30,797 nt of DNA from the NCBI GenBank assembly GCA_039831155.1, contig JBDONT010000031.1, positions 1 to 30,797 on the forward strand, written 5' to 3'. This DNA comes from Nautiliaceae bacterium (lineage in GTDB: Bacteria > Campylobacterota > Campylobacteria > Campylobacterales > Nautiliaceae). Within the stretch, counting starts at the first letter, position 1; the number at the start of each line of letters is the position of its first letter. The position numbers and the translations under genes are program-made. The notes below the pieces were generated by a model. That model had not been told where the DNA came from. It did no database searches and was given only the letters and a program-made list of their open reading frames with translations. This document shows positions 1 to 30,797 of the stretch, piece after piece.

Positions 1-31
1 CTCAAACCCCTTCTTCCGTTTGAGGATTGAA

Positions 32-60
32 AGTATATAATATTTCCCTCCCCTTGTCAA
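32..60 (-). promoter_or_regulatory. Near-consensus sigma70-type promoter firing out of the left window edge (possibly rRNA/tRNA operon promoter)
   Basis: Minus strand TTGACA (60-55), 17-bp spacer, TATACT (37-32); A/T-tract UP-element-like sequence at 71-110; the transcript would begin with a CTCAAAC...GTTTGAG hairpin (24-1). The downstream gene is outside the window. Confidence 0.7.
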
Positions 61-136
61 GTATTTCCTCTAAAATTTTTTAAAAATTTTAAAATTTGTT
101 TTTTAATAATAAAATCGCTTACATTAATTAACATAT

Positions 137-883
137 TTAGTTACATTCGCTTTGATACACAAAACCTGTTGGAGTTATATTAATTTGTTTACAATGTTGA
201 ATATCACATACTAAATTAGTACAAAGCTGGATTTCAACTTTCTCTGTTAATAGTTCTCTTTCTAAATCTAAAGGATTAGTATCATTACCATCTCCTTGCA
301 ATCCTTCATTTAAATAAACATTACCATAATTATCAAATAATAGTTTTGAAGAGTTAGTAGTATTCACAGAAAAACCATTAAATAAAACTTTTACTATCCC
401 ATATTTACTAAGATTTAACTCTTCATTCCCTTCATTACCAGCTAAATATTTTTTATTTATAGGATCTTTTGCAAACTCGTAAAAAGGATATCCAACTCTA
501 TTAAACATAGAACTTGTACTACTTGAAGTGGTATAGGGAGAATCTGAAAAAATTTCATAAAAGTAATCACCATTACTTGTTTTACCTATTCTTAACTGCC
601 ACCACTGCTTAAACCAATACTTACTTCTATTGGTTTCACTTATAGTATTAGCATTAGGAAAAGGTTGATACTTATCATCTTTTAAAGCTAAACTTTGTGT
701 ATATCTTATATCTCTACTTAATCTATCTGCTGCTAATTTTAATTTATCAGGTGCAAAATTGAAACTAAAAGAAGAAACGATAATACCTATTATAATAATA
801 ACAATAACTAATTCAACTAAAGTAAATGCAGAAGAAAAATTATTTAATTTCTTCTGCTTGATCAACTTGGTATAGAATATCAT
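137..883 (-). CDS. Prepilin-type N-terminal cleavage/methylation domain protein (type II secretion/type IV pilus pseudopilin-like)
   Basis: A|FTLVELVIVIIIIGII class III signal motif with E5 and a hydrophobic helix; C-terminal cysteines. Start uncertain (ATG 883 or TTG 865); the track start at 976 runs far into aclA. Confidence 0.8.
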   Translation of the reverse strand: MIFYTKLIKQKKLNNFSSAFTLVELVIVIIIIGIIVSSFSFNFAPDKLKLAADRLSRDIRYTQSLALKDDKYQPFPNANTISETNRSKYWFKQWWQLRIGKTSNGDYFYEIFSDSPYTTSSSTSSMFNRVGYPFYEFAKDPINKKYLAGNEGNEELNLSKYGIVKVLFNGFSVNTTNSSKLLFDNYGNVYLNEGLQGDGNDTNPLDLERELLTEKVEIQLCTNLVCDIQHCKQINITPTGFVYQSECN

Positions 884-2690
884 CCCACGGATGTCTGTAC
901 ATTGGCATTCCAAGTCTTTTTTCATCAAGAATGTGCCCGATAAATCCGATACTTCTTCCGAGAATAAAGAATGCATTTAATGTCCCACTTTCAATAAATT
1001 CATTAATTTCTTTCTCAGTATACCCTAATGCTCTCCACATGTCAACCATTAAGATACCGATTGTACCGTCAACATTTAAAATTAAGTTTTCTTTTTTAGA
1101 AGTTGTTTCTTTCTCAACTTCCAATGCATAATCAAGTAAAGGTGTTGCTGGAAAGAATTCAGCTGCATATTTTTTAAGACCTTCAACCCTTTTATCCGGG
1201 TTTCTCACAGACTTAATTCTATGTCCAATACCAGGAATTGGAATACCTTGTTTTTTCATATATGCCAAGAATTCTTTAGGGTTCATTCCATTATCGTGTG
1301 CATATTTAAAGTAATATGCTGCACCATCAATAGCACCACCAAATCTTGGACCAATTGTAAGAAGACCTGTTACAAGAGATTCTACAACTGATTTACCAGC
1401 TCTTGCTGTAACTTTTGCGTTATGAGCACCACTTACTGCCGGTCCATGGTCTGCTACTGTTTTAATTACAGTTTCAATAAAATCAGTAGCCCATTTCGGA
1501 TATCTTTTCTTAAACCATAGAAGTGAAATAACATCACCAATGCTATATCCTGTATCTGGAGTTGCAACTTGGCTAATTGGAATACCAGCATATACTGCTT
1601 CTTCTCCTCTATCATCAGAAATAGTACATACGAAGTTTCTAGGTTTTCTAATTTTACCTGCTGCTAAAGCTTTGCTATAGTCTTCTGGAATTGGTGGAAC
1701 TACTGGTTCTTCGATTTCTCCGATTACACCTTCACCTTTTAGTTGTTCATATACACCTTTAATAACTTCCGGTAATTCATTAAAATTAGCCGGTACATAA
1801 ATACCTGCTTCTTTCATTGCTCTATTTTTAGCTTCCGCTGTCTCTTCATCGGCATTTGCACTTGCACCTGCGTGACCGAATTGAACACCACTTGAGAAAT
1901 GTTTAGCAATTGTACCGATACACCAACCAATTACCGGTTTTGTAATTTTTCCTTCTTTAATAGCTTCAATAATTTTATATTCTTCTCTACCACCAACTTC
2001 ACCAAGAAGAATCATATATTTAACTTTTGGATTTTTCTCCATTCTAAGCATATGGTCAATAAATGTTGAACCAACAAATCTGTCTCCACCAATTGCAACA
2101 CCCTCTGCTATTCCGTCTGCATTAAGTGCAATAATGTTACTTAATTCGTTAAATAGACCACCACTTCTTGTTACAAGTCCTGCACTTCCAGCTCTGTGAA
2201 GCTTAGATTTTACGATATTTTCAATTGTACCACCGATATTCGCAACTTTAAATGCACCTGGTGCAATAGCTCCAACTGTTGCAGGACCAATAATTGTTAC
2301 ACCTTTTTCTCTTGCGGTTTTATTCATAATTCTTGCGTGTCTTTCCGGAATACCTTCAGCCGTAATCATAATTACTCTGAATTGATCCATATTAAGAGCA
2401 TCCATAGTTACATCATAAGCCGTTCTAAATGATGCAAAGTTAAGTAATACATCTGCATTCGGATGATTTTTCACAGCTTCTGCTGTACTTCTGTAAATTG
2501 GAATCATAACCTCATCAGTTCCAAAAAAGAACTTTTCAAATTTATTTGAACTAGTTGGAGCAACTATTGCTGCAACTGATGGTTTTTCTCTTTGAATAAC
2601 ATAATCATAATCAAGCATTCTTTGAATTGCTGATTTATTATTATTCCAGAAAATTGCCTGTGTATCCCTTGTAAATAGTTCGTTAGCCAT
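840..2690 (-). CDS. aclA: ATP citrate lyase alpha subunit (reverse TCA cycle)
   Basis: CoA-binding/SucD-like N-terminal part (IIGPATVG, GDRF, phospho-His motif QFGHAGA) fused to a citryl-CoA lyase domain (DHGPAVSGAHN, GPRFGGA, PGIGHRIKS, LILNVDG); directly after aclB. Confidence 0.97.
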   Translation of the reverse strand: MANELFTRDTQAIFWNNNKSAIQRMLDYDYVIQREKPSVAAIVAPTSSNKFEKFFFGTDEVMIPIYRSTAEAVKNHPNADVLLNFASFRTAYDVTMDALNMDQFRVIMITAEGIPERHARIMNKTAREKGVTIIGPATVGAIAPGAFKVANIGGTIENIVKSKLHRAGSAGLVTRSGGLFNELSNIIALNADGIAEGVAIGGDRFVGSTFIDHMLRMEKNPKVKYMILLGEVGGREEYKIIEAIKEGKITKPVIGWCIGTIAKHFSSGVQFGHAGASANADEETAEAKNRAMKEAGIYVPANFNELPEVIKGVYEQLKGEGVIGEIEEPVVPPIPEDYSKALAAGKIRKPRNFVCTISDDRGEEAVYAGIPISQVATPDTGYSIGDVISLLWFKKRYPKWATDFIETVIKTVADHGPAVSGAHNAKVTARAGKSVVESLVTGLLTIGPRFGGAIDGAAYYFKYAHDNGMNPKEFLAYMKKQGIPIPGIGHRIKSVRNPDKRVEGLKKYAAEFFPATPLLDYALEVEKETTSKKENLILNVDGTIGILMVDMWRALGYTEKEINEFIESGTLNAFFILGRSIGFIGHILDEKRLGMPMYRHPWDDILYQVDQAEEIK

Positions 2691-4024
2691 TATTTCGCTC
2701 CTTTTTTATCATCTTCAAGTGCCATTCTTACAATATCGGTAATGTGAGTTTCCGGTCCATAAACTTCAATAGGAAGACCCAATCTTTCAGCTGCCGCTTT
2801 AATATCTTTTAAACCTTTTTCATAATTCGGTCCACCACGTCTAACATAAATTCTAACTCCAACATCTTTCATTTTATCCGCATATTTTTCAAATGCTTGA
2901 ATAATACCGGTAAATGTCTTGGCAACATCCGTAAAGTTTGCAATAGCCCCACCGATAATTAAGATTTTATCTCTACCTTGAGGGTCTTTTTCTCTTGTCA
3001 TTAAATCAAGTACAGTTTCAGTATAAAATCTTGTTTCATCAGTTGTAGGACCACCTGAATATTCTCCGTAATTTGCTAAATCTTCTACTCCACCTGCTAA
3101 ATCAGCAATAGTATCAGCATATACAACAGATGCACCACCACCAGCTACAAGAGTCCAGATTCTACCTTTCGGATTAAGAACAGTTAATTTAAGTGAAGCA
3201 CCACTTTTTGCATCTGCTTCTGCTATAGCTTTTTCTTCAGGTGATTTTTCCGGCATACCAAACGGTGTCGGGAATTCAATATCTCCCCATTTATCTTTCA
3301 TTAAAAATCCTGCCGTATCATCAAGTCTTGCAACCAAATCAAGTAGATATACATTATTACCTACAATTACAACTGGGTTAATTTCAAGATATGCAAAGTT
3401 TAGGTCTCTAAAAAATTTATAAAAGTTTACTGCAAAGTTTTTATAAACTTCTTTTTTATCTTCCGGAATATCTGCTGGAATATTTTCAGAGATAATCTTT
3501 TCAATCTCTTCATCAGTTGCGTCAATTGGAATTTTAACTTCTGTTACTTTATCCCAGTTTTCTTCAACTTCCATACCACCGTGAGCTGAAAGATAAAGCA
3601 CATCATTTGTTTCATCAAATGTAGTAGCTGCAATATAGTATTCTTCATCTTCTGTGTGAGGTGTAAATGGTTCTACGATAAAATGAGTAAGCTCACCACT
3701 TTGTCCGCTAAGAAGAGTAACTTTTCCGCTTCTTTTTTCATCAATCCATTTAGCTGCATCTTCAAGAGTCACATCACCCGGTTTATTTACTTTAAATAAA
3801 ACTAAACCGTTTTTACCCCTTTTACCAAAAAGCATATCCGGTTTTGCAACCAAAGGTTTTTCATTTAACCAATCATACCCGGGTTCTTTAGCTTTAGCTC
3901 TTAATTCATCTCCACTTGTTACAAGTACACTTTCAAACGGATAATTAAGTCCACTGAAATATTTATCCCAATTTTGGGCAAAAAGTTTTTTCCCATCATA
4001 TTCACGAATCGGTTTTTGAGCCAT
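2690..4024 (-). CDS. aclB: ATP citrate lyase beta subunit
   Basis: MAQKPIREYDGK start, KPDMLFGKRGK, LEINP, RLDDTA, AGGGASVVYAD, NYGEYSG, GGAIANFTDVA, RRGGPNY motifs; AAGGAG SD; 1-nt stop/start overlap with aclA. Confidence 0.97.
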   Translation of the reverse strand: MAQKPIREYDGKKLFAQNWDKYFSGLNYPFESVLVTSGDELRAKAKEPGYDWLNEKPLVAKPDMLFGKRGKNGLVLFKVNKPGDVTLEDAAKWIDEKRSGKVTLLSGQSGELTHFIVEPFTPHTEDEEYYIAATTFDETNDVLYLSAHGGMEVEENWDKVTEVKIPIDATDEEIEKIISENIPADIPEDKKEVYKNFAVNFYKFFRDLNFAYLEINPVVIVGNNVYLLDLVARLDDTAGFLMKDKWGDIEFPTPFGMPEKSPEEKAIAEADAKSGASLKLTVLNPKGRIWTLVAGGGASVVYADTIADLAGGVEDLANYGEYSGGPTTDETRFYTETVLDLMTREKDPQGRDKILIIGGAIANFTDVAKTFTGIIQAFEKYADKMKDVGVRIYVRRGGPNYEKGLKDIKAAAERLGLPIEVYGPETHITDIVRMALEDDKKGAK

Positions 4025-4051
4025 TAAATCTCCTTAAATTTTATTTTAGAA

Positions 4052-4060
4052 ATTGTAACA
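4052..4060 (-). promoter_or_regulatory. Extended -10 promoter element for aclBA
   Basis: TGtTACAAT on the minus strand about 28 nt upstream of the aclB ATG, followed by an AAGGAG SD. Confidence 0.55.
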
Positions 4061-4108
4061 TTTAATCCGTAAGATATAATCCTATTTTATAAATTGAGAA
4101 ATTTTTTT

Positions 4109-5257
4109 TTATAGTGTGTTTAGTTTTGAAACATTTATTTTTAAAATAACTTTTTTATTATATATAATGAAAACTTGAGAATTTTTTTTATTATATTCGA
4201 TAAAATATTTTCCGCCTTTTTTAATACCATAAAAATTTAACGCTTTCATAAAAGCATCATTGTCAGAATACACATAATCTATTTTATTCGATTTTAAAAT
4301 TTCAACTAAAGGTTTTATAAAATAGTAGCTACTCGTGAGTTTCCTGGCAGGTGTGGAAAAATTAAAAAACACTCCCACATCAAAACTAATTAAACTAATT
4401 AACAAAACAATAAATAATATTTTATGAATTATTCTAAAGTTAGGCAACCTTACTCTATACGAATTTAAAAACACCTTTACCATACAAACCATAAAAATAA
4501 CCATAAAAGGTGCATAATCGTCAACTTTTATTTTTTGTCTAAAAGAAAGAATCAAAGAAAATAAAAAACTAAACGCCGAAATAAAAAATATCAGATTTTT
4601 TTTCTTAAAAAAAAGACATTTATAAAGAGAATAAAGAAAATAAACAAAAACAAAAGGTGAAAAGATTAAAAAATAAATCCCTATTAAATCGATAAAATGA
4701 CCTTTTGGTTTTCCTCCTATATCGTAATGGAAATAGAAGAAATTAAAAGCAAGTAAAATTAAAGATAAGAAAACTAAAATATTATCTCTTTTATAAACGG
4801 CAAAAAATATCAAACTAAAAAAAAGAGGAATGAAACTGTAATCAATAAAAGCCAATAAAATCAGTACCAAATAAGAAATTTTTCGTAAAGTATGATAAAG
4901 ATAAATAAATAAAAGCGTTAAAAAAATCAAATAAATAGCCTTATTAATAATAAGAGAAGAGACAATCACACCAGGAATTAAAAAATAAAGATAAGTAGCC
5001 AAAAGAGCGTCTTTTCTTTTTAAATAAAAAAGTGCGATTTTATAAAAAAAATACAAACTAAAAGCGGAAACCAAAACACCGGGTAAACGAACGGCAACAT
5101 CATTATGTCCAAATATATAAACAGAAAAATCAAGTATATATTTAATAAAAGGAAAACTTTCCATTCCTTTTACATCTGTAATAGAAAAAGATAAAAAATT
5201 TACCCCGTATAAAAATAAAAAAAAGTAGAATAAAAAAAAGATAATAATATGTTTCAT
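4109..5257 (-). CDS. Polytopic membrane glycosyltransferase, GT-C fold (ArnT/PMT_2, family 39/83-like)
   Basis: About 10 hydrophobic segments; FGHNDVAVRLP motif typical of the ArnT/PMT_2 N-terminal region; ATGA overlap with pabA/trpG. Confidence 0.65.
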   Translation of the reverse strand: MKHIIIFFLFYFFLFLYGVNFLSFSITDVKGMESFPFIKYILDFSVYIFGHNDVAVRLPGVLVSAFSLYFFYKIALFYLKRKDALLATYLYFLIPGVIVSSLIINKAIYLIFLTLLFIYLYHTLRKISYLVLILLAFIDYSFIPLFFSLIFFAVYKRDNILVFLSLILLAFNFFYFHYDIGGKPKGHFIDLIGIYFLIFSPFVFVYFLYSLYKCLFFKKKNLIFFISAFSFLFSLILSFRQKIKVDDYAPFMVIFMVCMVKVFLNSYRVRLPNFRIIHKILFIVLLISLISFDVGVFFNFSTPARKLTSSYYFIKPLVEILKSNKIDYVYSDNDAFMKALNFYGIKKGGKYFIEYNKKNSQVFIIYNKKVILKINVSKLNTL

Positions 5258-5817
5258 ATTTTTAAAAAATTATTAATAATCTCTTTTCCGTATTCACTCA
5301 TAATCGATTCAGGATGAAACTGCACTCCGTAAATCGGTCTATCTTTTACCCTTAAGCTCATTATTTCACCATCATCCAAACTAAAAGAAGTGGGAATTAT
5401 ACATTTTGGCAACTTATCCGGATTAGCAACCAGGGAATGGTATCTTGTAACCCTAAACTTTTTTGGCAAATCTTTAAAAATATCATCTTCAATGGTAACT
5501 TCGATTTGAGAAGTTTTCCCGTGCATTAAATTTTTCGCTCTAATAATTTCTCCTCCAAAAGCATACGCAATAGACTGATGACCAAGACAAACCCCAAGAA
5601 TAGGTTTATCAATTTGTTTTATCACATCCACACTTACACCGGCTTCTTTTGGGGTAGAAGGACCTGGAGAGATAATTATTTTTTCCGGATTTAATCTTTT
5701 TATCTCTTCCACACTCATTTCATCATTTCTAATAACTTTTAAATTAGCACCAAGTTCTAAGCAGTATTGAACAATATTGTAAGTAAAACTATCGTAATTA
5801 TCTATTATAAGAACCAT
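5254..5817 (-). CDS. pabA: Anthranilate/aminodeoxychorismate synthase component II (class I glutamine amidotransferase; TrpG/PabA)
   Basis: IDNYDSFTYN, ISPGP, GVCLGHQ (catalytic Cys), RYHSL, QFHPES motifs. trpG and pabA cannot be distinguished from sequence alone. Confidence 0.93.
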   Translation of the reverse strand: MVLIIDNYDSFTYNIVQYCLELGANLKVIRNDEMSVEEIKRLNPEKIIISPGPSTPKEAGVSVDVIKQIDKPILGVCLGHQSIAYAFGGEIIRAKNLMHGKTSQIEVTIEDDIFKDLPKKFRVTRYHSLVANPDKLPKCIIPTSFSLDDGEIMSLRVKDRPIYGVQFHPESIMSEYGKEIINNFLKI

Positions 5818-5836
5818 AAAGTTCCTTTTTTATGGA

Positions 5837-5862
5837 ATTGTATCAAAATTATATGATAAAAT
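5837..5862. promoter_or_regulatory. Divergent extended -10 elements for pabA and metF
   Basis: Minus TGaTACAAT (5845-5837) and plus TGaTAAAAT (5854-5862) in a 68-bp intergenic gap. Confidence 0.5.
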
Positions 5863-5885
5863 TTTCAAAAAATTTAAGGGTAAAA

Positions 5886-6782
5886 ATGCTAAAAGAAAAA
5901 CTTAAAGGAAAATATATAACACTAGAAACAACTCCTCCTAAATTACCGACTGTAGATTTAATGATTGAAAATATAAAAAAAGCCGACGTCATTAAATACA
6001 TAGACGGATTTTCCACAACCGACTGTCCTCTTAGTAAATTAAAATACAATTCAATCATTGCAGCTTTTAAGCTCCAACAGACATTCAAAAAACCGGTAAT
6101 TGCTACAATGAGTATGAGAGATAGAAATAAAATAGCCCTTCAAAGCGATTTACTGGGAGCAAACGATTTAGACGTAACGCATATCTTAGCCCTAACAGGA
6201 GACCCGGCAAAAATGAGTGACCAACCGAATACAAAAGGAGTAGTCGAAGGAAGCAGCATTTTACTACTAGAAATAATAAGAGCTTTTAACAACGGAATGG
6301 ATTACAGTGGAAAAGAGTTTAAAATAAAACCAAAACCGATTACCCCTTTTGCGGTAAGTAACTCTTACGCCAAAAACTTTTCTTATATTGAAAAAAAGAT
6401 GTATAAAAAAATTAAAAATTATGCAGTAGGAATTATAACCCAACCGGTATTTGATTTGGAAATAGCAAAAAAACTATTAAATATAAAACAAAATATCAAT
6501 AATGAATTTAATGACGAAAGAAAAGAGTCTGAAATTGTATTCGGATTTTTTCCCATTACAAAACTAAAAACCGCCCAATTTCTAAAATCTCACGTCCCAG
6601 GCATTTTTGTACCGGATATCTGGATAGAAAAACTCATAAAAGCTCATAAAATAAGTGAAGAAGAAGAGTTTAAAGTCGGAATGGAGTTATCAAGAAAACT
6701 TTTTAAAAACATTTTAAAATTACACCCAAAAGTCCATATAATGACTGCTAATAAATTTGAAATAGTAAAAGAGCTTTTTTAA
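5886..6782 (+). CDS. metF: 5,10-methylenetetrahydrofolate reductase
   Basis: LETTPPK, TDCP, MRDRNKIALQS, LALTGDP, ITQPVFD, VPGIFVP motifs. Start moved to ATG 5886 (AAGGG SD upstream). Confidence 0.88.
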   Translation: MLKEKLKGKYITLETTPPKLPTVDLMIENIKKADVIKYIDGFSTTDCPLSKLKYNSIIAAFKLQQTFKKPVIATMSMRDRNKIALQSDLLGANDLDVTHILALTGDPAKMSDQPNTKGVVEGSSILLLEIIRAFNNGMDYSGKEFKIKPKPITPFAVSNSYAKNFSYIEKKMYKKIKNYAVGIITQPVFDLEIAKKLLNIKQNINNEFNDERKESEIVFGFFPITKLKTAQFLKSHVPGIFVPDIWIEKLIKAHKISEEEEFKVGMELSRKLFKNILKLHPKVHIMTANKFEIVKELF

Positions 6783-7603
6783 AAAGCTCTTAAATAACTT
6801 ACTAAGAATACGTTAGAATACGAATCTGCTCCACTTTTACTAAATTTACTTCTATTATAACTAACTTTTACGCTAGAAACTTTATCTAAAGAGTATTTAA
6901 CTGCTAGTCCATAACTATATTTATAATCTTCTCCCAAATTATAAACAGTAAATCCACCGTTTGCAACTTTATAAGCGTTTTTTCCAAAACTTCCACTTAT
7001 TGTTGTAGCCCAAGGTCCTTTATAGTTTTCCAATTTTAAATCAATATCCGTATAATTTGTTTTAGACGTATATCCGGACTTTGAAATATGAATATAATTT
7101 AATTTAGCCTCGGCATAAAAAGCTCCATCTTCCGCATAATAATTACCGAAATTAAATCCATATTTAGGAGAAATTTGATAAGCTTTAAAATTATCATAAG
7201 TAGACATATAAACATCAACTCCGACATTATATTTTAAATACTCATAATAAGTAGCTCCTGCGAACACTACATTATCGTATTTATCACTATTGTCTTTTTG
7301 GTTGATAAACATATTATGAATTCCGATTCTATAAGCATAATTATTACCATAATAATAATTACCCAAAAACGTAATATCGGTCTGTTTATAATTAGGGGTA
7401 GTATCTTTATATTTTATATACACATATTCCGTATCCAATTCAAACTTAAAAGGCAAAGAATCGATACTAGCATATACACCTACCAATCCGGCTTTATCTT
7501 TAGCGGTATTACCGCTATAATCTATAAAAGCTCCATACGGCATCACGTTCGCCGCCATTAAAGTCGTACCGAACAATGCTGCTATAGATAATAACTTTTT
7601 CAT
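6779..7603 (-). CDS. Putative outer-membrane beta-barrel protein, last gene of the RRE/ATP-grasp operon
   Basis: Sec signal peptide (MKKLLSIAALFGTTLMA), Tyr/Gly-rich alternating amphipathic strands, terminal strand VFLVSYLRAF ending in Phe (BAM signal); ATGA coupling to the upstream gene. Confidence 0.7.
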   Translation of the reverse strand: MKKLLSIAALFGTTLMAANVMPYGAFIDYSGNTAKDKAGLVGVYASIDSLPFKFELDTEYVYIKYKDTTPNYKQTDITFLGNYYYGNNYAYRIGIHNMFINQKDNSDKYDNVVFAGATYYEYLKYNVGVDVYMSTYDNFKAYQISPKYGFNFGNYYAEDGAFYAEAKLNYIHISKSGYTSKTNYTDIDLKLENYKGPWATTISGSFGKNAYKVANGGFTVYNLGEDYKYSYGLAVKYSLDKVSSVKVSYNRSKFSKSGADSYSNVFLVSYLRAF

Positions 7604-8181
7604 TTTATCTCCTTTAGTTTATATCCTAAATTTTTTTGATTTACTATTTCAAAACCAAGTTTTCTAAGATGAGAAATCAAAACTTTTATAGAATCAAGAC
7701 TCTCTATACTTTCACATTCCTGTAGAATTTCTTCTTTAGAAAGATATCTGTTACGATTTTTTATCAACGTTTCTAAAAGTTCTTTTTCAGCTCCACTTAA
7801 TTTAACGGGGATTGAACTTTTATACAACTCCCTCGCATTAAAATTATATAATAAATCCCCAAATTTAAAAACAAAATTTGTAGAATTTAAAACCTTTTTT
7901 TTTAAATACCTAAGGCGTATCAACAGCTTTTCATATTCATTATAAGAATAGCAATAATCACCTACTTCCAAAGCTTTTTTATAAATAAAAACATTACATT
8001 CATATGCTAAAAAAATAATCGTACTTTTTACAAAATCTTTTATTTCCAAATACTCTTTAAAATAATTAAAATCTACTACCAATACATCAAATTTTTTATT
8101 CAACACCTCATCAAAAAAAGATTCTTCATCCACTTTTTTTGCATTAGGTATATCCAGAAAAGAAAAATTTAATACTCTCAT
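7600..8181 (-). CDS. OmpR/PhoB-type winged-helix regulator with degenerate receiver domain
   Basis: C-terminal LSGAEKELLETL...LSKEEIL...IKVLISHLRK...GYKL Trans_reg_C signature; N-terminal receiver keeps VLVVD but lacks the acidic pocket, the Thr/Ser and the conserved Lys. Confidence 0.8.
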   Translation of the reverse strand: MRVLNFSFLDIPNAKKVDEESFFDEVLNKKFDVLVVDFNYFKEYLEIKDFVKSTIIFLAYECNVFIYKKALEVGDYCYSYNEYEKLLIRLRYLKKKVLNSTNFVFKFGDLLYNFNARELYKSSIPVKLSGAEKELLETLIKNRNRYLSKEEILQECESIESLDSIKVLISHLRKLGFEIVNQKNLGYKLKEIK

Positions 8182-8765
8182 TTATTAAAATATTCTTTTG
8201 CTACAACGTTATTAGGGTCTAGAATAAGCACGTTTTTAAAAATTTTACCGGCATCTCTTTTTGTAAGCTCATAAATTTTACCAAGTTCAACTAAAAACAG
8301 AACACTCGTAGGATATATACTTAACATTCTATTTACCAATATTTCAGCTACTTTATAGTTTTTTAAAGCTACAAGAGATAAGACTTCATAATAATTCCCA
8401 TAATAATTATAATAATCACTCTTTAAAATCACATCTCCTATTTTCAACGCATTTGAATAATCCCCCATAGCATAGTAAACTCTCATCATTCCAAGCTTAG
8501 CTTCCAATGAAGAAGGAATACTCATAGAAGCCTTTTGATAATGAAAAATAGAATTTTTATAATTCTTATTCAAATAAAAAAGCCATCCAAGCCTTAGATT
8601 AACCGTATAAGCATTAAGATATTTATTATAAAGAGGAATGAGAACTTTTATAGCGTCTTTATAATCCCCCATTTTTTCATAATTATAAGATTCATAATAA
8701 ATCTTTTTTATATCCATTGCAAACAAACCGACAAACAAACTAATAACCAAAATTATCTTTTTCAT
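8178..8765 (-). CDS. Exported tetratricopeptide-repeat protein
   Basis: Signal peptide MKKIILVISLFVGLFA; TPR-like units (LRLGWLFYLNKNYKNSIFHYQKA; LGMMRVYYAMGDYSNAL; LGKIYE...VLILDPNN). Confidence 0.8.
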   Translation of the reverse strand: MKKIILVISLFVGLFAMDIKKIYYESYNYEKMGDYKDAIKVLIPLYNKYLNAYTVNLRLGWLFYLNKNYKNSIFHYQKASMSIPSSLEAKLGMMRVYYAMGDYSNALKIGDVILKSDYYNYYGNYYEVLSLVALKNYKVAEILVNRMLSIYPTSVLFLVELGKIYELTKRDAGKIFKNVLILDPNNVVAKEYFNK

Positions 8766-10773
8766 TATATACTCTCCTTAATTCCATTCCGTTTTTCAAT
8801 TTTATTTTATCAAAACCTTTCTCATAAAACGAAAAATCCACCTCTCCGAATTTAGATAGAATTTTTAACTGTTCTTTTTTATAAACAACTTCTTTATTAA
8901 AAATTTTGAAATTAAAAGGCAATAAAAATTCAAACAATAATTTCTTAACCCCACTAAATCTAAATTCAAAAGAGATAATGTCTTTATATTCAACTTCTTT
9001 ATTTATCAAAGGAACTTTAGGAGCCAGCTTAAACAACTCTTTTAAAAAGCTCTCTTTTCCTTCATATTCATAAAAATAAAACAGCTTCTCATCCAAATAA
9101 AAAAACAGCTTATTCTCTCCGTCCCAAAAATAGAATTCTCCCTTTTCATTCATTTTTACCGTTATCTCTTTTTGAGAAATTTTTTCTCCCTCTTTTAATA
9201 CATCATATTTAAAAACATCATCCAAAATAAAAGTAAGTCTTAATTTCATAGATTTATCAATCACACTCGCTTCTATCTCCTCACCCTTTTTAGGTGAATC
9301 ATAATAATAAAGTCTATTGTCTTTTATAAAATCCACAAACTTAAAAGGTAAAGTCTCACTTCCCAAAACCCCGTATTTTTGAACTTGAATATGGATGTGA
9401 GGCTCCGGAGAATATCCACTGTTTCCACATTTACCTATAATATCTCCACCCCTAACATAATCCCCTACTTTTACAGTAATGGAATTTTGCATTAAATGAG
9501 AAATTTCAACAAAATATCCAAAATCACTTTTTATAATAATATAATTCCCCCAATTGTTAACTCTATCTACATTTCCTATAAAATTATCCGGTAAATCATT
9601 ACGCAAAGCAACCACATATCCATTGATAGGAGCCGTTACAACTTTTCCAAAAGCATAATAATCCTCTAAAAACAACCCGTCATTAGCATATGTTTTTCCA
9701 TTCTTTTTAATAACAAAATCATAAGCATATTTCCAGCTTCCCTTATGAGTCCACTCATCGTCAAAAGCTTGATATACACTCCACTTTCCGGTAAACGGGA
9801 GGTTTATTTTAATATCGTTTCCTCCAAATCTAAAAACCAAACTCAAATAAGAAAGCAGAGATTTTTCGGGAGTCGATTTTATAGCATAATTAAAATATTT
9901 ATACCCTACGCTAAATAAAAGCATAATAAACAAAAGCGTAATTAAATTAAAAGGAAGAGTATAAACCGGCAAAGAATAGATATTAAAAAACACTTCCATT
10001 GAATCAATCAACACAACAGAAAGCACCACTCCCAAAAAAGCCAAAAGAAAACTTTTAATATTGGGAATTAAAAATATTCCTCCAAGTGCCATAGCAATTA
10101 ACAAAAAGTTAAAGTTATAAGGAGAATAAAGGGCTTGAGAAAAAGGAATAAATAAAGAGTGTACAAAAACCCCTATCCAAAATCCCACAAAAGCTAGAAA
10201 AAACAGAATTCTAGAATAAAAAAGAAGTATCAACGCTATAAAAAACCCGGCAACCGTATAAGGTAAAAAGAAAATTGTCCCTAACGACTTGAAAAAAGAA
10301 TCAAAAGGCAAATTTATATCAAAAAGAGCTTTTCTGTGAAGCAAATTGATAAATAAATTGGTATATTTTAAACTGGCTAAATAAAAAAGCATACTCACAA
10401 AAGCAAAAGGCAAAGATAAAATAGGCAAAGAATACTTAATAAAAACCCTATTTAAGCTAAAAGAGACTAAAAATGTCAAAATCGAAAGCAATATAGTTAA
10501 GATTATCGTTACATACGTTACATCAAAAAAATACCCGACCCCCATTCCCACCAATAAAGAGTTATAAAGATAAAACCCGTATTTTAAATACTCATCCCTG
10601 ATATTAATAAATTCGGCAAACAAAATCGTAGAAATAATAGCAACAAGACCTAAAATCCCCACACTAGGCAATAAAAAAGAGAGCAAAAATAAAAATGCCC
10701 CTACTTTTAAATCCTGTAAAAAAAGAATGGAAACATAAGGTTTAAAAATAAATTTTATCTTTTTTATTTTCAA
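8740..10773 (-). CDS. Urea-transporter (UT)-fold membrane domain fused to an M23 zinc metallopeptidase domain
   Basis: N-terminal ~290 aa with about 10 TM segments and the duplicated UT signature LPILSLPF / LPVYTLPF plus YNSLLVG / FNFLLIA; then M23 motifs H343...D352 (HKGSWKYAYD), APINGYV, GNYIII, GDIIGKCGNSGYS, H459-x-H461. TTG start. Confidence 0.85.
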   Translation of the reverse strand: MKIKKIKFIFKPYVSILFLQDLKVGAFLFLLSFLLPSVGILGLVAIISTILFAEFINIRDEYLKYGFYLYNSLLVGMGVGYFFDVTYVTIILTILLSILTFLVSFSLNRVFIKYSLPILSLPFAFVSMLFYLASLKYTNLFINLLHRKALFDINLPFDSFFKSLGTIFFLPYTVAGFFIALILLFYSRILFFLAFVGFWIGVFVHSLFIPFSQALYSPYNFNFLLIAMALGGIFLIPNIKSFLLAFLGVVLSVVLIDSMEVFFNIYSLPVYTLPFNLITLLFIMLLFSVGYKYFNYAIKSTPEKSLLSYLSLVFRFGGNDIKINLPFTGKWSVYQAFDDEWTHKGSWKYAYDFVIKKNGKTYANDGLFLEDYYAFGKVVTAPINGYVVALRNDLPDNFIGNVDRVNNWGNYIIIKSDFGYFVEISHLMQNSITVKVGDYVRGGDIIGKCGNSGYSPEPHIHIQVQKYGVLGSETLPFKFVDFIKDNRLYYYDSPKKGEEIEASVIDKSMKLRLTFILDDVFKYDVLKEGEKISQKEITVKMNEKGEFYFWDGENKLFFYLDEKLFYFYEYEGKESFLKELFKLAPKVPLINKEVEYKDIISFEFRFSGVKKLLFEFLLPFNFKIFNKEVVYKKEQLKILSKFGEVDFSFYEKGFDKIKLKNGMELRRVYNEKDNFGY

Positions 10774-10777
10774 TTTC

Positions 10778-12115
10778 TTAACCTTTTAAGAAATCCGGAA
10801 TAATCTCTTTTTCCACAACATACTCTAAATTATCGGCTTCTCTTATTAAGTGAGTATTTGAGTCTTTGTCTATAAGTACAATTTTAGGTCTATATCTGAT
10901 AAACTGCATAGATTGAGTAACGTTATAAGCCCCTACCGGCCAAATACTAAGTACCGTACCTCTCTCAAGAGGTGGTAACATAATATTTTCTGCAATAATA
11001 TCAATATTCATACATAAAGGTCCGTTTATCTGACTATGTTCATTTAACCCTTCATATCTTTTATCAAGAGATATCTCAAAATTGTACCAAAACGCCGTAT
11101 ACAAAAGATTCACTCCAGCATCTACAATATAACTCTTTTTACCATCCGGCATTCTTTTGGAAGCAAATACACTTGTTAATAAAAATCCGGCTTCATCTAT
11201 CAAAGCACGACCGGTTTCTAAATAAAGCTTAGGAAGTTTCCCTTTATTATGTTCAAAAATAGCATTAGTAACAGCCTCTGCATATTCATCGGCACTAGGG
11301 ACTATAACTTCCGGAGCCTGATATACACCTTTTAGTCTATTTTTTGAAGCAAATCCACCTCCTATATCAATATATTCAATCTCATATCCGAAATCTTTTT
11401 CAACTCTGTTTTTAAGTTCTATCAATTTTTTAGTTTCATTTGTATAAGCTTCGGCACTTAACATAAAAGTACCTATATGAGAATGAAGTCCGATTAAATA
11501 AAGTTTTTTACCTTCAAAAATTCTTTTTATGGCATCATAAGCCTCACCGTTATCGATATTAAATCCGAATCTACTCCATTGAGGATAAACTCCCGTATCC
11601 ATATTACATCTAATAGCCACCGGAATTTCTATTCCAAGCTCTTCCGCTATCTCTTCAAGGTCATTTATTTCATACCAATGGTCAATATGAATTTTAGCTC
11701 CTTCTTTTACTGCTACTTTTAAAGTTTCTTTTGGTTTGTAAGGTCCATTAAAGATTATATCCTTTCCTTCAATTCCAAGACGTCTTGCTTTTTGGTATTC
11801 AAATTCACTAACAACTTCGGCTTTACTTCCAAGTTTATGATAAATTTTACAAATAGCGTCAAAATAGTTTGTTTTATAACTCCACCAAAACTCAACTTCC
11901 GGATATCTACTTGAAAAAGCGTTTTTAAACTCAAGATATTTATCTTCAATTGCTCTTTGACTAAACACAAAAAGTGGACTTCCGTATTTTTCCGTAAGTT
12001 CTCTAACACTTACCCCGTCAATCTCACCTCTTATTTTTTGGGTTTTAAGTGGACTTCCATATTTACTCGCCATTGCAAAATCAACTCTATTAATAGTAGG
12101 TTTTTCATAATTCAT
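10778..12115 (-). CDS. Fold-type III PLP-dependent decarboxylase (diaminopimelate/ornithine decarboxylase superfamily, MccE-like; probably not LysA) with N-terminal extension
   Basis: SYKTN (PLP Lys), IFNGPYK, SRFG, HSHIGT, DIGGGF, ETGR, DAG, GPLCMNID, GAY motifs; AAGGAG SD. Confidence 0.85.
   Translation of the reverse strand: MNYEKPTINRVDFAMASKYGSPLKTQKIRGEIDGVSVRELTEKYGSPLFVFSQRAIEDKYLEFKNAFSSRYPEVEFWWSYKTNYFDAICKIYHKLGSKAEVVSEFEYQKARRLGIEGKDIIFNGPYKPKETLKVAVKEGAKIHIDHWYEINDLEEIAEELGIEIPVAIRCNMDTGVYPQWSRFGFNIDNGEAYDAIKRIFEGKKLYLIGLHSHIGTFMLSAEAYTNETKKLIELKNRVEKDFGYEIEYIDIGGGFASKNRLKGVYQAPEVIVPSADEYAEAVTNAIFEHNKGKLPKLYLETGRALIDEAGFLLTSVFASKRMPDGKKSYIVDAGVNLLYTAFWYNFEISLDKRYEGLNEHSQINGPLCMNIDIIAENIMLPPLERGTVLSIWPVGAYNVTQSMQFIRYRPKIVLIDKDSNTHLIREADNLEYVVEKEIIPDFLKG
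11972..12064 (-). repeat. Direct repeat encoding KYGSPL twice in the decarboxylase N-terminus
   Basis: aagtggacttccgtattt (11972-11989) and aagtggacttccatattt (12047-12064): 17/18 identical, 75 nt (25 codons) apart, in frame. Confidence 0.85.
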
Positions 12116-12130
12116 AATTCACTCCTTAAA

Positions 12131-13141
12131 TTAAATCTCTTTTTTTGATATCAACGTAGAAAATTTATTAAAATCAACCATCGTCTCTTCTACATATCTT
12201 ACATACATCTTTTCGCTAGGATAATCAAATCTTTTTTCAACTTTTTTACCTTCAATTAAATCCAATAAACTTTGAGGCAGATTAACTCCAAGCATTGTGG
12301 AAAAATACACCCACGCCGGAAATCTAGGGTTTATTTCTATTAAATATATATCTTTTCCATCACTCATAGCCTCAAACTCAAAAGCACCTCTCCAACCTAT
12401 CATTTCAACAAATTTCTTACTTACACTGAAAAGCTGTTCATTTTTAATACTCACGGCACTCCAAACTTTACCTAAATCCGTAGTGGTTAATTTTTTCATT
12501 CCCATACCTGCTACAAGACTCTCTCCATCTCCAATACCTACAAAGTTAATTTCTATCCCACTTATAACCTCTTGAACCAAAAGAGGGAATCCCCATTCAT
12601 TTGATATTTTATAATAATACTCAATCGCTTCATCCAAATTATAAGCTTTATAAGCTTTATAATAATTTCCTTTTACCATTACCGGAAATCCAATTTCTTT
12701 AGTGGCTTTTATCAAATCATCAAGAGAAACCACCTCTATGGTTTTTGGATGTTTAACACCAAGTTTTTTACTAAATTCTGGTAATTTACTTTTATCCCTC
12801 ATCTCAAAACACTCAAGGCTCGGCAGATAAGTTTTAATTCCAAGCTCTTTTATCTCTTTTTGATATTTAATATAAAGAGGAAGTTCTGCATCAAGGGTCG
12901 GAATTGCAACTTCAATATTTGACTTTTCTTTAATATCCGTTATTCTTTTTTTAAACTCTTCATACCCTAAACTAGGATACGGCATAAGATAAACTTTTTC
13001 AAAAAGCCCCTGATAAATCCCCGGTTCATTAGGGTCGTAACTAAGCCCTATTAAAGTATTTTTATCCATTAAACTTTTCGCAACCGGAATTCCGGGTGCC
13101 GGATTGTCAGTATTGTTAAGCCCACTTACTGCCACTCTCAT
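12131..13141 (-). CDS. ATP-grasp ligase (CarB-like single ATP-grasp), substrate unknown
   Basis: RDKSKL, IGFPVMVKG, LVQEVISGIE, FEFEAM, IYLIEINPRF ATP-grasp motifs; ATGA overlap with the RRE gene. Confidence 0.88.
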   Translation of the reverse strand: MRVAVSGLNNTDNPAPGIPVAKSLMDKNTLIGLSYDPNEPGIYQGLFEKVYLMPYPSLGYEEFKKRITDIKEKSNIEVAIPTLDAELPLYIKYQKEIKELGIKTYLPSLECFEMRDKSKLPEFSKKLGVKHPKTIEVVSLDDLIKATKEIGFPVMVKGNYYKAYKAYNLDEAIEYYYKISNEWGFPLLVQEVISGIEINFVGIGDGESLVAGMGMKKLTTTDLGKVWSAVSIKNEQLFSVSKKFVEMIGWRGAFEFEAMSDGKDIYLIEINPRFPAWVYFSTMLGVNLPQSLLDLIEGKKVEKRFDYPSEKMYVRYVEETMVDFNKFSTLISKKEI

Positions 13142-13374
13142 TTTATAAGCTCATATACTTTAAGTTTTTGAAAAAAATCTTCAACATCTATATAAACATC
13201 TCTACAACTTTTCCCACTCTCTTGAGATAAAATCTTTACAATCTCTTCTTTACTTTTTCCTTCTTTAATAAGCTGAATAATCTTTTTTGCAGATTCATTT
13301 AGCTGATAAGATGTCCCAAGTGAAGGAATAAATCCCATATTATTTTCGTCAATTATCATTTCATGTAACAACAT
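13138..13374 (-). CDS. Stand-alone PqqD-family / RiPP recognition element (RRE) protein
   Basis: 78 aa; three short strands then SYQLNESAKKIIQLI, SKEEIVKILSQE, DVYIDVEDFFQKLKVYELI, matching the PqqD beta3-alpha3 pattern (LN..A..I; D...F...L....LI); AAGGAG SD at 13386-13381. Confidence 0.82.
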   Translation of the reverse strand: MLLHEMIIDENNMGFIPSLGTSYQLNESAKKIIQLIKEGKSKEEIVKILSQESGKSCRDVYIDVEDFFQKLKVYELIK

Positions 13375-13401
13375 ATTTAACTCCTTTAAGTATTTGTAAG
13401 A

Positions 13402-13407
13402 ATTATA
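13402..13407 (-). promoter_or_regulatory. Putative -10 element for the RRE/ATP-grasp operon
   Basis: TATAAT on the minus strand 27 nt upstream of the RRE ATG in the 78-bp gap after guaB. Confidence 0.45.
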
Positions 13408-13452
13408 TAATATTAAAGTTAATGAAGAGTAAATAAAAGAAAAAAAGAGAGG

Positions 13453-16253
<2,801 letters not shown>

Positions 16254-16262
16254 CACAATCCT

Positions 16263-16367
16263 TTATTTTGGTATCAAACTTTTAAGCCATAAATATATTA
16301 TAAAACTAATTCCCACAATTGCTACTATATTCTCCACTATAAATAAAAAACTAACCGGCTTATCCAT
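16263..16367 (-). CDS. Putative 34-aa single-TM small protein (MDKPVSFLFIVENIVAIVGISFIIYLWLKSLIPK)
   Basis: Translated by hand; TAATG stop/start overlap with the upstream 33-aa ORF, AGGG SD-like sequence; stop sits beside the gatA SD. Confidence 0.5.
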   Translation of the reverse strand: MDKPVSFLFIVENIVAIVGISFIIYLWLKSLIPK

Positions 16368-16468
16368 TATAAATCCCTAATTATAGGCCAGTTATACTTA
16401 TAAGCCAGATATCCGAGTATCATTGCAAGTGGTATAAGAGAGGCAATAAATACTTCACCTACACTCAT
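16367..16468 (-). CDS. Putative 33-aa single-TM small protein ([33 protein letters not shown])
   Basis: Translated by hand; ATGA overlap with the upstream 60-aa ORF, AAGGA SD 7 nt upstream, one hydrophobic helix. Confidence 0.6.
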   Translation of the reverse strand: MSVGEVFIASLIPLAMILGYLAYKYNWPIIRDL

Positions 16469-16647
16469 TTTCCATCCTTTTTATATATTGGTTCATCATT
16501 TACAATAATTATTAATGCAACAAATAAAAAACCAAGAATAAAATACAAATAATTATTCTGTTCGAAAAACTTAATTGTATAAAACCATAAACCACCTGCA
16601 ACAGCCAGTAAAAGCTTTTTATATAAAGCATCAATAATTTTATCCAT
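16465..16647 (-). CDS. Putative 60-aa two-TM small membrane protein
   Basis: ATG 16647 overlaps the ileS stop (ATGGATAA); two hydrophobic segments [12 protein letters not shown] and [17 protein letters not shown]. Confidence 0.55.
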
Positions 16648-19375
16648 TAATAGCCTCAGAACATCTATCACACAATTCACCCTCATTTTTAGCTAAATAT
16701 CTCCAACATCTAGGACATTTATGAAGAGGTGAGCGTTTAATTTTTATAACAAACTGTTCATCTTGAATATGAAATTCATCTAACATTTCACCTTCTATAT
16801 TATCGCTAATTAAACTCACAACAAAGAAATCCGCCATTTCATCTACAAGCAGTTTTTCATAATTTGTCTCAATCGCAAGTTCGAGTGTATCTTTTATAAC
16901 TTTTTCTTTTTTAAGCTTATCAACTATTTCAAAAAATCTTCTTCTAATTTCAAGTATTTCCTCATCAATAGGATTTTCAACAGCCACTAAAGGCGTATAC
17001 ACAAAGTCAAAAACATCTTTTGCATTTTCTTTTATTACTTTCGGAGCGTGTTCTACTGCCTCATCCATAGTATATGTAAGTACAGGTGCAAGAAGTGAAA
17101 TAAGTTCTTTTACAATCACAGCCATTGTACTTTGAGAATTTCTTCTTTTTTCAGAATTAAGTGGTTCACAATATAGTCTGTCTTTACATACGTCCATATA
17201 AATCGCACTAAGTTCGGTTACGATAAAGTTATTTAATATATTAAACGCTTTAGAAAAGTCGTATTTACCAAATAGTGCCACCACTTCGTCAAATACCTCT
17301 TTGCTTCTGGCTAAAATCCATCTGTCAATCATAGAAGGGTTTGTAAGTTTAACTTCTTCCAAATCGTTTACGTTCGCTAATAAAAATCTTATTGTATTTC
17401 TTATTTTTCTATACTGTTCGGCTACTTGTTTTAAAATACCTTCACTTATTTTAATATCTCCGCTATAATCGCTTGTAGCAACCCAAAGTCTAAGTATTTC
17501 GGTACCGAATTTTTTAGAAACTTCTTGAGGTGCTACGACGTTTCCTTTAGACTTACTCATCTTTTCACCTTTTTCATCAACGGTGAAACCGTGAGTAAGG
17601 ATAGATTTATAAGGAGCTTTTTCTTCTATAGCCGTAGAGACTAAAAGAGAACTTTGGAACCATCCTCTATGCTGGTCACTTCCCTCAAGATACATATTTG
17701 CAGGATATTTTCCAGCATCATAATGTCCGTTTTTAAGCACTGCAAACCAGGTTGAACCACTATCAAACCATACGTCCAAAATATCGTTTACTTTTTCAAG
17801 TTTAGAAGCCAATTCTTTTTTGGTTTCAGGAAGCAACTCTTCAATGCTTAAATCATACCAAGCATCGGCACCTTTTTCTTTAAAAATATTATAAATATTC
17901 TCAATAATTTCTTCATCAATTACAAGCTCACCCGTATCTTTATTTCTAAAAAACGCAATTGGAACACCCCAGTCTCTTTGACGGCTTATACACCAATCCG
18001 GTCTATTGCTTACCATTGTATTTAATCTGTTTTTACCGGTTTTTGGAGTAAACTCAACTTTTTCAATCTCTTTTAAAGCTCTGTTTCTTAAAGTATCTCC
18101 GTTTGACTCTTTATCCATTGCGATAAAAAACTGCTTAGTAGCTCTAAAAATTACCGGATTATGACATCTCCAGCAGTGTGGATAGCTGTGTGTAAATTTA
18201 GAAGCTTTTACAAGTTTATCTCCTAAAAGTTCCAAAATTTTAGGATTAGCCTCAAATATATGCATTCCCTTAAACTCTTGAGGCAACAGTTTTTCAATTA
18301 CGATTAGATTAGAATATTTACCTTCATCGTCTACAGGCTGCAGTATTTCACTAAATCCGTATCTAAGCCATACTCTATAGTCTTCCTCACCATGTCCGGG
18401 AGCCGTATGAACGCACCCGGTACCTCCGTCCATCGTTACGTGTTCACCTAAAATTATCACAGATTCTCTGCCGTTTAGAGGGTTTATCGCTTTTAAATTT
18501 TCAAGTTCTTTTGCTTCAAACTCTTTAACTATGTCGCCGCTTACAACACCCTCTTCTTTTAAGGCTTCAAAACGTTCTTTCGCTACTATTTTATTATCAC
18601 TAGTTAATACGTATTTTTCTTCCGGATTTAGAGCAATTCCCATATTAGCAGGAAGAGTCCAAGGAGTTGTAGTCCAAATAACAACACTTGCGTCATTAAT
18701 TCCCAGTTTACTTTTAGCTTCATCACCTAAAGGAAATGCAACGTAAATCGAATAGTCTTCTTTGTCTTCATACTCAACTTCGGCTTCTGCAAGTGCTGTT
18801 TTATCGTGCATACACCAAAATACCGGTTTGCTTCTTTCAATTAAAAGTCCCTTTTTGGCAATTTCTGCCAAGGCTTTATAAATATTGGCTTCAAATTCAA
18901 AATCCATCGTTTTATAAGGATTATCCCAATCCCCTATAACTCCAAGATTTTGAAACTCTTCTTTTTGAATTTCAATAAATTTAGCAGCGTGCTGACGGCA
19001 AAGTTCTCTGATTTTACTTTTAGGAAGACTCTCTTTTTTTTCTCTTCCTATTTTCTTTTCCACTTGTTGTTCGATAGGAAGACCGTGACAATCCCATCCC
19101 GGTGTAAACCTAATATCAAACCCTTGATAATAGTAAAATTTATTAATTATATCTTTTAAAATTTTATTAAGTGCGTGTCCTATGTGAATATGCCCGTTTG
19201 CATAAGGAGGACCGTCGTGCAGTGTAAAGTTATCATTACCTTTTCTGTTTTCTTTCATTCTCTCATATACGTTTTCACTAAACCATTTTTTATATCTTTT
19301 AGGCTCGTTTTGAGGAAGATTACCACGCATAGGAAAGGTGGTTTTAGGCAAAAGAAGAGTATCTTTATAATCCAT
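16640..19375 (-). CDS. ileS: Isoleucyl-tRNA synthetase (type 1)
   Basis: [49 protein letters not shown]-terminal CPRCW...CDRC zinc finger. Confidence 0.98.
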
Positions 19376-19399
19376 CTAAGTTTTCCTTTTTTGCAAGGT

Positions 19400-19408
19400 A
19401 TTATACCA
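19400..19408 (-). promoter_or_regulatory. Extended -10 element for ileS operon
   Basis: TGgTATAAT on the minus strand 24 nt upstream of the ileS ATG, followed by AAGGA. Confidence 0.55.
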
Positions 19409-19418
19409 TAACTTTTAA

Positions 19419-20204
19419 TTATTCAATATGAGAAACGACCTTTATAATTTTAGAATCCGGTCTAAAGAAATAGGCTTTTTCATCATATTCGAATTGAGAG
19501 AGAATATCTCTTATTATGTTGATTCTAGCTCTTTTTTTATCGTTGGCATCCACTATAACCCACGGTGCGTAAGGAGTTGAAGTTGAAGCGAACATATCTT
19601 CTTTAGCTTTTTGATACTCATCATACTTTTCATAACTTTTCCAATCAAGACTGGATAATTTCCACTTTTTAAGAGGGTCCGTTTCTCTTGCTTTTAATCT
19701 TCTATACATCTCTTCTTTTGAAATGTTAAGCCAATATTTAAAAAACTTTATCCCGTCATCCACAATCATCTCTTCAAATCTAGGACACTGTCTTATAAAT
19801 TTCAAATACTCCTCTTTCGTACAAAATCCCATAACCCTCTCAACCCCGGCACGGTTATACCAGCTTCTATCAAACAAAACCATCTCTCCACCTGAAGGAA
19901 AATGTGGCACATAACGTTGAAAATACCACTGCGTTTTTTCTCTATCACTCGGTTTATCAAGTGCGACACTTCTTGCGAATCTAGGATTTAAATGTTCAAG
20001 AATTCTTTTAATAGTCCCGTCTTTTCCGGCGGTATCTATCCCTTCAAATAAAATTATCATTCTTTTATTATTTTTTCTAAGCCATGTTTGAAGCTTTACA
20101 AGTTCAATTTGAAGTTTCAAAAGCTCTTTTTCATAAAATTTAGTTCTCATTTTGCCTTTTTTTTTAAAGGCTTTATCTTTAAATTTATATTCGGGAAGTT
20201 TCAT
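19419..20204 (-). CDS. ppk2: Polyphosphate kinase 2 (class I-type)
   Basis: FEGIDTAGKDG Walker A, QWYFQRY, FDRSWYNR Walker B, DPLKKWKLS, APW...DKKRAR. Start moved to ATG 20204 (AAGGAG SD). Confidence 0.95.
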   Translation of the reverse strand: MKLPEYKFKDKAFKKKGKMRTKFYEKELLKLQIELVKLQTWLRKNNKRMIILFEGIDTAGKDGTIKRILEHLNPRFARSVALDKPSDREKTQWYFQRYVPHFPSGGEMVLFDRSWYNRAGVERVMGFCTKEEYLKFIRQCPRFEEMIVDDGIKFFKYWLNISKEEMYRRLKARETDPLKKWKLSSLDWKSYEKYDEYQKAKEDMFASTSTPYAPWVIVDANDKKRARINIIRDILSQFEYDEKAYFFRPDSKIIKVVSHIE

Positions 20205-20217
20205 TTCATCTCCTTTA

Positions 20218-20241
20218 TGATACAATATCTCAATTATAACA
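20218..20241. promoter_or_regulatory. Overlapping divergent extended -10 elements for cinA and ppk2
   Basis: Plus TGaTACAAT (20218-20226) and minus TGtTATAAT (20241-20233) in a 49-bp gap. Confidence 0.55.
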
Positions 20242-20253
20242 AAAAGGATACAA

Positions 20254-21264
20254 ATGGAAGTGATATTCGTAGGCAAAGAATGGAAATTTAAAAACGCCCT
20301 AAAAGAAGAACTTTTAAAGCAAATTGACTACAACTCCTTAAGATATATTAACAGTTTTGATATAGATTTTAAACCCACAACCGAAACCCTAATCGTTACC
20401 AATAAAAAAACATATCCGTTAGTATCAAGAATTTTGGCAAACTTAACAAACCAACAACTCGAAGTTAAAGAAGATTTTTTAGTACCTCAACACGCCAAAT
20501 TCTCAAAAAACAGTTTCATTCTTAATTATTTCTATCCGGTAAATGTAATTTTACTGGAAAACAAAGTACCGGAAATTTTCATAATAACCCCCGAATACGA
20601 ACACATAAACGTATTTAAATTCGACAAAGAAACGACTATGATGTTTTTAGAACCCATTTTTAACGCTCACAAGCTCAACTACACAGTAATTGAAAATGAA
20701 GGTGGTTTTACCGAAATCGTAACCGAAACGTTAGAGGAAATAGTAAAAAAAGAGATTTTAAACACAATTCCTACTATAGTATTTGGAAATTTATTCGAAC
20801 ACATCGTAAAAAACCTACCTCCTAAAAAAATAACCTTTGCCGAAAGTTGTACCGGAGGACTTATAGCAAGCAATCTTACTAAAATTAGTGGTTCTAGTGG
20901 ATGTTTTGACGGAAGCGTAGTTACATACGCCAATAAAATCAAACACGAATGGCTGGGAGTTGAGGAGATAACTCTTGAAAAATACGGAGCAGTAAGCGAA
21001 CAAACGGTAAAAGAGATGCTCCTTGGAGCCATTGAGATAAGCAAAGCCGATTACGCTATAGCCGTAAGTGGAATAGCCGGACCAACCGGTGGAACACCCC
21101 AAAAACCGGTAGGTACCGTTTTTATAGGGGTTGCCGATAACAAAAGCCTAAAAGTAGAACACCACCTGTTTAAAGGAGACAGAAACTACATCCAATATCA
21201 AGCTATGATGAACGCAATTAGAATGTTTATTGATTTTAGTGGACTTTATAGTAAAATTCCATAA
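20254..21264 (+). CDS. cinA: CinA-family protein with C-terminal NMN deamidase (PncC) domain
   Basis: FAESCTGG, SGSS, VTYANKIK, YGAVS, SGIAGPTGG, KPVGTV; N-terminal half divergent. Confidence 0.9.
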   Translation: MEVIFVGKEWKFKNALKEELLKQIDYNSLRYINSFDIDFKPTTETLIVTNKKTYPLVSRILANLTNQQLEVKEDFLVPQHAKFSKNSFILNYFYPVNVILLENKVPEIFIITPEYEHINVFKFDKETTMMFLEPIFNAHKLNYTVIENEGGFTEIVTETLEEIVKKEILNTIPTIVFGNLFEHIVKNLPPKKITFAESCTGGLIASNLTKISGSSGCFDGSVVTYANKIKHEWLGVEEITLEKYGAVSEQTVKEMLLGAIEISKADYAIAVSGIAGPTGGTPQKPVGTVFIGVADNKSLKVEHHLFKGDRNYIQYQAMMNAIRMFIDFSGLYSKIP

Positions 21265-21276
21265 AAAAGGTGCTTT

Positions 21277-22296
21277 ATGCCAAATCCTATTGAGAGAGTA
21301 AAAAAAGCGATTAGTGAAATTCAAAAAGGCAATATTATCATAATGATAGACGACGAAGACAGAGAAAACGAAGGTGATTTAGTATATGCCGGGGTCTTTT
21401 CAACTCCCGATAAAGTAAACTTCCTGGCAAGTAAAGGACGTGGGCTTATATGTGTTAGTCTTACAAACGAAATAGCAAAAAAACTCGACCTAAAACCTAT
21501 GGTCACTTCCAATAAAGAGAGTTTCTCAACAGCCTTTACAATCAGCGTAGACGCAAAAGAGTGCAAAACCGGTATAAGTGCGTTTGAGAGAGACTTAACG
21601 ATAAAAAAACTATCAACTCCTACCAGCAAACCGGATGACTTTGTAAAACCGGGGCATATATTTCCACTTGTGGCAAAAGAAGGAGGCGTATTGGTCCGTA
21701 CGGGACATACGGAAGGCAGCGTGGATATTTGTAAATTAGCCGGAGTATACCCTAGTGCCGTGATATGTGAAATAATGAATGAAGACGGAAGTATGGCAAG
21801 ACGCAACGATTTGGCAAAATTTGCAAAAAAACACAACCTGGCAGTAGTTTATATTTCCGATATCGTAGAATACAGACTTCAATTTGAAACATTAATTACA
21901 AAAGAAAAAGAAAAAACCTTAAATATAGACGGAGTAAAATTTAAAAAAACTATTTTCAAAGACCATCTGGGACATTTTCATTACGTTTTATCCAACAACC
22001 CCAAATCCACAACAAACGTTAAATTTTACAAAGTAACCAAAAACGTGGATTTTCTACTTAACGGAGAGATTTTAAAAGAATACGAAAAAGTACTTGAATA
22101 CATAAAATATAACGGAGGGGCTATTATTTTTATAGATTCAAACTCAAAAGAAGCCGAAAAAGAGTACGGAATAGGTGCTCAAATTCTAAAAGCTTTAGGA
22201 ATTACGAATTTAAATCTATTTAGCAAACATAAAAACGAATTTAACGCCCTAAAAGGTTTCGGAATTAACATAAACAAATATTTGGAGATAAAATGA
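21277..22296 (+). CDS. ribB: 3,4-dihydroxy-2-butanone-4-phosphate synthase fused to a degenerate GTP cyclohydrolase II-like domain (RibBX type)
   Basis: DDEDRENEGD, GLICV, TAFTISVD, TGISA, PGHIFPL, RTGHTEGS, ICEI; C-terminal domain keeps YGIGAQIL but has no Zn-binding Cys. Confidence 0.93.
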   Translation: MPNPIERVKKAISEIQKGNIIIMIDDEDRENEGDLVYAGVFSTPDKVNFLASKGRGLICVSLTNEIAKKLDLKPMVTSNKESFSTAFTISVDAKECKTGISAFERDLTIKKLSTPTSKPDDFVKPGHIFPLVAKEGGVLVRTGHTEGSVDICKLAGVYPSAVICEIMNEDGSMARRNDLAKFAKKHNLAVVYISDIVEYRLQFETLITKEKEKTLNIDGVKFKKTIFKDHLGHFHYVLSNNPKSTTNVKFYKVTKNVDFLLNGEILKEYEKVLEYIKYNGGAIIFIDSNSKEAEKEYGIGAQILKALGITNLNLFSKHKNEFNALKGFGININKYLEIK

Positions 22297-23186
22297 AAGC
22301 TATAATACTTCTAAATATGGGTGCTGCAAGAAGTGAAAAAGAATTAAAAGAATTTTTATATAATATGTTTAAAGACAAAAGAATTATTTCATCTCCCCTG
22401 CGTCACATATTAGCCCCTCTTATTTCGAACTTAAGATACAAAAAAGTGTGGAAAAACTACGAAACGATAGGGGGCAGCAGAATATACGAACTTACGGAAA
22501 AATTATGTAAAAAAATGAAAAAACACACCGACGCCGATGTAATATACGCTATGAGATATACAAAACCTCATCTTAAAGACGTAATAAAAAATTATGACGA
22601 AGTTACAATTCTTCCTCTTTATCCACACTACTCTTTTACAACATACGAAAGCTCACTCGACGAATTAAAAGAGAGTGATTTTAAAGGCAAAATAGATATA
22701 GTAAAACCTTTTTTTAAAAACGAAAAATTTAACGAAATAATAAAAAATCATATCTTAAACAGCATACAAAACCCAAAAGAGTGGAATTTAATTTTTTCAG
22801 CCCACGGGCTTCCCGAAAAAATGATAAAAAAAGGGGACAAATACCAATCCCATATCCAACAACACGTAGAAATATTAAAATCCAAACTACCGAAATTTAA
22901 ATCCATAAATCTAGCATATCAGTCAAGATTCGGCTTTGCAGAGTGGCTAAAACCTTATCTTCACGAAGAACTTAAAAAATATAAAAACGAAAAAGTTTTA
23001 ATTTATCCTATTTCATTTATGATAGACAACAGCGAAACCGATTTGGAATTAAAAGTAGAATATAAACATCTAGCTGAAAAAATAGGAATTAAAGAGTATA
23101 AAGTAGTAGAATGCCCAAACGACAATGATGAAATAGCAAAATTTTTAGTGGAGATTGCAAATGAAAGCAGTACTTCAAAGAGTTAA
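22293..23186 (+). CDS. hemH: Ferrochelatase
   Basis: LLNMG, AMRY, LPLYPHYS, FSAHGLP, YQSRFG, WLKP, DNSET. Confidence 0.95.
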   Translation: MKAIILLNMGAARSEKELKEFLYNMFKDKRIISSPLRHILAPLISNLRYKKVWKNYETIGGSRIYELTEKLCKKMKKHTDADVIYAMRYTKPHLKDVIKNYDEVTILPLYPHYSFTTYESSLDELKESDFKGKIDIVKPFFKNEKFNEIIKNHILNSIQNPKEWNLIFSAHGLPEKMIKKGDKYQSHIQQHVEILKSKLPKFKSINLAYQSRFGFAEWLKPYLHEELKKYKNEKVLIYPISFMIDNSETDLELKVEYKHLAEKIGIKEYKVVECPNDNDEIAKFLVEIANESSTSKS

Positions 23187-23586
23187 ATATTCAAGCGTAA
23201 AAGTAGACAATAAACTTATAAACGAAATAAACGAAGGTTTAAACGTCTTAATAGGATTCGAAAAAGAAGACAGTGAAGAAAAAATTAAAAAAATGGCGAA
23301 AAAAATCGTTAATATGAGACTTTTTGGAGAAAGATTTGAAAAAAGTTTAATAGATATTAAAGGAGAAATTCTTTTAATTCCTAATTTCACAATTCCAGCA
23401 ATTACCAAAAAAGGGACAAGACCTAATTTTCAAAACTCTATGCCTCCGCTTGAAGCAAAAAAATTTTATGATAAAATTACAAAAGAATTACAAAGTTTTG
23501 TCTTTACTAAAACAGGTGTTTTCGGTGCCGATATGGAAGTTAGCATAATAAACGACGGTCCCGTAACTATTTTGCTGGAGGTTTAA
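23161..23586 (+). CDS. dtd: D-aminoacyl-tRNA deacylase
   Basis: MKAVLQRV, NFT (QFT variant), KGTRP, FGADMEV, NDGPVT. ATG 23161 preferred. Confidence 0.93.
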   Translation: MKAVLQRVKYSSVKVDNKLINEINEGLNVLIGFEKEDSEEKIKKMAKKIVNMRLFGERFEKSLIDIKGEILLIPNFTIPAITKKGTRPNFQNSMPPLEAKKFYDKITKELQSFVFTKTGVFGADMEVSIINDGPVTILLEV

Positions 23587-23587
23587 T

Positions 23588-23968
23588 ATGAAAAAACTAC
23601 TAATATTTTTATTGGTTACACTCTCTTTTTCCTACGACATTAAAGAATTCACAACGTGCAAAAACGTACAAAATTTAACTCCCTTTAATCCTACGACAAC
23701 TTTTTCAATTAAAGACAAAAAAGTCTATGCTTTTGCTTATTTTACAAACATCAAACAAAATAGACTCATTGACTTCGTATGGGAAAAAGAAGTAAACGGC
23801 ATTTGGAAATTATATGCGGATATAAAACTCCCTATATTTTCCGGAAACAGATGGAGAACATATTCAAACATAACAATAAGACCCTATTTTAAAGGCAAAT
23901 GGAGAGTTAGTCTCTTTGAAGGTAATAAAACTATAAGAGTTTTAGATTTTTACATAAAAAGAGATTAA
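23588..23968 (+). CDS. Exported DUF2914-like protein
   Basis: Signal peptide; C-terminal RWRTYS...GKWRV pattern recalled for DUF2914. Confidence 0.65.
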   Translation: MKKLLIFLLVTLSFSYDIKEFTTCKNVQNLTPFNPTTTFSIKDKKVYAFAYFTNIKQNRLIDFVWEKEVNGIWKLYADIKLPIFSGNRWRTYSNITIRPYFKGKWRVSLFEGNKTIRVLDFYIKRD

Positions 23969-23973
23969 AAATT

Positions 23974-24690
23974 TCAATTAATCTCTTCTTTTATTATTTT
24001 AGCTTTCTCTTTTATCTTTGCAATTTTTTCTTTATAACTTATATTTTCCAGCAAAACTTTTACAAAAGTACTTCCGACGATAACTCCATCCACATCTTTT
24101 GACTTTTCGCGAGCGGTTTTTTCATTTACTCCAAAACCTATATAAACAGGAACCGACGTTATAGCTTTTATAGTACTTATAATTTCACTCAAATCCTCTT
24201 TTTTATCACTACCGGTAATTCCGGCATAAGCCACCATATAAACGAATTCTTTAGGATTTCTCAAAATCGTTTTTATTCTCTCTTTCGAATCGGTAGGAGC
24301 GACAAAAGAAATAAGAGGAAATTTCTCCTCATAAACAACCGCTTCTTCATAAGGCAAATCCGGAATTATAAATCCTTTTACATTCATTTCTTTAGCTCTA
24401 GCTACCATAAAATCATAACCTTTATGGTAAAAATTATTAAAATATCCCATCCAATAAAGCGAAATCTTTTTAGGCACATATTTACTTACATAAAATGTAT
24501 CATCTATTTTATAACCGTTTTCCAAAGCTTTTTTATTCACTTCTTGAATAACGTCTCCATCGGCAACCGGATCGGAAAAAGGAATACCCAGTTCGACTCC
24601 GTCCACAAACTCACTAATCTCATTAATAAGTTCGATTGTAAAATTTTTATTGGGATAACCGGTTGTAATATAGGCAATCAATTTTTTCAT
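23974..24690 (-). CDS. trpA: Tryptophan synthase alpha subunit
   Basis: [44 protein letters not shown]. Start moved to ATG 24690. Confidence 0.95.
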
Positions 24691-24743
24691 CTCAAACCTT
24701 TTGTTGTATAATAATATTAATGAAATTATATCAAAGGAAGCTA

Positions 24744-25520
24744 ATGAAAAACACTCTAAAAAATCTTTACAAAAAAGAAAAATTAACAATGATTACGGCT
24801 TATGACGCTCTTTTTGCAAAAATTTTCGACGATATTGCGGATATTATTTTGGTGGGCGACAGTTTAAATATGAGTTTTCTTGGAGAAAGCGACACGTTAA
24901 ACGCTACAATAGACCAAATGATTTATCATACTCGTGCAGTATGTAACGGTGCAAAAAAAGCCTATATCGTATGTGATATGCCTTTTGGAAGTTATACAAC
25001 CCCTAAAAAAGCTCTTGAAAATGCAGTAAGAATTTATAAGGAAACAAAAGCTGACGCCGTTAAACTCGAAGGTGGAGCGGAAAAAGCCGAACATATCAAA
25101 CTTTTAACGGATAATGCGATAGCGGTTGTGGGACATATAGGACTTATGCCTCAGTTCAGCAGAAGCGAAGGAGGATATATTGTAAAAGGAAAAGACGAAA
25201 ATTCAAGAAAAAAACTCCTTGAAGACGCAAAAGCCGTAGAAAAAGCCGGAGCCGTAATGCTTGTAATAGAAGGTGTAAAAGAAGAAATCGCCAAAGAAAT
25301 TACCGAAAGCGTAAATATACCTACTATCGGAATAGGTGCCGGAAGATATACGACCGGACAAGTACTCGTATGGAGCGATATGCTGGGATTTTTCGAAGAG
25401 TTTAAGCCGAAATTCGTAAGACGTTATTTAAACGGGGCTGAGCTTGTAAGAGAAGCGGTAAAAAAATACGCAGATGATGTAAAAAACGGAAATTTCCCGG
25501 GTAAAGAGGAAATATATTAA
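24744..25520 (+). CDS. panB: 3-methyl-2-oxobutanoate hydroxymethyltransferase
   Basis: [44 protein letters not shown]. Start moved to ATG 24744 (AAGGA SD). Confidence 0.96.
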
Positions 25521-26512
25521 TGAGAATAGTAGAAGTTGAAAAAGTAAGTTTTGACGAAGCCTATGAAAAGTCTTTAAGACCTCAAAATTTAAACGAATAT
25601 ATAGGACAAGAACAAATAAAAAAAAATCTAAAAGTTTTTATAAAAGCGGCTAAAAAAAGAAAAGAATCGCTTGACCATATTCTATTTTTCGGACCTCCGG
25701 GACTTGGTAAAACCACATTAGCAAATATTATAGCAAACGAAATGGGAAGCAATTTGAAAACAATATCCGCTCCTATGCTTGAAAAATCGGGAGATTTAGC
25801 GGCTATTCTTACAAATTTAGAAGACGGTGATATTCTCTTTATCGATGAAATTCATCGTCTTAAAGCTTCAATTGAAGAAGTTTTGTATTCGGCGATGGAG
25901 GATTTTAGGCTTGATATAGTAATAGGAAGCGGTCCGGCGGCACAGACTATTAAGCTGGATGTTGCGAAATTTACACTTATCGGTGCTACGACAAGAGCGG
26001 GGATGCTTTCTAATCCTCTTCGCGACAGATTCGGTATGAGTTTTAGACTTAATTTTTATAACCATAAAGAACTAAGTGAAATTATCAAGCTTGCATCAAA
26101 GAAACTAAATAAAAACATCGAACAGAGTGCCGCTGTGGAAATTGCCAAACGCTCACGCGGAACCCCGCGAATCGCTCTTAGACTTCTTAAAAGAGTAAGA
26201 GACTTCGCCGAAATAAAAGACGAAAAAACAATTACACATAATACAACCAAGTACGCACTTGACGAGCTAGGAATAAACGAATACGGTTTTGACGAACTTG
26301 ATATTAAATTTTTATCTCTTCTTGCCGAAGCGAAAAAACCCCTAGGACTCTCAACCATAGCGGCGGCATTAAGTGAAGACGAAGGAACCATAGAGGATGT
26401 AATCGAACCGTTTTTAATAGCCAACGGCTTTATTGAAAAAACACCAAAAGGAAGAGTCGCAACGAAAAAAACGTATGAAATATTAAATTTTAGCACGATA
26501 ACGCTTTTTTAA
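25520..26512 (+). CDS. ruvB: Holliday junction branch migration helicase RuvB
   Basis: [46 protein letters not shown]. Confidence 0.98.
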
Positions 26513-26521
26513 AGGAACACA

Positions 26522-27520
26522 ATGAAATTTTTAACTTTCTTAACACTAGTCGTAGGATATTTTGTATATCTTACTTATAAACCGTATTTACTTGATATGG
26601 CTATTGCGGCTTTAATGGCTATTGCATTTGGTAAAGTAACGTTTTTTATTAATAAAAAAATTAAAAACAAATATATAGTTTCGGCTATTATCACTTCCTT
26701 ATTCGCCGGATTAATTTTCGGACCTATATTTTATTTTTTAATAACCATAGGCAAATTCGTTTCCAAAGTTAAAATAGAAGATATTAAAACCATAATTTTA
26801 AAAGCTCAAAATCTTTTGAGTTTTCTACCGGATACAATGGCTCAAAAAATTAAATATTATTTAAATCCGGATAATATAACTCAAATTTATAATACTATCG
26901 CTCCTATTATAGCGACATTAACAACCAAAAGTGCCGTTTTTATTAAAGATGCGTTTTTAATCGTGGTCTTTTTCTTTTTTGCAACTTTATACGGTAAACA
27001 AATTTTAGAATTTTTTAAAAAAATAATTCCTCTTAATAATTCTCAATTGGAAAAACTTTTTTTCGGTACTAGTGAAGTTATGAGCGTTGTATTTTATTCT
27101 ACGGTTTTAACCGCTCTATTAGAAGGTGTTTTATTCGGAATAATTGTTTCTTTTTACGGTTTTAATTTCTTTTTATTTAGCATAATGTACGCTTTTTCTT
27201 CTTTAATACCTCTTGTTGGAGGAGTAATAATGTGGGGACCGGTAAGTTTATACTTATATTCAATAGGAAATATAAAAGGTGCCATAGCCGTTATAATTTA
27301 TTCTATTTTAATTATTTCCATAATTGCAGATACTTTTGTTAAACCGATAATAATAGAATTCGTTAAAAAAACATTTGAAGCCGATACGGAATTAAATTCT
27401 TTACTAATATTCTTTTCAATTGTAGCAGGAATTTCCTCTTTCGGATTATGGGGAATAATAATAGGACCGGCCGTAACCGCTATGTTTATATCCATATTGC
27501 GTTTCTATGAAAAGTTTTAG
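26522..27520 (+). CDS. AI-2E family (PerM-like) membrane protein
   Basis: About 8 TM segments; SLIPLVGG...WGP, DTFVKP, GISSFGLWGIIIGP motifs; follows ruvB as in other Campylobacterota. Confidence 0.88.
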   Translation: MKFLTFLTLVVGYFVYLTYKPYLLDMAIAALMAIAFGKVTFFINKKIKNKYIVSAIITSLFAGLIFGPIFYFLITIGKFVSKVKIEDIKTIILKAQNLLSFLPDTMAQKIKYYLNPDNITQIYNTIAPIIATLTTKSAVFIKDAFLIVVFFFFATLYGKQILEFFKKIIPLNNSQLEKLFFGTSEVMSVVFYSTVLTALLEGVLFGIIVSFYGFNFFLFSIMYAFSSLIPLVGGVIMWGPVSLYLYSIGNIKGAIAVIIYSILIISIIADTFVKPIIIEFVKKTFEADTELNSLLIFFSIVAGISSFGLWGIIIGPAVTAMFISILRFYEKF

Positions 27521-27535
27521 CCAATATCACTCAAG
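27515..27535. promoter_or_regulatory. HAIR-like (HspR) operator
   Basis: TTTTAGC-N7-ACTCAAG versus consensus CTTGAGT-N7-ACTCAAG: right arm exact, correct spacer, just upstream of the grpE-dnaK -35. Confidence 0.6.
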
Positions 27536-27561
27536 TTTTTTAAAAAAAATCCTTAAAAAAC

Positions 27562-27590
27562 TTGACATTCTTCTTTTAATTTTATATAAT
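27562..27590 (+). promoter_or_regulatory. Consensus sigma70-type promoter of grpE-dnaK
   Basis: TTGACA (27562-27567), 17-bp spacer, TATAAT (27585-27590). Confidence 0.85.
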
Positions 27591-27595
27591 TTTGC

Positions 27596-27683
27596 AGTCA
27601 AAAATAAAAACAGTTAAATAAACTCAACTTAAACAGTTAAGTTTATTTAGTTTTATTGAATTAAATAATATAAATTTTTGACT
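27596..27683 (+). repeat. Nested inverted repeats in the grpE leader
   Basis: AGTCAAAAAT (27596-27605) / ATTTTTGACT (27674-27683) enclosing TAAATAAACT (27615-27624) / AGTTTATTTA (27640-27649). Confidence 0.7.
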
Positions 27684-27741
27684 TTAATGATGTTTGAAAA
27701 CGAATTGTTATCTTATAAGTTTTAAACTTAAAGGAGGGGTT

Positions 27742-28272
27742 ATGAGTAAGAAAAAACATAAACATAATAAAAAAGAACACAAAGAGACAAAAACTCAAGA
27801 AAACTCAATTGATATAGGAGCTATTCAAAAAGAAAATGAAGAGCTCAAAAATAAACTTGAAGAAGCTTTAAGAGCTTATGCAAAATGTGAAAACGATAAA
27901 AAGCTTCTTCAAAAAGAAGCTGATAATGCGATTGAATATGCATATGAAAAATTTGCAAAAGACCTTTTACCGGTAGTTGATTCGCTTGAATTGGCGATTG
28001 CTCACGCAAACGATATAGAAAACAAAGAAGATGCTTTTGACAAATTGGTAGAGGGTGTTGAACTTACCCTTAAAAAACTTCTTGATACGTTTAAAAATCA
28101 CGGAATCGAACCGATTGAACACAATGAATTTAATCCGGAATTTCATCAAGCGATTCAACAAGTAAACAGCGATGTGCACGAAGACGGTGCAATTGTTGAT
28201 ATTTATCAAAAAGGTTATACTCTAAAAGGTAGAGTAATAAGACCTTCAATGGTAACAATAAATAAAAAATAA
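27742..28272 (+). CDS. grpE: Nucleotide exchange factor GrpE
   Basis: [48 protein letters not shown] before ATG 27742. Confidence 0.96.
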
Positions 28273-28289
28273 ATTTTAAGGAGGAAAAT

Positions 28290-30164
28290 ATGGGAAGAGT
28301 AATAGGAATTGACTTAGGAACAACAAACAGTGCTATGGCATATTATGACGGAAAAGACGCAAAAATTATTCCGAATAAAGAAGGTAGAAATACTACTCCT
28401 AGTGTAGTAGCATTTACGGATAAAGGTGAAATTTTAGTAGGTGAGCCTGCTAAAAGACAAGCTATCACAAATCCGGAAAGAACTATCTATTCAGTAAAAA
28501 GAATTATGGGTATGATGTGTAATGAGCCAAAAGCTCAAGAAGCTAAAAAACACGTTCAATATAAAATCGTTGATAAAAACGGAGCTTGTGCAGTTGAGGT
28601 TGACGGAAAAGTATATACACCTCAAGAAATTTCAGCAAAAATTTTAATGAAACTTAAAAAAGATGCAGAAGAGTTCTTTGGTGAAGAAGTTACAGAAGCG
28701 GTAATTACTGTACCGGCATACTTTAACGACTCTCAAAGAAAAGCAACTCAAGAAGCTGGAAAAATTGCAGGACTAAACGTACTAAGAATTATCAACGAAC
28801 CAACAGCAGCTGCGTTAGCGTACGGACTTGACAAAAAAGGTGAAGAAAAAGTACTTGTATATGACCTTGGTGGTGGTACTTTTGACGTTACAGTTCTAGA
28901 AATCGGTGATGGTACATTCCAAGTACTAGCAACTGACGGTAACGCATTCTTAGGGGGAGATGACTTTGACAATAGAATTGTTCAATGGTTAATTGATGAG
29001 TTTAAAGCTGAAACCGGAATTGATTTAAGTAACGATAAAATGGCTCTTCAAAGATTAAAAGATGCGGCTGAAACAGCTAAAAAAGAATTATCAACTAAAG
29101 AAGAGACAGAAATTAATTTGCCGTTCATTACAGCGGATGCGACAGGTCCAAAACACCTTGTTAAAAAATTAACAAGAGCTAAATTTGAAGCTATGATTGA
29201 TGATTTGTTACAAGAAACATTAAGACATATTGATACTGCATTAAATGATGCAGGTCTAAGCAAAGACGAAATTGATGAAATCGTAATGGTAGGTGGTTCA
29301 ACAAGAATCCCTAAAGTTCAACAACTTGTAAGTGATTACTTTAACGGTAAAAAATTAAATAAATCAGTTAACCCTGATGAAGTTGTAGCACTTGGTGCGG
29401 CAATTCAAGCGGGTGTATTAAAAGGTGACGTAAAAGATGTATTATTACTTGACGTTACACCACTTAGCCTTGGAATCGAAACACTTGGTGGAGTAATGAC
29501 AAAAATTATTGAAAAAGGTACAACAATTCCGGTTAAAAAATCACAAATCTTTAGTACGGCTGAAGACAACCAAACAGCAGTTACAATTCATGTATTACAA
29601 GGTGAAGCGGAACTTGCTAAAGATAATAAATCTTTAGGACAATTTAACCTTGAAGGAATTCCACCGGCACCAAGAGGTGTACCTCAAATTGAAGTAACAT
29701 TTGATATCGACGCAAACGGAGTACTAAACGTAAGTGCTAAAGATAAAACAAGTGGAAAAGAACAAAAAATTACAATTACAGGAAGTTCAACTCTAAGCGA
29801 AGAAGAAATTGAAAGAATGATAAGAGAAGCTGAAGAAGCAAACAGAAAAGAAAAAGCGAGAATAGAAGCTATTAAAGCTAGAAACGAGCTTGATGCCGTA
29901 GCATATCAGGCTGAGAAATTCATAAACGATAATAAAGATAAACTTGGCGACGTAAGTGGACTTGAAGCTAAAATTAAAGAAGCAAAAGAACTTATCGAAC
30001 AACAAAGCGAAGATAAAGCAAAAATCGAGGCACTTAAAAACGAAATTACGTCTGAAATGCAAAAAGTTGCACAAAATATGCAACAAAACGCCGGCAATCA
30101 AAGCGGAACACAACAGCAACAAAACAAAAGTGACGACGACGTTATCGATGCAGAGGTTGAATAA
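28290..30164 (+). CDS. dnaK: Molecular chaperone DnaK (Hsp70)
   Basis: [66 protein letters not shown] tail. Confidence 0.99.
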
Positions 30165-30282
30165 TCAAATTCCCTTCTCTTTCTCTCTTTCTCACTCTTT
30201 CTCAAATATCTTATAAAACCGCAACTTTCATAAATTAACATTGATTTTACTTTCTAAACTTTTCTCATTACATTACTTGCTT

Positions 30283-30345
30283 TAAGGGTATATATAGGGG
30301 TATAATACGTATATACAACCACAATTTTTGAAAATCATACCCCTA
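30283..30345. repeat. Putative integrase arm-type binding sites
   Basis: TAAGGGTATA (30283-30292) and TAGGGGTATA (30295-30304) in 12-bp tandem, plus inverted ATACCCCTA (30337-30345) just before the int start. Confidence 0.65.
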
Positions 30346-30350
30346 AAAGG

Positions 30351-30771
30351 ATGAAAATGCCGAGAATAGCGACACCTTTAAGCGACACAAAAATCAAAAG
30401 AGCCAAGCCGAAAGACAAAATGTATAAAATGTTTGACGGTGAAGGCTTATATATAGAAATAAAACCGACGGGTAGAAAAGTTTGGAGAGTAAAATACAGA
30501 TATGGAAGTAAAGAAAAAACTTATAATAGGAGATTATCCAGGTATAAATCTTTCAAAAGCAAGAGAGATAACGAGAGAAATTAAAGCACAAATTTCACAA
30601 GGGATAGATCCGGTTGCAAAAAGGCAGGAAGAAATAAAATCAAAAATCACTTTTGAAAAAATTGTAAGAGAATATTTAACTAAAAAACAAAAAGAACTTA
30701 ATGAAAAATATTTCAAAGCTACCAAAAGAAAATTCGAGATTTATGAGACATACCCAAAATTTTGTGTCTGA
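30351..30771 (+). pseudogene. Frameshifted, truncated P4-like tyrosine integrase (arm DNA-binding domain and start of core-binding domain only)
   Basis: LSDTKIKRAKP...DGEGLYIEIKPTGRKVWRVKYR...KEK in one frame continues as IGDYPGINLSKARE...GIDP...TFEKIV in the +1 frame; shift near 30514-30526; stop at 30771 before any catalytic domain. Confidence 0.88.
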
Positions 30772-30797
30772 GATATTATAGCAAAAAATTTTCATTC
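30745..30797. mobile_element. Possible insertion-sequence terminus interrupting the integrase
   Basis: Integrase-like sequence appears to end after KRKFEIY; the following GAGACATACCCAAAATT loosely resembles IS5-family ends; window ends 50 nt later. No transposase visible. Confidence 0.3.

Follow-up and report, generated by a model that had tools for sequence, protein, structure and literature searches.

A self-contained module of six genes is proposed here to link a cytoplasmic pair of enzymes to a conduit across two membranes, with an RRE clamping the N-terminal tail of the neighbouring decarboxylase; the probability given to this reading is roughly 45%. The module includes an RRE, an ATP-grasp protein, a fold-III PLP decarboxylase, a UT-M23 fusion, a TPR protein and a predicted 14-strand barrel, and it recurs across phyla, so the arrangement is more than chance. 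It was found in a Nautiliaceae bacterium, in a 30,797-nt stretch of contig JBDONT010000031.1 (the window). Gene conservation, gene fusions, folds, the tail motif with its register and the RRE-tail interface were computed.

Organization of the locus

Seven tightly packed ORFs occupy positions 6779-13374, all on the minus strand (Table 1). Neighbouring genes overlap by 4 nt at 13141/13138, 8181/8178 and 7603/7600, the TPR and UT-M23 genes overlap by 26 nt (8765/8740), and the remaining two junctions are gaps of 15 and 4 nt. The ATG at 13374 is preceded by TATAAT, a putative -10 box, and AAGGAG. The first-pass annotation had given the same genes and junctions, with an SD and -10 of their own; both elements are present in the sequence, but the TATAAT site is absent from the promoter-scan listing, which requires both hexamers. 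Its domain names agree with the Pfam calls and, for the barrel, with a structural model. Its flanking genes, guaB and metF, correspond to a TIGR01302 match (642.5 bits) and a gene with an MTHFR domain, the latter convergent with the barrel gene with a 4-nt overlap. As it had also noted, domains of pqqA/B/C/E, lasso cyclase, radical SAM and urease are missing from the window ORFs of at least 100 aa, and literature searches found neither a published description of the cluster nor a characterised pathway with this gene set. Among the loci examined, the module's flanking genes in the window reappear only in L001 and L004.

The 193-aa regulator has an OmpR-type winged helix (Trans_reg_C, 33.1 bits; cut-off 26.2), and Pfam finds no Response_reg match for a receiver domain. 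No loci but those of Campylobacterota have it next to the module (L001, L004, L005, L007, L008, L009, L016, and L021). The regulator is lineage-specific and lies outside the conserved module, so that the seven-gene unit first proposed is reduced to the six genes that recur.

Table 1. Coordinates of genes, domains, and other features of the cluster
Feature	Position	Strand	Remarks
RRE gene	13138-13374	-	78 aa, PqqD fold
ATP-grasp gene	12131-13141	-	336 aa
PLP decarboxylase gene	10778-12115	-	445 aa
Decarboxylase N-terminal tail	12032..12115	-	residues 1-28; DAP decarboxylases have no counterpart
YxxPxI motif	12092-12109	-	decarboxylase residues 3-8
K18-F/Y19-G20	12056-12064	-	decarboxylase tail
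UT-M23 fusion gene	8740-10773	-	677 aa, TTG start
UT-type channel	9889-10773	-	about aa 1-295
M23 metallopeptidase	9334-9786	-	about aa 330-480
Beta-rich C-terminal domain	8743-9306	-	aa 490-677
TPR gene	8178-8765	-	195 aa
Winged-helix regulator gene	7600-8181	-	193 aa
Beta-barrel gene	6779-7603	-	274 aa
guaB-to-RRE spacer	13375..13452	-	78 nt; TATAAT 13407-13402, AAGGAG 13386-13381, read from sequence
Palindromic terminator-like hairpin, putative	6769..6791	.	10-pair stem; common to the convergent barrel and MTHFR-domain genes

The RRE and its predicted target

On profile evidence, the 78-aa protein is assigned as a genuine RRE-type PqqD domain, nearest to lasso B1 proteins. It matches PqqD (PF05402, 39.1 bits, cut-off 23.4, E 9.5e-10), in line with the fold first proposed, and among solved structures its profile finds TbiB1 (5v1u, E 6.6e-12), TfuB1 (6jx3, 1.5e-9), and PqqD (3g2b, 0.0025). 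The conserved D63/D66 are shared by RREs in general, and it has no acidic C-terminal tail. TbiB1 and TfuB1 are reported to bind YxxPxL leaders (PMC6784204, PMC10368454).

A motif of this type is found on the decarboxylase, whose alignments to 7kh2 and 1tuf start at residues 28-29. Within the preceding tail, Y3, P6, and K18 are invariant, with K5, I8, and G20 conserved at 90% or above. YxxPxI occurs in 60 of the 64 decarboxylases, compared with 6 of 561 other ORFs as background, and its register is fixed. In the complex model, tail residues 1-11 lie in the RRE cleft with a score of 0.82 (best of three controls, 0.00), and only these residues form the interface, packing on the helices and residues 21-29 of the RRE; at least 71% of contacts are common to the runs, with partner pLDDT of at least 85. 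Of 157 solved complexes, 116 reach this mark, as do 2 of 215 mismatched pairs; with alignments of our own, as used here, these counts hold approximately. The score shows likeness, short of demonstrating binding, and may come from model memory of the solved lasso RRE-leader complexes 5v1v and 6jx3. On this modelling, the RRE seems to grip a leader-like motif on the neighbouring decarboxylase, not a separate peptide.

The first-pass annotation had RREs deliver leader peptides to modifying enzymes. A true RiPP pathway of this kind, with its precursor encoded elsewhere in the genome and delivered by the RRE to the ATP-grasp enzyme, a decarboxylase acting on a side-chain-linked residue, an M23 domain removing the leader, and the UT channel, TPR protein and barrel exporting the peptide, is considered unlikely. 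The lasso-B1-like RRE, the intact endopeptidase domain and the ATP-dependent amide-forming enzyme would suit it, and precursors are possibly so tiny and divergent that small-ORF screens, which are blind to similarity limited to a short motif, would miss them. Against this, no precursor or leader peptide gene was found in or beside the cluster in the window, which leaves a classical RiPP reading without a substrate. Space for a small gene is lacking (78 nt upstream, internal overlaps or gaps of at most 26 nt, a convergent gene downstream), and across the 80 best loci, out of 595 or more with a match, the only conserved small-ORF family is the RRE itself. The adjacent enzyme bears a matching, invariant motif for the RRE, and the conservation of the ATP-grasp and decarboxylase (mean column identity of 57% and 67%, respectively) is higher than is usual in RiPP clusters. 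The UT pore motifs suit a small solute, not a peptide, and the RRE is absent from a Shewanella-type variant of the cluster.

Lasso peptide machinery comprises a B1 RRE, a B2 leader peptidase, a C ATP-dependent cyclase, and a D exporter. The roles of RRE, peptidase, and ATP-dependent amide-forming enzyme are all present here; however, M23 takes the place of a transglutaminase-like peptidase, ATP-grasp that of an Asn-synthetase-like enzyme, and a UT channel that of an ABC transporter in the membrane, and the "leader" is carried by a 445-aa enzyme. The tail shares the register Y(-17)xxP(-14)x[I/L](-12) and the conserved Gly at +1 with lasso leaders as described in PMC10368454, but has Lys instead of Thr at -2 and no acidic residue at +7 to +9. 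Fosfazinomycin, according to a preprint (PMC13622209), is a small molecule assembled with RiPP machinery on a free short scaffold peptide, FzmZ, and freed later by a peptidase. Repurposed RiPP-type recognition would be common to both systems, whereas the sole RRE-type motif found here is on the decarboxylase.

The enzyme pair and its proposed chemistry

The 336-aa protein is predicted to be an ATP-grasp carboxylate-amine ligase of the CPSase-like PRK12767/ATPgrasp_Ter type (ATPgrasp_Ter, 35.2 bits; cut-off 29.1), with E269-x-N271 and K157 invariant in 29 sequences. The decarboxylase matches Orn_Arg_deC_N (108 bits) and Orn_DAP_Arg_deC (45.8 bits), and has invariant K81, H211/H213, GGG, E300-G-R303, and C368. 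Assignments to LysA (TIGR01048, 235.1; cut-off 297.9) and to the FslC family (NF041039, 218.7; cut-off 500) were rejected. The best solved relative is N-citrylornithine decarboxylase (FslC, 7kh2, 3.1e-54), followed by DAP decarboxylases, and BtrK is detectable (7ru7, 1.4e-26; 2j66, 2.2e-26). The segment LLYTAFWY, which we take to correspond to the distal-carboxylate-binding region of DAP decarboxylases, is without Arg, as in FslC.

The ligase and the decarboxylase would act as a pair. By analogy with FslC, DAP decarboxylase, and BtrK, the ligase would tether an amino acid via its side chain, or join an amino acid to a carboxylate, and the decarboxylase would then strip the free alpha-carboxylate of the tethered amino acid; all chemistry steps, their order and the nature of the product are proposed on such analogies. 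The RRE would clamp the lasso-leader-like YxxPxI at the decarboxylase N-terminus, serving no free precursor peptide, while tail residues 12-28, among them the invariant K18 and the conserved G20, would stay available to a partner enzyme or for docking. The pair would work at the cytoplasmic face of the UT-type channel, where the M23 domain would hydrolyse the tail or the tethered product. Having passed the UT pore, a small polar product would go on to cross both periplasm and outer membrane by way of the TPR protein and the OmpG-like barrel.

In rhizoferrin synthesis by FslA/FslC of Francisella, ligation comes first and the tethered amino acid is then decarboxylated. The same logic would apply to the present pair, although its ligase is ATP-grasp, not an NIS synthetase, the cluster is without an MFS exporter or FslE, and the aligned region of FslC has no YxxPxI tail. 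Genes for a small protein, an ATP-grasp enzyme, and a fold-III decarboxylase also lie side by side in the carrier-protein pathways BtrI/BtrJ/BtrK (butirosin) and LysW/LysX/LysK, and in the LysW pathway the product is released by a metallopeptidase. In contrast to these, the small protein here folds like PqqD instead of like an ACP or LysW, and has no C-terminal acidic tail.

The membrane components

The UT-M23 fusion (UT, 204.1 bits; Peptidase_M23, 48.3 bits) was modelled with pLDDT 92.3, and a fold search finds dvUT (3k3g, target-normalised TM 0.80) and M23 folds. Likeness to the urea channels dvUT, UT-A, and UT-B (target-normalised TM 0.80-0.84) extends to LPxxS/TLPF pore signatures kept in both halves. 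Unlike them, it scores 94.7 with TIGR03441, under the cut-off of 274.6, has no urease in the window, and joins the channel to M23 and to one more domain, which was likened to DUF3108/DUF6134-like models. The M23 active site (H343, D352, H426, H459, and H461) is invariant in 35 sequences, and NCBIfam matches (Pgp3, MepM, and ShyA) are all far under cut-offs. In the literature found, the UT-M23 fusion is in print only as a domain architecture (PMC12998343).

From a crude hydropathy scan, the K-rich N-terminus, and UT topology, in which the termini are cytoplasmic, we infer that the M23 domain is cytoplasmic. The scan gives an extra borderline segment in P0172 and several in P0137, and a hydrophobic helix precedes the TPR in UT-M23+TPR fusions.

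The 195-aa protein has Pfam TPR matches and an N-terminal signal or anchor helix. For the 274-aa protein, neither Pfam nor NCBIfam gives a match; it has a signal peptide and a C-terminal Phe, and its model (pLDDT 92.6) has 14 strands, with OmpG (2f1c, E 1.5e-8) as the best solved match, along with FadL and CymA. It is thus predicted to be an OmpG-like outer-membrane barrel, small in size, in place of the AlgE/PgaA/BcsC type first suggested. A periplasmic TPR protein paired with an outer-membrane barrel is shared with AlgK/AlgE, PgaA, and BcsC, and a peptidase domain fused to the inner-membrane transport part with peptidase-containing ABC exporters. Here, however, a passive channel of UT type, without an ATPase, makes up the inner-membrane part, and the module, unlike exopolysaccharide exporters, has an OmpG/FadL/CymA-like barrel and no glycosyltransferase. 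The make-cleave-export scheme of the first-pass annotation stands as a reasonable outline, and its two-membrane layout is supported.

Uptake or envelope remodelling by the same components is also improbable. A small amide or peptidoglycan-derived compound would enter via barrel and UT channel, be cut by M23, and be converted by the enzymes, or the enzymes would modify peptidoglycan precursors. In favour of this, UT channels conduct passively, barrels of the OmpG kind serve as uptake porins, peptidoglycan peptides are typical M23 substrates, and the decarboxylase is akin to DAP decarboxylase. A catabolic system would, however, not usually include an ATP-consuming ligase and an RRE, the neighbourhood has no conserved gene for making or recycling peptidoglycan, the Arg-free LLYTAFWY is FslC-like, unlike DAP decarboxylases, and a TPR bridged to a barrel is typical of export machines. 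Within the proposed two-membrane conduit, we infer export; solute import through the UT channel may be an alternative direction, and the UT part may be an anchor or sensor instead of a conduit because its pore is narrow.

Distribution and variants of the module

The UT-M23 query matches 669 clusters at 50% identity (E<=1e-30). At least 595 loci have a match, and all counts of loci below refer to the best 80 of them. The RRE, ATP-grasp, and decarboxylase genes accompany UT-M23 in 56 of the 63 loci whose upstream DNA spans 3 kb or more (54 by phmmer, plus L053 and L070, whose RRE came from small-ORF clustering); UT-M23 is without the enzymes in the other seven (L008, L035, L038, L058, L062, L068, and L073). 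Where 2.5 kb or more of downstream DNA is available (61 loci), TPR and/or barrel are found in 52 (TPR in 51), and neither is nearby in nine. All five partners are present in 29 of the 47 loci assessable on both sides, and 38 loci hold the complete six-gene set. Apart from one regulator-like family in 18 loci, no additional gene family is found in more than five. Pairwise distances between components correlate (r 0.67-0.93), as is equally expected from shared species phylogeny.

That the genes are chance neighbours or a product of operon packing without common function, as their position amid housekeeping genes would allow, is scarcely credible and already contradicted by conservation and fusion data: the co-occurrence that the first-pass annotation proposed to check extends to at least 14 phylum-level groups (judged by record titles), in similar order and unrelated surroundings, and gene fusions of two kinds join the components.

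In Shewanella-type loci (L058 and L062), UT-M23 and two TPR genes are accompanied by a fold-I Orn/Lys/Arg-type decarboxylase, an ATP-grasp of another kind, a C45 hydrolase, and a barrel homologue; these loci were Pfam-scanned in part, and the gene content is deduced from identical ORF layout. Their ATP-grasp (PRK06524, 546 bits) has superfamily-level likeness only to that of the window (hhalign probability 84.5%), and the barrels are homologous (94.5%). By sequence, the ATP-grasp and decarboxylase appear unrelated to those of the module, yet the variant would be analogous.

In long UT-M23 forms, TPR is fused behind in four of eight scanned (P0137, P0158, P0169, and P0172). ATP-grasp is fused to the fold-III decarboxylase in P0273, P0274, and P0276, and in P0273 (36% identity, E 6e-62) YERPSI is kept after a linker.

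The module and its proposed working

The cluster is read here, tentatively and with a probability of roughly 0.45, as a system in which the product of two paired enzymes is exported via UT-M23, the TPR protein and the barrel, and in which the RRE clamps a leader-like tail of the decarboxylase; the evidence is computational. Starting from an amino acid that is tethered or conjugated, the ATP-grasp ligase and the decarboxylase would make a small product, an amine or an amide. Their reaction would take place at the cytoplasmic face of UT-M23, where the M23 domain would perform a hydrolytic step; the UT pore, TPR protein and barrel would serve as the exit route of the product.

The seven minus-strand ORFs and their junctions are as the first-pass annotation had called them, and its domain assignments agree with Pfam- and NCBIfam-type family scans. 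The regulator has a Trans_reg_C match, though no Response_reg match at E<=0.01, and is therefore not classed as an OmpR response regulator. The best matches of the UT-M23 protein are proteins of Nautilia, Caminibacter and Lebetimonas (67-77% identity).

Features of the window and of related loci (L numbers denote loci related to UT-M23)
Feature	Location	Length	Assignment
Seven-gene cluster	window, 6779-13374 (-)		six-gene module and regulator
RRE		78 aa	PqqD domain
ATP-grasp		336 aa	CPSase-like PRK12767 / ATPgrasp_Ter type
Decarboxylase		445 aa	fold-III PLP
UT-M23		677 aa	UT channel and M23 peptidase fusion
TPR protein		195 aa	hydrophobic helix at N-terminus
Regulator		193 aa	OmpR-type winged helix, receiver domain not detected
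Barrel protein		274 aa	no family match
ORF	window, 137-976 (-)	279 aa	no Pfam match
ATP-citrate lyase genes	window, 840-4024 (-)
First ORF of the pair	window, 2690-4024 (-)		Citrate_bind and ATP-citrate synthase ATP-grasp domain
Second ORF of the pair	window, 840-2690 (-)		CoA-ligase and citrate-synthase C-terminal domain
Membrane protein	window, 4109-5257 (-)	382 aa	PMT_2 (ArnT/PMT-like GT-C glycosyltransferase) domain
'metF'	window, 5832-6782 (+)		divergent MTHFR
Insert in a Nautiliaceae record	L004, 2524-6517		TAXI-type TRAP transporter
Extra genes in Thermovibrio	L044, 188-920		second RRE and partial ATP-grasp
Shewanella-type locus	L058, 9950-19598		variant with other enzymes

The paired enzymes

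The ATP-grasp protein has a mean column identity of 57% over 29 sequences, and its nucleotide and metal positions are intact. Among solved structures it is most like a stand-alone protein of CPSase-like type (2pn1, 4.4e-19) and carbamoyl phosphate synthetase, in the carbamate domain of the latter. The ESM Atlas returned generic 'carboxylate-amine ligase' clusters only, with no functional hint. The decarboxylase is more conserved (67%) and retains the PLP lysine K81 and the motifs HxHxGT, GGG, ExGR and CMNID. Its closest solved relatives are N-citrylornithine decarboxylase (7kh2, 3.1e-54), DAP decarboxylases, D-Orn/D-Lys decarboxylase and BtrK, an L-glutamyl-ACP decarboxylase. In all of them the amino acid centre that is decarboxylated has something bulky at its far end, either carried there or joined through a tether.

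The segment 'mmrpamyeayh' of 1tuf, whose Arg presumably binds the distal carboxylate of DAP, aligns with LLYTAFWYNFE in the decarboxylase; the latter has no Arg, like FslC, and the Arg-less segment is kept family-wide (64 sequences). Given this segment and its score with the LysA equivalog TIGR01048 (235.1, cut-off 297.9), the decarboxylase is not classed as LysA. Nor is it classed as FslC, given its score with NF041039 (218.7 bits, cut-off 500) and the window, in which no NIS synthetase domain was found.

Some homologues join the two activities. The 868-aa protein P0273 (36% identity over 99% of the ATP-grasp query, E 6e-62) links an ATP-grasp to a fold-III decarboxylase through some 80 aa of low-complexity sequence, and the more distant P0274 and P0276 are ATP-grasp-decarboxylase fusions too. 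Another homologue, P0272 (717 aa), has two tandem copies of the ATP-grasp family of the module, and the ESM Atlas holds a 721-aa ATP-grasp cluster of 344 members.

A leader-like tail on the decarboxylase

At its N-terminus the decarboxylase is extended by 28 residues for which its solved relatives have no equivalent. Across 28 sequences Y3, P6 and K18 never vary, and conservation is 90% or higher at K5, I8 and G20. The pattern Y..P.[ILVM] occurs in 60 of 64 family members; two others have WEKPVI, one has YEKPLF, and the sequence from locus L070 looks frame-disrupted. Among 561 unrelated ORFs of the same loci, the first 45 residues contain the pattern six times. The register of the tail is fixed in 63 sequences, and the fusion P0273 keeps YERPSI and R-F-G with unchanged spacing immediately after its linker. 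A 32-aa tail query gave no match among solved chains of at least 20 residues.

Conserved positions of the decarboxylase tail, counted from the Tyr
Offset	Residue	Sequences
0	Y or W	63/63
+2	K	57/63
+3	P	63/63
+5	I	58/63
+7	K or R	61/63
+15	K	58/63
+16	F or Y	55/63
+17	G	57/63

In lasso numbering the tail reads Y(-17), P(-14), I(-12), K(-2), F/Y(-1) and G(+1). According to the available parts of two papers, the lasso leader motif occupies positions -17 to -12 and Gly1 opens the core (PMC10368454), and lasso B1-type proteins hold the YxxP motif and a conserved Leu of the leader in a hydrophobic cleft (PMC6784204).

A complex of the decarboxylase (alignment A5) and the RRE (profile A3) was modelled with a score of 0.82, the best of three controls reaching 0.00. 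The individual runs gave 0.62, 0.82 and 0.82, with contact agreement of at least 71% and partner pLDDT of at least 85. The 0.82 mark is reached by 116 of 157 solved complexes and by 2 of 215 mismatched pairs, counts that are rough for alignments such as these. The confident interface comprises decarboxylase residues 1-11 only, and the modelled RRE contacts are 13, 21-29, 31-32, 49, 52-55, 60, 63-64, 66-67, 70-71 and 74. In the model the tail adds a strand along RRE residues 21-29, with P6 and I8 between strand and helices, a predicted pose that, judged by aligned positions, corresponds to the way in which RREs bind leaders. Solved lasso RRE-leader complexes exist (5v1v and 6jx3), so the score may stem from the memory of the model. 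The prediction shows that the model sees the tail as leader-like and says nothing on whether RRE and decarboxylase bind.

It is conceivable, if somewhat unlikely, that the tail is itself the true substrate. The decarboxylase would then be the 'precursor' of the RRE, with its first 19 residues as a lasso-type leader that the RRE presents to the M23 domain on the cytoplasmic side, beside the opening of the UT channel; M23 would cut before Gly20, or Lys18 would be a LysW-like carrier arm. Both residues belong to the conserved part of the tail, and the confident modelled interface ends at residue 11. Two outcomes are possible. The cut before Gly20 could activate the decarboxylase only where the product can exit, and in fusions like P0273 it could also part ligase from decarboxylase. 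Lys18 could instead be a swinging arm on which the ATP-grasp tethers a substrate, the decarboxylase converts it and M23 frees it into the pore, by analogy with LysW/LysK a carrier cycle housed within an enzyme. If true, either one would be the first RiPP recognition logic on a full-size enzyme.

The RRE and the search for a precursor

The PqqD-fold RRE proposed earlier was borne out by PF05402 (39.1 bits, cut-off 23.4) and by the A3 profile, which matched TbiB1 (6.6e-12), TfuB1 (1.5e-9) and then PqqD (0.0025). The PqqD equivalog TIGR03859 gave 21.1, under its cut-off of 46. A LysW-like carrier role of the RRE itself was rejected, the conserved C-terminal acidic tail being absent; D63, D66 and F67 are common to TbiB1 and are thus fold features, not acceptor sites. 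The A3 search, weak evidence on this point, found no RRE fused within longer proteins.

The module would share its recognition logic with lasso systems, but the window ORFs of at least 100 aa include neither a B2 transglutaminase-type peptidase nor an Asn-synthetase-like cyclase, the latter already reported missing in the first-pass annotation. Its statement that pqqA, pqqB, pqqC and pqqE are lacking also held in family scans of the same ORFs, which sets the module apart from the PQQ operon.

A classical RiPP pathway with a remotely encoded precursor has the RRE in its favour and is nevertheless quite unlikely. In RRE-dependent RiPP clusters the RRE is accompanied by a short precursor gene, which was not found here; the leader-like YxxPxI instead sits on the decarboxylase N-terminus, where its pairing with the RRE is modelled only. 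Among the small ORFs of at least 20 aa in the window there is no candidate, and there is no room for one in or beside the cluster. The stretch of 450 nt before the RRE contains no conserved ORF of 12-90 aa in those of the best 80 of at least 595 loci that extend that far. Clustering of 3,979 ORFs of 18-100 aa from the same 80 loci gave a single cross-lineage family, the RRE (5 loci).

RREs serve as a class-independent marker in the discovery of ribosomal peptide natural products. If, as in the export reading, the ligand of this RRE is the tail of a neighbouring enzyme, this would be a new use of RREs and would account for some precursor-less 'orphan' RREs.

Envelope components and their enzyme partners

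The channel part of UT-M23 has the UT fold (PF03253, 204 bits; target-normalised TM to dvUT 0.80-0.84) and keeps the paired pore signatures, LPILSLPF and LPVYTLPFN versus LPVFTLPF in human UT-A. It scores 94.7 with the yut equivalog TIGR03441, under the cut-off of 274.6, and family scans confirmed that urease is absent from the window. UT+M23 proteins carry a urea-transporter annotation in public records, a label that could mislead nitrogen-cycle inference in vent Campylobacterota, Aquificota and many other phyla.

UT proteins have both termini in the cytoplasm. The N-terminus of UT-M23 is Lys-rich, the UT match ends at about residue 290-310, and a single short extra helix (302-316) precedes M23 in the model. 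C-terminal TPR repeats are present in four of eight long UT-M23 proteins scanned (P0137, P0158, P0169 and P0172). A crude hydropathy scan gave one hydrophobic segment between the M23/C-terminal region and the TPR in P0158, P0169 and P0244, one strong and one borderline segment in P0172, and several in P0137. The free TPR protein opens with a signal-like helix. The scan, the model and the known UT topology suggest that M23 and the C-terminal beta domain are cytoplasmic and the TPR periplasmic. To our knowledge, a cytoplasmic M23 fused to a channel has no characterised counterpart.

The canonical His and Asp residues of M23 (H343, D352, H426, H459 and H461) are all invariant in 35 sequences, the first pair being spaced H-x8-D versus the canonical HxxxD. 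The C-terminal domain resembles DUF3108/DUF6134-like models in the ESM Atlas, which give no functional hint, and occurs also in 415-aa proteins of M23 and this domain without UT. The barrel model has 14 strands (pLDDT 92.6) and resembles OmpG, FadL and CymA; among its solved matches, the PgaA barrel 4y25 comes no higher than rank 30.

Other enzymes accompany the envelope part in a Shewanella-type variant. In L058, the gene after UT-M23 and TPR encodes a 912-aa fold-I decarboxylase of the Orn/Lys/Arg type, and the 519-aa ATP-grasp behind it is of another family (PRK06524, 546 bits; hhalign probability against A4 84.5%, nucleotide-binding core only). The locus then continues with a hydrolase/acyltransferase of the autoproteolytic C45 type, a 295-aa protein homologous to the window barrel (hhalign probability 94.5%, E 8e-8) and another TPR protein. 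The unassigned 265-aa N-terminal extension of the fold-I decarboxylase holds no hidden RRE (hhalign probability against A3 0.1%). Locus L062 has the same ORF layout, and L068 has UT-M23 and two TPR proteins. The L068 record is labelled as a Klebsiella pneumoniae MAG, yet resembles the Shewanella loci, and may be mis-binned.

Since two non-orthologous versions of ligase and decarboxylase accompany UT-M23, TPR and barrel, the variant argues that the envelope part handles what these enzymes supply. An uptake or cell-wall-related system, to which the channel fold and the M23 domain would also lend themselves, is improbable.

Conservation of the module across bacteria

The UT-M23 architecture is matched by 669 clusters at 50% identity (E<=1e-30). 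A locus scan of one genome per species, seeded with A1 (35 diverse UT-M23 members), matched at least 595 places, of which the best 80 were kept; their taxa are taken from record labels.

Taxonomic distribution of the best 80 of at least 595 loci
Group	Loci
Campylobacterota	27
Aquificota	11
Gammaproteobacteria	10
Planctomycetota	6
Verrucomicrobiota/Victivallales	4
Ignavibacteria/Melioribacteraceae	4
Gemmatimonadota	3
Desulfobacterota-type	3
Calditrichota	2
Cyanobacteria	2
Unclassified	2
Zetaproteobacteria, Magnetococcales, Nitrospinia, Rhodothermales, Cloacimonadota, Gracilibacteria-labelled bin	1 each

All ORFs of these 80 loci were searched with the seven window proteins, and the counts that follow hold for these best 80 of at least 595. 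Loci were assessable with at least 3 kb upstream of UT-M23 (n=63), at least 2.5 kb downstream (n=61) or both (n=47). Upstream, RRE, ATP-grasp and decarboxylase are found in 54/63, ATP-grasp and decarboxylase only in 2/63 and none in 7/63; small-ORF clustering showed that the two partial loci (L053 and L070) do have the RRE, which brings the total to 56/63. Downstream, 40 of the 61 have barrel and TPR (4 of these also the regulator), 11 have TPR without barrel (3 with the regulator), 1 has the barrel only and 9 have neither. All five partners of UT-M23 are present in 29 of the 47 loci assessable on both sides, and all six genes in 38 loci when flank length is ignored. Given this recurrence, adjacency by chance is scarcely credible.

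The gene set of the first-pass annotation stood for six genes, which recur together; the seventh, the regulator, adjoins the module in Campylobacterota loci and no others. When 1,170 ORFs from the 80 loci were clustered all against all, no further family emerged in more than 5 loci, save a regulator-like family in 18. The window flanks guaB, gatA, metF and pabA recur only in L001 and L004 among them. With no further recurrent family, a restricted regulator and variable flanks, the conserved unit is six genes that move together, independently of their surroundings. Most often they are arranged as RRE, ATP-grasp, decarboxylase, UT-M23, barrel, TPR; the arrangement in Nautiliaceae differs in having UT-M23, TPR, regulator, barrel.

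Single loci depart from this pattern. UT-M23 stands alone, without the enzymes, in L038 and L072 (both Persephonella), L035, L073 and L008, the last with TPR and regulator only beside it. Other Persephonella records such as L030 have the full module, and the lone genes could be paralogues or, in those genomes, part of a split module. The extra genes about 2 kb upstream of the complete Thermovibrio module are a local duplication or remnant. On a contig labelled Candidatus Gracilibacteria (L025) there are RRE, ATP-grasp, decarboxylase and UT-M23, with 48% identity to the Campylobacterota-like query; that a module linked to the outer membrane occurs in a CPR bin points to mis-binning. In L004 a 4-kb insert separates guaB from the module; it encodes NMT1_3 binding proteins (one apparently split) and a DctM fusion, and was rejected as a module part, being an unrelated transporter.

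Comparison with known systems

In BtrI/J/K, as here, an ATP-grasp adjoins a fold-III decarboxylase, but the small partner of the module has a PqqD fold and is not an acyl carrier protein. The ligase-decarboxylase logic would likewise be that of BtrJ/BtrK and FslA/FslC. The TPR-barrel outline is like that of AlgK/AlgE, PgaA and BcsC, whose secretin barrels have 16-18 strands versus 14 here; their operons also include a glycosyltransferase synthase, and no glycosyltransferase is in the conserved gene set (best 80 of at least 595 loci). The module thus falls outside the definitions of lasso systems, BtrJ/BtrK, FslA/FslC and TPR-barrel exporters.

A literature search covering few subscription journals found no published description of the module, in line with the earlier view that it matches no characterised pathway. 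In the available part of PMC12998343, UT+M23 appears solely as a domain combination, and the available parts of PMC8939145, PMC12710340 and PMC10092268 do not mention the cluster. The nearest precedent in concept, judged from the available part of a preprint, is RiPP machinery that assembles a small molecule on a scaffold peptide (PMC13622209). The module is widespread, strongly conserved and experimentally approachable, and its product, once identified, could turn out to be an envelope-related metabolite widely shared among diderm bacteria.

Neighbouring genes in the window

The G+C content of the window is about 30%, and its housekeeping genes include ATP-citrate lyase, ileS, guaB, gatA, ruvB and dnaK. 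The PMT_2 gene overlaps pabA/trpG by 4 nt and is not conserved beside the module among the best 80 of at least 595 loci. The gene called 'metF' scores 45.3 bits with the classical MetF model TIGR00676 (cut-off 293.7) and fits better to NF006396, the MTHFR half of a bifunctional homocysteine methyltransferase/MTHFR (181.7 bits, cut-off 453). The 279-aa ORF overlaps the 3' end of the second ATP-citrate lyase gene by 137 nt; either its start is called too far upstream or it is spurious. ATP-citrate lyase marks the reductive TCA cycle, and its presence fits a chemolithoautotroph of the Nautiliaceae type.

Follow-up and report, generated by a model that had tools for sequence, protein, structure and literature searches.

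Several described systems are built from parts resembling those of the locus analysed here. BtrJ of the butirosin pathway is an ATP-grasp ligase that acts twice, while in the graspetides ATP-grasp enzymes cross-link Asp or Glu to Ser, Thr or Lys within a precursor core. AlgK/AlgE, PgaA and BcsC are pairings of TPR and β-barrel that export polymers, and the termini of urea transporters (UT) are cytoplasmic. Lasso peptide leaders bear the motif [Y/W]xxPx[L/V/I/F/A], and residues N33, D70 and F74 of the RRE protein LppB bind the leader (PMC13381572). PMC7857480 sets out the residue roles in fold-III PLP decarboxylases and describes, as precedents for decarboxylation of carrier- or peptide-bound substrates, MccE and BtrK, the latter acting on carrier-bound Glu in butirosin biosynthesis. 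UT pores are put at 2-3 Å wide in PMC10541013.

The window, i.e. the whole 30,797-nucleotide stretch of Nautiliaceae DNA analysed, contains seven genes on the same strand, with the following associated signals.

13402-13407, minus strand: -10 hexamer TATAAT, a predicted promoter element read in the sequence
13381-13386, minus strand: Shine-Dalgarno AAGGAG of the first gene (RRE), read in the sequence
13138-13374, minus strand: discrete RRE gene (PqqD fold), 78 aa
12131-13141, minus strand: ATP-grasp ligase gene, 336 aa
10778-12115, minus strand: fold-III PLP decarboxylase gene, 445 aa
8740-10773, minus strand: UT-M23 fusion gene, 677 aa, TTG start
8178-8765, minus strand: TPR protein gene, 195 aa
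7600-8181, minus strand: OmpR-family regulator gene, 193 aa
6779-7603, minus strand: outer-membrane β-barrel gene, 274 aa
6769-6791, minus strand: candidate terminator, hairpin plus T tail

ATGA overlaps of 4 nt join RRE to ATP-grasp, TPR to regulator and regulator to barrel, the other junctions being a 15-nt gap, a 4-nt gap and a 26-nt overlap. On its upstream side the operon is preceded, 78 nt away, by the IMPDH gene guaB; on the other side the MTHFR gene metF converges on it. The gene positions and junctions, the placement between guaB and metF and the operon's own Shine-Dalgarno and -10 are thus borne out as the first-pass annotation had them, and its domain calls hold in profile searches (PqqD, ATPgrasp_Ter, Orn_Arg_deC_N, UT, M23, TPR and Trans_reg_C). 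The TATAAT site goes unlisted by a sigma-70 scanner because it lacks a TTGACA-like -35. The candidate terminator covers the stop codons at which the barrel gene and metF converge; terminator-like sites are no commoner than in shuffles (2 versus 2.4), so that the hairpin does not exceed chance frequency.

Conservation was assessed in 70 wide loci picked by a UT-M23 match. Of these, from four phyla, 68 have RRE, ATP-grasp, fold-III decarboxylase and UT-M23 in this order, so that the association is not due to chance and the co-occurrence in other genomes earlier set as a check is confirmed; the order recurs in a fifth phylum. Downstream of UT-M23 come a TPR and a barrel: the TPR family is found in 66/70 loci, and 67/70 have a partner that is either barrel-type or a long TPR protein, the barrel identity of the other families being presumed. 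Only Campylobacterota have the regulator inside the operon, at 12 of their 17 loci; the other 53 loci lack it there. Of the seven genes originally proposed as a set, six thus form the conserved unit, and the regulator is a Campylobacterota add-on. Genomes with the system number 7/7 sampled in the host family, 47/101 in Cloacimonadota, 22/81 in Aquificota and 30/351 in Bacteroidota; in these last, a single draw, the 30 genomes with the decarboxylase family are the same 30 that have a channel-containing UT-M23. Two Aquificota genomes have the enzyme trio and the UT-M23/barrel pair at separate places, and co-transcription is therefore not obligatory. The searches made yielded no characterised pathway with this gene set, in agreement with the earlier view, and none of the seven proteins matches the PADLOC 2023 anti-phage models. 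The operon is real, widely conserved and apparently undescribed.

The RRE product matches Pfam PqqD at 9.5e-10 (39.1 bits against a gathering score of 23.4) and aligns ungapped with its best solved relatives, TbiB1 (8e-14), TfuB1 (1e-8), then PbaB1 and LppB, which supports the PqqD/RRE fold predicted at first pass for this 78-aa protein. It scores below the cut-off of the lasso NCBIfam models and is the sole PqqD match in the host genome. Residues N26, D63 and F67, conserved at 90% or more in 53 sequences, align with N33, D70 and F74 of LppB. Among ORFs of at least 50 aa in the 70 loci, none that could encode a precursor peptide is conserved around the operon, which argues against a RiPP with a separate short precursor at the locus. 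A leader-like motif is found at the start of the decarboxylase.

12053-12115, minus strand: N-terminal tail of the decarboxylase, residues 1-21, with leader-like motif Y3-x-x-P6-x-I8 and K18
12062-12064, minus strand: K18 codon of the tail, from the sequence

All 67 decarboxylase tails contain the motif as [YF]xxPx[IVL] and all 67 have a subsequent Lys, at +15 in 64 and +14 in 3; at any other offset from +8 to +23 Lys never occurs in more than 13. Lys is likewise at +15 in 120/120 top decarboxylase homologues, and Lys, not Arg, is used in 119/119 distinct tails from the loci. In P0301, to all appearance a true fusion of ATP-grasp and decarboxylase, YxxPxI is retained and Arg stands at +15. The tail is predicted to be disordered (pLDDT below 50 at residues 4-6 and 8-21), and the alignment to solved relatives does not begin before residue 28. 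Among host-genome ORFs of at least 20 aa, a tail HMM finds the decarboxylase alone (E 1e-8; next 0.1). The likely ligand of the RRE is thus the decarboxylase's own tail and, since the pocket residues are conserved, the RRE probably binds Y3-x-x-P6-x-I8 as lasso B1 proteins bind leaders.

The ligase matches ATPgrasp_Ter (1.3e-8) and is PRK12767-like, with a weakly PylC-like N-terminus; K117, K157, E255, E257, E269, N271 and R273 are invariant in 69 sequences. Tandem ATP-grasp proteins exist among relatives. In the decarboxylase (Orn_Arg_deC_N, 6e-31) the invariant K81, H213, G252-254, E300, R303 and C368 would provide the Schiff-base Lys, His stack, Gly loop, Glu/Arg and catalytic Cys of fold-III PLP enzymes. 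Its family compares with BtrK at 3e-46, and its closest solved relative, by sequence (3e-93, family profile) and by structure, is FigC, whose C354-M355, T327 and Y331 are matched by C368-M369, T340 and Y344. The Met of this Cys-Met loop, found in 67/67 decarboxylases, takes the position of the acidic residue by which a free distal amine is bound, which points to a substrate capped by an amide. The citrate-binding H357/R387 of FigC are replaced by invariant I371/Q401; with 219 bits against a cut-off of 500 and no NIS synthetase in the operon, a FigC/FslC N-citrylornithine decarboxylase was rejected. So was LysA, the diaminopimelate decarboxylase (TIGR01048, 235 against a cut-off of 298; Cys-Met, not Cys-acidic), and with it lysine synthesis as a role, the true lysA (score 540) lying on another contig of the host genome.

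The UT-M23 protein divides into three domains.

9841-10773, minus strand: urea-transporter-fold channel domain, residues 1-311 (Pfam UT, 3e-60)
9289-9819, minus strand: M23 zinc-peptidase domain, about residues 319-495 (Pfam M23, 1e-12)
8740-9276, minus strand: C-terminal β-rich domain of no named family, with a confident model

The channel model superimposes on the D. vulgaris UT with Z 35.2 and an rmsd of 2.5 over 303 residues. The Phe, Asn and hydroxyl residues of a UT pore are present, F18, F123 and N222 in 69/69 and F169 and S120 each in 66/69, although the second hydroxyl position, T272, is Thr or Ser in 36/69 only; Tyr13 is invariant. Against the urea-transporter equivalog cut-off of 275 the channel scores 95. 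Urea uptake is an unlikely role, there being no urease match in the host genome (96.7% complete); nine of ten other hosts also have none, the single match covering 36 positions of a 406-aa ORF. Channel and hydrolase are always fused with M23 ligands intact, H343, D352, H426, H459 and H461 each being present in 69/69; they would supply the zinc ligands and catalytic His of M23 peptidases, and the model matches the LytM fold (Z 12-14). No hydrophobic segment occurs past about residue 295, and the linker is rich in Lys/Arg. Since the M23 domain follows the last channel helix and probably lies on the cytoplasmic face, it is not expected to be a wall hydrolase. The β-rich domain has no feature match in the Atlas and resembles, in structure, only unnamed clusters and DUF6134/DUF3108.

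By inspection, the signal-peptide-like N-terminus of the TPR protein suggests a periplasmic location. The barrel gene has no Pfam match; its model gives 0.96 with Atlas features and TM values of 0.79 to YaiO clusters and 0.85 to a TPR-barrel cluster, and the protein has a signal peptide and a C-terminal Phe. In the make-cleave-export scheme of the first-pass annotation, the envelope-spanning gene set stands and export is a putative step; peptide export is unlikely because pores of 2-3 Å, the width given in PMC10541013, would hardly admit a modified peptide of the usual kind.

Upstream of the promoter lies a further element.

13418-13433, minus strand: tandem direct repeat TTTAC-N6-TTAAC, 11-bp period, 10 nt upstream of the -10 box

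The pattern occurs in 45/56 Campylobacterota upstream regions versus 1/52 others, a partly circular count as it was chosen by eye from upstream regions; shuffled Campylobacterota regions give a mean of 1.0 and a maximum of 5/56. The operon's copy is the second-best site of its pattern in its own genome. It is a probable site for an OmpR/PhoB-type regulator, which we take such a repeat to indicate. The encoded regulator is an OmpR-family winged-helix protein (Trans_reg_C). Its receiver is degenerate, having lost the acidic pair and Lys, and is not that of a typical OmpR-family response regulator; the receiver Asp varies (D/N/H) across seven orthologues.

The best model for the operon, to which we assign a probability of roughly 0.38, has an amino acid ligated to the tail Lys, decarboxylated while bound to it and set free at the channel. 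The RRE would clasp the tail motif and present the tail to the ligase, which would couple an amino acid through its side-chain carboxyl (e.g. γ-Glu) to the ε-amine of K18. The PLP site of the dimer would strip the α-carboxyl from this amide-capped amino acid, by analogy with BtrK on its carrier and FigC on N-acylated ornithine, and M23, at the channel's cytoplasmic opening, would hydrolyse the amide. The slim amine or amide so freed may cross the inner membrane via the UT-fold pore and leave, presumably outwards, through TPR and barrel, in Campylobacterota under an OmpR-family regulator. This model accommodates the gene order (68/70) and the shared 30/351 Bacteroidota genomes, a motif and Lys (+14/+15) both at 67/67 on a disordered tail, the lack of a conserved small ORF, the tail HMM that matches the decarboxylase alone, the LppB-like pocket, the FigC-like Cys-Met, Thr and Tyr, the precedents of BtrK and MccE (PMC7857480), M23 ligands intact in 69/69 to supply the catalyst for release, and the absence of a urease match and the separate lysA, which speak against urea uptake and lysine synthesis. 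It sits less well with P0301, whose Arg is not acylable in the same way, with the split locus of two Aquificota genomes, and with a urea-type pore which, at the 2-3 Å given in PMC10541013, fits a charged primary amine poorly and has a pore hydroxyl at T272 in 36/69 only. Moreover, no second amino-acid-activating or substrate-supplying gene names the ligated acid, and the conserved Lys could equally serve docking or protease recognition. Docking alone, doubtful in itself, is nearly as likely as the tail-Lys carrier: the RRE would clamp the tail to the ligase so that a small molecule, itself unattached, is passed along. On this view the ligase would acylate the side-chain amine of Orn, Lys or Dab, the decarboxylase would yield an N-acyl-diamine and M23 would trim or deprotect it at the channel, after the logic of FigA/FigC. 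FigC as closest solved relative in sequence and structure, Cys-Met loop included, the weak PylC-like match of the ligase and the Arg of P0301 all suit docking, and a neutral linear amide would suit the UT pore better. Left unexplained are the choice of Lys over Arg in 119/119 tails and 120/120 homologues and the tail retained in the P0301 fusion, where no tether is needed.

Traffic might also run inwards, barrel, TPR and UT pore admitting or sensing an outside molecule that gates M23, which would erase a mark written by ligase and decarboxylase on the tail or another protein. The features observed are neutral as to which way the flux runs, sensors with a channel fold are known (Sensor Amt is among the fold matches) and the channel-hydrolase fusion is universal (69/69), but such signalling is unlikely given that the loci share neither a kinase nor a DNA-binding output domain and the regulator is absent from 58/70 loci. 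Somewhat less probable again is growth of a polyamide from K18 by repeated ligation and decarboxylation (with Glu, poly-4-aminobutyrate), the chain threading channel, TPR and barrel and being released or trimmed by M23. Decarboxylation would indeed renew a terminal amine usable by the same ligase, tandem ATP-grasp relatives are available, and TPR and barrel pairs serve polymer export; against this, UT pores are narrow and passive (PMC10541013), and the operon has no motor or processive synthase. Least probable by some way is a conventional RiPP with its precursor encoded elsewhere, for which the intact pocket of the lasso-type RRE argues. Against it, the 70 loci show no conserved small ORF (50 aa or more), the tail HMM picks out nothing besides the decarboxylase among host-genome ORFs of at least 20 aa, no lasso B2 protease is matched and the pore is too narrow for a peptide.

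Tentatively, at odds somewhat short of even, we read the operon as a precursor-less, RRE-guided pathway in which the enzyme's leader-like tail is a covalent acyl-lysine carrier, used once or repeatedly, and an amide or short polyamide is freed by the channel-fused cytoplasmic M23 into the urea-type pore. If true, at least five phyla would hold a new RRE use, carrier chemistry, kind of M23 substrate and UT channel role. RRE-based mining of peptide natural products assumes a short precursor, and this RRE apparently binds an enzyme. The source annotations of the operon genes include 'urea transporter', 'diaminopimelate decarboxylase', 'alanine racemase' and 'carbamoyl-phosphate synthase', names that lead astray when the metabolism of vent bacteria and anaerobes is reconstructed.

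As regards known systems, graspetides were set aside, there being no conserved acidic acceptor near K18 and no precursor. PQQ synthesis has no pqqC or pqqE beside the RRE in the operon, and the PqqD equivalog scores 21 against 46; a genome search for pqqC gave no match, its positive control likewise matching nowhere. The lasso B1 RREs (TbiB1, 5V1U/5V1V; TfuB1, 6JX3; PbaB1, 9X90) and LppB (9X8Z) are, like the operon RRE, discrete and have the Asn/Asp/Phe pocket. In lasso systems, however, the leader motif is on a short precursor, whereas here it is on a 445-aa enzyme two genes downstream of the RRE, and the lasso partners give way to an ATP-grasp ligase and a PLP decarboxylase: no B2 protease (PF13471) is matched in the host genome (control matched in 2/14), whence a lasso system was rejected, and no C cyclase is among the seven genes. 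Urea transporters (UT/SLC14; D. vulgaris UT, 3K3F) share with the channel the whole fold, Phe slots and Asn residues, but the latter has a fused M23 and a further domain, Tyr13, a variable second hydroxyl and hosts mostly without a urease match. TPR/β-barrel export modules (YaiO family) combine periplasmic TPR and barrel as here, fused in some lineages; unlike polysaccharide exporters of this kind, the operon has no glycosyltransferase or polysaccharide synthase. The rhizoferrin route of Francisella (FigA/FigC, or FslA/FslC), with SbnH, likewise couples an amide ligase to a subsequent fold-III decarboxylase; its ligase is an NIS synthetase, not ATP-grasp, and it offers no counterpart to the RRE, tail, UT-M23, TPR or barrel. 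BtrI/BtrJ/BtrK also pair an ATP-grasp ligase with a fold-III decarboxylase, within a cluster whose aminoglycoside genes the operon lacks; a carrier pathway of exactly that type was rejected, no ACP family being among the conserved neighbours. The butirosin carrier is a phosphopantetheinylated ACP, whereas the carrier proposed here would be the tail Lys of the enzyme itself.

Reading ORFs and domains recovered all seven minus-strand reading frames proposed in the first-pass annotation, joined by the overlaps and gaps given there and lying between guaB and metF; the contig (C3) belongs to a genome (G000) with a completeness of 96.7%. The operon is real and is conserved in at least five phyla. 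A UT-M23 query found matches in 16 of 301 Campylobacterota genomes: all seven other genomes of the host family were positive, and none of the 214 genomes in the two largest families of the phylum. The UT-M23 profile matched 47/101 Cloacimonadota genomes, 22/81 genomes from the phylum to which an Aquificaceae record belongs and 32/351 from that of a Saprospiraceae record (Bacteroidota), two of these 32 having the M23 part alone. The UT-M23-seeded neighbourhood search, which the first-pass annotation had put forward as a check, showed the gene set to co-occur across phyla. Its 70 loci comprise wide regions round 60 UT-M23 matches plus 10 of the 22 loci from an earlier locus search. In this set, selected through the UT-M23 match and containing relatives that are not independent, the RRE, ligase and decarboxylase families are each present in 68/70 loci, the TPR family in 66/70 and a barrel-type or long TPR partner in 67/70, and the order RRE, ligase, decarboxylase, UT-M23 is kept in 68/70. 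In the two exceptions to this order the enzyme trio lies elsewhere in the genome (the decarboxylase was found in both, the whole trio read in one). Co-occurrence is also reciprocal: in Bacteroidota, 30 genomes have this decarboxylase family, and exactly these 30 carry a channel-bearing UT-M23. For Acidobacteriota, the ligase query was positive in a single genome of 401, which holds a complete six-gene cassette, and the decarboxylase profile in none of 151.

Several loci show rearrangements or additional neighbours. In an Aquificaceae MAG contig (L018:1661-3790) the UT-M23 gene is encoded on the other strand from the remaining operon, the switch falling almost exactly at the gene ends; this is either a true inversion or a misassembly. 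Broken copies, due either to decay or to sequencing error, are seen in loci L240 (decarboxylase and UT-M23 in pieces), L210 (UT-M23 split) and L015 (decarboxylase split) and in genome G296 (UT-M23 frameshifted). In genome G642 the UT-M23 and decarboxylase matches each occur twice, close to either end of a single contig, probably through assembly overlap. Two Cloacimonadota loci (L213, L214) carry two extra genes between the UT-M23 and TPR genes, one for an MBOAT acyltransferase and one of 315 aa; in six loci from Aquificota (L227, L228, L231-L234) a same-strand two-component pair, mostly with DUF2202 and DUF4405 genes, leads straight into the operon. Proteins with FlgD-Ig / Por secretion C-terminal domains, a family present in 19/70 loci, are often same-strand flanks of the operon (L188, L189, L193, L194, L195, L197, L198, L199, L200, L206, L212, L215-L218), an association that could be fortuitous where a genome encodes many of them. 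The plasmid search yielded no full-length UT-M23; stand-alone M23 genes of the same subtype are carried by a haloarchaeal plasmid (NZ_CP111041.1) and a Thermus plasmid (NZ_AP025604.1).

The first ~27 residues of the decarboxylase are shared by no solved relative and form a tail that is disordered in the predicted model, with pLDDT below 50 for most of residues 4-21 (core pTM 0.87). All 67 full-length decarboxylases have [YF]xxPx[IVL] in this tail, and a Lys (K18 in the window) follows at +15 in 64/67 and at +14 in 3/67, the count at every other offset from +8 to +23 being 13 or fewer. The same motif and Lys pattern is found in 120/120 top homologues and in 119/119 distinct tails from all loci, two sets that overlap. 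Discrete lasso RREs bind the motif [Y/W]xxPx[L/V/I/F/A] (PMC13381572; PMC12710340), and these RREs are the best solved relatives of the 78-aa protein, the sole PqqD match in the host genome. Its conserved residues N26, D63 and F67 align with N33, D70 and F74 of LppB; in LppB these residues hold the Pro kink in place, bind the hydroxyl of Tyr and separate the pockets (PMC13381572). Since 18 of the host genome's 1,234 long ORFs carry a looser N-terminal motif, the tail motif taken alone is weak evidence; what argues for the predicted pairing of RRE and tail is the fixation of the motif, across phyla, beside a matching RRE. Three ligase-decarboxylase fusions (P0300-P0302) were also encountered, of which P0301 is apparently genuine and the other two look like read-through or frameshift artefacts.

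The ligase retains the ATP-grasp catalytic set and is without a close solved relative (best 5e-19). Tandem ATP-grasp relatives of ~710 aa (P0289-P0299) are named from Methylomirabilota, Nitrospinota and Acidobacteria. The decarboxylase retains all PLP residues, and its closest solved relative is FigC, an N-citrylornithine decarboxylase. Like FigC, it follows the catalytic Cys with Met, at the position of the acid through which ODC, ADC and DAPDC bind a free distal amine (PMC7857480), and it has the same Thr and Tyr in the specificity helix; unlike FigC, it lacks the citrate-binding His and Arg. Because Met, Thr and Tyr are as in FigC and the citrate-binding pair is missing, the substrate is probably an amino acid with its side chain amide-capped by something other than citrate. 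A role as LysA in lysine synthesis was rejected, the decarboxylase scoring under the lysA cut-off and a true lysA being present elsewhere in the genome.

In a structural model of the 677-aa UT-M23 protein, residues 1-311 superpose on the D. vulgaris UT with 303 residues aligned (Z 35.2, rmsd 2.5), and LytM-type M23 domains are matched by residues 319-495. All 69 UT-M23 sequences keep the five active-site residues of M23, and the pore Phe and Asn positions of the channel are retained; the first pore hydroxyl is Ser in 66/69 and the second Thr or Ser in 36/69. Because no membrane segment follows the channel, the linker is rich in Lys/Arg and UTs have cytoplasmic termini, the M23 peptidase domain is probably on the cytoplasmic side. 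The cargo would be restricted to slim molecules, since UT pores measure 2-3 Å at the constriction (PMC10541013). Urea uptake was rejected, urease having no match in the host genome nor in 9/10 other hosts. The product of the last gene is modelled as a barrel of the YaiO type, and signal peptides were called by eye in the TPR and barrel proteins. An Atlas cluster of 415-aa proteins combines M23 with the C-terminal domain of UT-M23, without the channel.

The mechanism we infer for the operon, to which we give a probability of about 0.38, has the decarboxylase tail serving as both leader and carrier. The RRE would guide acylation of K18, decarboxylation would follow, the channel-bound M23 domain would release the product, and the latter would leave through the pore, the TPR protein and the barrel. 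This scheme gives each core gene a part and explains why the tail residue is Lys; against it, the apparently genuine fusion P0301 has Arg at +15. Were the tail used for docking only, the enzymes would be synthesising a free N-acyl-diamine, an arrangement that we regard as nearly as likely. Signalling directed inwards is unlikely, and a polyamide product slightly more so. A precursor peptide encoded at a distance is the least credible of these alternatives: the search for a separate precursor turned up no conserved small ORF of at least 50 aa beside the operon in the 70 loci, and the tail HMM, run against the 38,193 reading frames of at least 20 aa in the host genome, returned nothing besides the decarboxylase.

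A tandem repeat, [TC]T[AT]AC-N6-[TC]T[AT]A[CT], lies upstream of the RRE gene, in the window at:

13418-13433, minus strand, promoter repeat, 10 nt before TATAAT

This placement relative to the -10 box is the layout of a PhoB-type activator site. The pattern, picked by eye, so that its count is partly circular, is present in 45/56 Campylobacterota regions against 1/52 others (shuffle mean 1.0). A regulator gene occurs within the operon in 12/17 Campylobacterota loci and 0/53 others, and its receiver has lost the acidic pair and Lys. Self-regulation is not required, as the repeat also precedes operons without the regulator gene (L004, L013, L239, L240). Given the degenerate receiver and the repeats where the gene is absent, a canonical two-component regulator is no less likely than the in-operon regulator to be the predicted binder. 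The best-scoring repeat of the host genome (contig C41, about 43271-43620, plus strand) stands before a small Met/Gln/Gly-rich gene with two internal stop codons, and in L098, L073, L239 and L240 similar repeats ahead of Met/Gln-rich, lipoprotein and cytochrome c genes suggest a small regulon. In Sulfurimonas-like loci (L013:7137, L097, L098, L101, L104) the repeat recurs within the operon, directly ahead of the barrel gene, which hints at an internal promoter. A search for a metal response did not establish one: 7/70 loci have efflux genes of CzcA/CusA size no more than about 9 kb away, and the operon of Nitratiruptor SB155-2 (UT-M23, NIS_0497), judged by locus number, is absent from the 27 genes upregulated by Cd as well as by Cu (PMC10092412). 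Two RNA libraries from one vent sample, which may include DNA, gave contigs that match 11735-13465, 10649-11638 and 6099-8109 without differences and do not cover 8110-8520.

Lasso, graspetide and defence identities were set aside on membership tests. A PQQ identity is improbable; the operon has neither pqqC nor pqqE, and the PqqD equivalog score is 21 against a cut-off of 46. The first-pass annotation knew of no characterised pathway with this gene set, and searches of open-access papers for the combination likewise returned nothing relevant; Iyer's 2009 amidoligase survey, a subscription paper outside that scope, reportedly covers ATP-grasp neighbourhoods and could mention this one. The operon is apparently undescribed. 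New here are the fixed spacing of the tail Lys, with one exception, the match of RRE pocket residues, the comparison with the FigC pocket, the co-occurrence in both directions and a promoter repeat independent of the in-operon regulator. The operon resembles a blend of lasso leader recognition, FigA/FigC logic and BtrI/J/K logic, but fails one defining feature of each. A loose precedent, described in a preprint, is fosfazinomycin, where RiPP machinery builds a small molecule on a peptide from which it is later cut off; it differs from the operon by its separate precursor.

Follow-up and report, generated by a model that had tools for sequence, protein, structure and literature searches.

M23 peptidases are taken to be enzymes of the cell wall or secreted enzymes, and urea conduction is the role given to UT proteins. 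The solved UT channels have both termini in the cytoplasm and narrow pores through which small uncharged amides pass; these are much too narrow to admit a peptide. Among PLP-dependent decarboxylases, FslC and BtrK both act on an amino acid that is already conjugated. PqqD-type chaperones without a nearby peptide gene are unusual.

The combination of a UT and an M23 domain in one protein is already in print, without function or context (PMC12998343), and public records label the family 'urea transporter'. Such a protein is encoded in the window analysed here, a stretch of 30,797 nucleotides from a Nautiliaceae bacterium. The main new result is the conserved cassette context of the fusion gene, which sits in a widely conserved, uncharacterised operon.

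Domain structure and predicted topology of the UT-M23 protein

The features of the fusion gene are as follows.

8740..10773, minus strand: UT-fold/M23/C-terminal-domain fusion protein, 677 aa (open reading frame, Pfam and AlphaFold2)
9919..10755, minus strand: UT (urea-channel fold) domain, residues 7-285 (Pfam UT, genome search and Foldseek)
9334..9816, minus strand: M23 metallopeptidase domain, approximately residues 320-480 (Pfam M23 and PDB sequence matches)
9745-9747, minus strand: codon of the putative zinc/catalytic residue H343
9718-9720, minus strand: codon of the putative zinc/catalytic residue D352
9496-9498, minus strand: codon of the putative zinc/catalytic residue H426
9397-9399, minus strand: codon of the putative zinc/catalytic residue H459
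9391-9393, minus strand: codon of the putative zinc/catalytic residue H461
8743..9321, minus strand: C-terminal beta-rich domain with an open-barrel arrangement, residues 485-677 (AlphaFold2)

The gene starts with a TTG codon and begins 4 nt past the stop of the upstream decarboxylase gene. Its product consists of a Pfam UT domain (7-285), a Pfam Peptidase_M23 domain (376-468) and, at residues 485-677, a folded C-terminal domain rich in beta structure, and was modelled by AlphaFold2 with a mean pLDDT of 93.2. A fusion of this kind had been proposed by a sequence-only reading of the window, and it was confirmed, as both Pfam domains scored above cut-off and the C-terminal domain is folded. A search of cluster representatives with residues 300-677 returned 540 proteins at E <= 1e-30, nearly all of about 700 aa and with a match beginning near residue 300, demonstrating that the fusion does not result from chance. 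When the species-genome collection was scanned with an 11-row alignment as query, relatives were found to be encoded by 401 stretches. The family is concentrated in vent chemolithoautotrophs and is present as well in Francisella, Pirellulales and Bacteriovoracaceae.

The UT domain scored 204.1 bits with Pfam UT (PF03253; cut-off 25) and covered profile positions 2-290 of 292. Two pore-type motifs, LPILSLPF (116-123) and LPVYTLPF (268-275), fit the paired pattern LPxx[ST]xPF, so that the duplicated motifs and the roughly ten transmembrane helices of the sequence-only reading were recovered within a complete ten-helix UT fold. In Foldseek the membrane part matched the Desulfovibrio urea channel 3k3f (E 2.3e-14, TM 0.80 by target, 319 columns) as well as 8xd9 and 4ezc, with TM values by target of 0.80-0.85 overall. 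When 35 relatives were aligned, P117, L119, P122, F123, P269 and P274 either did not vary or reached a conservation of at least 90%, which speaks for selection on the pore. The score with the Yut urea-transporter equivalog TIGR03441 was 94.7 bits and thus below the cut-off of 274.6, and no urease alpha subunit (TIGR01792) was found in the source genome, which is 96.7% complete. The nature of the permeant speaks against the reading preferred below: an amine product would carry charge, whereas UT pores pass uncharged amides.

The M23 domain scored 48.3 bits with Pfam Peptidase_M23 (PF01551; cut-off 28.7). All five putative catalytic positions (H343, D352, H426, H459 and H461) were invariant in the 35 aligned relatives, which share 27-63% identity with the query, so that the zinc ligands noticed earlier, H343-x8-D352 and H459-x-H461, are present and hold across diverse proteins. 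PDB sequence matches over the HxH region were obtained to TagE/Csd, lysostaphin and LytM, and H459-I-H461 and H426 line up with lysostaphin and TagE. Foldseek matched the middle part of the AlphaFold2 model to M23 domains such as those of Csd1/Csd2, DipM and lysostaphin (E ~2e-6). In place of the canonical HxxxD zinc motif the protein has the invariant pair H343-x8-D352. A longer spacing between His and Asp is a feature of the M23A (LasA) subfamily. Judged from its residues, the domain is apparently an active zinc peptidase. The departure of H-x8-D from HxxxD is a second point that speaks against the preferred reading.

The approximately 190 residues behind M23, unassigned in the sequence-only reading, form a separate fold in the AlphaFold2 model (pLDDT 92.8) and matched no Pfam family. 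A Foldseek search against the PDB yielded no match at E <= 0.001; the best match was LolA/RseB, a weak one (E 3.7e-3, TM ~0.3). VIA-align gave a best Z of 7.9 (4fvs) and Z values of 5-5.7 for LolA chains, a range that is common for this tool. Foldseek, the wide VIA-align search and the Atlas therefore agree on a weak LolA-like or lipid-binding-barrel resemblance only. In the Atlas structure search the same C-terminal domain was found behind M23 in a 415-aa cluster that lacks UT. Short representatives that looked like free-standing M23-CTD proteins were mostly fragments and were rejected as such; P0263 (402 aa) clusters with a protein of 724 aa, and the contig that encodes P0219 has a length of 1605 bp.

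Several predictions place the M23 domain in the cytoplasm, as had been proposed from the sequence, rather than in an extracytoplasmic location. Across 128 full-length representatives, no clear transmembrane helix was seen between UT and M23; a single one (P0199) has a marginal hydrophobic stretch within the M23 domain. Four long forms of about 1075 aa, one of them from Pirellulales, continue after UT-M23-CTD with exactly one transmembrane helix and then TPR repeats. Where the TPR protein is encoded separately it has a signal-like hydrophobic N-terminus, as seen for the protein of the window and for 54 of 61 homologues. The single helix ahead of the fused repeats and the signal-like N-termini of the separate proteins together indicate that the TPR part lies outside and M23 inside. 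In addition, the N-terminus and the linker after TM10 carry net positive charge and the central loop net negative charge, a bias that fits a topology with both ends in the cytoplasm. On the basis of these predictions the M23 domain would face the cytoplasm.

The operon and its conservation

The fusion gene is flanked by the following genes.

13138..13374, minus strand: PqqD-family peptide chaperone (RRE-like), 78 aa (Pfam PqqD)
12131..13141, minus strand: ATP-grasp ligase, carbamoyl-phosphate-synthase-like, PRK12767 type, 336 aa (Pfam ATPgrasp_Ter and ATP-grasp_3)
10778..12115, minus strand: PLP-dependent decarboxylase with a DAP/ornithine decarboxylase fold, 445 aa (Pfam Orn_Arg_deC_N and Orn_DAP_Arg_deC)
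8178..8765, minus strand: TPR protein with an N-terminal signal-like segment, 195 aa (Pfam TPR families)
7600..8181, minus strand: OmpR-type winged-helix DNA-binding protein without a recognisable receiver domain, 193 aa (Pfam Trans_reg_C at 125-175 only)
6779..7603, minus strand: predicted outer-membrane beta-barrel (YaiO/OmpG/Slam-like) with a signal peptide, 274 aa (Atlas)
6769..6791, minus strand: terminator-like hairpin just past the last cassette gene (pattern match only)

The cassette genes overlap or are 4-15 nt apart. The PqqD gene, which was missing from the gene list of the sequence-only reading, heads the operon and its stop overlaps the start of the ATP-grasp gene by 4 nt; at the other side, the last 26 nt of the UT-M23 gene are shared with the TPR gene. 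Terminator-like sites such as the hairpin were found twice in the region, compared to 2.4 expected from shuffles. In a single study, two metatranscriptome runs from vents yielded contigs that match the cassette exactly, although DNA may have been carried over into these libraries; one contig spans the decarboxylase/UT-M23 junction. Coverage was low or absent in parts of the UT-M23/TPR region, an observation that carries no weight.

The PqqD protein scored 39.1 bits with Pfam PqqD (PF05402; cut-off 23.4), and relatives scored 46.7-60.9 bits. Its best NCBIfam match, below cut-off, was the lasso-peptide PqqD chaperone NF033530, and a Persephonella copy passed TIGR04353 (41.3 versus 35). The operon copy is the only PqqD-family match in the source genome. 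For the ATP-grasp protein, 35.2 bits were obtained with ATPgrasp_Ter, next to a match with ATP-grasp_3; the NCBIfam PRK12767 models gave 86 bits, under their cut-offs, and PDB sequence matches comprised the CPS large chain, 2pn1 and cyanophycin synthetase. A complex prediction with M23-CTD (residues 296-677), ATP-grasp and PqqD as partner gave scores of 0.10 and 0.22 (mark 0.32), which count neither for nor against an interaction.

The NCBIfam model closest to the decarboxylase is lysA (TIGR01048), with 235 bits below the cut-off of 297.9. Assignment as the housekeeping LysA was rejected, as the true lysA (541 bits) is located on another contig (C20). The best solved relative is the N-citrylornithine decarboxylase FslC (7kh2, 187.8 bits), and BtrK was matched as well. 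An archaeal DAP decarboxylase scored 173.7 bits, only slightly less than FslC, and action on a conjugated substrate is therefore not established by this ranking. The N-terminal stretch of the decarboxylase, suggested earlier as a possible target of M23, is conserved in its family, which is no evidence of cleavage. The 274-aa barrel matched no Pfam or NCBIfam family. The Atlas lists YaiO for it, with 0.96 in the comparison of features and a TM of 0.79 in that of structures, next to OmpG, SlipAM and TPR-barrel fusions, and 48 of 56 homologues have a signal-like N-terminus. None of the seven cassette proteins matched a PADLOC defence model.

The order PqqD, ATP-grasp, decarboxylase and UT-M23, often followed by the TPR protein and the outer-membrane barrel, was seen again across 80 loci, which belong to Campylobacterota, Aquificota, Francisella, Calditrichota and others. 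Of these loci, 73 contain the decarboxylase, 68 ATP-grasp, 62 TPR, 57 the barrel and 27 the OmpR-type winged-helix gene, while PqqD-homologous ORFs lie directly upstream of ATP-grasp in 61-62; many of the genes missing from these counts fall at contig ends. All five genomes without an adjacent ATP-grasp gene encode a strong orthologue elsewhere in the assembly, and within the phylum M23-CTD and ATP-grasp co-occur in an identical set of 16 out of 301 genomes. In three alternative contexts (L067, L078 and L048) the neighbours are unrelated housekeeping genes. The Francisella loci retain PqqD, ATP-grasp, decarboxylase and UT-M23 only, which suggests a four-gene core; with TPR and barrel missing nearby, the envelope-spanning part is not universal.

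A gene for a substrate or scaffold peptide had no candidate in or beside the cassette in any of the 80 loci, a further point against the reading preferred below. In 62 loci the 450 nt ahead of PqqD were searched for ORFs of 12-90 aa, and no peptide recurred among them. In an all-versus-all comparison of 10,206 ORFs (18-75 aa, 80 loci) no conserved small ORF was found outside the large genes, and the 15 largest clusters listed were all out-of-frame shadows of these genes; short divergent peptides could escape blastp-short.

A proposed pathway and its alternatives

An inward-facing peptidase encoded in one operon with a chaperone, a ligase and a decarboxylase probably has a peptide-bound product as its target and not the cell wall. 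We tentatively favor a model in which the membrane-tethered cytoplasmic peptidase frees, at the channel, a product that is made by the ligase and the decarboxylase while bound to a peptide. With similar reserve, the fusion protein may be seen as the part that resides in the inner membrane in a conserved pathway which makes a small molecule on a peptide. The urea-channel fold and both pore motifs are kept in its N-terminal 290 residues, and the M23 and beta-barrel domains would hang from the last helix into the cytoplasm. The PqqD-like chaperone would hold a peptide, to which the ATP-grasp ligase could attach an amino acid via an amide bond, and the DAP-decarboxylase-like PLP enzyme might then decarboxylate the conjugated amino acid, as FslC and BtrK do on their conjugates. 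Cleavage of the amide bond by M23 would free a small product at the cytoplasmic mouth of the UT pore, through which it could leave, and in most lineages the periplasmic TPR protein and the outer-membrane barrel would extend the route across the envelope. That the UT fold is the exit (or entry) pore for a molecule built on a chaperone-held peptide, cut by M23 and passed along a path of TPR and barrel, is possible but doubtful. A coupling of cleavage of a peptide-bound product to channel passage had already been suggested by the sequence-only reading. It gained indirect support from the PqqD gene at the head of the operon and from the shared distribution of ATP-grasp and M23-CTD in the same 16 of 301 genomes; no precursor gene was found.

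A peptide is also central to RiPP-type, lasso-like maturation, in which PqqD would bind a leader whose precursor gene lies elsewhere, the ATP-grasp enzyme would form an amide or macrolactam, M23 would act as leader peptidase and the decarboxylase would modify a terminus or side chain; the UT fold would serve as an anchor or oligomerisation platform and export would proceed via TPR and barrel. The lasso-peptide chaperone as best NCBIfam match of the PqqD protein points in this direction, as does the lasso layout of a split RRE, a protease, an ATP-dependent amide former and a membrane exporter, and the TPR protein and barrel fit secretion of cargo larger than the UT pore allows. We nevertheless consider it unlikely: precursors nearly always adjoin their enzymes and none of the 80 loci offered a conserved small ORF, no graspetide or lasso family model matched above cut-off, and an anchor would not require pore motifs that are strongly conserved. 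Cytoplasmic recycling or editing of DAP-containing, peptidoglycan-type peptides, with M23 cutting stem-like bonds, the decarboxylase acting on DAP and ATP-grasp re-ligating in a Ddl-like manner, appears quite unlikely. The cassette has a patchy distribution, in 16 of 301 genomes of a phylum in which peptidoglycan is universal, no mur, mpl or amp recycling gene is linked to it in the window, and known recycling has no place for a UT fold and a PqqD protein, even though well-known members of all three enzyme families work in the chemistry of DAP or D-Ala peptides, weak E-values connect the M23 domain with MepM, ShyA, Pgp3 and Csd, and lysA is the nearest NCBIfam model of the decarboxylase.

The resemblance to FslC, together with an arrangement of cytoplasmic enzymes, inner-membrane protein and outer-membrane barrel that recalls siderophore loci, would be explained by a polyamine- or siderophore-like metabolite made by rhizoferrin-like logic with no peptide carrier. 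ATP-grasp would join an acid to ornithine, lysine or DAP, an FslC-like decarboxylation would follow, and the membrane protein and the barrel would mediate export and export or re-uptake, respectively. As this leaves the PqqD chaperone and the invariant M23 active site without a role, we regard it as improbable. We hold it very improbable that the protein is a plain channel for urea or ammonia and that its appended domains act only in gating or sensing, given the invariance of all five M23 catalytic positions, the strict linkage to ligase and decarboxylase, the low Yut score and the lack of a urease alpha subunit in the genome; the complete fold and pore motifs and the public name 'urea transporter' would agree with it. 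A classical periplasmic cell-wall hydrolase, anchored by a UT fold of inverted topology, would be in keeping with M23, LolA-like folds, TPR proteins and outer-membrane barrels as typical components of the envelope. It would put the fused TPR in the cytoplasm, against the signal-like N-termini of the free TPR proteins, and it conflicts with the lysine-rich N-terminus of UT, with the 128 representatives lacking an extra helix and with same-operon partners that need ATP and PLP; we consider it highly improbable.

Were the UT fold indeed the pore for such a product, the cassette would be a machine for biosynthesis and export of a kind not recognised before, and the protein would set two precedents, as a cytoplasmic M23 enzyme whose substrate is not the wall and as a member of the UT family whose physiological permeant differs from urea. 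If the favored model holds, both folds would have a new use, a peptide-derived metabolite would be reached by a new route, and the annotation 'urea transporter' would be misleading. The conserved four-gene core is a compact unit that is directly testable by heterologous expression.

Comparison with known systems

With the UT channels dvUT (3k3f), UT-A and UT-B the protein shares the full ten-helix fold and both LPxx[ST]LPF motifs. It differs by about 390 appended residues (M23 and beta domain) that are predicted to be cytoplasmic, by Ser in the first pore motif where the solved channels have Thr, and by a score far under the Yut equivalog cut-off in a genome in which no urease was found. From M23/LytM enzymes (lysostaphin, LytM, MepM/ShyA and Helicobacter Csd1-3) it retains the fold, the catalytic His, HxH and the upstream His/Asp pair; in contrast to these, the pair is spaced H-x8-D, about 29 residues separate the Asp from the next conserved strand, and the domain, for which a cytoplasmic location is predicted, is joined to a channel fold and lacks a signal peptide or a LysM/SH3 wall-binding domain in Pfam.

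The C39-peptidase ABC exporters, to which the sequence-only reading had likened the protein, offer a functional analogy only, in that a cytoplasmic processing peptidase is joined to a membrane translocation component. The fusion protein has no C39, ABC domain or ATPase, and Pfam reports UT and M23 only. Lasso systems (B1/B2/C/D) and carrier-peptide pathways (LysW/LysX/LysK, pearlin) have in common with the cassette a PqqD-type chaperone, an ATP-dependent amide former, a peptidase and a membrane component. Their peptidase is transglutaminase-like or M20 and not M23, and their ligase is Asn-synthetase-like or LanB-like and not ATP-grasp; neither an Asn-synthetase-like cyclase nor a transglutaminase-like protease was detected among the cassette proteins with Pfam and NCBIfam, and no precursor or carrier gene was found here. 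FslC (7kh2) and the glutamyl-ACP decarboxylase BtrK (2j66/7ru7) are, judged by sequence matches, the nearest or near solved relatives of the decarboxylase, although the ligase partner is here an ATP-grasp enzyme of another type. Finally, as in translocons that combine TPR and barrel (Slam, YaiO-type, BcsC and PgaA), the cassette pairs a periplasmic TPR protein with a barrel of about 270 aa, whereas in some lineages of the present family the TPR part is fused to the inner-membrane protein itself.

Domain architecture of the UT-M23 protein

A protein of 677 aa, here called the UT-M23 protein, is encoded on the minus strand at 8740..10773; its gene begins with a TTG start codon 4 nt past the stop of the upstream gene. 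Pfam searches placed a UT domain at residues 7-285 (204.1 bits), covering nearly the entire 292-position profile, and a Peptidase_M23 domain at residues 376-468 (48.3 bits). By these profiles it is a genuine member of both families. Against the NCBIfam equivalog model for urea transporters (Yut) it scored 94.7 bits, under the cut-off of 274.6, and thus failed equivalog membership. Two pore-type motifs are present, LPILSLPF (residues 116-123) and LPVYTLPF (residues 268-275). The histidine and aspartate positions of the M23 domain are H343, D352, H426, H459 and H461, with H-x8-D spacing instead of the canonical HxxxD. In an alignment of 35 sequences (27-63% identity to the query) these five metal/catalytic positions are invariant, and at the prolines and the phenylalanine of the pore motifs conservation is complete or at least 90%.

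An AlphaFold2 model made from 35 diverse relatives reached a mean pLDDT of 93.2. With Foldseek, its membrane part matched the Desulfovibrio urea channel 3k3f (E 2.3e-14, TM 0.80 by target, 319 columns) as well as human and bovine UT structures, and its middle part matched the M23 domains of Csd1/Csd2, DipM, lysostaphin and ShyA (E about 2e-6 to 5e-5). The UT and M23 fusion, the paired pore motifs and the H-x8-D spacing, all proposed in the sequence-only reading, were thereby confirmed by Pfam, alignment and modelling. The closest named relatives of the protein belong to Nautilia, Caminibacter and Lebetimonas.

The C-terminal domain (CTD, residues 485-677), modelled alone, gave a confident beta-rich domain (pLDDT 92.8). 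A Foldseek search of the PDB returned no match to it at E <= 0.001, the top rows being LolA and RseB (E 3.7e-3, TM about 0.3). In an exhaustive VIA-align comparison the best value was obtained for the Parabacteroides lipoprotein 4fvs (Z 7.9), followed by the lipid-binding barrels of vitellogenin and ApoB (Z 6-6.8) and several LolA chains (Z 5-5.7). Since VIA-align values of that size are common among unrelated models, the CTD is described only as a predicted open-barrel, LolA-like arrangement outside any assigned family. In an Atlas structure search, the same domain recurred behind M23 in two clusters, that of UT-M23 and one of 415-aa M23 proteins that lack a UT domain. The latter has 133 members, most commonly from Bacteroidota (TM 0.80 by query for the CTD), and is possibly a split or free-standing form.

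The gene cassette and its conservation

The UT-M23 gene lies within seven genes arranged head to tail on the minus strand, with overlaps of 4-26 nt or gaps of 4-15 nt, in the following order:

13138..13374, minus strand, 78-aa ORF of the PqqD family (Pfam), missing from the sequence-only reading
12131..13141, minus strand, ATP-grasp ligase
10778..12115, minus strand, PLP decarboxylase
8740..10773, minus strand, UT-M23 protein
8178..8765, minus strand, TPR protein
7600..8181, minus strand, winged-helix protein
6779..7603, minus strand, predicted outer-membrane barrel protein

The 78-aa ORF scored 39.1 bits against Pfam PqqD (cut-off 23.4), its relatives 46.7-60.9 bits, and it is the sole PqqD match in the window's own genome. 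Among NCBIfam models it scored highest against the lasso-peptide PqqD chaperone. In Persephonella the copy scores above the cut-off of the HPr-rel-A PqqD model. The decarboxylase scored 235 bits against the lysA model, below the cut-off of 297.9, and the true lysA (541 bits) sits on a different contig of the same genome. Among solved relatives of the decarboxylase, which also include BtrK, the N-citrylornithine decarboxylase FslC ranks top (187.8 bits), compared with 173.7 bits for an archaeal DAP decarboxylase. The decarboxylase family (10778-12115, minus strand) carries a conserved N-terminal stretch of about 28 residues (consensus ..Y.KP.I...SK.GSP...Q) that precedes the usual start of LysA-type alignments.

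The TPR gene shares its first 26 nt (8740-8765) with the end of the UT-M23 gene, and in Pirellulales-type relatives the two form a single polypeptide. Residues 125-175 of the winged-helix protein (7600-8181, minus strand; 193 aa) form its OmpR-type domain. Pfam found no receiver domain in the N-terminal 110 residues of this protein, which is possibly an orphan or degenerate response regulator. The barrel protein has no Pfam family and was placed by the Atlas search beside YaiO, OmpG and Slam-type barrels and TPR-barrel fusions. A terminator-like hairpin, a weak pattern match, follows the last gene. Contigs of two metatranscriptome runs from one vent study are identical to the cassette, one bridging the junction of decarboxylase and UT-M23 and another covering the ATP-grasp and PqqD genes, with DNA carry-over being possible.

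Outside the cassette, genes for a PPK2 polyphosphate kinase, an IMP dehydrogenase and a GatA-type amidase flank it at 19419-20276 and 13453-16256 (both minus strand). IMP dehydrogenase was rejected as part of the system because it neighbors the cassette in just 4 of 80 loci. Two adjacent genes at 840-4024 (minus strand) encode ATP-citrate lyase subunits with Citrate_bind, ATP-citrate synthase ATP-grasp, CoA-ligase and citrate-synthase domains, as expected of a Nautiliaceae-type autotroph that uses the reductive TCA cycle.

When each species was represented by one genome, scanning yielded 401 stretches that encode a UT-M23 relative. The best 80 loci, which span Campylobacterota, Aquificota, Francisella, Nitrospinia, Calditrichota and others, were searched by tblastn with the proteins that neighbor UT-M23 in the window. 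The neighbors keep the same order and mostly abut. The decarboxylase was found in 73 of the 80 loci, the ATP-grasp ligase in 68, the TPR protein in 62, the barrel in 57 and the winged-helix protein in 27, many misses being loci that end at contig edges. In 61-62 of the 80, the ORF immediately upstream of the ATP-grasp gene is a PqqD. Francisella loci hold only PqqD, ATP-grasp, decarboxylase and UT-M23 amid unrelated genes, which points to these as a predicted four-gene core. All five genomes whose locus has no adjacent ATP-grasp gene encode a strong orthologue elsewhere in the assembly (E <= 1e-154).

Among 301 genomes sampled from the window's phylum, M23-CTD (the protein minus its UT domain) and the cassette ATP-grasp ligase occur in the same 16 genomes, and neither was found in the other 285. 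Carriers make up 7/7, 5/6 and 3/12 of three families, and 0/90 and 0/124 of the two largest. Because the genomes are partly related to each other, the overlap is a strong association and not a statistic. Two of the 16 carriers have a broken UT-M23 frame, with one TAA in G296 and several stops in G067, and the linked ATP-grasp gene is intact in both; the interrupted frames may be pseudogenes or assembly errors.

Predicted membrane topology of the peptidase

In solved UT channels both termini lie in the cytoplasm, and the UT domain of the UT-M23 protein aligns along the complete solved fold. None of 128 full-length representatives has a clear hydrophobic helix between UT and M23, P0199 being the sole one with a marginal hydrophobic stretch, within its M23 domain. 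Four representatives of about 1075 aa, one of them from Pirellulales, continue after UT-M23-CTD with exactly one TM helix and TPR repeats, and in three of these Lys/Arg is richer on the CTD-side flank of the helix than on the TPR-side flank. The separately encoded TPR protein of the window begins with MKK and a hydrophobic stretch, and a signal-like hydrophobic N-terminus is present in 54 of 61 homologues. The TPR repeats would therefore lie outside and M23 on the opposite side of the membrane. Across the family, net positive charge was found at the N-terminus (mean 2.49 K/R vs 1.37 D/E) and in the 12-residue linker after TM10 (1.54 vs 0.54), whereas negative charge prevails in the long central loop (1.97 vs 2.23). 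Taken together, the UT fold, the lack of an additional helix, the long TPR forms and the charge bias agree in supporting a predicted cytoplasmic location of M23 and CTD, as had been suggested earlier.

Possible function and relation to known systems

An intact M23 site, predicted at the cytoplasmic face, is carried by a UT-fold membrane protein whose obligatory partners are the peptide chaperone PqqD, the ATP-grasp protein as ATP-dependent amide ligase, and the decarboxylase. We tentatively favor, with less than even confidence, a pathway in which the ATP-grasp ligase would assemble an intermediate held on a peptide, the PLP decarboxylase would trim it and M23 would free the small product at the mouth of the UT pore, through which it would exit; the TPR protein and the barrel would lengthen the route in most lineages. 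FslC and BtrK act on already conjugated amino acids. The conserved pore motifs favor a probable working pore over a mere anchor. Coupling of cleavage to transport, as first put forward, is plausible, its basis being strengthened by the linkage to the three partners, while the chemistry of every step remains a proposal. The favored pathway is weakened because no peptide gene was found in or beside the cassette across the 80 loci, because a UT pore would be an unusual passage for a charged amine, and because the decarboxylase favors FslC over LysA only slightly.

The PqqD protein speaks for, and the missing peptide gene against, a RiPP-type maturation machine in which M23 would act as leader peptidase, which we consider unlikely. 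Cytoplasmic metabolism of DAP-containing wall peptides appears improbable, and a rhizoferrin-like conjugate pathway, which would agree with FslC as the top solved relative, is quite improbable. A simple urea or ammonia channel with an appended regulatory part would agree with the UT fold and is very improbable; urease was not detected in the window's genome, which disfavors a role in urea use. With its M23 domain predicted to be cytoplasmic, the protein is extremely unlikely to be a periplasmic wall hydrolase.

In full-text literature, with thin coverage of subscription journals, searches matched no paper that combines a urea transporter with M23 and ATP-grasp, with an M23 peptidase fusion, with ATP-grasp and DAP decarboxylase, or with PqqD, and none treated PqqD with M23, or an RRE with ATP-grasp and a PLP-dependent decarboxylase. 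Among the listed papers that share at least three of PqqD, ATP-grasp, decarboxylase and M23, none is about this cassette by title and abstract. M23 peptidase domains are listed among the modules C-terminal to bacterial UT domains, with one model shown (Cagliani et al., Biol Direct 2026, PMC12998343); the domain pair is thus already in print, with no function or context proposed in the passages on these modules. That the system is something categorically new appears doubtful. M23 peptidases are usually extracytoplasmic and carry HxxxD, whereas the UT-M23 protein is predicted to be cytoplasmic and carries H-x8-D, and it falls outside the Yut urea transporters as their equivalog model defines them. 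It would work like the peptidase-fused C39-ABC exporters without being a member of them. With lasso and carrier-peptide pathways the cassette would share the logic, while its enzymes are different.

Follow-up and report, generated by a model that had tools for sequence, protein, structure and literature searches.

The locus considered here raises the question of what is read by an RRE whose operon offers no evident precursor peptide, and whether the answer may lie, as a sequence-only reading of the window (the whole stretch of 30,797 nucleotides analysed here) had proposed, in the N-terminus of a PLP decarboxylase encoded two genes further on. All cassette genes are read on the minus strand of the window (Table 1), and the close spacing described in that reading, with gaps of at most 15 nt inside the operon and 78 nt upstream, after guaB, is borne out: the RRE and ATP-grasp genes share 4 nt at their junction, the decarboxylase gene follows 15 nt after the ATP-grasp gene, and the gene for a urea-transporter-like channel joined to an M23 metallopeptidase (UT-M23) begins 4 nt after that. 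Nearly all of the approximately 90 loci with sufficient flank, drawn from more than 12 phyla, have RRE, ATP-grasp, decarboxylase and UT-M23 in this order, and the RRE gene invariably adjoins the ATP-grasp gene and is never placed by the M23 gene instead. Relatives are encoded in 590 of 600 candidate stretches from one scan of species-representative genomes, and the six-gene cassette is widespread, occurring in hundreds of species of diderm bacteria in more than 12 phyla. No published account of it was found in the literature searched.

Table 1. Features of the cassette and of the decarboxylase N-terminus, in window coordinates
Feature	Position	Strand	Basis or remark
Outer-membrane-protein-like, 274 aa, signal-like N-terminus, C-terminal Phe	6779..7603	-	no Pfam family
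TPR protein, 195 aa, N-terminal signal-like segment	8178..8765	-	Pfam TPR families
Membrane protein, 677 aa: urea-transporter-like channel, M23 metallopeptidase and C-terminal domain	8740..10773	-	PF03253 204 bits, PF01551 48.3 bits
Decarboxylase gene, 445 aa	10778-12115	-	starts Met1
Fold-type III PLP decarboxylase body	10778..12022	-	PF02784 108 bits, PF00278 45.8 bits
Variable linker, decarboxylase residues 21-31	12023..12055	-	column entropy
Leader-like tail, decarboxylase residues 1-20 (MNYEKPTINRVDFAMASKYG)	12056..12115	-	column statistics, 78 homologues
K18-Y19-G20	12056..12064	-	lasso register -2, -1, +1
Recognition motif Y3-E-K-P6-T-I8	12092..12109	-	equivalent to lasso leader -17 to -12, register from PMC10368454
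Shine-Dalgarno AAGGAG	12122..12127	-	read from sequence; 6 nt ahead of decarboxylase ATG
ATP-grasp carboxylate-amine ligase (ATPgrasp_Ter / CPSase-like), 336 aa	12131..13141	-	PF15632, PF02786, PF02655
Discrete RRE, PqqD family, 78 aa	13138..13374	-	PF05402 39.1 bits, cut-off 23.4
Gap between guaB and the PqqD-like gene	guaB end 13453; PqqD-like start 13374		78 nt

The RRE is the sole PF05402 gene of the genome. Compared as a profile with the PDB, its family matches TbiB1 (5V1U, 6.2e-14) and TfuB1 (6JX3, 3.5e-12) ahead of PqqD (3G2B, 1.2e-4), and by this comparison it is nearest the lasso-peptide B1 chaperones, with a score of 26.6 bits against a cut-off of 70 in the NCBIfam model lasso_PqqD_Strm. 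Assignment as the PqqD of PQQ biosynthesis was rejected (TIGR03859, 21.1 bits, below the cut-off of 46; an ATP-grasp and a decarboxylase, rather than PqqA and PqqE, are encoded next to it). Discrete lasso RREs read [Y/W]xxPx[L/V/I/F/A], the YxxPxL part alone sufficing (PMC13381572), and YxxP seats in the cleft between alpha3 and beta3 of the RRE (PMC12710340).

The decarboxylase N-terminus, counted from Met1 at the ATG of 12113-12115 on the minus strand, reads MNYEKPTINRVDFAMASKYGSPL. The proposed YxxPx[I/L] extension ahead of the fold is real, and takes the form of a tail of about 20 residues with the pattern [YWF]-E-[KR]-P-x-[ILV]...K-x-G; residue 27 onward aligns with position 6 onward of the lysA model TIGR01048, which places some 21 residues ahead of the normal fold. 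In an alignment of 78 homologues that span more than 12 phyla, position 3 is aromatic without exception (Y in 73, W in 3, F in 2), Pro6 is invariant (78/78), position 8 is I in 65, L in 5 and V in 5, Lys18 is present in 77, position 19 is F or Y in 70, and position 20 is G in 71 and A in 6. Mean column entropy is 1.58 bits in the tail, 2.55 in the linker and 1.34 in the catalytic part; by this measure the tail is conserved about as well as the catalytic domain. The spacing is likewise constant, [YWF]xxPx(11)Kx[GA] describing 96 of 98 tails, with the Lys and the Gly 15 and 17 residues past the aromatic residue. Only 9 of the 1234 ORFs of at least 150 aa in the same genome carry [YWF]xxPx[ILV] within their first 14 residues, a count from which the motif in the decarboxylase exceeds chance. 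The pattern of codon change indicates that the tail is translated: over its 18 codons, 25 Campylobacterota loci differ by 124 synonymous and 69 non-synonymous changes, with 16 and 0 at the Pro codon and 14 and 0 at the Ile codon. A translation start at Met15 is ruled out by the AAGGAG ribosome-binding site, the conservation of the tail and the synonymous excess. Within MASKYG, put forward earlier as a candidate site of modification, Lys18 and Gly20 are kept and the Ser is not (N in 54 and S in 18 of the 78). The tail's K-[FY]-G-S-P is also similar to the fold-starting strand, [KR]-[FY]-G-S-P-L, 25 residues further on.

In lasso leaders the Tyr stands at -17 (PMC10368454), and in this register Lys18 falls at -2 and Gly20 at +1 in 96 of 98 tails; residue 1 of a lasso core is Gly, Ala, Ser or Cys. 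Like the lasso B1 systems (TbiB1-TbiA and TfuB1/FusB1-FusA; 5V1V, 6JX3), to which its RRE family is nearest, the cassette has a discrete RRE encoded beside an ATP-dependent enzyme, and a [YWF]xxPx[ILV] sequence at lasso spacing from a conserved -2/+1 pair. Unlike them, its putative leader opens a PLP enzyme of 445 aa rather than a peptide of 30-50 aa, and the -2 residue is Lys where lasso leaders have Thr. The window's genome (96.7% complete) gave no match to the lasso B2 protease family PF13471; the lasso cyclase family PF00733 has no member near the RRE, its matches lying on other contigs only; and the Asp or Glu of lasso core positions 7-9 is absent, residues 26-28 being Q, K and I.

The distribution of the tail follows that of the RRE. 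Among 201 Campylobacterota genomes a tail match occurs in 14, and these 14 also have a strong RRE match, with an E of 1e-20 or better, in each case 1.1-1.25 kb upstream of the tail match; among 201 cyanobacteria the three genomes with intact tails are the only three with RRE matches of at least 96 bits. These counts come from related, non-independent genomes. In two genomes where the decarboxylase lies apart from the cassette, an RRE is still encoded elsewhere. Relatives with a degenerate tail or none have no RRE, ATP-grasp or UT-M23 nearby in any of 7 loci, and no RRE in any of 5 genomes; at locus L078 YxxP is lost and the RRE is absent from 4.6 Mb. As judged from these genomes, an intact tail is accompanied by the RRE in two phyla, even when the genes are dispersed, and tail-less relatives lack both. 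At the level of residues, mutual information with APC between RRE and tail columns (78 pairs) recovered only the split of Campylobacterota from the rest, at tail position 14. On a quick tree of 82 representatives built with the tail removed, tail-bearing rows form no single clean clade and nevertheless cluster, requiring 8 changes where shuffling gives 13.2 on average and none of 500 shuffles comes out as low.

A free precursor was sought in several ways, and the earlier remark that none is evident agrees with the outcome of ORF clustering, tail-profile scans and YxxP counts alike. When 8050 small ORFs from 81 loci were clustered, no conserved one emerged. Run against six-frame ORFs of the window's genome, the tail profile found the decarboxylase only (E 1.1e-11, against 0.78 for the next match); it gave one match per genome in 5 genomes of 5 other phyla, and scans of 201 + 201 + 5 genomes yielded no free-standing precursor. 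Small YxxP ORFs upstream of the RRE in 61 loci numbered 8 in sense and 5 in antisense, none of them mutually related. Individual candidates were discarded: an 18-aa ORF with YNWPII (16367-16423) is conserved only in one locus of 97% identity, and tail-bearing short frames in two other genomes (G070, G299) are parts of broken cassettes.

Complex prediction for the RRE with the tail gave an ipSAE of 0.54 (runs of 0.54, 0.57 and 0.54), against 0.08 for the best of three controls, with at least 92% of contacts in common between runs and a partner pLDDT of at least 51. The mark applied is attained by 58 of 80 solved complexes and by 2 of 110 mismatched pairs, yet passes at ipSAE 0.60 or below include only 7 of the 80 solved complexes and both of the passing mismatched pairs. 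Like complexes (5V1V, 6JX3) have already been solved, and the mark may have been passed through resemblance to them and not through binding. The score is above the mark and the controls and in the weak band, and the prediction gives weak backing to RRE-tail binding. Thus conservation, a B1-like RRE, co-occurrence and the lack of a precursor all favour the proposal that the RRE reads the N-terminus of an enzyme from its own operon, the binding itself being addressed by this weak prediction; overall the RRE probably does bind the decarboxylase tail.

The body behind the tail scores above the cut-offs of both PF02784 and PF00278, as a fold-type III decarboxylase of the Orn/DAP/Arg family. K81, H211/H213, G252-254, E300, R303, D332, C368, D372 and Y397 do not vary among 78 sequences; their catalytic roles, including that of the PLP lysine, we take from LysA and ODC. 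Identity with LysA was rejected (TIGR01048, 235.1 bits, below the cut-off of 297.9; the true lysA, on contig C20, scores 541 bits), and from these scores the enzyme is a LysA paralogue, not LysA itself. Its nearest PDB entry is FslC (7KH2, 3.1e-54), with the FslC family model NF041039 at 218.7 bits, below its cut-off of 500. The nearest solved decarboxylases, FslC ('N-citrylornithine decarboxylase' in the PDB) and BtrK ('L-glutamyl-[BtrI acyl-carrier protein] decarboxylase'), use substrates whose distal group bears an acyl or a tether. A representative search also found a fusion of ATP-grasp and decarboxylase (P0130) in which the tail is internal and Arg occupies the Lys18 position; word-based searches for longer proteins with the decarboxylase N-terminus and with the RRE profile, a method that gives weak evidence, turned up no fused forms.

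The ATP-grasp profile is closest in the PDB to 2PN1 (1.8e-21) and the CPSase large chain (1.1e-17), its EINPR and Lys/Glu residues are invariant in 79 sequences, and an ESM Atlas look-up returned 'carboxylate-amine ligase' only. Its nearest solved relatives, CPSase and biotin carboxylases, activate bicarbonate or carbamate and are not amino-acid ligases. A graspetide assignment was rejected, the enzyme matching ATPgrasp_Ter and CPSase-type families only and no precursor ORF being found. The M23 part of UT-M23 matches lysostaphin, LytM and TagE and retains PHxH in all 85 homologues of at least 600 aa; the domain may be cytoplasmic, a placement that rests on Lys-rich flanks and the topology of UT proteins. 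Homologues of the TPR protein occur in 69 of 108 loci, and those of the 274-aa protein, which has no Pfam match even at E 10, in 44 of 108, mostly right after UT-M23.

The preferred explanation, to which we would give an even chance overall, is that the decarboxylase has in its residues 1 to about 20 an inbuilt leader of the lasso type, addressed by the RRE. The B1-like RRE would bind Y3-x-x-P6-x-I8 in its beta3/alpha3 cleft, tethering the decarboxylase to itself and to the gene-coupled ATP-grasp ligase, and docking would present G14...N17-K18-[FY]19-G20, the segment that corresponds in position to the -2/+1 processing site of lasso precursors, to a co-encoded enzyme, whether the ATP-grasp, the M23 peptidase or both. 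In the favoured version the ATP-grasp would attach a carboxylate substrate to the amine of the invariant Lys18, the attached PLP domain would decarboxylate the tethered substrate, and the cytoplasmic M23 domain would release the product into the urea-channel-like pore, from which it would move on by way of the periplasmic TPR protein and then the outer-membrane protein. Covalent chemistry on Lys18 is less likely than not, and release and export by UT-M23 is somewhat more doubtful; a complete swinging-arm scaffold, in which an RRE-guided ATP-grasp loads a carboxylate onto Lys18, decarboxylation takes place in the PLP domain of that subunit or of its partner and M23 cuts the product into the pore, is doubtful to the same degree. 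Against the built-in leader stand the Arg in the P0130 fusion, the bicarbonate- and carbamate-activating relatives of the ATP-grasp, the weak band of the complex score, covariation that amounts to a clade split, the relatedness of the genomes behind the co-occurrence counts, and the possibility that the tail packs onto its own decarboxylase.

The same docking evidence would serve an RRE that is purely an adaptor, bridging tail and ATP-grasp so that a free small-molecule intermediate is channelled and the tail is chemically untouched; the ATP-grasp product might, for example, be an acylated amino acid that is decarboxylated in the manner of FslC. The active site has an FslC-like 'CM' motif and FslC is the top PDB match, both of which point to such a free, distally acylated amino acid as substrate, and the natural fusion dispenses with Lys18. 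Simple docking, however, leaves unexplained the near-invariant Lys18, Gly20 and the fixed spacing, and lasso RREs require the YxxPxL part only (PMC13381572); we regard this reading as unlikely. Those same residues lie exactly at lasso -2 and +1, as they should if the RRE presents the tail to M23, which would do the work of the lasso B2 protease without being homologous to it, for cutting between residue 19 and Gly20. The decarboxylase would then be activated or relocated, or a 19-residue peptide freed, and the ATP-grasp would act on the new Gly amine as a lasso cyclase does, or have an unrelated metabolic role. The cassette does hold analogues of three lasso activities (RRE, protease and ATP-dependent amide-forming enzyme), and lysostaphin and LytM, which the M23 domain with its fully retained PHxH resembles, are Gly-specific endopeptidases. 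Yet the core positions 7-9 lack an acidic residue (the consensus at residues 26-28 is R/Q, K/R, V/I), the RRE gene is always beside the ATP-grasp gene and not the M23 gene, the tail is internal in P0130, and the urea-channel-like pore would presumably be too narrow for a 19-mer; leader removal of this kind is quite improbable.

Equally improbable is a tail that has nothing to do with the RRE, serving as a structural, oligomerisation, regulatory or localisation element while the RRE attends to another peptide or partner. Its likeness to the fold-start strand could mark it as a structural duplicate, and very short precursors have been overlooked before, as with the 21/22-mer FzmZ (PMC13622209). 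Against this, the motif matches the recognition sequence of the RRE's nearest solved relatives, motif and RRE are retained or lost together, and the loci and genomes searched held no other tail-like or conserved YxxP peptide.

The built-in leader has partial parallels in other systems. In borosins the core is C-terminal and is modified by its own enzyme, and to our knowledge no RRE takes part. Their OphMA-type methyltransferases hold enzyme and peptide substrate in one polypeptide, as is putatively the case here (PMC8429565). In the fosfazinomycin (FzmZ) and pearlin (PEARL) pathways a YxxP-bearing peptide engages RRE-containing machinery and a small molecule is assembled on the peptide and then released by a peptidase (PMC13622209); the FzmZ scaffold is a free 21/22-mer with chemistry at its C-terminus, whereas the putative scaffold here is part of a tailoring enzyme, with an internal Lys as candidate site. 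The parallel in butirosin biosynthesis (BtrI/BtrJ/BtrK) and FslC is a LysA-like PLP decarboxylase whose substrate has its distal group tethered or acylated. BtrJ is an ATP-grasp ligase that partners such a decarboxylase; BtrI is a phosphopantetheinyl carrier protein and that system is not known to involve an RRE, in contrast to the present cassette.

RiPP gene clusters of any class are flagged by their RREs, and mining tools then seek a small precursor ORF nearby. Because the only conserved RRE-type recognition sequence here sits on a full-size enzyme, RRE-based mining would report the cluster as an orphan. If the RRE truly reads the enzyme tail, leader-RRE recognition would reach beyond peptide substrates, either to the addressing of one protein by another or to a carrier fused to an enzyme, and a first handle would be gained on a six-gene cassette of hundreds of species. 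Were the swinging arm also to prove true, diderm bacteria of more than 12 phyla would possess a pathway of the carrier-peptide kind whose carrier forms one polypeptide with a tailoring enzyme and is recognised by a lasso-type RRE.

The genes considered here form a tandem run on the minus strand (see table), the PqqD gene being separated by 78 nt from the end of guaB, which lies upstream, and the gene layout and gaps of the earlier sequence-only reading agree with the gene coordinates. The window derives from a Nautilia-like bacterium of the Nautiliales; the closest proteins and loci come from Nautilia, Lebetimonas, Caminibacter and Nitratiruptor. The winged-helix protein between the TPR and OMP-like genes, in which no receiver domain was found by Pfam, has close homologues in Nautiliales-like loci only, with matches at 15 of 108 loci overall.

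Cassette genes and associated sequence features in the window
Feature	Positions	Strand	Remarks
PqqD-family protein (RRE), 78 aa	13138-13374	minus	Pfam PF05402
ATP-grasp ligase, 336 aa	12131-13141	minus	4-nt overlap with PqqD gene
PLP decarboxylase, 445 aa	10778-12115	minus	15-nt gap after ATP-grasp
Membrane protein, 677 aa (UT-M23)	8740-10773	minus	urea-transporter-like domain and M23 peptidase domain
TPR protein	8178-8765	minus	
OmpR-type winged-helix protein, 193 aa	7600-8181	minus	winged helix C-terminal
Outer-membrane-protein-like (OMP-like) protein, 274 aa	6779-7603	minus	
Decarboxylase ATG	12113-12115	minus	
AAGGAG	12122-12127	minus	6 nt ahead of ATG
Direct repeat, 18 nt	11972-11989 and 12047-12064		17/18 identical, 75 nt apart
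ORF, 18 aa	16367-16423	minus	contains Y-N-W-P-I-I; upstream of gatA

The decarboxylase begins MNYEKPTINRVDFAMASKYGSPL, and the lysA model aligns to it only from residue 27 (model position 6), so that about 21 residues stand ahead of the usual fold. It scores 235 against this model, under the cut-off of 297.9, and a genuine lysA is present elsewhere in the genome at 541 bits; hence the cassette enzyme is a paralogue that serves a different role. Its closest solved relatives are FslC and BtrK, decarboxylases whose substrates have the distal group acylated or carrier-bound, and in the alignment the family shares with FslC a Cys-Met where LysA has Cys-Glu. The PLP-lysine and active-site residues of the decarboxylase and the motifs of the ATP-grasp are invariant, and the PHxH motif of the M23 domain is kept in 85 of 85 homologues; to judge by these residues, the partner enzymes of the cassette look catalytically intact.

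A lone motif near an N-terminus is uncommon, not remarkable ([YWF]xxPx[ILV] occurs within the first 14 residues of 9 of 1234 ORFs of at least 150 aa in the same genome, mostly signal peptides), and, judged from the alignments, it is conservation that makes the motif of this tail real. When one genome of each species was scanned, relatives were recovered in 590 of 600 candidate stretches; the best 80 of the 590 represent Campylobacterota, Aquificota, Thermotogota, Gemmatimonadota, Calditrichota, Planctomycetota, Verrucomicrobiota, Cyanobacteria, Bacteroidota, Ignavibacteria, Myxococcota, Desulfobacterota and others, and their alignments all begin at query residue 1-8, the 8 being cut by a contig end. 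A complete N-terminus with the motif is found at 98 of 108 loci, the other ten being five cut by contig ends (L021-L024 and L071), four outgroup genes that are 22-25% identical and have no tail (L026-L029), and L078, a Pseudanabaena locus. The aromatic lies 1-10 residues past the start codon, usually 4. Among the 78 aligned decarboxylases, the YxxP motif proposed in the sequence-only reading is conserved throughout, with an aromatic at position 3 (Y 73, W 3, F 2) and proline at position 6 in all 78; position 8 is I in 65, L in 5 and V in 5. Other favoured residues are E at position 4 (60), K/R at 5 (73) and 10 (69), G at 14 (56), N (54) or S (18) at 17, K at 18 (77), F/Y at 19 (70) and G (71) or A (6) at 20. 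Column entropy averages 1.58 bits over residues 3-20, against 2.55 in the linker (21-31) and 1.34 in the catalytic part. Compared with the window, 25 Campylobacterota loci show 124 synonymous and 69 non-synonymous changes across the 18 tail codons, none of the latter at the tail Y, K, P, I, F, S, K, Y or G. It follows that the tail is translated and evolves under purifying selection. The same pattern excludes a start at Met15, for which the earlier reading had allowed. The direct repeat encodes K-Y-G-S-P-L twice, as tail residues 18-23 and fold-start residues 43-48; the corresponding sequences in other phyla are N-K-F-G-S-S-P in the tail and [KR]-[FY]-G-S-P-L in the fold, and a duplicated first strand of the fold may have been the origin of the tail.

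In the literature, [Y/W]xxPx[L/V/I/F/A] is the recognition motif of discrete lasso-peptide RREs (PMC13381572), YxxP is among the characterised recognition sequences and occupies the cleft between alpha3 and beta3 (PMC12710340), and lasso leaders carry the motif at -17 to -12 and a conserved recognition residue at -2, core residue 1 being usually Gly (PMC10368454). With the tail aromatic set at -17, Lys18 falls at -2 and Gly20 at +1, the two best-conserved later positions, and [YWF]xxPx(11)Kx[GA] fits 96 of 98 tails with invariant length. In motif and -2/+1 placement the tail thus resembles a lasso-type leader, both in sequence and in register, and differs from lasso leaders in having Lys at -2 and an enzyme after it. 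Taken singly, the window RRE has only weak matches in the PDB (TbiB1, E 0.014); the profile of its 78-member family matches the lasso-peptide chaperones TbiB1 (6.2e-14, full length), TfuB1 (3.5e-12) and 9X90 (3.7e-6), and PqqD at 1.2e-4. Its best-conserved residues are F15, G20, N26, D63, F67 and L71, of which the last three would, going by standard RRE topology, lie on one face of helix alpha3, in a stretch aligning with the R-D-x-x-D-F-x-x-x-L segment of TbiB1. The cassette RRE is the sole PF05402 gene of the genome. A lasso cluster was rejected: no B2-type protease was found in the genome, and its Asn-synthetase-family genes are on other contigs.

Nearly all loci with sufficient flank preserve the order RRE, ATP-grasp, decarboxylase, UT-M23, usually followed by OMP-like and TPR genes, and iterated profiles found the RRE at 90, the ATP-grasp at 95 and UT-M23 at 93 of 108 loci, most misses being contig ends. 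In the comparison with homologues that have no RRE neighbour, proposed in the sequence-only reading, the B1-like RRE is kept or lost together with the tail. The tail profile matched 14 of 201 Campylobacterota genomes, once each (13 matches in frames of 443-458 aa, one in a broken gene of a pseudogenised cassette), and it is exactly these 14 that have an RRE match at E no higher than 1e-20, located 1.1-1.25 kb upstream. Five PqqD-family matches of lesser strength lie elsewhere. Counts of this kind, here and below, rest on related genomes and are not independent trials. Among 201 cyanobacteria, RRE matches of at least 96 bits occur only in the three genomes that have intact tail-bearing decarboxylases; two more have truncated RRE remnants, one of them beside a 47-aa tail remnant, and the many further profile matches, none above 51 bits, belong to other RREs. 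An Aquificota genome and a Hydrogenimonas genome have the tail-bearing decarboxylase away from the cassette, with the RRE still present elsewhere. At L078, YxxP has been lost by rearrangement and UT-M23 is split, and no RRE was found in 4.6 Mb of that genome. In a sister group, 39-44% identical, the tail is absent or degenerate (aromatic lost), and RRE, ATP-grasp and UT-M23 were found at none of seven loci (four with at least 3 kb upstream), nor the RRE in any of five genomes. Of the 150 best representatives at 50% clustering, 99 have a recognisable fold start and 26 of these the motif; the motif-bearing ones cluster on a quick tree, not as one clean clade.

Individual loci vary. The Aquificota RRE gene is isolated, flanked by hisF and a GAF/AAA+ sigma-54-type activator (L109 1501-1752, genome G001), far from the tail-bearing decarboxylase (L046). 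The Pseudanabaena MAG holds a decaying cassette (L078 5959-9709), with RRE and ATP-grasp missing, UT-M23 in two frames and an opposite-strand histidine-kinase gene overlapping the decarboxylase start. Another cassette is broken (L123 2714-7412, G070), the decarboxylase in two frames and UT-M23 in three; at L129 (5079-5458, G299) a truncated RRE leads directly into the 47-aa tail remnant, ATP-grasp and decarboxylase body being absent. Upstream of the complete cassette of L040 lie a second RRE, identical to that of L039, and a 162-aa ATP-grasp fragment (188-917), which may reflect a duplication or else an artefact of assembly. A tail-degenerate relative adjoins multicopper oxidase and CopB genes (L118 6276-8935), and the neighbourhoods of tail-less relatives have nothing in common.

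That no separate precursor is evident, as first read from the sequence, has held up. When 8050 small ORFs (12-80 aa) from 81 loci were clustered, the only groups to emerge were low-complexity families and out-of-frame shadows of large genes. Among 55,251 six-frame ORFs of at least 15 aa from the 96.7%-complete genome, a 33-position tail profile found the decarboxylase only (E 1.1e-11, next 0.78), and in five genomes of five other phyla it made one match each, always the decarboxylase. Within 1 kb upstream of the RRE at 61 loci, small ORFs with [YW]xxPx[LIVFA] near the start number 8 sense and 5 antisense, with no kinship among them. Conservation of the 18-aa ORF of the window extends to the 97%-identical L001 alone, with an altered start codon, and to 0 of 19 other Nautiliales-like loci; the ORF is probably a chance occurrence. 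According to PMC13622209, the 21/22-mer peptide of fosfazinomycin can escape notice, so a very short, divergent precursor may have done so here. The tail is leader-like, translated, conserved and unique in the genome.

It is likely that the RRE binds Y3-P6-I8 of the tail. Prediction of the complex from the RRE family alignment and residues 1-40 of the decarboxylase alignment gave ipSAE values of 0.54, 0.57 and 0.54, with 0.08 for the best of three controls, at least 92% of contacts in agreement and partner pLDDT of at least 51. Among solved complexes 58 of 80 attain the mark, and among mismatched pairs 2 of 110; at 0.60 or under it is attained by only 7 of the 80 and by both passing mismatches. 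The modelling of RRE with N-terminus that the earlier reading had suggested thus lends weak support at 0.54, tempered by this band; because lasso B1-leader complexes are already solved, resemblance to them and not binding may explain the pass, and the score is read as mild support because the comparative data give a strong prior. An RRE uninvolved with the tail is improbable.

A discrete RRE normally has its gene next to that of the enzyme it serves. The neighbour of this RRE gene is always the ATP-grasp gene, stop and start codons overlapping in the window, which favours delivery of K18-x-G20 to the ATP-grasp. The progression favoured, though tentatively, is that the RRE would dock on Y3-P6-I8, the K18-x-G20 segment would be delivered to the ATP-grasp, a substrate would be tethered to Lys18 through its distal carboxylate and decarboxylated in place, and the M23 domain would release the product into the channel. 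The distally acylated or carrier-bound substrates of FslC and BtrK fit such a tether. The UT domain is rich in Lys at either end, and the M23 domain is for this reason probably cytoplasmic, a placement that draws on UT topology. The covalent carrier is held tentatively: against it, the fusion protein P0130 has Arg at the Lys18 position, and the closest solved relatives of the ATP-grasp are bicarbonate- or carbamate-activating enzymes. A pure adaptor, docking with no tether, is somewhat less likely again, and removal of the tail as a leader by M23 is as improbable as an uninvolved RRE. P0130 (871 aa) is a natural fusion of ATP-grasp, a linker of about 60 aa, tail and decarboxylase, the tail thus being internal, and has no RRE.

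No published description of the RRE/ATP-grasp/decarboxylase/UT-M23 cassette or of an enzyme-borne tail was found in the full-text literature; ATP-grasp and decarboxylase are both absent from the RRE-Finder main text, and supplementary tables of the RRE surveys may list the family as precursor-less RREs. Lasso B1 proteins follow the same recognition logic as the cassette RRE. In borosins the precursor is fused to the enzyme, the core is C-terminal and no RRE is known to be involved, whereas the leader-like tail here is of RRE type and N-terminal. Fosfazinomycin and the pearlins (PMC13622209) share with the carrier reading of the cassette the idea of chemistry on a YxxP-carrying ribosomal scaffold. 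A PLP enzyme with an RRE-type leader as its N-terminus, encoded in a cassette alongside UT-M23, matches none of these three systems.
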